The notes under the pieces: generated by a model
The model's database searches: none
The model's input: only the letters and a program-made list of their open reading frames with translations
Told to the model about the DNA's origin: nothing
Translations under genes and position numbers: made by a program
Source: Microbotryum violaceum
Lineage: Eukaryota
Assembly (NCBI GenBank): GCA_001244265.2
Contig: CDLV01000005.1
Span: 2,232,001 to 2,296,000 of the forward strand
Reading direction: 5' to 3'
DNA length: 64,000 nt
Shown: positions 1 through 64,000 of the stretch, in pieces
How positions within the stretch are numbered: position 1 is the first letter of the stretch
How the letters are laid out: every line of letters begins with the position of its first letter

Positions 1-12241: not shown

Positions 12242-14683
12242 TCAGCTCCTAGACTCGACGAGAGAAAGGGAATAGGAACTGCCAGTTGGCTCACCATCAA
12301 ACATCATCGACGAATGGACGAAGTCCATCTCGTGGCCGCTGGCACTCTTGGCCATGCCCGAACTGAGTGCGTGCTGATTTGGCGTCGTCGGCCACACGGG
12401 TGCGCTCGAGCTGACCTGCATCGGCGTCGAGGACAACCCATGCAAGTTCGCCGGGCTGTCGGAAGCCGCCGATGGGGAAGGCGACAAAGGGTAGCCGCGG
12501 GTCTTTTCGATGATTGGGGCCGGGGCCAGCACCGAGTCCGGATGAAGCCAAGAGGACGACGAAGGCGCGCGTCGTTGACTGGTCGAGCGACCGTGCTGTC
12601 GCGCCGAGAACGGCGTCGGAGGCACCCGGTGGTGGCTCAGCGCCGATTGGTGCGACGCGGACGAAGAGTAGCCCGATGATGTCTGGCCTGGAAGATGTTG
12701 GTGGGACTGCGTCGGCGATGTCGCGCTGAACAGGCGCTGGGCGACGTGCGAAGCCATCGTCGCGCTGAAGGCCCCATTCGAAGGAACACGATCGTGGTGC
12801 AGAGCGCCGAGGAAGTCTTGCGAGGCCGACGTCGCACCGATGAGCGGGACACCGGAAGGTAAGCGTGAACGGCGGCCCGAAGCATTCGGCGAAAGCATCG
12901 TCTCAGCCCAGCTGAAGGACGAGGAAGCACCGAGGGCTCGGGTCGGCGTCATGGTAAGATCGTGCCATTCATCCTCCTCGCTGGACTGAAACGAGATGGC
13001 GGGGAAGCTGTTGGGGTCTTCGTAGCCAAAATTCGTTCCGTCCCAACCTGCGGTCCAGCCGCCGGTCGTGTGATGGGCCTGGCTGGGATCCTCGAACTGG
13101 CCGCTCATCATGCGCATTCGAGCGCCGCGATAGAACAGGGGTGATCGAGGCGAATAATCAGCTCGCGGCTGGTTAAACTGCGGAGTGACAGGCACCGATA
13201 CAGTAGCGTTTGCGGGGCTGTGAGGGTGCGAAGGGTGCGAGCGTCGACGAGGTGAAGGCGAAGCTTGCGGCGATGGCGCCAGCACCATGTCGGGGCCGGA
13301 GCTGAGGAAGTAGTGCGTCGGGCGTGGCGAGAGTGACGAGGCGCTGAACATCGGTTCCGAGTGCGAAAGCGTCGGCGTCTTTGGAGGTCGGCCAAAGACG
13401 ATGGCGGCGTCGGCGCCTCGCATGGGACAGAGATCAGTATGTTCGCCCTCGTCGCAATCGCAAGATGATTCGACCGCGCGACGCTTGCCCTTGCTCGATT
13501 GAGACTTGTTCGATTCCTCGACAAGCTCGTCTGACGCTTCGTCGTCCGCCGGTGCGTCGTTGCCATCCTCATCCTCCTGCACCCGTCGCTTCTTGCTGAC
13601 GAGCAAAGCGGTGATGTTCTTTCCACCCACACGCACTCGAGGCTGCTCAACCTCTGCGGATGAATCATCGGCGTCGGACTCTTGCCCGGTATGCACCTCG
13701 ATCTCGGGCTCCAAGCGTTTGGAGATGAGTGCCTCGCGATCGATCCCGTGTGGGTCCATGCCCCAATCGTCGACCCTTCGAGGCGGCAGACCCGACCACG
13801 CCACGGCCTCGACATTCTCGATGTCCTCTTCGTCGTCACTCTCGAGCCACGACTTGACTTTGCCAATGCGTGCGTCGATCTTGTGCGCACCCACCTTGCC
13901 CCCGCCCCGCCTCGGAACATACGATGGGGTCCGCCGTCGACCAGGAGCCGCAGATCGGAAAGCGTGGAAGTCGATCGGGTCACTCGAAGTCTCGGCGCCC
14001 TTGCCAAACTGGAGTGGTGGCAGTTCCTCGGTCGCAGCAGCCGCATTCGCCGAGTTGGCCGCGGCCGCAGCGATCGCACGCTCGGCCGTCCTCGAACCCA
14101 AGTGCTCGAAGAGGATGTCGCGAGAGAGCGCAACTCGGCCCATCCCTTCGACATGCGCGGCGACGAGGCTCGACCTGTCTTTGAACGAGCGCTGCGTGCC
14201 CGAGCTACTGCCGACGCCGATGTCGCCGAGCGCAGGCATCAACTCGGGAACGAATGAGGCCGACGAGCGCGGGTTCGAAAACGCGAGCAGGCGGACGTTC
14301 TGCTGCGACGACGGCGTCGAAGGACCGGCCTTGGACGTCGAAGCGGCGCTTGCGACCGAGAACGAGCCATCCCTCGAGGGCGGAGTCGAAGGAGGGGCCA
14401 ACTGGGTCGAGCAAGACGAGGCCGGACTGGGCATGACCGTCGTCGCGACGGTGGAGGTGGTGGCCGAGGTTGAGGCCGAGGACTGTCGCTGGTGGCTACG
14501 AGCGCGTGTGGTGACATGGGACGGCTTCGAAGGGGACTCGAGAGTCGAGAAGGGGCTCTTCTTGCCCGAGGACGGAAAGGTGAGTGTGGCGTGATCGGTG
14601 GTCGTGATCTCGAGGTGAGGCGCGGCTGAGCGAGTGGAGCGTATCGGCAACGAGCGGCGGCCGCGGGTCTCCCCGCCGCCCAT
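12242..14683 (-). CDS. Hypothetical 813-aa Ser/Pro-rich disordered protein with a small Cys/His cluster
   Basis: Uninterrupted 2.4-kb ORF with coding-like composition; basic patches (SKKRR, KGKRR) and SCDCDEGEHTDLC. Confidence 0.75.
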   Translation of the reverse strand: MGGGETRGRRSLPIRSTRSAAPHLEITTTDHATLTFPSSGKKSPFSTLESPSKPSHVTTRARSHQRQSSASTSATTSTVATTVMPSPASSCSTQLAPPSTPPSRDGSFSVASAASTSKAGPSTPSSQQNVRLLAFSNPRSSASFVPELMPALGDIGVGSSSGTQRSFKDRSSLVAAHVEGMGRVALSRDILFEHLGSRTAERAIAAAAANSANAAAATEELPPLQFGKGAETSSDPIDFHAFRSAAPGRRRTPSYVPRRGGGKVGAHKIDARIGKVKSWLESDDEEDIENVEAVAWSGLPPRRVDDWGMDPHGIDREALISKRLEPEIEVHTGQESDADDSSAEVEQPRVRVGGKNITALLVSKKRRVQEDEDGNDAPADDEASDELVEESNKSQSSKGKRRAVESSCDCDEGEHTDLCPMRGADAAIVFGRPPKTPTLSHSEPMFSASSLSPRPTHYFLSSGPDMVLAPSPQASPSPRRRSHPSHPHSPANATVSVPVTPQFNQPRADYSPRSPLFYRGARMRMMSGQFEDPSQAHHTTGGWTAGWDGTNFGYEDPNSFPAISFQSSEEDEWHDLTMTPTRALGASSSFSWAETMLSPNASGRRSRLPSGVPLIGATSASQDFLGALHHDRVPSNGAFSATMASHVAQRLFSATSPTQSHQHLPGQTSSGYSSSASHQSALSHHRVPPTPFSARQHGRSTSQRRAPSSSSWLHPDSVLAPAPIIEKTRGYPLSPSPSAASDSPANLHGLSSTPMQVSSSAPVWPTTPNQHALSSGMAKSASGHEMDFVHSSMMFDGEPTGSSYSLSLVESRS

Positions 14684-14905
14684 CGTCGAGCTCGTGGGAG
14701 TTGATACACGTGGCAGCGATGGCGGGGTTTGCTGTGGCAGGGCTGCAAGTTCGAAACTGGAAGCCGTAACCGGTTGGGCAACATGATTTCCACTGCAGAA
14801 GAAAGAAAGAAAAGGGCCGGGAAAAGAGGCGGGGGTCAGTGTCTGGTCGCGGTTCAGCTATCGGCCCTATCGCCCGCAGGCCCAGCCGCATGCGCTTTGC
14901 TCGTA

Positions 14906-14959
14906 GGCGGAGGCGAGCTCAGACCCGGCGGAGGCGAGCTCAGACCCGGCGGAGGCGAG
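14906..14959. repeat. 21-bp tandem repeat (about 2.6 copies)
   Basis: ggcggaggcgagctcagaccc twice plus ggcggaggcgag, upstream of the 813-aa gene. Confidence 0.9.
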
Positions 14960-15042
14960 GGGAGTTGGGAGGCGACTCCAGCGACTCCAACCCGAAAGCA
15001 GCATCGCACCCCTCAAAAAGAAGACAAGTGATGTATATGAAC

Positions 15043-15774
15043 TTACAAAACATGCTTGCCCGATGAACGAGTGGAGATCTTAGTTGTAGAGGTGGATGCG
15101 AGGAACTGGGAATGAGCGTCGGTCGAAGTGTGCTGCTCGTGCAGTGCTTGGTGCGATTGCAATCGTGGCCGCTGCGCTGCTGGTGCCTTGCCCGGTAGCT
15201 GCTCTACCACAGCCGAGGCTGCACATTGGATTGATTCAACTTCGGGTGTACTTCGGGTCGACCTAGCGGACCTCCTTGTCTTGGCTGCGATCGACTTGGA
15301 TGCTGCCGAAGCCCTGGTAGAGGCCATCACACTGTCCGAACTCGCCGGTGCGAACGCCGCTAGCTGCTGCTTCGACCTGGGCGACGACGACGACGACGAC
15401 GACGTTTTGACGGCCTTGAGGTGATCCAAAATTCGGGTCTGGCGAGTACGAGGTAGCGACGACGACGAAGAAGAAGTGGGAGCAGGTACGGCACTGGTTC
15501 TGGACATGGTCCACTCAAGCGAAACCGTCCGAGCCGGGGAAGATGACGGGAGCGGGAGAGGCCAACTGGGAACCACCGACAACGACGGCGCGGCCCACAC
15601 AGGCCGCAGGCGCACGGCCGAAGGGTTTGGTCGACTATTCAAGTCCACACACGCCGACTGCAGGACAATCGTCGGCGCAGCCACGGTACAACTGTTGCTC
15701 GGAGCAGCAAAGTCAAATACGCCTTTCATTGGGTGGTGAGCGTAAGCCGAATTCGGCAAGTTGGGCTGGAACAT
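15043..15774 (-). CDS. Hypothetical Ser/Ala-rich protein
   Basis: 243-aa ATG-initiated ORF with no recognisable domain. Confidence 0.35.
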   Translation of the reverse strand: MFQPNLPNSAYAHHPMKGVFDFAAPSNSCTVAAPTIVLQSACVDLNSRPNPSAVRLRPVWAAPSLSVVPSWPLPLPSSSPARTVSLEWTMSRTSAVPAPTSSSSSSLPRTRQTRILDHLKAVKTSSSSSSSPRSKQQLAAFAPASSDSVMASTRASAASKSIAAKTRRSARSTRSTPEVESIQCAASAVVEQLPGKAPAAQRPRLQSHQALHEQHTSTDAHSQFLASTSTTKISTRSSGKHVL

Positions 15775-17101
15775 GGGCGCAGAAAAACTACAATCGTTTT
15801 TTGAGTGGCAGTAGGAATTGCTGGTTTGTAGCCGACGTTCTCTCCTATTACGTTGGCCTCGGCGCAGGTGGTACGGGCGGCCGAGACGGAACCAGTGTAG
15901 GGGTTGTTGGCTTCACAGATTGAGCAGATTCGATGATTCGATAACCGATGACCCTGACGATTCACAGAACTTTTGTTTCGCCCAGTCTGAGTAGAGAGCT
16001 TTCGATAGTAGGCAGCGAACGAGCGGAGTGCACGGGCAGCGGAACAAAGGATTAATCCGGGCAGAGCGTTTGCCGATGATTATTTCCTGGGGCGATAACG
16101 GAGCAGGGGCAGCTTGAACCTTGTAGTCCTTGGAATACTGGCCAGTTATTCGATGCAATCATCGTTGAGTCGTTTGAGCTGCTGCAACGCTTGACCTATC
16201 GAATCGCCATATGCTCGGTCACGCCCTTTCGCGCTCGCTCCCGATCACAAATCACCCTCCCGCTCGTCACACAAACTTTTGCATACATCCAGCCTTGCCA
16301 TCGCGGCAACGGAAAGAGCGCACAGACGCCCTACGATAATTATTTTTGGCCGTGCGCTTTTGGCTCGCTGTCCGACATTAGAGTCGAGCGACTGCGGTCT
16401 AATGCGCCAAACTTTTCTCGGCCGCTCGGCCGGCTCGACCCCTATCCCGCTCGCCCCGAGTTTGCTCTCTTCACGGTGGGTGCACGTGCTCATTGCTGAC
16501 CTCGTCAAACCCATATCGGTTCATGTATACTTTTCGGGTGAGACAAGGTATCGCATTATCCGTTGACACTCGTTCCATCCTCAGCTCTCACAGAAATAAA
16601 GTGATGACTTTTTCGTCGACTGCTTCAACGCGTCGCGACGCGTCTTTTACGGAATCCAGCGCGTGGCAGCGGTCAGCCAGACGGCGAGGCGCTCTACTTT
16701 TAAAATTGCTGCTCACACACACTCACGGACACGCATACTGACGACAGCAACATAGTCAGCGTAAGATGAAGCGTCCATATTTTCCAGTACATTATGCTCA
16801 TCGAATCGGAGGGACTGTACGGTACTGCAGTGAGTCGGTCAGCGCCGGTCAGGGAAGACGTTTGGGGCCGTCCAAGCGAAGCCCGGGATCGCTCAAAGTG
16901 AAAACCCTGACGATAAGACCATGGTAGGCATCAACTGCACGATGCAGAGGCGCAAGGAAGTGACCAAGAATCAATCTTGAACATGAACTGTGTGTGGCCC
17001 GACTGGGTACGAGATCAAGTCTGAAGTTACAAAGTCAAGTGCTCAACAAACCCCGCATGCGCCGCAGCGTGGGCGGCGGAGCTCATTACTTCTCAGCAGC
17101 T

Positions 17102-18060
17102 TCAAGCGAATCGAGAGGCACGAGAGGTGGTCCCGGAATCCGAAGGCACAAAAATTGCCCCGTCACTAAGGCTGATAAAGTACTGCGCGCAATCGCCTTG
17201 GGTTTTGTTGGCCGAAATAAAGGAGTTCTTTGCGAAATCCGTGCAGTAACCCTGAAGCGCGACGTAGGGATCCACGCCACGGCTATCCGCACCCTTGAGG
17301 AGGTTCTGGTCCAGGGGCCCATTCTGGCCAGTGCAAAGGCCCGTCGACGCACTCCCCGTGTAAAAGACGACTGGAAGTAGAATGGGGAAGCGGAAGCGGA
17401 AATGATTCAAAACGACAGGGGTGAGATAGTCAGCAAGATAGGATAACCACGACTCACCCCGAACTTTGGGTTTCTGAGTAATGCAGAGTAGCGAGTTGTC
17501 GGACTCAGGTGTGAAGGGCTTGTAAGGTTGCTGATTGGCCGAGTAAGGGTTGCTCAAGCCGTAGTCAAAGTAAACAGCATAAGGGACCCCGGGAAAGCAG
17601 GCATCCCGGTACAAGGTGAAGCCGGCCTTGCAAGTGATAGTGCTAGTGCTGTTGCAGGTCAAAGCGTTGGAGTCGTCGCAGTTCAGGCATTCCTTGGCTA
17701 GAGGCGGGAAAACGAACAGCACGATGGCATACATTACATTGGCTCAGTGGTTCCTGAAGAAGCGTTCGATTCCTTGCTTTTTTTTTGGCGATTTGAAAAG
17801 AAAGAAACTCACCGTCGGTGCTGCGGTATGTTCCGGGAGTTTTGGTGCAGTCTACAGCGGCGCACCTGGCAGCGAAGAGAGGGGCAGAGATCAACCACGG
17901 TGACTCTGGACTCGATGATGACACGTGATGCAAGCACACAGCAAACTCACTTGCGGGAGGAGTTGACGACACCGTACGAGCAAGTCAGAGGCTGCGATCA
18001 GCTGCAGGTGGTGGCGTTCGTGTAGCGCGAAGCGCAAGATACGCAAGCGTTGTTTGCAAG
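17102..18060 (-). pseudogene. Cys-rich (CxxC repeat) extracellular-type protein, probably a pseudogene
   Basis: Three exons splice to NNACVSCASRYTNATTCS*SQPLTCSYG...KCAAVDCTKTPGTYRSTDAKECLNCDDSNALTCNSTSTITCKAGF. In-frame TGA at 17998-18000; no clear 5' exon found. Confidence 0.6.
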
Positions 18061-18910
18061 GATATCAAAAGTCAGCCGAGTGCCGATAATGAAGAGGCGA
18101 AGCCTCTTCGTCGGCGCCAGTCAAATTTGATGGTTCAAGGGATCGAGAATGAAGACGCTCGCCATAAGGAAGAAAAAATAGTGTGGGATTGAGGTAGAAA
18201 TTGGGCCTCGAGATCGGGCTGCGAGGGAGGAGCAAGGCCGAGGATCAGGCGACCAGGAACGAGACTTACTAACGGAAATCTCGTCGGGAGCTGTGGGGCG
18301 TTGGGAAGAATGGAGAAGGTATGAGAAGGAAGGAAAGAGAGGTGAATGGAGAGTCCACCGTTTTCTTCCTCACGCTGCACAGAGGATAGGGACTCTAGAT
18401 TGATGTCTCAGAAGTGCCAATGAACTCGCAGGGGTGACTGGGCACCGAAATTCGGGCGGCTGTGGGGCTCCAGGGCGCGAGGCCTCTCGCCGACAGCCGA
18501 ACTGGGCCCGCATCGATGGCGGCCCATCGTCCGATCACAAATTGGCCTCTCCAGAGCTGACTACTGGTATTCGGCGGGTCCCATTCCTAGCCATTGAAGT
18601 GATCAGAGGGTCGAGCCGACGAGCTCCTTGAAGCAGAGGACTCGAGTTCGTTGGAACAGCGAAACTTTTCCCTTCTATCTGCCTCAGAAGGCAGTGGGTG
18701 TCAAAAAAAACAGTCTGCGTAACTTGCATCCGGCCGCCTCACACGACTGAAGAAGTGGAAAAAGCAGAACACTACTCTACGTACCGAGTTCAATCCACCC
18801 AGTGTGGTCAAACACAACGAGCTCGATTGTGCCTTTTGAGCGACATTTGCTTTCAGAAAATGTGGTAGTGTACAGCAGATTACTGCATAATGAAAAAACA
18901 GCCTACCCAA

Positions 18911-21617
18911 CTAAAATATCTCGTTCAAAGTGAATGCGGTCAATATGACGGAAGAAAACACGAAGATGAGGTACTGTGTGTAGGATGAAAGCCATGGGAC
19001 ATGGACGGACGAGCGATCATGTCAGTTGATGCGATCTGTTGCTTGCATGCGGAGCTACTATCACTCGACGAGGCAAACGGACCTGAACGATTAAATACGA
19101 TGCCAACACGTCCGAGTTACTCTCGCCGTCTTCGGGTGCAAATATCTGTTTCGTCGACATGGAAGTTGGGTGAGCTAGGGTTAGTGACGGCCTCATTAGG
19201 AGTCTGGCGCAACACGATCAATGGAAACTTGCCTGGGTAAGAGCGACCTGGGTAGTGGCTGCCGGCACGACGCTGAAGTAGGTCAAGACTGTGCAGGAGA
19301 AGAAGACTAATTATCAGAACCGTAACCGCCCTGCACGGATTCATACGGCTCCAGGCTATCTGACCGAAGCGCAGCACCACTTGATCCTCCCTTACGAGGT
19401 TCGTATGCCGAACCAGCGCCTGGACGAAGAAGAATCCGAAAACGGGAAGAATCACGAGTTTCGCCACCGCCAAGGCTGTGATACTTGCAAAGGGGAGACG
19501 CGAAATGGGTCGAGGCAACTTCATACGTTGTAGTGCAGAGCCCAGTACGATGAGACCCAACGGGACCGAAGCATTACCGAGGAAAGCGGCAGTGTCGAGG
19601 ACGATGGCGAGCGGCGGCAGACCGTCGGGCGCTGTCGGATGGAACGAGTAACTCGCATCCAGGAAGAGCTGCAGCAAAATCAAAACAAACTTGAGCTTGT
19701 AGGCATGTGCCGGAACAGCTAAAAGTGTAACCAGACTGACCGCCTTGACTGGCCTGACAAGTGCACAGACGAGCGCAAAGACGAGCAAGATCGTCGGAGG
19801 TGTGATGCACGAGGCCACAAAACTGTTGAGCTCTTTAGCAAAATGCACCCATTTTCCAGCTTGAAGGACGCTCGAAGAAGACCCTTGCTCGTTCGAGGGA
19901 CCTGCTTTCTCGAAGGATGCCCCACCGTCACCGTTTATACGCCTCGCTTGCCCGTCGGACTCGGACACTTCCACGGTTTCGTCCCCGAAAACGGACTGCG
20001 CAGGAGAGGCCATGATCGTCTTAAGTCGTTCTCGCTCGTGTTGGGCAGCTTGGAGCTGCGCTCTGTCAAAGGACCACTTGCGGTTATGTTCCGACGTGTC
20101 GTCGACTGCCGCGGCTTGGGCCGTGCTGGCCAATCCCCGAATCGAATGCGAGCCAATTGACCGCGAGGTTGTTTGTCGTTTACATACGCGCACAAAGTGT
20201 TTGAGCCTAAGTTTTTAGCGGTCAAAGGGAGGAGAAATCTCACCTGAGGTCGGAGAATGTAGCCATCTGCCGAGTCGGGTCTACGGTCCTCTCGGTCGCC
20301 GGGACATTCTCTTCTCCGGACGATAGGTCCGTTTCGGCTTCGGGGCAAGTCGGTTGAGCCTTCCGCCCCCTGTTCAGCAGATGAGTCACTTTCTCCCTTG
20401 TTCCGGGCCAACCAGCCGTGTTGGCACCTACTTCCTCTTCCTCGTCATCGCTCGAAGGCTTGACCCTAGTGTAGTCGGCTTGAATGAACCATGTCCCCCT
20501 CATGGGGAATAGGGTGATGTAGAAGATGAGAATGAAGATGGCTGCAGCGGTAACATTTGAGACATTAGTCAAGCTCGTACAAGGAACCCTTAAGTGGTTC
20601 TTGCTCACCAACATATGCGACTGCGAAGATAGCACGATTGATGTTCGTCAGCACCGCTGTCCACGATCCGGCGCAACTGAACTTACTAGCCAGGTCGGCA
20701 TCCGCCTGCCCCGCAAAAGGAGCCGACAAGCAGACAGTCTGTACGACCGACGTAGGCAAATCACCCCAATTGCTGTAATAAGTGTGAGCATAACCAAACT
20801 TGGCGGCAGATGAGTTCACGATCTGTCGACGCCGGACCGCACCTGCCCACTGGCCACTGCACTCACCTCCAAGCAGCGGCAGCCAAGATTCCATAACGGA
20901 AATTTTTGGGTGACGGGAACAGTTGAAGTATGATGAAACCCATCAAAAACGAGAAACCCATGTACACGAGGCCTACGAGAAATATCGGTCCGATCGCTTT
21001 CACACTCTCCGATGTAAACGAGGGCACAATCTTCGCGAACATGAGGGCTGGCAACGGGTGAATTGGTAACGCGATGTGACACGTCAAAATGGGCATCGAA
21101 GTATGTTTCACAGACTGAAGAAGCGACGAACCTGGGAGGGTGACATTGAGAATGATTTGCGAAGCCGCCCGAGATCCGGCGACGGGGAACAGGCCCGAGC
21201 GCGAGAGGAAATATCCTGCCGCAGACGGAAGTGCAAGCTTTTACATGGGGGATCAGTTTGGTCAGTCTGTCTGATCAACAAGAGAGATCTCGGGCTTGTG
21301 CTGGATCATGATGCGCACCTTGATAATGGGCTTGACCGCGAGCCAGATCAAAACGTTGATCTTTGGTGTTGTGGGTTCACTGTAGCAGGAGAAGATGAGT
21401 ATGTCAGCATGGATGGAGCAAGCATACAGACTCAGGGCGTCGAGACCAAGGTAGAGTGCATTGGTTTCCACCGCAGAGCCAGCGCGACGCGGACAGGAGG
21501 TCAACCGGGCACTCCACCAGTTCGCAGCTGTGCCAGTTGTACAGCTGACAGGCGATCCGACAGAGCCACGCCAATAGCCCGTCAAAGCACGGTGAAGGTT
21601 CGAGTGACTTACCTCAT
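18911..21617 (-). CDS. Auxin efflux carrier / Mem_trans family transporter (PILS/Ecm3-like)
   Basis: Multi-exon model: MS|EPTTPKINVLIWLAVKPIIK|LALPSAAGYFLSRSGLFP..NVTLP|ALMFAKIVPSF..|SNWGDLPTSVV..PDGLPPLAIVLDTAAFLGNASVPLGLIVLGSAL..LRF..YLIVQ|YLIF..NEIF*. The first coding exon is only 5 nt (21613-21617). Confidence 0.88.
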
Positions 21618-22296
21618 TGTAGCACCGGCTTCTGCACGCCCGTACAGGTCCGATGTCGAGCTACGGTTGCACGCGCTGTTTAAATAACTCCGGAGTTGCG
21701 ACGCGCCGCCAGAGTGTCACGCGTTGAGCGGATGCGTTGATCAATCCTAACAGCACGGGGGAGATCCGATTTGTACTGAGGATTGGTTCCCGATGAACGA
21801 CTCTTGACTGGTGTCGACGCTGGTGGCTTGAGGACTCGAATGTTGCCTGGTTGACGAGGCGGTTGTGGGGCCACATCAAGACCAACGAGCAGCGACGGGC
21901 CGTCTCCCGCGCCGCCGCCGCCGCCCTCTGCCGGCCAGGAGCTGCCGAGGCCTATGCTAGATTAGCAGGAGAACAGTTTAGCCAAGAGCGCGTCCGGCAG
22001 AAGGACGTGGCCTCGCCAGCGGCAATATAATCGTGGGCGCCAGCTCCTCGATCGATCAGCCTGAGCGTTCGGCCTATCTGCCATGCTCTCCGGGCCGCGT
22101 GTCCGTTGTCGGATGCAGGAGCAGTGGATATAGGACAGGAGTCATAAAAAATTACAGCAAAGTCTTGGTTCGATTAAGCTACCGGGATCAGAAACGAGTC
22201 AGAGGAAAACACGACTGGCGCTACCGCGCGACGCCCGAATTTTAAATCTCAACAGACGGAACGGTAGGTAGAGGTACAAGAGGGTCGAGATTAGAA

Positions 22297-25258
22297 TTAC
22301 TTCTTGAGTGAAGAAGCAGTCTTGGTCTTGATTGTCTCAACAACTTCGGGCTCGGCCAGGGTCGACAAGTCGCCGAGCTGGTCGCCCTCGCCGGCGGCGA
22401 CCTTGCGCAAGATGCGGCGCATGATCTGGGTCAGGCAAAGATTGCAAAGTAGCGAGCAAGGTCAGCGGACAGATCACAGCACACCAGAAGGCTCAGACAG
22501 TAAGAAAGTTTACCTTTCCGGATCGGGTCTTGGGCAGGTCGCCCAAGAGAATCAAGTGCTTCGGTGCCGAGAAGGGTCCGATCGATTTTCGGACCTGAAG
22601 AACGAGCTCCTTGGACAGAGACGCCTCGTTGGTGTCGTTCATGTTGAAGTCGGGCTTCATCGTCACGTAAGCGACAATTGATTGACCCGTGACCTCGTCG
22701 GGGATACCGACCACAGCGGCCTCGGCGACACCGGGGTGTTGGATCAGAGCCGACTCGATCTCGGCGGTCGAGAGACGATGGCCTGAAACGTTAATGACGT
22801 CATCAACTCGGCCTCGGATCCAGTAGTAACCATCATGGTCACGTCCAGCACCGTCGCCCGTAAAGTAGTAGCCGGGGTAAGGCTTGAGGTATGTCTCGAG
22901 GTATCGCTGGTGGTCGCCATAGACCGTACGGGCGATCGAAGGCCACGGCTGCGCAACGGCAAGCACACCTTCCTTCTCGTTGCCTGTGATGACCTTGCCC
23001 GTAGTAGGGTCGAGCAAGACGGGCTTGATACCGAAGAAGGGAAGAGTCGCGGATCCGGGCTTCGTCTTGGTGGCTCCGGGCAAGGGACTGAAGTACACAT
23101 TCGAGGGAGTTCAGCGACAGCTCTGGCAACTGAAAAGGACCCGACCTGTTCAGACTCACGTGATTATGATCGATCCGGTCTCAGTCTGCCAGTACGTGTC
23201 GACGACTTGGCACTCCTTCTTGCCGACGTGCTCGTGGTACCATTCCCAAGCCTCGGGATTGATGGGTTCTCCGACCGAACCGATCGTGCGCAACGTACTG
23301 AGATCGTGGCCCTCGACGTGCTTCTCGCCCAAGCGGCGCAACAAACGGATGGCGGTCGGGGCGGTGTAGAACTGCGTGAGCTTGTGCTTGGCAACGACCT
23401 CCCAGAATCGCGAAGGGGTAGGGTACACGGGCGTCGACTCGAAAATGGTCGTCGTGACACCGTTGGCGAGGGGGCCGTAGACGATGTAGGTGTGGCCCGT
23501 GATCCAACCGACGTCGGCCATGCAGGCATACTTGTCGTCGGGGTGGACATCGAACACGTACTTAAGCGTCATGAAGGCGCCGAGGAGGTAGCCAGCGCTC
23601 GAGTGGACAACACCTTTGGGCTGTATGGAATTGGCGATGAAACGCTCCGGTTAGCACCTGATCGCAGCATGCGAACGCGGGTGGATCGAAAGGAACGTAC
23701 CTTGCCGGTGGAACCGGAAGTGTAGAGGATGAACAGCGGGTCCTCGGAGTTGACGATCTCGGGCGAGCAGTAGGGCTGGACGGTCTTCTTGGCCTCGTGC
23801 CACCAAACATCGCGGCCCTCGGTCCACTTGACCTTGCCACCGGTTCGCTTGAGCACGAGGACGTGCTCGACGTCGGGGCACTCGCTCAGTGCGGCGTCGA
23901 CGATCGACTTGGTCGCGATCGTCTTGCCTCCACGCTTGCCTTCGTCGGCCGTAATGACGACGCGCGATTTAGCGTCCTGCACGCGGTCACGGAGAGATTC
24001 GGCCGAGAACCCGGCAAAGACGACGGAGTGGACGGCACCGAGACGAGCGCAAGCAAGGAAAGCGATGGCAGCCTCGGGGACCCTGTTGGACGAACGATTC
24101 GACGCTGAAGGTCAGCAAACCGCGCATTTTGGCTCCAATGAGGAATTCAGCGGTAGTGCTTACATGGGCAAGTAAATAGCAACGGTCTGGATGGGATTAA
24201 AGCACCGAAAGTGTCATTAGCTCGGGCGCGACGGGATAGCTGAGCGGACAGAAGGATTTTCAGAAACGTACATCGCCCTTCTTGACACTCATGTCCTTTA
24301 AGATGTTGGCCATTCGGCACACCTCTTGGAGGAGTTGCGAGTAGGTGAGCTCGACGTGTTCTCCGGGCTCATCGGCTTCCCAGATGATCGCGGTCTAGAG
24401 GGACAGGGTGGAGTGACATGGGGCGGAGAACACGGGTACGAGAGGGTTAGCGGCCGGCTCGGGAGCTCGCAAAATCACCTAGACACTATCAAAACTGACC
24501 TTGTCGGGGTTCTTGTAGGCCCATCGATCGACACAGTTGTAGGAAACGTTCAAACCGCCTTCGGGGAACCACTGCACGTCACCGGCCTCGAACGAGCCGG
24601 CCATGACGGTGGAGTAAGGACGGTGCCAGTACAGGTGCTCCTTGGCCATCTGAGGTCATGAACGAGGTGAAAACAGTTAGTATCATGGCTCACGATACTC
24701 GAGAGTATGATGAAGAATCCTAAAAGCGCCGAGAATGGTTCCGCAGGTCGGAAAAGGAGATCTGGAACGCAGTCGATGAGTGCGGGGCACCGGTAGGAAC
24801 CCGGGATTCCGCTGAGCTGTAGCACCTATCACCCCTAGCTCGACAAAATTCAGGAAGCGAATATGCTACAACTAGAAGCAACTAGACCCCGAAACTTTAG
24901 CTCAAAACAGCCACGCCAAGCCATGACAAACACGATGCGTAGAGAATCGGAAGCGACGCTTCTCGTCCATCCCACCAGCGAGCGCTCCCGTCCTTCCCCT
25001 CGTGGAGGGAGCAGAGCTCGACAAAGAGGAGACGTCGGGACGCGAACGCATACACGACATGCCCCCGGATAAAGGTTCTATGAAGAGAGAAAGACTCACC
25101 TTGTCCCAAAAGACACTCGGCTGCTCGATCGACTCCTTGTACATTCGCTCATACTCGGCGGTGTCGGCGTGGGGCTTCTTGTACTCGCTCAACTTGCCAT
25201 TCGTGCGCTTCGAAATCTCGTGCGTCGGGGCAGAACGATAGTCGTGTTGATCCGCCAT
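22297..25258 (-). CDS. ACS1: Acetyl-CoA synthetase
   Basis: [88 protein letters not shown]. Many introns, including a 23-nt exon at 24164-24186. Confidence 0.97.
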
Positions 25259-25650
25259 AACTTGCTATATATGGGGCGGGTTGTGCTCAAGGAGAGAGAA
25301 GACCGGATATTCACGGGGAAAAGGAGGGGAGAGGAGGGGGAGGAAGGGAAAGGGAGGCGAGCAGCCGACTCGGAGCTTTGGAGCTTCCCCACATTGAGGG
25401 TCGATCGGAGCTGGTCGGGGCACGGTTTGGCCAGCCGCTGGCGCGTGTCAAAAAAAGCCAACGACAAAACTATGGACCAAAAAAAAGAGACAAACGCGCC
25501 AGCTATTTCTGCCAGGTCTGGACAAAAAGAATCCACCCAGGCGCGCGCGCGCTTGAAACACCGAAATGGTCCAGGCCGAGACCAGGGAGTCGAGAGATGA
25601 GCAAAGTATACAATTTTCAGCAAGATGATGCATGATGAGGAATGGTGACA

Positions 25651-25707
<57 letters not shown>
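25651..25707. repeat. (ATG)n/(CAT)n microsatellite, about 19 units
   Basis: Perfect trinucleotide run about 400 bp upstream of the ACS start codon. Confidence 0.95.
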
Positions 25708-25709
<2 letters not shown>

Positions 25710-27963
25710 TGACGATGATGTTGATGAATGATTGGGCGAGGTCGAGTCCGAGTCGATGGAGTCGGGGCCCCCTCCGAGTCCCCCGTGTGCGACGGACAGA
25801 GGTTGTGAGAGGGGAACGTCGCACGAGCTAACTCACCATGCTTGAGCAGTAGGTTGCATGAGGTAGGTTGCATGAGTCAGGTTGAAAGTGCGATCATGGG
25901 GGATCAGTCGATTAAACCACCGCGTGAGGGTGATCATGTAGTGGTGGGCTTGGGGTCAGCACTGCATGAGCGAGCACCACCAGCGGATCAGAGACGGCCG
26001 TCCCACGCGATCGACAACGATTGAGCAAGAGCAAGAACAAGCGAGCAAGTGATGGGAAAGGAAGCACTCATGGATGGGAAGTTGACTACTCTGGCTTAAT
26101 CATCATCGCTGACATTCCAGTCAGAGATGACCGAATGACGGCCCGAATTTTCGCGTTCGCGAGGCCAAAAGTGCCGAGCCAAGACGATGAAGAAGAAAGA
26201 AGAAGAGAGTCAGAGGTGTGCAAAGTGTTGGCTGACCTGGGGGTTGGCCACGCGCGCTCCTGATCGGATTATTCGTATTAATGATGCCACCGCTTTCGAC
26301 CTTCTCCAACTCTGCCGAGCGCCGAGCGGCCCGGCACGGATCTGAAGCATGATCCTCGACAGGGGACCTTTGCACCCCACATCGTGATCAGCGATTCACC
26401 TATCGAACAGACCAAATACCCTTTCAAACGAGGTCGAGCGAGTCTCAGTAAGTAGTTTGAGCTCTGGGGATCACTCAAAGGTGAGGTCGCCGCGATCGGT
26501 ACAGTGGTTGTTGCTCCAGCAGATTTGCTCGAGCTTGGGCGACCTCGCTGCGAACTCCGACACGGAGCTAGGTTGCGGTTCGGGGCTCACTCAAGAGCTC
26601 GGACTGGGCGAGCCAAAGGCCGTGACGAAGCTCAGAAAGTGAATCCTGTGTACTCAAAGATAAGAAACTAATATCTAGTAGGCGTTGTCATATTCAGAGG
26701 TAATCGGCTGCTTGGAATCGGTCATGGACGGGCTGCAGAAATAATAGTTCGATTCATCGAGTACACTATACTTGTGCATGAGCTTGCATAATTCTGCGTC
26801 TAGATTTCATGGGTCATCTCATTGATTTTCAGGGATTTACACCGATGTGCACTGTCATGTCTTGTCCGAACTGGGTCCGTTTTCATGTGCCAGCGACACA
26901 ACGAGTTATCGAGTGGGGCTGCAAGCTGCAAGAGCCAAGAGTGAAACATGAGTCGGCGTACTTGCTTGAGGCAAGAGGAGGGTGGGTGTCCTATCGAATG
27001 GGTTCAGACGTTCAAAGATTAGCAGATCAGAGGTTGGAGCTTGATGATACCTTGGGTCGATGCCGCGAGTACGACTCACCTAGGTAGTACGCCAACGGAA
27101 AACTAAGAGACGAAACTCACCAAAAATGGATTTTGGCGCGGGCGAAAACTGCCACCGACCAGTCGGGCGCCGCATCACCTGAGCGCTGAGCGCTGAGCCC
27201 CGCGTCCTCGCATGCGATGGGCCCACCGAGGTGAGCCGAGGTGCGAGATTACCAAATCGTTCATGTTCCAGACTTTCTTGGAGATCCTTCTCACTCTTGC
27301 AATACTTGCCGCTCGTGTCGGGCTACATGAATAGCTGCACACCGGCGGGCGCCGGGATCCGTTGCCAAGAGACCGTCAACTATTTAGTCCGCGCGAATCT
27401 TTTTCGAAGTCTTGGCTAAACTCATGCCCGTGTCACTCTCCGACCTCCGGACTGAGGACCAAGGCCACGGTGCATACACGTATTTAAAGGAAGAGGGTCA
27501 GTTTCAAGGTATAAAGGTAATAATTCAGGAGACTTTTGTTTCTCCATCACCTCTAGGAACTATCTATGCCTAGCGCTTCCAGATTCCCGAGCGAGGGAGG
27601 GCCTTCCGAGTAATTCTTGAGGCCGGCTGACATGGGAAAGCAGCCCCGTAGACCGGGGAAGATCGCTGCGACCCCTCCTCGCGTTTCAACCGACCGGCGC
27701 TCGCTTGAGTCGCTGCTCGCGACTCCACGGACCGGGCAAACTGATCCGAAAGGACACAGAGCAAATTAATCAAGGCGATAGCAAGTATTGTACAATAAGG
27801 AGCGATAGGTAGGTAAATAGGTAGGTAGGGTAGGCGGGAATGCTGATGCTCTAGAAATCGTCGGCACTGCTTAGCCCCTGATCAGCCTACGAGATGGCAC
27901 CATCATGTGGCTTGGGTCCTCATAGCGTGTGCAAAATTTAGCTCCTCGGGCAAGCTCCTTCTG

Positions 27964-29438
27964 TCATACTGTATCGTCGTGATAGGCGAAGCGAGCGTCT
28001 TTGGGCGACTTGGGGGCGTTCCGAACCTGCATCGGTCGAGGAGAATCCCGAGCGAAATCGTCAGCGAGCCGAGTTTGTCCGAGGTTCCAACGGAACGGTC
28101 GATCCCCACTGCGGCTCGCACCGTTCAAGGTTTCTGCCTATGGTACTTACGTAGCGATCTGATTTATGTGCGATGTACATATCGGACACGTTGAATTTGC
28201 ACAGTTTCGAAAATGATGTACAACGTCCTCATCAGCCTGCCGTCAAGCGAAAGAACCCCACATTCCCGAAATGACAGAGCACTTACCGTTGTCGGAAGGA
28301 CGTTCCTTTTGCTTGCACGATGCCAGCATTGACTGTAGTGTCAACAAAAGGGCCTGCACATTGAGGACGGGCGACCATCCCGATCCCTACAATGGTGTGA
28401 TACAGCGAAGAGGAGGAAAAACGGGGTCACGAAAACTCGTCAGTGAGGCTTGGCCACCGCGATCGAGATCGAGAGACTCGGGAAAAAAGAAAAGATCGAC
28501 ATACTAGTACGCTAGCACATATGTGCCCATTTGAATAAACGTGTGGATGACACGGTGCTGTCCATCCATCCGAGACAAGAAACGTGACTGCGGTGGTGAG
28601 TGGCAACCTAGAGTCAGCCGTCAACACAACGTGCGACTCCAGAGCGGAAGCAACTGCACGAGCAGTCATTGCAGATATTTGGAGCTTCGTGTCATTCAAA
28701 AAGCGATTCTACACACCTTCAGGACTCTGCATCAGAGTAAGAGGAGGAAGCGCAGGTGGGTTAGGATCTCGGGGCTTTTGTGGAGATGGACTCCAAGTCA
28801 CACTGACATCAATGGGATAGGCCGAGCCGAACCGAAACCTCTGAGTAATACATGACGTGGGTTGTGTTAGTTTACGTGTGAGTTTGTGTGAAGTCCTGCC
28901 TGCTTGCGGTCACGGTGGGAGGGTACCGACCAATGCGAATTTCTCTGCACCAGTGTGGGGGTTGCGAAGATGCTCAGTCAGGAGGCATGCACCAAAGGAG
29001 AAGGATGTGTGACTCACCTCCTTGATATACGGTTCCATCGCCCAAAACTTGAATGCTAAATATCCACTCTGCGAGATCCTCGGCTTGTAATAGCTCGCAG
29101 CCTGCGCCAGAGAGAGGAAATACCACCAAGAGGTGGGGGGTCCCAGCATGCTCAGCTGCATATACCCGCCTCGTTGGCTTGACTCGCGACTGAAACAGCC
29201 CTTACCTGCTGGTGGACCTGACGTTCGGATCTTGGTCGCAGAAAGGCTGTATTCATGAGCATTCATAAACGCCCACGTGCTTGATACCGGGTCCTCCGTC
29301 GGGACATTGTGCACCTACCTCGGTGATCTCCTGCGACGAGGCAGAAAGAGGTGGAGCGAATGTCAGCCATTGTACCCGCGGGTGAGGTGAAGGATGCTGG
29401 TGCACCTTTTGCAGTCGCTTGGCCTGGATACGGGACAT
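27964..29438 (-). CDS. UBE2W: Ubiquitin-conjugating enzyme E2, UBE2W family
   Basis: 11 exons reconstruct MSRIQAKRLQKEITEIRTSGPPAGCELLQAEDLAEWIFSIQVLGDGTVYQGEKFALRFRFGSAYPIDSPEVTF...HPHVYSNGHICASVLGSGWSPVL...QSMLASC...RPSDNDRYV...FAYHDDTV*. HPH in place of HPN and the HDD terminus mark UBE2W. Confidence 0.9.
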
Positions 29439-29913
29439 GATCGGAAGTTGGCACTAGTACTGTCACACGTGCACCGTCGTTGGACCCGAGTCGAGATGAT
29501 CGCTGCCGAGATGCCGAAATGCCGAGACGTTGCACGACCCTGTAGAGCTCTACTTTATTCCGATTTACCGGTCGTACTTGAAGCCGAGTTTGAAGCCGGG
29601 TTATTCTGTGTGGGATTCCGGTAGTGTGTGGGTGTGCGACGGCGAGATTCGTCGTGCAACGTCGTCGTCGCGAACCCGATCAGCAGCGCCACATGGACCC
29701 GAGAGCGGCGCCTGCCTGGCGCGAGGAGTGTTGATCACGCGCCTCGCAATTCGATTACCACCGGGCCCGACCCGGGGATTGCGTACCAGTAGTGAGATGG
29801 GCCCCATTACTAATGCGGAATCGCAACCGACGCGTCTCGGTTCTCGCGGCGTCGGAGCTCGACCTTCTTCTTTCCACCCACCACTCGATCGACGCCTTCA
29901 CTTGATTGCCACC

Positions 29914-31095
29914 ATGTCATCCCGATCACTCGCAGCATCGCTCCTCAGGTGCAGCCGCGTGGCAGTCGCCAAACCCGTGGCCGCCACTTCGTCGTGGCAA
30001 CGTTCCGTCTCGACCGTCTCGTTGCCGACCTCGAGTCGACAGTTGCCCGGTCGTCGACCTCGGCTGACCGATCACGTGGCGGCAAGCGTGTATCCACGAC
30101 ATAGTCAGTCCTGCTGCCCATACTGTCTATGCCCATGTGACTGACCCTGTTGCCTTGCTTCACCTGCGTGACCACTCTCGTTCTATGCTGACTCACGCCT
30201 CACGTCATCATCGTGCGAAACCCCTTAATCGTCGCTACCCCGCTCTCACCTTCGCCCATCGCCCACGCTCAGTCCAACGGCGATCCATGTTTATCCAAAC
30301 CGAGACGACCCCGAATGTCGACTCGCTCAAGTTCATCCCCGGTTCTGCCGTGTCGACCTCGGGCACCCACGAGTTCCTCGACGCCGGCTCGGCCTCGTCG
30401 TCCCCTCTCGCCGATCGCCTCTTCCACCTCCCCGGCGTCAAGACCCTTTTCTTTGGACCCGACTTTATCTCGGTCAACAAACACCCCGACGCGTCTTGGG
30501 CTGACGTCAAGCCCGAGGTCTACTCAATTATCATGGAGCACTTCACGTCCGGGACACCGCTCTTCCGGGATGGTCGCGACGAGTCGGGTCCCGAGGACAC
30601 CAGGATCCTTGATTCCGACTCCGAGGTCGTCGCGATGATCAAGGAGCTGCTGGATACGCGGGTACGACCCGCGATTCAGGAGGATGGAGGTGATATCGAG
30701 TACCGAGGGTTCGACGAAGAAGTGGGCAGGGTCGAGCTGAGTCTCAAGGGAAGTTGCCGAGGATGCGATTCGAGCACAGTCACGCTCAAGAACGGCATCG
30801 AGAGAATGTTGATGCATTACGTACCAGGTCAGTATTGGATTCGACCACTCTTATCATCTTTGACTCTCTACTGAACGTGCTTCTCTCGGGCCGCCCACGC
30901 AGAGGTCAAGGAGGTCTTGCAGGTTCTAGGGCCAGAGGAGGAAGTCGCGATCGACGAATTTGCCAAATTTGAACGTGAGTAGCACAGACCGACCAGTCCA
31001 TCGACGACTAAGATTTTGTTTCTTTGACTGATGGAATGCGACTATGCCTCCTCACAGAACGACTCCGAGGGGAAGGCAAAACGGTAGAAATTTGA
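29914..31095 (+). CDS. NFU1: Mitochondrial Fe-S cluster carrier NFU1 (NifU-like)
   Basis: Presequence, then RSMFIQTETTPNVDSLKF, ELLDTRVRPAIQEDGGDIEYRGF, GSCRGCDSSTVTLKNGIE (CxxC). Introns at about 30002-30086, 30828-30903 and 30975-31057. Confidence 0.95.
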
Positions 31096-31148
31096 AGAAT
31101 CGGACACAACAACTAGCATGCCGGAAGCTTCTACGTAGCATTGCCATA

Positions 31149-32777
31149 TCAGAGTGTATCATATTCATCCAAATCCACAACGATGGGTGCATCTTCTCCT
31201 TCTTCCAACTCGTCATCATCGTCCCACCCAAGCTGGGCGTTTTCCATCCCTCTCGGAACGCGACCAACGCTTTCTTCGACCAAGTCCTTTCCCATTAATT
31301 TGCTTCCTCGGATAGCCGCGACCTCCCATCCAAAACGTTCCATCACATCCGCGGTCAATCGATCCCATCTGTTGACGACCTCTTGCCAAACGACAAAAGC
31401 GCTCGTCCCCATCTCTCGTAGCCATGTTTGCGAAACGTCCGAGAGGTTCTTTTGGAGATCGTGCAACGATTTGGTCAGAGTTGTTGAGAGGGAGGGGAGG
31501 TGGAGGGACAAGAAGTCATCGTCGAGGGAGAGGAGTTGATGGCGCAGGATCGAGAGGTAGGATGCTAGCATCGGGAGGGAAGAGGAGGAGGAAGCGTGGT
31601 CGGGGGAGTATATGGAGGAGGATTGACTGATGAGTAGGAGAAGGGAGGTGTAGATGGGCAAGGAGGAAAAGTTGTGCAGTTGCGTAAAGAGGATGAAGCT
31701 GAGTTGTACTTCGCCAAGCAGGGATTTGAAGTCTATGGTTGTTGAGGTGTAATCTTATCAGTAAATACCTTGTATTGGAATGTACAATTGAATGATAAAG
31801 GCCCCACCTCCTTGTAGGTGCTTCTGTACAGCCTCGTTCATCGCCCAGCTCTTGTCGCGACTCCAGATGCTCAGCTCGTGACCTTGAGCACCCTCGGGCC
31901 AACTCTTTTTGAGGTCAAACTCGACAAACGTTAACCTCTCATCGTCATCTTGTGATTCGGTCGTTGCGACGTCTTGCTCCGTCTCTTGCCTCTGTTTTCC
32001 CCACTGTCGTTTCCCAAGCTTCGCTTCGGCGGCGTGCAATTCCTTCTCATCCATATTCGAAGGCGTAGTCGCATCGACGATCGCACAGCCTTGCTCATCG
32101 AGCCCAATAACCCTTGCCAGCGTCTGTTCTGTGATGCAATCGATCAATCTGGACCATTGCTCGAGCCACCCATCCTCGAAAGGCGCCAATTCCCGATCCA
32201 GAGTTTTCAGGTATTCATCCGAAACGATCGTCGGACTCGGCGTTGCATCGGCGGAGTTGATCGTTCGTCGTCGTACAGGATGGGAAGCAGTGGCCGAGGT
32301 GGGCTTGAGTGCGCTCGCTCGGTGATCCCATTCCTTAACAATCGTTTCGGGCGTTCGGTCCGGATGATAAAACCTCAGCAGACCTGAACGAAGGCCGAGA
32401 CCGTTGGTCGGATCTCCGGAGGGCATGGCATTCGTTGAGTTGGGATCGGTGTCGGGTGTAGGTAATGAAGGAACCGAAGAGAATACGAAACAGTGAAGTC
32501 CTGGTGGGAGGAATTTGACGCCCTGTGAAAATGTGGGGAACATGGGGCGTCATAGAGTGAGCTCCTGTTCCTTCACCAACGGTGGTCCGGCATATTTGTG
32601 GCTCAAGAAATGAGATGAAGCGGGACTCACTGAGAACTGGTTGACCTGCCATATCTTGCCATCGATGCCAAACTCGCTGCCTGGTGTCAAGCCGGTGAGG
32701 ATGAAGAACGATGACGAGCCAAAGCGCTCCAAGGCTGCTTCTTGGGACAACGGTTGCGATGGCTTGGTCGTCGCCAT
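31149..32777 (-). CDS. AAR2: U5 snRNP assembly factor AAR2
   Basis: GSEFGIDG..W..FS|GVKFLPPGLH, LDRELAPF, SRDKSW, and an acidic EEGEDAPIVV C-terminus; spliced. Confidence 0.9.
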
Positions 32778-33288
32778 ATTTTACGCTTGGAGGCTAGATG
32801 ATACGTACTCGTTGGAAAGGGAGGTAGGATTACCCGCTGACCCCGGAGTCAGACGCGAGTGAGAGGAACAGGGTCGACTAAGAGGGCGGAGCGCCTTGAG
32901 GTGCATTCCAGGCTTCCCAGGTCACGTGCCAAGACCAGGCGATCGATCAGGCCTTCGACCCGGCCACAGGGCCCACCGTACTGCCTAATTTTTTTGCATC
33001 CGCAGAGCCAATCTGCCAAGCCTGTGCCTTCAAGACTAGTTTTTAAGCCCTAAGAACCTCCTGGTACTTGTACTCTGCAGGAGGTGCATCCAGAGGCTAT
33101 GGATCTGAATTCGCCGGGTTGTGATTCGTCGGAGCAAGTGCTCCGTCCGCTTGGACCGTCGTCGATCGAAAATTGTCGTGTCGCAGTCGCGATCTTTCCC
33201 GGGCGCGACTCTGGGCACGCCTCCTGCTCCTCCTACCTTGACCTCACGCTCCAGCCTCGACCTTTTCGTCACCAGCCTCCCATCCAAG

Positions 33289-36208
33289 ATGACGGTCCTG
33301 ACCCGCTCCCTTCCTCGGAGTCACGCTGTTCGCCGTACGTTGGCGACCCACGCTTCTGCGCCGGCCAAGAACTACCCCTCCATCACGCCGCCGTACGCGC
33401 ATCTGCTCAAGCAACTCGCGCTCACCAACAAGGTGCTCAACGGCCGACCCTTGACCTTGGCCGAAAAGATTGTTTATTCTCATTTGGACAATGTCGAGGA
33501 AGCACTTGCGGATGGGGATCCTGTTCGAGGCGAAAAGTACCTCAAGCTCAGGCCGGACCGAGTTGCGATGCAAGGTCAGTCACCAGTGTCCTCTTGGGGC
33601 ATTGGGACTTGGCAGGACAGCAAGTGCAAGGTACAGAGAGCTGACGCATAACGATCGCCAATGCAACAGACGCCTCGGCTCAGATGGCACTGCTCCAGTT
33701 TTCGACCTGCGACCGACCGACAACCGCCGTGCCGACCTCGATCCACTGCGATCATCTCATCTCGGCCTACCAAGGCGCCGAAGCGGATCTCAAGGTGAGG
33801 AGCAGACAAGGAATGGTGGTGCAGATGCGTATGGACACTGAGCAAGGAATGTCTGCCCGCGATCCTCATAGAAAGCCATCGTTAGCAACAAAGAGGTCTT
33901 TGACTTTCTCGAATCCGCAGCCAAAAAGTACGGCATCGAGTTCTGGGGACCCGGATCAGGCATCATTCATCAAATCGTATTGGAGAGTGAGTAGAGAGAG
34001 AGACCACCCATGTTCTCTTGAGCGCGCTCGCGCTCATCGAGAACCACTTGAAAACCTGGCAGACTACTCTGCTCCCGGCCTCTTGATGCTCGGAACTGAC
34101 TCGCACACGCCCAACGCTGGAGGTCTCGGAGCCATCGCGATCGGTGTGGGGGGAGCAGATGCTGTCGATGCCATGACCTATACGCCGTGGGAGCTCAAGG
34201 CTCCCAAGATCATCGGTGTCGAGCTCAAGGGGCAGCTCTCGGGATGGTGCTCGGCCAAGGATATCATTCTTGAAGTCGTTGGTCGTTTGACCGTCCGAGG
34301 GGGAACGGGTCATATCATCGAGTACTTTGGTGAGGGTGTAGAGAGCCAGTCCGCAACAGGGCTGGCCACGATTGCCAACATGGGCGCCGAGATGGGTGCC
34401 ACGACCTCAACTTTCCCTTACACCGCCGCGATGCGCTCCTACCTCCATGCCACGAACCGAGGCCCCGTCGCCGACGCGGCTGACAAAGCCCAAGCCCAAG
34501 GCTTCTTGTCCGCCGACAAGGGCGCTCAATACGACCAACACATCGTCATTGACCTGTCGACGCTTGAGCCCAAACTCAACGGCCCCAACACCCCCGATCT
34601 CTCGACCCCTCTGAGTAAGTTCGGCCCCTTCATTCAGGAGAAGGGATGGAAGGACGAGATCTCGGCGAGCTTGATTGGGTCGTGCACCAACTCGAGTTAC
34701 GAGGACATGTCACGTGTTGCGAGCATTGCCAGGCAGGCCAAAGCCAAGGGCTTGAAAACGAAGACTCCTTTCATGATCACCCCTGGGTAAGAGGTCGCGC
34801 ATGAACCCGCAGCATACCCTGGTGAAAACCACTAACGAAAATTCTTACTCGCGTAGCTCCGAGCTCATCAACGCGACGATCGAGCGCGACGGCATCAAGG
34901 CAGACCTTGAGGCCGTCGGCGGTGTCGTACTGGCCAACGCATGTGGCCCCTGCATTGGTCAATGGGACCGCAAGGAGATGAAGGGCGAGGAGAACGCTAT
35001 CCTGACCTCCTTCAACCGCAACTTCCGTGCTCGTAACGACGGCAACCGCGACACGATGAACTTCCTCACTTCGCCCGACATCGTCACCGCCATGGCTTTC
35101 TCCGGCAAGCTTTCGTTCGATCCCCGCCACGACGAGCTGATTGACTCCGAAGGCAAGCCCTTCAAGTTCGACCCTCCGACAGGCGACAAGCTTCCTTCCT
35201 CCGGCTTCACGGCCGGTAACACCTCTTACCTCCCTAGCCCCTTGCCCGAACCCGTGCCCGAAACCGAATTGGCAATTTCGTCCAGCTCGGCCCGACTTGA
35301 ATCGCTTGCGCCTTTCGACCCTCACTTTTCGCAATCTGAATTCAATGACCCATCCAAGAAGCTCGAGTTCAAGAATCTGAGGTGTTTGATGAGGATTCGC
35401 GGCAAGTGCACGACAGATGAAATCTCGGCTGCTGGTGCATGGCTAAAGTACAAAGGCCACTTGTCCAATCTGAGGTGAGTATACACGTCTTATATACCTA
35501 CCCACTCCGACTTGTCCTGAACATATGCTTGCTTTACAGTGAGAACACCTTAATCGGTGCTACGAACGATGAGAATGGCAAGATCAACTTGGCTTTCGAC
35601 TACGAGGACGGGTCCGAGGGCACCTTCCCCGAGATCGCTAAAAGGTACAAGGCGCGATCGCAACCCTGGATGATCGTCACCGATGTAAGTCCACGAATGG
35701 ATGCGATTTACGCCTGCTCAAGCACGAAGCTGACAAGTATTGGCTTTGCTCAGCATAACTACGGCGAAGGTTCGGCACGAGAACACGCGAGTCTGCAACC
35801 TCGCTTCCTCAACTGCAAAGTCATCTTGGCGTAAGTTGAACCGTCACAAGTTGCTCCGGACGGAGCAACAGCTGATATCTACTTGGACATTACCATAGAC
35901 GCTCTTTCGCCCGTATCCACCGAACAAATCTCACCAAGCAAGGTGTCTTGCCCTTGACCTTCCTTGACGAGGCCGACTACGCGCTCATCTCGGCCGGCGA
36001 CAAGGTTTCGACGACTGGCTTAGACACTCTGTTGCGAGGTGATCTCTCGGCCGAGATCAAGGTCATCGTCGAGAATAAGAATGGGGAGAAGAAGCAGATC
36101 AGGACCGATCACTCGCTGTCCAAGGATCAGGTTGAATGGATCGCCGCGGGGTCGGCGCTGAATGTGATTAAGGCTAAGGCCAAGGCTGAGGCTGCGAAGT
36201 CGTGCTAG
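33289..36208 (+). CDS. ACO2: Mitochondrial aconitase-family protein, Aco2/AcoB type (putative homocitrate dehydratase)
   Basis: [85 protein letters not shown] and WLKYKGHL are Aco2-type variants. Confidence 0.9.
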
Positions 36209-36441
36209 ACTTGGGGTTAGGGTACGTCCTTAGATCGGAACATGTAATATTATTAGCGTTTCCCTAAAGAGATGCAGCGATCCCACCAATGGATGATAGC
36301 GACATGTATGATCGCTCATGATCGGCCGAGCACGGACCCCCTTTCCGGAAGCACCCTCGGCCTCGAGTTGGCTCCCGACCGTTTCTCGCTTCGGTCTTTT
36401 TTCTTTCGTCCCCTCGCCGCCTATCGCTCGCCGGGCTCCCG

Positions 36442-39400
36442 ATGGCAAGCAAATCCGAGGAGGGGGCTTGGTCATTCCCCGACGACGGCGTCTGCGACTA
36501 CTCCCTCGACAGTGAAGCTGCTGCTGCTTTCCTCGACGCATCGCTCTCCCCCATGATCAACTTCTCGCATCCGACCCAGCAGCAACGGGTCCCGACGACT
36601 TGCTCCCGCGCGAGCAACACGTCCGGATCCGACTTGGCACGAAGCACGAAAGTGGCCCCCGTGCCTTCCCCACGTGACGGCGCAGAGTCCGATGCGACGT
36701 CGATGAGGTCGAGTCAGCTTGGAACCTATTCCCGTCCTCCCACCGTCCCAGAAGACCAAGACCACCTCGAGTTGGGCCAATGGATCGTCGGTCCCGCGAT
36801 CGGCAGCGGGGAAAGTGGCAAAGTGCGCCTAGTCCGTCATCGATTCCGCTCGGACGAACTCGGTGCGCTGAAGATGGTGCGCAAATTCTGGCCGGACGAT
36901 CACAAACCTCGCGACATCTTTCGTGAGATTGATATCCTCAGGATTGTGCACCATCCGCACATCATCGCGTTGAAGGATGTCATGGAGTCCACGAACCATC
37001 TGTGAGTGTCGGATCTGTCTCGGACCACCAGTGAGGCCGTCGGCAGTACAGCTACCGCCGCATCAAGCGTGAACGTGCTGCCCAATCCAACTGATGCATT
37101 TTCATTATTCTTGCTCCTCAGATATATGGTGACTGACTACTGCGAATGTGGCTCGCTGTTTGACCACATGCGAGACAACGGGATTCTCGACCGGACCGAG
37201 ATCCGACGATACTTCTCGCAACTCATCTCGGCAGTGAGTGCTCATCTGTTTTCTAGATTGAAGCGAATACTGGACTCACTATCGCCGTGTTATTCAGATT
37301 TCTCACCTCAAGGTCCTATCCATTGCTCATCGCGACATCAAGGCGAGCTGCTGCATAGTCCAAAGCTTTCCACAAAAGGAGCTAACACGCCGGGCCTTTG
37401 TCTGCACTTTTAGCTTGAGAACTTGTTTCTGTTCGAGGACATGTGGGGCGTGACGAGTCTCAAGCTGGGGGATCTGGGGATGTCGACATTTGTCCCGTCG
37501 GGTACAATGCTCGAAACTTCTTGCGGTTCTCCTCACTACGCCGCTCCTGAAGTCATTGCGGTGCATGCGAGGCGTATTGACTGCGTCACATAGGTCGTCC
37601 CACAACTGACCCAAACGTCTTGAATCCCAGGGCGACCAATATGATGGAAGTGCCGCTGATGTGTGGTCCAGCGGGGTGGTGTTGTACGGGCTGATGTAGG
37701 TCACCAATGCTCTTCCGCAGTCGATTGCCAGGACTGACCGGAGCGCAACCACTTCAGCGCCCGCACGCTTCCCTTCGACAACGACAACATTCCCACTTTG
37801 TTGAACCTGATCAAGTTGGGCGATTACAAGATGCACGATTCAATCCAGGGAGAAGCAAGGGACCTGATCCGCCAAATGGTCATGAAGGATACCAGCAGGC
37901 GAATCTCGGTGAGCACCAGTAATCTAGCTATCAAGGAGCCACAATGTCTTTTGGTTGGGTTAGGAGATTGTTATGAATAACTCAAATGGGTTATAGGTGG
38001 AAGAGATACAACGCCATCCCTTCGTTGATCAGTCGCTGCTCTCAAAGGACTTGCAAGACACCCAGTTCGCGCCTAGTCGCGCCGAGCTCAACATCGAAGT
38101 GATTGGCAGCATGATATCTCTTCTTCGTCTATCCACGATGCAGGAAGTGGAAAAAGCTATACTTGATCCACGGTGACTCTCTTCTCGCCTTTGGACTGAT
38201 CAAACGGCGGCGATAGCTCATACAATCTTTCTGATGCGCAGCGTTCCGAACCCCGCGCGATACATCTACCTGTCCCTACTCAACATGAAGCGCAATCTTC
38301 AAGAACGTGGTCGAGCATCAATGCTATCTTTTTCGACTACCTCCACCACATTCTCGAGTCTTCGTCGATCCCCTTCCGCCCCTGGCAGCCTCGGCAAATC
38401 GACTCCGGCGTCGTCTAAGCGATTACGACATGTGGTCAGCATGATCGATTCGTCGTCTGGGTCCCCACCAGAATCTTTCCGACAAGGTACCAGCCTGAGT
38501 AGCTACTCAACGGACCGTGAATACTCCCTAATCGGCGACGCCGGAGACCTCCCCTCCTCGAAAACGGCGCGGCCGGTACTGAAGAAGCGGTCGATCTCGC
38601 TTCTCGCTCGTCGATTTAGTTTGGGGTTGCGAAGTTCCATCGATCGGTCCCCCCGACATCCCAGTTCGTCTTATCGCAATTCGGGTCATTCCAGTTTTCA
38701 AACTTCGTCATCAACAAGTGCCACCCAGCCTGGATCCGACACCCCGCTTCGACCTGGGGTCTTTCAGCGCTCGCTGCGCTACTCATCTCTCGGTCGCGCG
38801 ATGGCTGGCAAGGCACCCCCCGAGTCACCGACCACGGTGGTCACAGCATCGCCGCTTTTGTCTCCTGAGGGCTGGAACCACTCGGCTGGTGTTGACCCCA
38901 CCGACATCAGTGCTCGGGGAAAGGGATCGCTTCCTCGCAAGCGCAGCTGGCTCCTGGGAAGCGGTACTCGTCGATTGTCGTCCCTGTTCTCGGGCAGTGG
39001 TTTCCAAACAAGCTCGAGCTCTCCCGATCTCAAAGCCACCGCGATGAGTGCGATGTCACGTGGGGACGAGACGGAAATGTCGCCATCTCTCAGCCCACAA
39101 CTCGACGCGGCGAATCCTGTACGTCAACCGACGCCCCTGTCTTTGGCTCATTCGAGCAACGCCGCGATATTTCGCGCTTCACCGTCCGCTCTTTCCCCAC
39201 GCGGGACGACTTTGACGCCACCTTCGTGCGTCCCGCCAGTGACGCCGAGGATCCCATTTGCCCCAGTCGGCCGTTCGATCCGAGCCAATGGCCCGGCGCC
39301 GAGCGCAGGCTCGCACTCCGCCCCTTCCGCGTTCAGTCCTGCGATCATCGGTATTCCTCCGAACCCCAAGGCATCTTCTTACAACTGGGTTGACTCTCAA

Positions 39401-39694
39401 AATCGCCAATCAACTTTCCAACCCGAAGAGCCTTACCTGTTCCCCTCGCGCACCCGATCGAAAGAATGGCTAGGCTTGGGCATCGACACGCTCGACTTGA
39501 CGAGTCTCGACATCAACGACCGATTGCAGGACGAAAACCGAGGGCTCAAGTTGGAGAACGCTTTGCTCAAACGCGAGGTTGAGTTCAAGGACGTCGAGTT
39601 GGAGAAGGCGTTGAAGGAGAGTAGGATGTACAGAGCGAAGATGATGCAGGCGTCAAACCTGCAGGACCGTCGCCGCCCTGCGTTGCCTCGGTGA
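36442..39694 (+). CDS. CAMK-group Ser/Thr kinase, Nim1/Gin4/Hsl1-like, with disordered C-tail and terminal coiled coil
   Basis: IGSGESGKVRL, ALKMV, IAHRDIK|LENL, KLGDLG, TSCGSPHYAAPE, DVWSSGVVLY, LPFDNDNI; about 8 introns. Confidence 0.9.
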
Positions 39695-39906
39695 AAAATA
39701 GACCATGACATTCCACCATGCAGTGACGTTTTTGCTTCGAAATGCACAGAAATTATACAATTTACTTTAACGATGATGTGTGCCGAGTTCTGACTCTTGC
39801 AGTAACCCCATCTGCGTATGAGTTAATATGTTACAAACAACAAATAAGTGCTGGCTAACTCTCATCTACTGCAGCGCAGATATTCGGTAAAAAAACATGC
39901 CAAGTC

Positions 39907-41249
39907 CTACCGTCGACACTTCTGAGCCGAAGGAGGCATTCCCCACTCGTCCAGGGCATCCTCCTCTTCTTCTTCCGACTCCTCGCCTAGATCCAATCTC
40001 CCCGGCTGCGCGTTCTCAATAACCCAAGGTGACGAAGACGACAGCACGACCGTCTCTACCTTGTCCCTATCCTTCTCCTTGATCAGGCCCTTTGGAGGTG
40101 GTAGCCTCGGCAAAGCCTCCGTGGGTGCGGCCGATGGAGGAGGGAGATCATGACAAGTCTCGAACGCAGAGGGATGGTTCAAGCTGCGCCGCGGGATGCT
40201 CTTCTTCGTCTCCTTTGATCGTTTGAGCTCGATCTCCCCATCGTCATCGAGGATGATCGTTCGACTGTCTTCATTCGCGTAGTAATCCATTACCGAGCTT
40301 TGCGTCTATGATCATCACTGCCTCATTCAGCGAGCTTTCCCAGAGCTTTCGGGATCTAGGCGAAGAACTCCTCACCTCAGCAAAAATAGGAGCCGCATAA
40401 TCCGCTTCCCTCAACCTCTTCCCACAGCGCACGGATTCGATCGCCCATTGGACGGTGACGTATTTGATTCTGTTGCATTTTTTGGTCAATACGCGTTGGA
40501 GTTTGGATCCGGAGAGGTTAGAGACAAAGGCGTGGGTCACAGCGGCGGATTCGATGAGTCTGTTGGTGTGGTTCGGGTGTGGAATTTGATTAGTGAGAGC
40601 CAGCGAGGGAAGCAAGATGTGCAGATACTCGTACTTCATCGTTCCTCCATTCTCGTATATGAGCCTCTTGAGTTGTTGATTCGTGATGCTTTTGCCTGTC
40701 CAGTCCAAGGCATCGTACGATATTCAGAAGCTGGAATCAGGAGGTGGAGTCAAGGAAGCCACAGTAGCATGAACTGACCCGCCAGGCCATTAATATAAAA
40801 CACAAGGCCCTTGAAGAGATCACTTTCTGCATCCGGTGCTTGGTTCTTGAGTTTGATATTACGGTGGACCCTCCATTTCGTAGACCCCCCTGGCCCACCG
40901 CCACCTGATTGATGCCCCGAGGCGACACTCTGTTTGGGCAAGCAGAACAAGTCAGATTCCGATCATGGGGAATCCAAATGCTATCATCTCTTGCCTGAAT
41001 ATGTAACGTGCGACTATACGCCGTCGAATTCGTGATCGCAGATTCGTCGGTACCGAGTTGTTTCAACAGCGGCGCATTGGTGGCCTTGATCCCGCCCGCG
41101 AGCAAAGCGTTCGACTGGATGCTGCCAGCCTTCGCGGTCGGGGTCGAGGTTGTAGCTTGAGCTGCCGCATTAGAAGCTACGGTCGGTCTTCCTTCGAGCT
41201 GTCGTTGCTTGGGACGTTTCTTTCGAGTGGAGCTGTGGGGGAAGATCAT
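39907..41249 (-). CDS. Stand-alone BRCT-domain protein (Rev1-type BRCT)
   Basis: VASGHQ, LFKGLVFYING, LKRLIYENGG, VTHAFVSNLSGSK, YVTVQWAIESVRCGKRLREADY; spliced. Confidence 0.78.
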
Positions 41250-42364
41250 GGCGGTCAGTTAATCGGCTACGGCCGGGGTTCGTGCTCGAATCCAGTCCCA
41301 GATCGGAAGACGGAAAGCGGAGAGGGGCGATCAATGCGGTTGGCACGTACCTCGACTTGTTCACGGCCAATGAGGCTTTGCTCTTGGTAAGATATGCATC
41401 CATCACCGAAGCATTGAACTGGCCGCGCTAGGTGGGTGAGAAGTGAGGCGGAAACCGATCCCACTAACTGGAGCGAGGCCGGGGGAGACAGGTTGAGATC
41501 GCTCAACGTTGAGCTCGGCGCGTCCCAATTCAGGCCAACGCCTACGCGAAGTCAATCAGCGTAAATTGGGTCAACGTCAGACTGGTGGGTAAGTGGGTTG
41601 GTTCACTATTGAACGGTATTTAATATGAGCGGTTCACTAGAATCCAGAACAAAACTCGGTTCCTACCAGCTTCCTACGAAGAGCATTCCAGATCTTGGCT
41701 CGGCGCGCCAAGGCGTTCGAGAGGTCCGTGCGAGTGGGGGACGTGATGAAGCGATTTCGCACTCGAGTGCATAGCCGCCGCGGTTGCACCTCCGATACCG
41801 CCTACCCACACATCGCACAGTCTCGCTATAGTCACCACCCTAGCACCCTCGGCCGACACTCAGGAGTCCCAGTCGCCGCACATATCCGCCTACAGAGCCA
41901 CTCACCACCGTCCGATTGAAGCGTGTCGCGCAACATCCCCTTCACCCGCTCGCTCGGCCGTGCCAAGTTGATCTCCTCAAGGCCTCATCGATCTCCGACC
42001 CCGCGACTGAACGCCCTAGCGCACGACGACCATGTACGCCGCCATTTGACGCCGCTCAGTTGCTCAGTTGCTCATCGCAGACCACTGATCGATGCTCTGA
42101 CTTGCACAGGGTCTCTCTACGCCTCAACAACTCGCCCCGTGTGCCCTCGTTCGCGGGTCCGATCGCGCTCGCAGCCGGTGCGTTGCTCGACACCAAACAG
42201 CGACCACCTGGGGCAGCCCAAGCGGCGGGAACGAACACCGCGTCCCCGTGCGGCTGCAGCTCCCCGCACATCGGCTGACTCTTTTGGCGTCGAAATCACA
42301 CCGTACAGGTCTGCTCTCGGTCATCTGCTTCTCTGAGCCCATCTGGTGCGTTCATCATCTCACT

Positions 42365-42480
42365 TCGCATCGTCGCATCATCGCATCGTCGCCCGGATCG
42401 CATCGTCGCATCATCGCATCGTCGCATCATCGCATCATCGCATCGTCGCATCATCGCATCGTCGCCCGGATCGCATCGCG
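42365..42480. repeat. 8-bp minisatellite (cgcatcat/cgcatcgt) interrupted twice by cgcccgga
   Basis: Direct reading of tandem units. Confidence 0.9.
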
Positions 42481-44321
42481 CTGCGGCGGGCAAACACTCG
42501 GCGCGCCGACGCCGACACACCCGACACCCGACGACGTCCGCGCCGCGCCGCGTCCCAACCGAACCACGAACTCCCGTCATCTATGCCGAACGTCCACCGC
42601 TGACGTGCTCGGCTCATCATCAACCACAGGCAAAACTTTTTCATTCTCAAATGCGATACTCAGAACGTCACCATGAAGGCCGGAGCTTGGGGTGTATGCA
42701 CAAAGCTGAGGGTTAGTCAATAGATTCGAACCGGACTCCGTCGTCACACGTGCCCTTTTGCCCACTAGGGATCGGACGACGTGTCAAAAGGGCGAGGACT
42801 GACACGGTGGCGCGTGTTCTACTAATACAGAACTCGACTGGAATTGTCGGTCCTATCGAATGGGTTAGTTGAGCACCGTGCCCCGACCGACCGCCGCATG
42901 CCCGAGATTGACCCTGGAAACTGTCTGGCTCGTGACCCTCGCTCCGCAGTGCACATCCAAGAAATCAGGCTACAGTCTCAACTTTGTCACCAACTCCTCA
43001 GGCGTCAACAACTGGGTCAGTGCTCAGCCGCGCATCTGACCGAGCCGTGAGAATTTCTGCGACTGAAAACTCCTCTCCACCACGTTCCCTCTCAGCCGAC
43101 TTTTTTGCAAAACCCCAACGTTTCGACCCCCACTCCCATCGATGAGAACGTCTTGCTCGGATTGGCTGGCAACGGAGGCGTCACCGTCTTGACCTCGGGC
43201 CAGACCAGCTTGATGTGGCTTCAAGTCGTCAGTGAGTGTCGCCTGCTCCACCGCTGACCTCCTCTTCGCACCGTCTCACCCGAATAATCGCCGCTCACGC
43301 CTTTCCTTGCCTGAACAGCTGCCATCTCGGTCGTTTCGACTGTTGCTTCGCTCGCCTGCCCGCCTTCCTACCTCGGCTCGCCCCAGTCGCGACTGTTTGC
43401 TTTCCAGAAATCGGGTATCCTCCCGATCCTGCTCGCGCTCATAACGTTCGTTCTGGCTGTCGTCACCTTCTTCGTTACCCTCTCCGTCTCGATGTCGGGG
43501 AGGAACCGATTGAACGCGATTGGCGGTGGTGTCAACGCCGGATTGGTCAGTCGACGGGATGCTCTTCCATGCGTGCAGAATTCTTTAATTGACCCTGTCC
43601 TCTCCCTTCCTTCGCTTTTCATCCAGGGCAACACCATCTGGTTCACACTAGCATCCAGCATCGTCATGATTCCTGCCATTTGCTCCGTGGTGCGTACTGG
43701 GCTCGTCATGGGCTCTACAGGTGTGAGATCACGTGAGCTGATATCCCCCCCGCCCGTCAGCTAATGCGTTCGTCGCCGAACGAGTACCAAGATCTAGTAG
43801 GTTGACCTACACGACAGGAGCATCTTTGATCATTCTGATTGACGATCTCATATATTCCCTTCGCAGTGATCGTTGCGTGAAAACTCCGCTCGGTTCGCGG
43901 CAAATCGTGTCGTATCGGTCTTGCCCGCGTCAAAGACCATCATCACATGGACATTTTCTTTCTGCTTCTCCCTTTTCTGGATTGCGTATTCCGCGCCTTC
44001 GCTCAGTGTCACCAGTAGATAGGATTCCCCGCAACGTCGTCCTTCTTCCATTCCGGGCTGGACTTTTCGACCCCATCGATTGGCGTAGATTTTCTGCATA
44101 CTCGTTCGCTTCTCTTTCTTTCTTTGTTTTTGAAGACAGTTCTTCCTTCCCTTACATTTTGCAAACGAACCCCTTGACGACATACAACACCCATACATTC
44201 CCCATGTTTTACCTGGTTGAAAGGCTCGCTGGGGGATGTAGGCCTGCGCTCTCGGTCGTGCTCTCTCACTCCTGCCGGTGTGATTTCGAGCTGAGCAAGT
44301 CGGCACGACCCAACGACGAAC

Positions 44322-45449
44322 ATGGCTTCGAAACGGGATTCGTCGGCGTCGTCGTCGATCCGTGACTCGCTCACGTCGGCCTCACGCTTCTCGTCGTTGC
44401 TATCGTCCTCATCAACGTCAAGTCTGACGACGATCAGCTCGTCTTCAACTGCGACGGCCGGAGGTGGGGGTGTCGTTCCCGGGGGTGGTTCATCGAGTAA
44501 CAACAACGGCGGCTCATCACGCGTCACTTCCATGTCGGGCACCCCAAGTAGTGGTGGTCTATCCTCCTTTGCGATCGGTCTTCCTTCCCTCCCCTCCGTC
44601 CCAGGTCTGGGCAGTTCGTCCTCTTCGAACGTCAATGGAACCAGCTCAAACGTAGGAGCTTACGGATCCAATGGTAGTCCCTTTACGGCGACTCGACGCA
44701 TGACGCTCATCTACGATCGACCTATCACCAAGACTCGAGGTAGCGAGATCAGTCTCGGCGCTTGGAGTTATTTGTTGGCCGAGATCGTGCAGTATACCCA
44801 GAAGCGGGTTAGCGGTATTGGCGAGTTTGAAAAGAGGCGAGTCCCCCCATTTTATGGTTTTATGGAGTTAAGATACCCAAAGACTTACGCGCAAGTTGAA
44901 ACTATATTCCAAAGACTGAATATCCTGGGTTACCGGATCGGCGTACGACTCCTCGAGCTCCTACCTCTACGCGATCATCTGTATCCCCTCTCCTCCTTGC
45001 GTTCATCACCGCCTCCGAGCCGAACGCTCCGACTGCTCCCGATCCTAACCTACGTCCACTCGATCGTCTATCGGTACCTATTCAACCGACCGGCCGATTC
45101 ATTGGAACGTTCAACTGAGAATAGCGACGAATACATGATCGGGGACAACGATATGGTGCTGACGAGGAACATCGAGGTGCCCAAGGAGATGAGCGAATTG
45201 AGTTGTGCGGCGTTGGTCGCCGGGATCATCGAAGCCGTTTTGGATGGCGCAGGTTTTGTGAGTTCCTAGGAGCGACGATGAAGGAACAAGAGGGGGGTTT
45301 GTACTGAGGTGGGAATTGGATTTGTTCAATAGCCGTCTAGGGTAACCGCTCATTCGGTGCCGACGTTGGCCCATCCGAGAAAGACGGTGATTTTGATCAA
45401 GCTCGCTCCCGAGGTCTTGAAGAGGGAAGCGGCGTTGGATGGCAAGTAG
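44322..45449 (+). CDS. TRS31: TRAPP complex subunit Trs31 (TRAPPC5)
   Basis: IYDRPITKTRGSEISL, EIVQYTQKRVSGIGEFEKRLNILGYRIG, LSCAALVAGIIEAVLDGAGFPSRVTAH, TVILIK. Introns 44837-44914 (GC-AG) and 45258-45332. Confidence 0.93.
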
Positions 45450-46643
45450 GGAAGAAGAACCTGTTTGTGTGTTTGTTTTTGTAACGAGTGTATGTAAGAA
45501 TTGGTTTGCGGAGAGCAGCGTTTCAATTCAGAGCGAAATTATTTCGTCGGACTCTTTGACAGGCGAAAATTATGTGAGACGGGGGAGGTCCGATTCGATA
45601 TGATACAACATCAAGGTGCAATTCCTACAAACGCTCGAAAAAGAAGTTTACTTTCGACCCCCGTCCTCGAAGGTGCTAATGATCCCCACTCGTGGACCTA
45701 TACTTGTCCGTCATGAGCTCCATTCCTCCAACGCCTCCTTCGTGGCGATTCAAATCCCACGCTTGTTCGGGCGCGGTCCCGTCGGCTGGGGATCCCTCAG
45801 AGGTGGTTTCGGCTAGACGGGCTCGGAGCGCGAGACGAGATTGTTGGGCTTGGTGGAGATAGATGGAGAGGGAGTGGCCGGTCATGAGGTAGCTGGAATG
45901 GGAAGGGAACGAGGAAGGAGGGAGGGGGTTTTAGTAGTTGCTGATTGCCTGTGCCTGTGCGGCAGGAGAAATGTCGACTCGCCCTACGCCTACTCCAGCA
46001 CTACATAGGTAAAAATGTTTCGCAGTTCAATTATGATGGTCAGACAAAAGTGTTCGGTGCGACGGTAGCTGAGTCGGAGCTTCGGTTTTGTGCTCAAGTG
46101 GGGGTTGACCGGTCCAACTCACATCAGTCCACTCAACAGACTGGCATTCCTTCCCTGCTTGAGCAGACGGGTCGAGATTTGACTCGCCAAGAAAGCGGCT
46201 GCTGCACCGGAAGCGATTCCCTTGTGGTGGGTTCAAAGTAGCACGCAATCATCAGCGGGTCGTGGGGCGGCTTGCGGAGCTGAGGTCAAGCTGAGGTCAG
46301 AACTTGGTGACGTACATCGATCTGAGCGCGACGGTTCGCATCGCCGATTTCGTCAAAACTGAGCTTGGCCGGGTCTTGAGTGGCGGGGGGAGGAGGAATT
46401 GTGCAAGTGGGCTCGTTTGTGGGGGTGGCCATGGTGCGAGTCTGGGATAGGGAAGGTGCAAGAGAGGAGGTCAGAGTGAATTAGCAGCGAGCGCGACCTG
46501 TATGGGGGCGGTCGTTAGCGGTCGTTGACTGTCGTTGATGGCGATCGCAGCCTGCAGCAGTGATATCGCAGCCGACGGGTGAGCGCGCGCTCAGCTCCGC
46601 TGCTCCGTCCCCACCACACGACCAAGCGGGGCAAGTGCAGCAG

Positions 46644-48312
46644 ATGTTGGCGCGATCAAGATCGACACTACAGCACCCACGATGCTCGCTCTGCGTCTCC
46701 ACCCCGCAACGAGCAGCGTACCATCCTTCGCTGCCTCGGTGCCAAAGGTGAGTCGACCGCCCCGCCGTGCGAAGCAGCAGCTCGTCGTCGCGGTCGCGGT
46801 CGGGAACTGACGCCAACTCCATCGTACTACAGGGATGATCATGATGGAGAACGTTCATCAAACTCACCTTATGTCTTTACAAAGTTGACCGACGCTTTAC
46901 CCTCCACGACGACCACCGAGACCTCCTCAACGACGTTACCGACCCCCACCACCCCGTCCGCCGCGGGCGCTTCCCCCTCGACCTCGAGCTCATCGTCGAC
47001 CTCTTCCTCGCTCTTCTCGTCCCCGCTGAACCGATTCCCGGTTCGATCGAGCGAGCTCTCGACGTCCAGAAGACCGCAACGCCAGACCCTCACTTCGACC
47101 GAAGCCGCCACTTTTGCCGACTTGCTCTCTCAGCTCCTGCCAACTTCGGCTACCAACTCGGCCGCCAGCGCGAAGGACAAGACCCAACCGGTTCCGTCTG
47201 CATCGGCTTCTTCAAAGTCGACTTCACCCTTTGCACCTTTTCTCGATCGAGCTCTGCCCAACAGCAGCGACCCAAAGACCGAGCGAGCTGGCCGTAGCGG
47301 CGGTTTGCAAGCCGTTCGGGATGCGCTCGATCGCAAGACGGCGAAAAGAATCGCCTCGTGGGAACGTCGAACTCGATCCTCGTTCGAAACGGGCGCGTCC
47401 TCGTCCGCGGGCTTGGGAGCGCTCTCGATACAAGAATACGATCGCTTCGATCAGATGAAGGAACAACTCGCGACGACGTGCTCGAACGAGTACGAGGTCT
47501 GGGCATGGGGCGAGGACAACGTCTGGGGACCTCAAGTTGTCGATTCGATCAGCTCGACCCCTCTGTACGCCCATCTCGTTTTGCTCGTCTTTACAACTTT
47601 GCGCGAGGAATACGACAGCCCTTTCACGGCCTTGCAAGTCTTTCACCGCGTATCAACCATCTCGCCCATCTCCTTCGTCCGAGGTTGTGGCGGGGATTTG
47701 TTCAACCAGGTCTTGGAAACGCAGTGGTTGTGCTCGCAGGGGGACATCGCGCTCGTCGCCAAGACGTTGGAAAGGATGCGCTCATCGGGCGTGTTGATGG
47801 ACCACCGCACGAGGGATTTCGTCGCTCGAATCGGGGAAGCGGTACGCATCGATGGCGAACGCGCCGAAGCGAGGGTCCAAACGGGCAAATTCAAAACGAC
47901 CGCAGCGAGTTTGACCCCCGTCGAACGCATCAACCTCGTAGACGAAATCATGGACGACGAGACCTACCTCATCGAACACAAGGCGAGGTACTTTGATGCG
48001 GCTAGGATCGAAGAATGGAACAAGATGGAACGCATCGTGGAGGAGAATTTGAAGGAGGTGGAGGAGAAGAGGAGAAGGGTCGAGGATGAGAAGTGGGACG
48101 CGAGGGAACGGTCGAGGATGAGGCATCAGGCGAGGGAGGTGGAGCAGGCTGAAAGGGAGAGGCCGAGTTTGGTCAATGCGATGGCGAGGGGGAGGGGGGA
48201 TGTGGGTGGGAAGGAGGAGGGGGGTTGGTCCGAACAGTTTTGGAACGGGGAGGTGGTCGGGGGGTGGCACAGAGGGAAGGCGCAACGACCTCCGAACAGG
48301 GGGCCGATTTGA
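46644..48312 (+). CDS. Mitochondrial Mtf2-like protein
   Basis: Arg/Ser-rich presequence exon, intron 46748-46832, then a PPR-like helical region (PFTALQVF..SPISFVRGC..FNQVLETQW..GDI..LERMRSSGV). Confidence 0.7.
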
Positions 48313-48501
48313 GATGAAATATGCTAGATCGTCTTTCGTCGAAGTTATGCACGCCTTTCCGGAGATGGAATAATCTTTTGGTTCTGCAGCTGGGAACCGC
48401 CTGGTTTGTGGTTCAAAGGGAGCCCTGAATCGGAATTGCACTGCTACAACAAGCAAAGACATTCATGATAGGTACACGAAAGACAATATCAAAACCCGCT
48501 C

Positions 48502-48984
48502 TCACAGGCCAAAGTCGATCCTGACACTCGATGCATCGGTCTTGCCCAAACGAAGCACGTAGCTCTTTTTGAGCCAAGCCATGCGGCTCCACGCCGTCGC
48601 CAAGCTCGATTTGGGGAGCAGCATGCTCGACAGGGTCGCACTGGCTGAGGAAGAGGGGGTGACGGATGTATTCGACGTTGAAGATTCGACGAGTTCTTGG
48701 GTTGCGTTCGTCATGCAGGTCGTCATGTTGCTCGGGAGGGTCGTGTTGGACATCAAGGAAGGCAGGGGACTGAACACGTCCCCGGCGTTCATCGAGAGCC
48801 AGCAACGGCAATGCTCAATCATCGACCGACCGTTCGCAGCCGTCGTATAGGTCGTTCCCAAATTAATAAAACAACTCGCCATGACTGTGGCACATGTAAG
48901 GCAGCAAGGAAAACTTGAGTCAGCCAAATGTGCGGTCGGTAAAAGGCTCAGTATCGTCGCCGTCAATCGGACCTTCCGAGACAT
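48502..48984 (-). CDS. Hypothetical protein or gene remnant (Cys- and Ser/Thr-rich)
   Basis: 160-aa open frame. Upstream exon-like pieces contain stops and an 18-bp tandem duplication (49168-49203). Confidence 0.25.
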   Translation of the reverse strand: MSRKVRLTATILSLLPTAHLADSSFPCCLTCATVMASCFINLGTTYTTAANGRSMIEHCRCWLSMNAGDVFSPLPSLMSNTTLPSNMTTCMTNATQELVESSTSNTSVTPSSSASATLSSMLLPKSSLATAWSRMAWLKKSYVLRLGKTDASSVRIDFGL

Positions 48985-50328
48985 GCACGGGGGTCAAGCA
49001 TTTGACTCACACAGCGCAACGAGTAGGGCGGTACAGTAGACGCAGGTTCTATTCGCAGCCATCATCGATACGAGGTACAGGAGCTGCCATAGTGGTGAGG
49101 CCGTCGGGAACGGCAGCAGCGGCAGGAAGGCCCAATATCGCAGACCTACGAAAGCGGCCCATGAGATCACCGGAGTTGATGTTAGCACCGGAGTTGATGT
49201 TAGTCGGTGCCGAGTCCATATGCAAGGGGTACTAGAGCGAAACGAGGGCTTACACCACATTGAAAAGTAAGATCCCCGTGCTGACGGACCAGATCGCAAT
49301 CAGACACCGTCGATGGGGAAAGATTACTTGGAGACGGGGCACGTGATTCAAACGGGCGTGGGGAGAGACATACCGCCTTTTGTATGGGCCGCCTTGTGTC
49401 GTTTTATTCGAGTTGAACACACGCGCGCAAGATTCGCTGATCACGCGATCATGCATGACACGCACGCGGCTGCTTGATGATGTGCACGCTCGACCATGCA
49501 CGCGGCCCGTGCTTCGCCTTCATCGTCCTCATTCTCATCCGACAACGCTGTATGAGACTATCCGACTTCGGGCTCATCAACCATAGATGGTCATAAGAAT
49601 GATCGCCACAACAAGTGTGCCGGCTGCGACGCAATCATCAGGTGTGCCGGTGGCTTAGCTGAGTGAGCTCGTACGAAGCAGTTGCTGCCGACCATCTCGG
49701 ATTCGACTCGTTCAAGCTGCAATAATCCGTGTGAGTAGCCGCTCACAACTACAGCCCCGCCCTCAATCATCACTGGTCGCTTATTGTGCTATGTCGCAAG
49801 CATTATATTCATCCGTGTGATTTTTCCCAAGAAACCCAGTGACGCTCAGGCTGCGATGCATCTCTCGGAGTACTGCTGAGATTGCGCGCTCTAGGGTCTT
49901 TAACCTAGCCTAGACATGCTACTAGACATGCTACTGTTTTGATTCGTACGTGCGGCATTATATTTGCTGCACCTGCTGCCAGCTTAGGAAGCCACAGTCC
50001 ACCCGCGCATCCGCGCACCGAGCATACCCGGGTGCACACGCCCTCCCATGCCGGCGTATTTCATTTAGGAGAGCCGCTCGGGGCTGGTTCAGCTCCTTTG
50101 TTGCGACACACCGGCCGGAAATCGCACCAGTCCTCGCAAAAGTGGCAGAGAGAAAGAGAAAACCCCTCAGCAAAGTTCCCCTCTCGCATCTTTCCCTCCC
50201 GCACCTCTCTCCCCGCCCATCACTAGCAAAGTCGCCAGTATCCCAACCGCTTCCTCCACCATCATGAATCAGCCTGACTCAGGTCCGCCTGTCGAATTGC
50301 AAGATCCTTCAAATGGATCATCGCAGGT

Positions 50329-51653
50329 CACGCCTTGTAAGATCGCCGCTGCTGTTCTTGGCGAAATTGTCCCTGCGTTTGACATTTCGCTCATGCCCAC
50401 GTCTTGTGCACTTTTCAGGCCAAAGCGGCTCCAATGTTCTGCATCCGCCAACAATCACCGGTCCTGTCGTCTCCCAGCACCCGTAAAACGCATACGTCAA
50501 TCAGCCTGTCGCATTCCATTATTCCCACCAACCGCACCTGTTCCCAACGCCGCCCCAGGCGTTCCCGCCTTATCATTCGATGCTTCACCACCAGCCCACG
50601 TCTCATTACCCGCCGTCCCATCCTCTCCACAACCACACATACTTTTCCGCTTCGTTCGCACCAATCCAGCCCCCTTTCGTGCCTGTCTCATGGCTCTCTG
50701 GACGACATCTACGCCTCGGTCGAGCGCTGCAACACTGAATCACAAGTCAAAAGGCGAATCAGGGATAGAGCTCCTACTGTGCTGTGGGGACTTCCAGGTC
50801 AGTGTCGATTAATTGCCATTCGATGCATGTGACGGAACGGCTTCTCCGTTTCATCCACGGGTCCTCTGCAATACTTTGAACACCCCGTCAGAGCCTCGAC
50901 CGGTCACCCGCTATGTCAAACCCGACGATCTTTCAACCGTATGGCTACCCTCTGGGAAGCCAGTCTTCCGCTGCTGCGACTACTTCTGAGGTTCCATCGG
51001 CAAACCCGTTCACCATCGGTGCGCCTCCTCCGCAAGTTCAAGCTCGTGCATTGATTCCTGGACAGGACGGTTCCTTGCCTACTGCTGCGCTTACTCCTCA
51101 CGTCACCTCTGTGCCAACCTCTACTGTGGCATCTACGTCGACCACCCGCTCCCCAACCGACGCGCCGGCCACTGCCGTCTGACCGTGCACAATTCTGAAG
51201 ACCAGCAGCTCGTATTTGCCTTCACTGCCGATCAGCAGCAACCCACGATCGGCCGAGCACAAAGTCACTTCGGGGATCTCGCTGTTCGTTTCCGCGCGCC
51301 TTCGGGGGTGGACTGGATTGGTGCGAACGAAGCGGAAAAGTATGTGTGGTTGTGGAGAGGATGGGACGGCGGGTAATGAGACGTGGGCTGGTGGTGAAGC
51401 ATCGAATGATAAGGCGGGAACGCCTGGGGCGGCGTTGGGAACAGGTGCGGTTGGTGGGAATAATGGAATGCGACAGGCTGATTGACGTATGCGTTGTACG
51501 GGTGCTGGGAGACGACAGGACCGGTGATTGTTGGCGGATGCAGAACATTGGGGCCGCTTTGGCCTGACAAGTGCACAAGACGTGGGCATGAGCGAAATGT
51601 CAAACGCAGGGACAATTTCGCCAAGAACAGCAGCGGCGATCTTACAAGGCGTG
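50329..51653. repeat. 341-bp inverted repeat (arms 50329-50669 and 51313-51653, 643-bp spacer)
   Basis: The arms align as reverse complements with 3 mismatches by eye; the ORF track shows mirrored peptides. Confidence 0.97.
50686..50803 (+). pseudogene. DBR1: Captured N-terminal exon fragment of lariat debranching enzyme DBR1
   Basis: SHGSLDDIYASVERC...(one extra A)...GIELLLCCGDFQ followed by a GTCAGT donor, matching the Dbr1 GCxHGxLDxIY...LLLxCGDFQ pattern. Confidence 0.8.
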
Positions 51654-51963
51654 GCCGCAGTAGTCAGGCGTGCTACGAAGACGGTACGCGACGACACGCC
51701 AAAAAACGAGCCCTCGATCCTTCTAATCGCCAACGAACCTTTTAACCCTCTTTGATGAAAGTTCCAACGCAGATACCCGACACCGTGTTCAAGCCGAGAT
51801 TTCGGATTCGTTGATGCAGTACTAATAGATTCGGTGGGAATCAAGATTCAGCCAACGCCCTGGCAAGCGCGCAACACTCGGGTGCAACCGTCGGTTTGAA
51901 ATTTGGTCGACTCCCTTGTGCATGAAATCGAAAGGAGCTTAGGCGAAGAACTTTCTTGAAGAC

Positions 51964-52027
51964 CACCTTACCGTCACCTTACCGTCACCTTACCGTCATC
52001 TGACCGTCATCTTACCGTCACCTTACC
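51964..52027. repeat. 11-bp tandem repeat (caccttaccgt, about 6 copies)
   Basis: Direct reading; lies at the probable 5' edge of the LINE-like element. Confidence 0.9.
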
Positions 52028-52434
52028 TTAAGTTAACGTCAACCCACGTCACCTCCGTCAACAACGTTAACAAATGCACATCCCGCGCCACGTCACACGT
52101 GTTCTCGCAGTCTGTGCGTCCGTATCGACAACGCCCCCGCCTCCGACACCCATTGGGCCACCCGCCAGTTCAGGAATCCATATACAACAGCATTCGATCG
52201 TTCCTAAAGTAATCGAATGGTCGTTCTCTCACACATGGTTGCAAGCCATGGTGCCTTCCCACCCCCATTGCCGATCTAGGCAACGCGGCGATGGAGGCTC
52301 CCATACGGATGGTGTAGACAGAACCTCCTCTAGAAATGACGAGTGCTATCTCTCTCCAGCTTATGACCTAGAGCTCACTCGCCCTCTCTTCAAGCACATG
52401 TACCTCTTCCTACATCCCTACCTGCATTACACAC

Positions 52435-52627
52435 CCATGCTAGCCTCCAAGCCGCTCCTCCTAACCCGACGAGCCTCGCACGGACGCTATGCTTCCCACC
52501 ATATCTACCTATCTTACTACTCTGAAAACCCCCCCATATATCACCACCTGTTTTGCAAAACCATGCTAGCCTCCAAGCCGCTACTCCTAATCCGACGAGC
52601 CTCGCACGGACGCAATGCTTCCCACCA
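52435..52627 (+). repeat. 67-bp direct repeat (52435-52501 and 52561-52627)
   Basis: ccatgctagcctccaagccgct...atgcttcccacca twice with 3 mismatches. Confidence 0.9.
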
Positions 52628-53488
52628 ACTACCGAACTCCGCAACCAACCCACTAACTCAGCCCTATGACCTCAGCAATCCTCATCTCCCTTACACTTGG
52701 ACTCCGATCGAATTCCTCACAGTGATATGTTACACCCCACTTCTCATCGTAACGACCCGGGGAAGGAGCCAATACCGGATACTGTTCTTTGCGCCCGTAA
52801 AAGGACAGGATAGGAAACCCCCTCTCACTCGCCTGTAAAACATGTGAACACCTTTATCGATCCGCAACATATGAGAATGACGAACTATTGCAACGAATTG
52901 TTGCAATCCGCCCCTGTCCTCCGCACGCTTTCAATGAACACTTACTCTTCCGCTGACCTTCGCTGGCCCAATACTCTGCCTGATACTACCATGCACTTAC
53001 TCGACACCTACAATACTTCCTCGACACCTACGATACTTCCATCTGAGGAATGCCAACTTCCCCATCCAATGCCAAACCTGAGACCTGTTACAATTCACTC
53101 CTGTCTCTTCTAACCCCATACTCTGCGCTAGGCCCAATGTTTATGTCCCGGCGGATTTTAAAGCCGACTTGCCTGAGAAGACTTACTCCTGTCAGATCCC
53201 GAACTCGAGAACGCCATACCAACAACCGATCACGCCATCATGCGGAAGTGACTTGGTTCCGACATTCACGCACTTTTCCGGAATACAATCCAACCTAGTC
53301 ATTCAGAACGCCAACCCCATTTTACATCAACAACGACTGGCCAACAATGCTTCGACACCAACCGAAGCCAACATCACGAATAACTCGCCGACGAGAGAAG
53401 GCGATGAATCTGGAGGCTCGCCCAGTAAGCGTGGACGTCTCACCACGCACGAGGCGTCGATGGGGAAGGGAGTCTTGTTTCAAGTGTC

Positions 53489-56400
53489 ATGGGGACAGAA
53501 CGTCGTGTCGAGGAAGGAATGTCTATTGTCAGTACCCAAACAAAATTCCCATTCTCTTCTCGAACTTTGTCTGATGAGGTGCTGCTTATGGCCGCAGGAC
53601 CCATAAACGAAGACATCGAACCCCGAAAACAAAATCACATTCATTTTCTCCATACACTCAGCACATATTTTCTTCTTGCAATAACAATCAATTTTCACAG
53701 TACATCAGCCCCGACAAGAAGTATCATCCTCCTCCTCATCCTTGTGTTGGATAAAAATTGTGTTAACGCAGCAACTCCGATCTCTATCGCAAGCCTCAAC
53801 GTGAATGGACTTGCAGACCCCGTGAAGCTCCAACAAGTGCAACAAACCTTAATCAACTCAGACTACCATGTCGTCAGTCTAAATGAGCTCAAGTTCCGAA
53901 CGGACACACGGCTACCGGTTGACTTGATCGCTTTTCAGCCGATCCTTACACCCTCCGTCCGGGCTGGCTCGGGAATGAAATGGGGAACCCTCCTTCTAGT
54001 CCGCAATAACCTGCCGATACTAAACTCCTTCACATTCACCGAAGGACCACTGGTAGGACGAGTCGCCGCCGCTGATATACTCGTACAAACAAGGGAAGGC
54101 ACAGATATGGTCCCAATTCGTATCGTGTCCGCCTACTGCCCACACGGAGGTTATGCGCGCAAGACAGAAAATGATGACAACGCCATCACGGGTTTCTGGA
54201 CCGCTATGCAAGACCTCATACGAACCGGCCCACCAAATTGGGCGGTAGTAGGTGATTTCAATGCAGTACTTGACGCTCGGGAAACAGCCGCAACTAATTT
54301 TCCGCAACTCCGACCAACTGCGCTCGAATACTGCCGTTTCCTACGTCAAACCGATGGCCACGATGTGTGGAACGAGTTGGAATCACTGGCGCTCGCTGAA
54401 AGTTGGACACACAAGCTCTACGGGAACGCGCAAACCACGAGCGTCATAGACCGGCTTGCGACTTCCGTAACGACAGGGAATGCGGACATCGAGGCTTTAC
54501 GCCCAATTGTGGCCACTGACCACAGGCCAATTAGATGCAGGTTATGGTTTCCAGGGCTCTGCGTCGTAACTGACGAAGTAGGCGACGATGGACCGAGAAG
54601 AATAACAGTTCAGCCGAGGGGTAGCGATACTCGGCCAAGATTCACGAAAGACATGGAAGACGGCGTTGCCAATGTACAGTGTTTAAGGGAAATATCGGAA
54701 GACGCGGTTGTAACTTCACAGGAAGTTTGGGACACTGCCTATAAAGAGTTCTCTGCTACTGGTCGATACTTCTCTGAAGGTGTTCGGCGAGAGGTGGGGC
54801 CCAACAATGAACAAACGCCAGCTCGTCGGATCCCCCGAATTGCGAGAAATGATTCAGGACCGTTATCATATGAACCGGTACATATATGCCCTCAATACTA
54901 TTTCTATCCACATCCTCAAACACAGGCAGGACGTACAGAGATGGTTCAACGGAGGCTTTAGCAATGCAACACGACAACGTCTACAACAAGATAGAGGACA
55001 CACTGGTTGGTATCCGCCCGAAGGCGCAGTCCTGGAGACAGCGATGGTCTGGCATCGACAACTCTGCAAAAGGATACATGCTCAGGAGAAGCGGGAACGC
55101 AAAGAGTTGACACAACGGACTGACAATCTCCGAATCCAGAGTGTCATTAATGGGGGATCTGTAAAGAGGATCCTCATGCCGCGGACAACACTGGTTCAGC
55201 CACGAGCGTTTGAAACTGCGGGGGGAACTACTACCGCGGAGCCAACAGAAGTACGTACCACCTTCAGGCAATATTTCAGCACTTTATTCAAAAAGACCGA
55301 CGAACAACCAGTGACGGCTAAGCCGTGGATGAACTCAGAAAGCTCCCGACGCTTCCGTAATACAACACAGCAGGACCAATTCGAGTGGCCTAAGCCCCTG
55401 ACACTCGGCGACCTCCGAACGCTGCTCAGTAGAGGAAATCGGGAGCCATCCCCCGGGCCGGATCGATGGGAGAAATGGACCGTGGCAATTCTGGGAGACC
55501 GAACTATGTCCGTGGTCCTGGCCCTTTTGAACTATGTGCTGGTGAATAACTACTTTGATAAGCTGCGTGACCACTATCTCCTTCCGATGTTCAAAAATTG
55601 GGGTCTCTCCACCCAATTGAGCAACTACCGGGCGGTTGTTTTGGAAATTTCCTTGCGGTTATGGCGGCTGCATGGTTCACACGTCAAGCACAGGCTTATG
55701 CAATGAAACATCACATGATACCAGAGACACAGGTCGCGGTACAAAGCGGCGTACAGCAGCGGGATCTCACGAGCTTCCTTGCGCAACTCGAAGCATGGGC
55801 TGTTCGAGCAAAGACCCCTATTTACGGCCTTATTCGAGATCAAAAGAAGGGTTTTGATCTGCTGCGGGCAGAAGCCGGATACGACGCTTACGAATTTTTC
55901 GGCTTTGGACCGAACGCGGAGGCTTTTGACCGAGCGCGGTTAGCACACGGCTCGTTCATGATGAAGACACCATATGGCCTGACCTAAGATGGAATGTGGA
56001 ACGCTATGTATCTGGCACTGAGGACACTTATGTCAGAACCGTTGCGAGAGCGAACGGAGTAAGACTAAGGAGAAAAGTGTCACTCAGGCGCAGACCAATC
56101 TAAACAAGCTAATAGATTGTAAGGCCAGGGCAAGATTTGTGAGGTGATAATATCTTCCGTTTAGCAAATAAGAATTAGAATGATGAGATCAAACCTAATC
56201 GTAGTAGAAACTCTTCAGACTCTTAACCAATAACTGTGACATGACCGACCCCTTTGAAGTGGACGGACGAATGTCACAAAGGCGATCCACCAAACCCGTT
56301 CAGGTTCTCACTTGCGATGGCCATGGGCTCCTACTGGTTGGACGAGCAAGTCTACGATGACCCTCTTCTCATCCCAACGCAAAATGGAGCACGGCGGCGC

Positions 56401-58700
56401 GCGCACACAAAGGCCGGCGAGCTTACCCTCAGACTCACACAGGTAGCCGAAATGGACGACACAATTCTGCTAGCGAAGAGTGAAACTAGGCTAGCTACTA
56501 TGACGCTCTACATGGAGCTATTCCAAGAGGCGTATGGAGCTCAAACGGACTGGGGTACGAAAACTCGAGCTATTATTTTGGGAGAAACTGACTCACTGGT
56601 TGCGCCAACAGAAAGGGTGACGGTCAACACTCCTCACGGAGAACGACAGGTTGCTGTCGACCTGGCACATGTCTTCCTCAAAACGCCGTTTGCAGCACCA
56701 GATCGACAATATACCCAGCTGGAGAGTATTGTGCGCTCGGTTTGGTTTCCTAGCACATCGACTAGGAGGCTTCCGCGCTCAGCACTGCGACGGTTTATAG
56801 AGCAACAAGTAATTAACAGGTTGAGGCCAAGGCTAGCATTGTGCCCAATTTGACCGGAGGATGCGCTCAGACTTGATCAAATAGTCGCGCAGCGGATAAA
56901 GGAGTATTATGGATGGGTCTTCACACCAACGGCAAAGTTGGTTACCTTGCCGGTCGCCAAGTTTGGATTTGAGCTTACTAGCCTATGGCGACTAAACGGG
57001 GCACTGGCGGTTGACGGATTATTACGGGACCTCAATCATCACATTCCGGCGTTTGAAACGATGGCCAAGATCACGCTGGCCGATCTCCAATGCCGACCCC
57101 ATGGCTGCATTTCTCCTTTCATTGACCCCAAGCCCCTGTCCTTTCCGCACTCGCAACGAAAGGTCCCCCAGACGTGGAACACGGCTCTTAGTGCTTTACA
57201 ACAATGCGGGAAGCTGCAAGTGCTGGAGACCGACCAATCAAGCGGTCTTACCTCGATGTTCAGTGCGGAGCATGCATACCTTCAGACAGGAGGGGCTCGG
57301 CGAAATGAACCACAGTTACGGCGGGCAGTGGCGGCGCTTCCAGCTCGGCTTACAGATATACGGGAGCTCAAGAAAGGACCGCGGAGAGATCTACCGGACC
57401 TTTTCACCGATTGGCTAGACCCCAATACCAGATTGGTGCGGCAGTGGTCGGAACGCTTTGACGAACTGACTTTGGCCGAGGGACCAGTCCAACTCCTGCG
57501 AAGCAGAGCCGAGCGGAAAACTGAAGTCGAAGATCAGCTTCGGGGTGTAGTTCTTCCCATACTTAAAATGAGACAAGCGCAGGCCCAAGTCATTTGGGCG
57601 ACAGATGGCTCACTTATTGTCCTGCCCACGGGATTCGCTTCCGCGGCCGCAGCAGTTGTAGGACCGAATTGGGAAGCCCGGGCAGCTATGTTCGCGGGCG
57701 CGTCAATTATGCAAGCGGAAGTGACAGCCCTGATTATTGCAGCACTGACTATACAATCACATAATTTCGGGGCTACTACACCAATTCCGGTTCTCGCAGA
57801 TCATCTGACATCGGTCAGATTTGCCGAGAAGATCAGACAGGGCGATGTTGCACCGAAGAAACCGAGGGTTGCGTTTGCACACTACACATGGCTCGAACGT
57901 TTGCTCGCAACGAACCACACGATCGAAATCCAACATGTGAAAGCTCATACGGGACGAACAGACGACGCATTGCGTGCAAACGAAAGGGCGGATGAAGCGG
58001 CTAAGAAGGGACATTCACAGCCTGACCTCATTGTGCCTTTCCCCGACTTCGCTCTCCCGCAGTGGACGATCGCTAGAATGACCGCCAACAACATCGAATG
58101 GCTGGAAGGCGATATCAGCAAGAAGATTTACGACCTTCAAGAAGACTGGCAGCTGAAGTCGTTGCCGAAGAAGACAGGCGACAGTGTTCGACTCCTATTG
58201 AATGTTGGACATTCAGCGGGGCAGTACCCATATCTTCGCGCAGTGTCAACGTATGCCGCACAGACACAGCTCCAAATGCGGGCACATGTTCTGCCCACTG
58301 CTTCGCGATGTTCAGAGAGACTGGGGACCTCCCCGGAGTGTGTGATATGTGGAGCAGAGGAAGAAACAGAGAAACACGCGTTTGGAGAGTGCCCATCGGG
58401 ACAAGAACTTCGCGACAAAATTGGTCAGGAACTGTATCGGGCTACGCGAAGCAAACTCGAGGCACGGCAACAAGGATGACTGGCCTGCAGATACAGGAGC
58501 TATGTACCTTTGCCGCCAAACTGGTGAGGGCACATTTGTGGTGATTTGCGATGCAAACCGGATATCTACTGGACTCTAGACGAGCGATCGCGGACGCGGC
58601 TGGACCGGGCATGGCATCATGAGCTGATCAAAGGGGCTGGGAGAATTTGGGGCGGCCGCATGCGAAAGTGGTGGACATTACAACAGAATATGGAGTAGCA
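53489..58700 (+). mobile_element. Decayed non-LTR retrotransposon (LINE-like) ORF2: APE endonuclease - RT - RNase H - CCHC finger; 5' UTR/ORF1 remnant probably extends to about 52.0 kb
   Basis: APE: SLNVNGL, SLNELK, VSAYCP, GDFNAV, IDRL, TDHRPI. RT: SPGPD, NYRAV, RDQKKGFD, QGDP, EMDD. RNase H: ATDGS, AEVTAL, ADH, HVKAH, NERADEAAK. Finger: CVICGAEEETEKHAFGEC. Several frameshifts and a TGA at 56851. Confidence 0.93.
55985..56241 (-). mobile_element. 257-bp solo-LTR-like insertion with 5-bp target-site duplication (TGACC)
   Basis: TGACC at 55980-55984 and 56242-56246. Removing the insert restores YGLTDPFEVDG. The minus strand starts TGTCACAG; AT-rich. Confidence 0.8.
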
Positions 58701-58914
58701 TACCTCACTGGTGGAGGCGATAGTGGCAAGCTTGCCCCATCTACCCTCAGGAGCCGGGAGCCGAGGGGGAGGAGGGAAAACTGGTGTAAACCCTGAGAAA
58801 TGGGGGCATCAGTCCTAATCCCAGCGAGGCGATGGCCCGTATACAATATGGGTGTATGATATGACATGTTATGGTGGTCCAGCGGATCTAGCGTTTGTTA
58901 GATTCTGTCTTTGA

Positions 58915-59495
58915 ATAAGACTAGCTGGAATTTATGACTTTAAACTTTGAACTTGAGAAGCGTGTGGGGCACAAACGGAGGGGAGCAAAAAGACGAAGAA
59001 TTATCTGCTGAATGAGACTCCTGAACACCTCGTCGATGCGAGTGCAATAAAAGGGCGCCTGTTGAGATGGACACAGACGCTCTGTGGAAGCTAAAGAAGC
59101 CAAGGGCAGATGCTTCGAGGGTAATTGACACGCCATACGGGCCACGAGAAGTGTGGGTAGTTCAAGGACTCGTTTCTGCGCACAACGAGTCCCTTGATCA
59201 CGACTGTCAAGTCCGCTCTATGAAAGCATCAGGAATCTGATCATCTGCGTAGGAATCTCCCCCCAAAACGGCTCCCAATGACAGCAGTGATACGATACAT
59301 TGAATAAGCGGTCATCATCACAGTTAGTGACAATGGAACAAGCGGGGAAGCTGAATAGCTTCATCGTGGTCAGATCCATCAGTATTTCAACGCACCCCTT
59401 AAGCCAAGCACACAATTGCTTAGGTTGTCGATTGCGGAATCTGAGCTAGGTCCCACAAGCATATGGAGATTCAACGCAAGCCTAGGCGTCTCGGT
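58915..59495 (+). mobile_element. Second, older fragment of the same LINE family (post-RT region)
   Basis: Broken frames give EACGAQTEGSKKT, IDTPYGPREV, KRLPMTAVIRYIE and PTSIWRFNASLGV, collinear with EAYGAQTDWGTKT, VNTPHGERQV, RRLPRSALRRFIE and LTSLWRLNGALAV of the first copy. Confidence 0.75.
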
Positions 59496-60760
59496 CTAGT
59501 ACTTGAGCACATTTCGACCCAGGTGAGTCTGCAGCGAGGACTGGTCGAGGAGACGATGAGCTTCCGCGTGTCGATCGTAGCCGACCAAGATCAGAGGAAC
59601 GCCTTTGGGATCATGTTTGTCACGTCTGTGAGCTGGTACGGTGAGCCAGGCCCGACACTCGAAGACTCTGAGGGGAGCCATGGCCGGGTTCAGCCTGACC
59701 AGCGATGGTTGCGGATTTCGCCGCGCAGAACTGCGTGGGGGGAGATTCTTGGTGTGGATGCAGCACATGGCAGCCTCATCCCAGCAAGGGCATGGAAGAC
59801 AAGCGTGAAGGAGCGCTAGAGTGTCTCCCACAATCGACAAATTGAGTCGCTCGGCCCGACCATTCTGCTCGGTTGTGTGAGGGATGGTCATCTCGCGTTT
59901 GATGCCGCGCGCCACGCAAAAGCCATTGAAGGACGAAGAGACGTATTCACCACCATTGTCCGAGCGAAGGGTTTTCACTCGTCGACCCATGGCGTTTTCC
60001 ACCTTCAGCAGTCAGTCCTTGAGCGCCTGAAAGACGTCGCTGCCTTCGTCGAGGACTGCAAACTCACGGAGCACAACTACATTGACTGGGACCTCAACAT
60101 ATCCCTCACTGTCGCTCGCGAATTTTCCTTTGCGCAAGTACGCACAGACTTCACGAGCAACAGTGAGGGGCATGGTGAGGTCCCAGTCAGTGTAGTTGTG
60201 CTCCGTGAGTTTGCAGTCCTTGGCGAAGGCAGCAGGGGCGTTCGGTGGCAAGAGGTGGCGAAGCGTGGGAGCGTCTTCGTAGCGGACACGTTGAATCTGT
60301 ACCAGAACTTCATACTCAGCGCGTGGGAGTACGATTGAGCCGATGTGTGAGGTGTCGTCGTTACGGCCCGGCGTTGATGGCGGTGCAGGGGGTGCCAGTA
60401 CCGGTCATCATCGGCCACGTTGTTGAGGTCTGCCGCTGGTAGGTCGTTGGGCTTATGATCTATTAGAACTCTGTGGGCCTAGACACGAGATACGTAAGTA
60501 TGAGAGCCGAAGATGATAGATAAGATAGTTGGACAGGAAGAAGAAAGGTCATGGAAACGCGCGCGAGCAAGGCTCAAGGTGCGAGAGGCCGCGAATATCT
60601 ATTACATCTCTAGTAAATAATCATGATGGGGGATCTTGGTGTTTCTAGGAGGGGCCACTCAGTATAACGGGTGGTGGACCGGGGGCGAAAGGGTACAAGT
60701 AGGCCCAAATAGCGATCGGGCTACTTGTTCGCACAATTGAGGTCGAGAGCGCTTTCAACA
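59496..60760 (-). mobile_element. Internally deleted Ty1/copia LTR retrotransposon remnant (5' LTR, PBS, gag start, integrase core and SH3)
   Basis: Putative LTR 60760-60461 (TGTTGAAA...TTCTAATA); PBS-like GATCATAAGCCC resembling copia GGTTATGAGCCC; gag-like [13 protein letters not shown]; integrase [38 protein letters not shown]. Confidence 0.88.
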
Positions 60761-61377
60761 GAATGGCCCCTTTTTGGAGGCTAGCCGGAATGTGGAATTT
60801 TCATTCTCATGTTGGGACGCTTTGGGGCGGAGAGAGGGGGGTTTGGTGTCCTTTCCTTTTCGTTAAACCTCTCTCCCCTTCTTCGCTTTGCTCACTTTGC
60901 TCACTTCTATCCTTCTTCCTCAAGAGACGTTTCTCGTTATCACAACTTCCCTCGGATCGATCGCTCAGGGCCCTCTTTCAATTTTGGGTGGAAACAGGAA
61001 CCCTCAAACGTCAAACGCCGAACACCTTGGACAGCCTTCGGGCGCGCCTCGAGCCGTCCGCGAGATCCGGACGGTCGCCCTGGGCTAGTCCGTCGTCTCC
61101 TGCTGCCCAGTCTAATCTAATCCACTTCACCAGGGTCGTTGATGCTTGCGCACTGACGCCTCGTTCAGCTGCCGGCAGTCATTCTTTCCCCTCCTTTACT
61201 TCTACATCATATCGACGACCTTGGACAAAGCCCACTCGAGCGCGATCGATCCGCTCCCCCGTCCGTCCCCCACGCTGTGTCTCCTCTCTTGGTGTGGTGC
61301 CCTCTACATCATCAATTTCGAGTCGACGACCGGGCCAGGCCGCCATTTGCGCGTCGGGAAATTGAAGCTCGATTCGA

Positions 61378-64000
61378 ATGCTCAGCTACTACGGCGGTCC
61401 AGCCGCAGCTGAGGCATCGGGGTCGACCTCGACAGGCTCGACCAGTGCCAGTGGGTACCAGAGCTCAGCGGCACCGACGAGCAGGAGCATCACTAGTACT
61501 GCCAGAGCGACGACCGCGACCGCGACCGCGACCACGAGAACGACAACGACGAAGGCGACGACAACTTGGACTCCAGAGGATGATGTACGCCTTCGTTATG
61601 AGCTCGATCTCGCCGGGGGCAAAGTCAAGTGGTCCCAGGTGGCATTATTGGCTTTCCCGGACGGTCGACACGACAAGGCGGATTGTCAAGAGGTGAGTGT
61701 CTTTGGTGGTATGGGCATCAGTGCTTCGCTGCGGGTTGGTTGCTTTGTGTGGTCGTCGTCGTCGATGCGACTCGGGCGCCATCGGTCGCTGCGCCGCCCC
61801 CTCCGCTCCCCTCCGCCTTCCCCGGCCAACGCCGCGGCGTGCGCTCGGGAGGGCGGCCAAGCAATCGCTCCCATTCTCCGAAATCGCTCGGACCCAGGCT
61901 CAGGCTCGGGTTCGGGCCCCAAAGTTCTTTCGGGCCAATGGTTGAGTTTTGGCTTTACTGGGCGGGTACGATCGGGGTTGGCTCGGATGGGGTGGTTTCG
62001 GCGGCACCCCCGGATGCGTCGTCGTGAGCGCGAGCGCGCAAGTCCATAATTGGCGGACGCTGACTAGTGGGCTGACCTACGCACAGCGCTGGCGCAACAT
62101 GACGGTCGAGAAGCCTAAGCTACGCGGACCGTGGGCCAAAGAGGAGGACGACAAGTTGGAATCCCTCGTGCAGCAACACGGGTCCGAGAAATGGGTGAGT
62201 ACCTATGGCTTAGCTGCTTTCTCCGCTCGACTTGCCTCTGTCCTACTTCTCTCCGTCCGCTCTCTCCTATCGCGTCTGGCGGCTAAGGGCCCCTTCCGAC
62301 GGACACCCACTGATGCGGTTCATCCATGCGTATGGGCGGTATATATCTACCAGGTTGCCATCGCGCAAGAGATGGGGACTCGATCGGGCAAGCAGTGCCG
62401 TGAGCGGTGGCATAACCATCTCGACCCTTCAAGTGAGTTTGGCCCTCTCCTGACGCCGCGCGAAAACTAGCTGGTCAGCCTGGCCTCGACCCTGACAAGG
62501 CACCGCTACTCTTTTCCAACAGTCAACAAGGGCGACTGGACGCCCGAAGAGGAAGAGCTCATCAAAACCATGTACATGAAGATCGGCTCGAGGTGGGCCG
62601 AAATGGCAAAGTACCTACCCGGCCGGCCCGACAATGCGATCAAGAATCACTTCAATGCGTAAGTCTTCCTCGAAGGAGAACTAAGCGACAAACGATCGAA
62701 ATCGAACTCATGAATCATTTCGTGGCTCGGACTTCACAGCTCGATTGGTCGTCCGCGGAAGCGTGGGTCCAGTATTAGTTCTATGACCGGAGCCCTCGAC
62801 CTCTCCGACTCGTCTCAAGGCACTGCGATGTCCCGCACAGCGTCCAACAGCTCCCTTGCCAGCTCTGGCTCCACCTCTGGATCGGGCTATGGCCGATATG
62901 CCCCCTACCATCGCTCGTCCTCGTCCGTCTCGTCGACGGGGGTCTCGAAGGGGCGCAGCGACTCGATCTCCTCGGCACACGACCCCTTTGGTCTTCCCGC
63001 GTATTCTGCACCCACGGATTACCCACCGCAGTTCCCCTACGATCAGCACGGAATGCCACGGGGTGGAGGAGGGCATATGGCGTACGCGACGTCGAATGTG
63101 CCCCACGTCCACCACACCCATTCAATGTCGCTGCCGCATGCACCGCTATCGCGCAGCTCCTATGCGCCCCCGGCCAGCGGCCACAGCAGTTCCGACGAAT
63201 CGACGGCGATGACACCGGACATGATGAGGGCATCGCTCCCCGGATCTGCAGGACCATCGGATCGATCCATCCGGCCAGAGGTGTTCGCACGGCCCTACTC
63301 GAATTCGTCGCCCTCGATCGCAAGCGGTTTCGCGTATCCGCACTTTCCCTCGGGTCGCGAGCCGTCGCCGCTCGATTCAAATGCGTACCATCCGAACTTG
63401 CAGATCGAAACGGATGGCTCTGCGATCTGGAACCAGCAGCAGCGACATGCCAGCTACTCTCGTTTATCGACGTCGAGCGCCTCGTCATCGTCGTCGTCGT
63501 CGAATTCGCCGAATCCGCACGCCATAGCATCGCTTCGTAACAGCCCCCACCTCGGCTTCGACCCCAACTCGCATGTCGGCTTCGACCCGAGCGTAGGATT
63601 TGCGGGCCCGATCGAGGTAGACCAGACGCAGTACGGTTTGTATCCGGACGAGGCCGCCGCTCAGGCCCACCAACAAATGTTCGCGTCCGCCGATCGCTCG
63701 ATGTACCCCTCGGTGTCGGGGCATTACCACACGCCCTCGGACACGGGCTACGACCATGTCGCACCGTTCTCTGCGACACAGGCATTTTCGGCTCGACCAG
63801 GTCTGCAGCACTCGACGTCGCACGAGTCCATCACGTTACAGCAGCCCGTCTACGAGCAGCAACCGGTGCAGGCACACGAGCAACAGCAGCAAGCGCCCCA
63901 GCAGCAACATCAGCCTCCGTTCTATGTGCATGCCGGACACATGGTCACCCCCGATCCAACGACGGGGTCCTACACATTCAATCCCGCTTCCAAACGATCC
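61378..64000 (+). CDS. Myb-family transcription factor with three repeats; 3' end outside the window
   Basis: [91 protein letters not shown]; then a Ser/Gln-rich tail. Confidence 0.95.

Follow-up and report, generated by a model that had tools for sequence, protein, structure and literature searches.

A DBR1 fragment inside a foldback of Microbotryum violaceum: most likely a neutral scar of DNA repair, with arms that are probably older than they look

In the closest published accounts, the templated insertions that form when yeast and human cells repair breaks are mostly 50-300 bp long, carry 0-20 nt of microhomology and arise by copy-paste (PMC11724301). Foldback inversions are described there and in PMC10622511 as having inverted microhomology at the turn, a reverse copy and a join to unrelated DNA. 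Inverted repeats of Caenorhabditis (PMC1803023) and palindromes of Y chromosomes (PMC3723533) have arms that resemble each other more closely inside one species than they resemble their counterparts in another. A locus in the genome of Microbotryum violaceum shares features with each of these. It resembles the templated insertions in size range, intact donor, short microhomology and genomic source, but it is a natural germ-line event, is found in at least two fungal lineages and lies near the base of an inverted repeat, and its repair pathway is not readable from sequence. It has the turn, the reverse copy and the join of a foldback inversion, with ~345 bp copied as against up to ~150 bp in the yeast assay, and a loop of ~500 bp. 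Its arms are likewise more alike within than between lineages but, unlike those of worms and Y chromosomes, they hold no paired genes, lie in decayed repeat DNA and are known from two short-read contig sets. The locus adds another case to what known processes of repair produce. Our literature search found no report on it or on foldback conversion in Microbotryum; most subscription papers and bioRxiv supplements lay outside its scope.

The locus lies in a window of 64,000 nucleotides (G000:C3:2232001-2296000), and our searches covered the 33-Mb, 20-contig assembly to which it belongs. The left arm of the foldback (50329..50669, forward strand) and the right arm (51313..51653, reverse strand) are complementary at 338 of 341 bases in a direct arm-to-arm comparison, the three mismatches being 50414/51568, 50430/51552 and 50486/51496; a repeat search of the window returned inverted arms of 347 nt at 99%. 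The description of 341-bp arms about 99% identical, given by a first-pass annotation of this DNA, is therefore accurate, as is its statement that target-site duplications (TSDs) are absent: the flanks at the arm ends, 50320-50328 and 51654-51662, have no common direct repeat. At 50484-50486 the left arm reads a stop and the right arm and the paralog described below read a tyrosine codon, which hints at dead coding sequence, and one frame through the arm encodes a His/Pro/Gln-rich peptide. A coding signal relative to the paralog was not significant, with 27 of 58 substitutions at the third position of one frame (chi-square ~5.2, 2 df, hand calculation).

Both the left arm and the loop belong to a decayed host block of at least 1.4 kb (49910..51309, forward strand), of a family that we did not recognise and that is probably transposon debris. 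The only further copy found, copy counts from our searches being lower bounds, is on contig C10 (G000:C10:36815-38255, ~82%). This paralog is ~82% identical to 50020-50685 and 50852-51309, and 89% identical to 49910-49990. It is collinear over arm and loop, has a single arm and lacks the DBR1 piece. Since C10 has one arm only, the right arm is the inverted duplicate, joined at 51309, and the left arm the original, collinear copy; the template of the duplication extended over ~50325-50672, and the right arm reaches 51657 in comparison with C10. Homology to C10 runs past the arm on both sides, outwards over 49910-50328 and inwards over 50833-51309, and the arm is thus an inner part of the block rather than a terminal repeat. 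At 54 of 341 sites both arms carry the same non-C10 letter, so that duplication or homogenisation came later than the split from C10. Within 50325-50672 the left arm carries the derived letter at five of six arm differences, too few for an inference on polarity. Beyond the right arm, a spacer (51658..51958) is not homologous to the continuation of the block on C10, and its positions 51728-51816 are 79% identical to C3:2360163-2360249.

The nature of the block was sought in several ways. Its frames gave no Pfam match, none of 12 frames of the C10 continuation passed the curated cut-off, no homologs were found for the right-arm frame among 49 candidates or for the left frame among 66, an atlas search for the block gave no usable match, and Rfam gave none on 48000-61000. 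A match on C11 (E 0.5) was treated as chance, and a sigma-70 promoter scan was set aside as not applicable to a fungus. Upstream of the block, 49382-49787 is a repeated element, 81-84% identical to C16:181449-183210.

A single real arm, duplicated by the assembler, had been raised as an artefact that could account for the structure. The foldback is not an assembly artefact. In 19 of 24 runs, half or more of the words sampled from 49900-52000 are present, and contigs of four runs (X1, X19, X20 and X22) were placed on 44001-51340. Contigs of run X1 bridge the left outer edge (49561-50358), the passage from arm to DBR1 (50640-50807) and that from DBR1 through host sequence into the right arm (50778-51340), and a loose end at 50329 is the flank beyond the right arm. 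X1 is possibly close to the source sample and thus does not count as independent support. Run X19, from a separate study, has both inner junctions, its arm-to-DBR1 contig holding 30 letters on the DBR1 side, one below our bridging rule. The foldback junction itself (51304..51312), where five consecutive G can base-pair with the five C at 50670-50674, is bridged by contigs of X1, X19 and X22. Contigs in which the arms have collapsed, such as X1 record 6, where letters of both arms are mixed, do not allow arm identity to be read for other strains.

Just inside the left arm lies a piece of DBR1 (50686-50832), 147 bp long and 97.3% identical to G000:C12:1220423-1220568 (E 1.9e-63). It comprises part of exon 1 (50686..50797, forward strand, codons 9-45, without codons 1-8) and the first 35 nt of intron 1 with the GT donor GTCAGT (50798..50832, forward strand). 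It differs from its donor by one extra A near 50749, which causes a +1 frameshift, and by substitutions at 50759, 50808 and 50809. The reported Dbr1 N-terminus and attached GTCAGT donor are thus present, in a piece of 147 bp rather than ~115 bp, and the extra A splits the peptide quoted for it across two frames. With codons 1-8 missing and the frame shifted, the piece cannot yield Dbr1 enzyme. The C12 donor is the true DBR1 and the sole DBR1 gene found: a profile search of the genome's contigs placed PF05011 above cut-off at this one locus, homologs of the donor carry the name lariat debranching enzyme, and the predicted protein P0001 uses exactly the same splice donor. Its 211-aa exon matches a Microbotryum protein at a rounded 100% and an M. 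intermedium protein at 57%, which identifies the organism as an anther smut; a PDB sequence search with DBR1 exon 1 gave no match. The expectation that the fragment would match the genome's own DBR1 is in this way confirmed. Separately, a 32-bp match links the DNA 150-185 bp before the start codon of DBR1 to G000:C14:122284-122315, which belongs to an arm of an inverted repeat (42 bp) and is probably a small repeat end.

At 50685 the host sequence reads through in C10 with 0-1 bp lost, and the block resumes at 50833 (50833..51309, forward strand, the rest of the loop), although this near-empty site is an 82% paralog and not a true allele. The insertion has no TSD and no poly(A), at most 2-3 bp of imperfect microhomology, and a donor that is still in place. 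With 35 nt of intron retained, a spliced mRNA cannot have been the template. LINE-mediated retrocopying was rejected on the kept intron and the lack of poly(A) and TSD; copying of unspliced pre-mRNA is compatible with these observations. Most likely, as far as the sequence can tell, DNA repair copied the DBR1 piece into the locus.

A gene fragment with retained intron sequence, flanked by long inverted arms, gives the locus the superficial layout of a Pack-type DNA transposon, with the arms as terminal inverted repeats and the DBR1 piece as part of the cargo, and Pack-MULE-type capture with siRNA cross-talk to donor genes (10.1101/777037) likewise places intron-bearing gene fragments in repeat-like DNA. 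That account is hardly credible here. The arm is internal to a longer block, the one other locus found is one-armed, and we found no TSD and no family with the same ends (copy counts being lower bounds), which rules the Pack-type reading out at the sensitivity of the searches used. In contrast to Pack-MULEs, the locus has no family of terminal inverted repeats and no second cargo-bearing copy was found; the sole further copy, that on C10, is free of cargo, so the search for copies with different cargo that had been proposed came back empty. Of the earlier proposal of capture at the DNA level rather than by retrocopying, the exclusion of spliced mRNA and the fit to template switching or repair stand, the Pack-type variant fails, and unspliced pre-mRNA is compatible as a source. 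The one-off rearrangement that had been offered as an equal alternative fits best when joined with that template-switch or repair origin.

The earlier description of the foldback as young is not supported. Run X22 differs from the window flank at 158 letters over ~2,840 (~5.6%), and it has the junction from host sequence to right arm, with 45 host-side bases. The contig concerned (record 28, 444 bp) has depth 24, equal to the flank depth and therefore single-copy, and runs from 50365 to 50215 reversed, then through 51265-51339, then along the arm from 50637 to 50441. A 75-base piece spans the junction with 3 other letters and 1 gap, and the X22 arm differs from that of the window at 17 of 197 bases. 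If the arms had diverged freely since the split from X22, 19-29 differences in 341 would be expected, and 3 are seen (Poisson P 9e-6 and 8e-10). Arms that differ from each other at 3/341 and from their ortholog at 17/197, with a junction shared in this one contig, are what arm-to-arm conversion would produce. In this comparison the X22 and X19 differences and loose ends are among those listed, and arms are collapsed or missing in the contigs. X22 also has a rearrangement of its own, the reversed 50215-50365 joined to 51265, so that the locus was rearranged more than once, and it omits 380 bases between 49485 and 49866.

Run X19 points the same way from closer by. Its flank shows 16 differences in 5,553 bases, and its contig over 50587-50715 shows 5, among those listed 50663, 50665 and 50671, a cluster for which P is 1e-5 to 2e-3 on the assumption that the 99 bases outside DBR1 hold all 5. 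The window arms are identical at these sites, and the X19 arms part at ~50617. The X19 letter at 50663 is that of C10; 50665 and 50671 differ from C10 too and so are not plainly ancestral. The simplest reading of these letters is that the left arm of the window was overwritten there from the right arm. Taken from the two runs, the arms are probably kept alike by arm-to-arm gene conversion, and the foldback is probably not young, the X22 support for its age being a single contig of one run.

One may ask whether the foldback is truly young after all, the X22 junction having arisen independently at the same G/C microhomology, with no conversion needed. The 5-bp microhomology at the junction would be common to both lineages, the block is foldback-prone, with four inverted duplications at C10, and the X22 loop is arranged differently (joint 50215-51265). 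However, the 75-base X22 piece crosses the junction with just those 3 other letters and 1 gap, and the cluster of X19 differences at the inner end of the left arm would be left unexplained, and we consider independent origin decidedly improbable.

We therefore propose, with somewhat better than even confidence in the whole, a scenario of three ordinary processes acting on decayed repeat DNA. First, a break near 51309 would have left a single-stranded end that annealed back to 50670-50674 through the 5-base G/C match; ~345 bases would then have been copied in reverse and joined to unrelated DNA, a series that offers a mechanism for a structure we observe directly. Second, gene conversion between the arms would have overwritten their differences, as the two runs suggest, and this gives the arms an apparent age far below that of the junction. 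Third, repair of a break at 50685, at a distance of 16 bp from where the stem ends on its inner side, would have copied in 147 bp of genomic DBR1 as a templated insertion of the copy-paste kind. We observe an intact donor and a clean insertion; the mechanism, and its being a separate second event, are what we infer from them.

The nearness of the insertion to the end of the stem (32 of 496 loop positions, or ~6% by chance in a hand estimate) makes a break at the stem-loop boundary plausible, with weak support. What caused the break near 51309 may be guessed at: one of the inverted duplications at C10 starts 24 bp beyond the 51309-equivalent point, and a hairpin at that point could have been responsible. 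A point against breakage at the stem is that in yeast (PMC10164571) repeats set far apart are much less prone to breakage while the DNA is double-stranded, though they pair well when single-stranded.

The order of the first and third steps is less firmly drawn. X22 is without cover over 50638-50685 and 50833-51264, which we do not read as absence; as most of the loop lacks cover, the missing DBR1 piece in X22 says nothing on the order of the two. Over its 147 bp the piece differs from its donor by 3 substitutions and 1 insertion, against ~4-6 expected on its own lineage since the split (hand estimate), and hence the divergence of the piece does not date the capture as later. The piece is nearer to the DBR1 of the window genome (3 substitutions, 1 gap) than to that of X22 (6 and 1), which leans weakly towards capture after the split.

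These same figures bear on a rival history, in which one MMBIR/FoSTeS-like event made both the insertion and the inverted duplication before the X22 split, X22 later lost its loop, and conversion keeps the arms alike. On its inner side the duplicated segment ends at 50672, 13 bp from the insertion point at 50685, the divergence of piece and donor (4/147) fits that age, and the microhomologies at the junctions are short. Against this, a single event requires four switches at sites 480 bp apart, and the greater closeness of the piece to the window DBR1 than to that of X22 is a weak lean to post-split capture. We hold this history to be unlikely and keep two separate events, with conversion between the arms, as the preferred reading.

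Does the locus do anything? An RNA read through it is predicted to fold into a stem of 339 arm-arm pairs, and the genome encodes a Dicer dimerisation domain (C7:919596-919886) and a Piwi domain (C3:1899538-1900579); a partial second Piwi match lies at G000:C3:1926534-1927007, 26 kb from the full Argonaute. In M. lychnidis-dioicae a full RNAi set, with RdRP, Dicer and two Argonautes, is reported to be expressed (PMC4469406). Processing of the hairpin is therefore possible in principle, and reaching DBR1 would need spreading into the loop. A selected hairpin-RNA locus could be imagined, in which siRNAs from the arms and RdRP spreading into the loop dampen DBR1 and hence retrotransposition, and the persistence of the structure across lineages would agree with it, as would the predicted stem and the RNAi machinery. 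On the other side, the DBR1 piece lies in the loop with 0 of its 147 nt paired with the arms, the predicted fold of the loop does not surpass that of shuffled sequence (z 1.34), the X22 loop is rearranged, and conversion requires no selection. As the only other match found for the stem is the decayed C10 copy, siRNAs from the stem would be without a known active target.

Selection for a hairpin RNA at this locus is for these reasons very improbable, and the same low probability attaches to the bolder form of the idea, in which the locus is a working hairpin source whose RdRP-dependent secondary siRNAs would lower DBR1 as a self-targeting retroelement defence built from repair scars. Mu killer of maize is similarly an inverted duplication of repeat DNA that would give hairpin RNA if read through, but here our searches brought up no active element that matches the stem. 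Run X20 was rejected as expression evidence, as its being RNA is a guess and it is of low depth and covering intergenic DNA, and so was an X20 contig that leads from the arm into a longer stretch of DBR1 intron, as it may be a low-depth chimera. Most likely the locus is a neutral scar that makes no protein.

A link between the DBR1 piece and the neighbouring retroelements had also been suggested. The neighbour is a multi-copy, broken non-LTR retroelement (51959..58957, forward strand) with endonuclease, zf-RVT and RNase H; Pfam detected no RT domain in its pieces. It begins ~300 bp beyond the right arm, and its copies on C1 and C6 match solely from 51959/51987 onward, so that the foldback is not the 5' end of the retroelement and the two are independent. 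The only LTR-type DNA nearby is a broken integrase-bearing fragment at ~59.5-60.4 kb, and the Dbr1 link to retrotransposition concerns Ty1, an LTR element (PMC6039765). As the adjacent element starts beyond the foldback and is non-LTR, whereas the Dbr1 link is to Ty1, the proposed connection finds no footing here.

Within this retroelement, an insert of ~260 bp (55982-56243) with many copies elsewhere (83-97%) interrupts the sequence, and at 53285 the element is without ~1.8 kb relative to the C1 copy, a gap common to the C6 copy. Inside the integrase-bearing LTR-element fragment, 60039-60233 is an inverted repeat with 84-bp arms, copies of which on C3, C13 and C15 match in both orientations, so that the inverted repeat may be a family feature.

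Foldbacks occur frequently in the repeat DNA of this genome. In a repeat-biased sample of 167 kb, 5 of 17 sequences contain 12 distinct inverted repeats of at least 80 bp, and the C10 copy of the host block has four inverted duplications for neighbours in a stretch of 7.6 kb (G000:C10:29152-36791). These comprise hairpins of ~530, 170 and 100 bp and a pair of ~400-bp arms (86% gapped), which enclose long ORFs that by eye resemble an L1-type LINE. The first 10 kb of C10 hold three more long foldbacks (L012 166-736, 6803-7532 and 8262-9415), one of them with 366-bp arms at 96%. A repeat of another kind, at G000:C3:175104-198618, is a tandem array with five equal-scoring copies of a 228-bp repeat at ~5.82-kb spacing. 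We raise, tentatively, the possibility that in the repeat DNA of Microbotryum a cycle of mutation recurs, made up of foldback, conversion and ectopic capture, which would keep yielding candidate hairpin loci.

What the locus offers in the first place is a clear natural break-repair insertion, with the donor and a near-empty site both identified. Its main addition is evidence that the arms of such structures can far predate the age implied by their identity. Arm identity of 99% need not mean that a foldback is young, and other foldbacks dated young in this genome may be misdated. Were hairpin RNA from the locus to reach DBR1, a host gene would be silenced via a repair scar, and the role of Dbr1 in basidiomycete retrotransposition would become testable.
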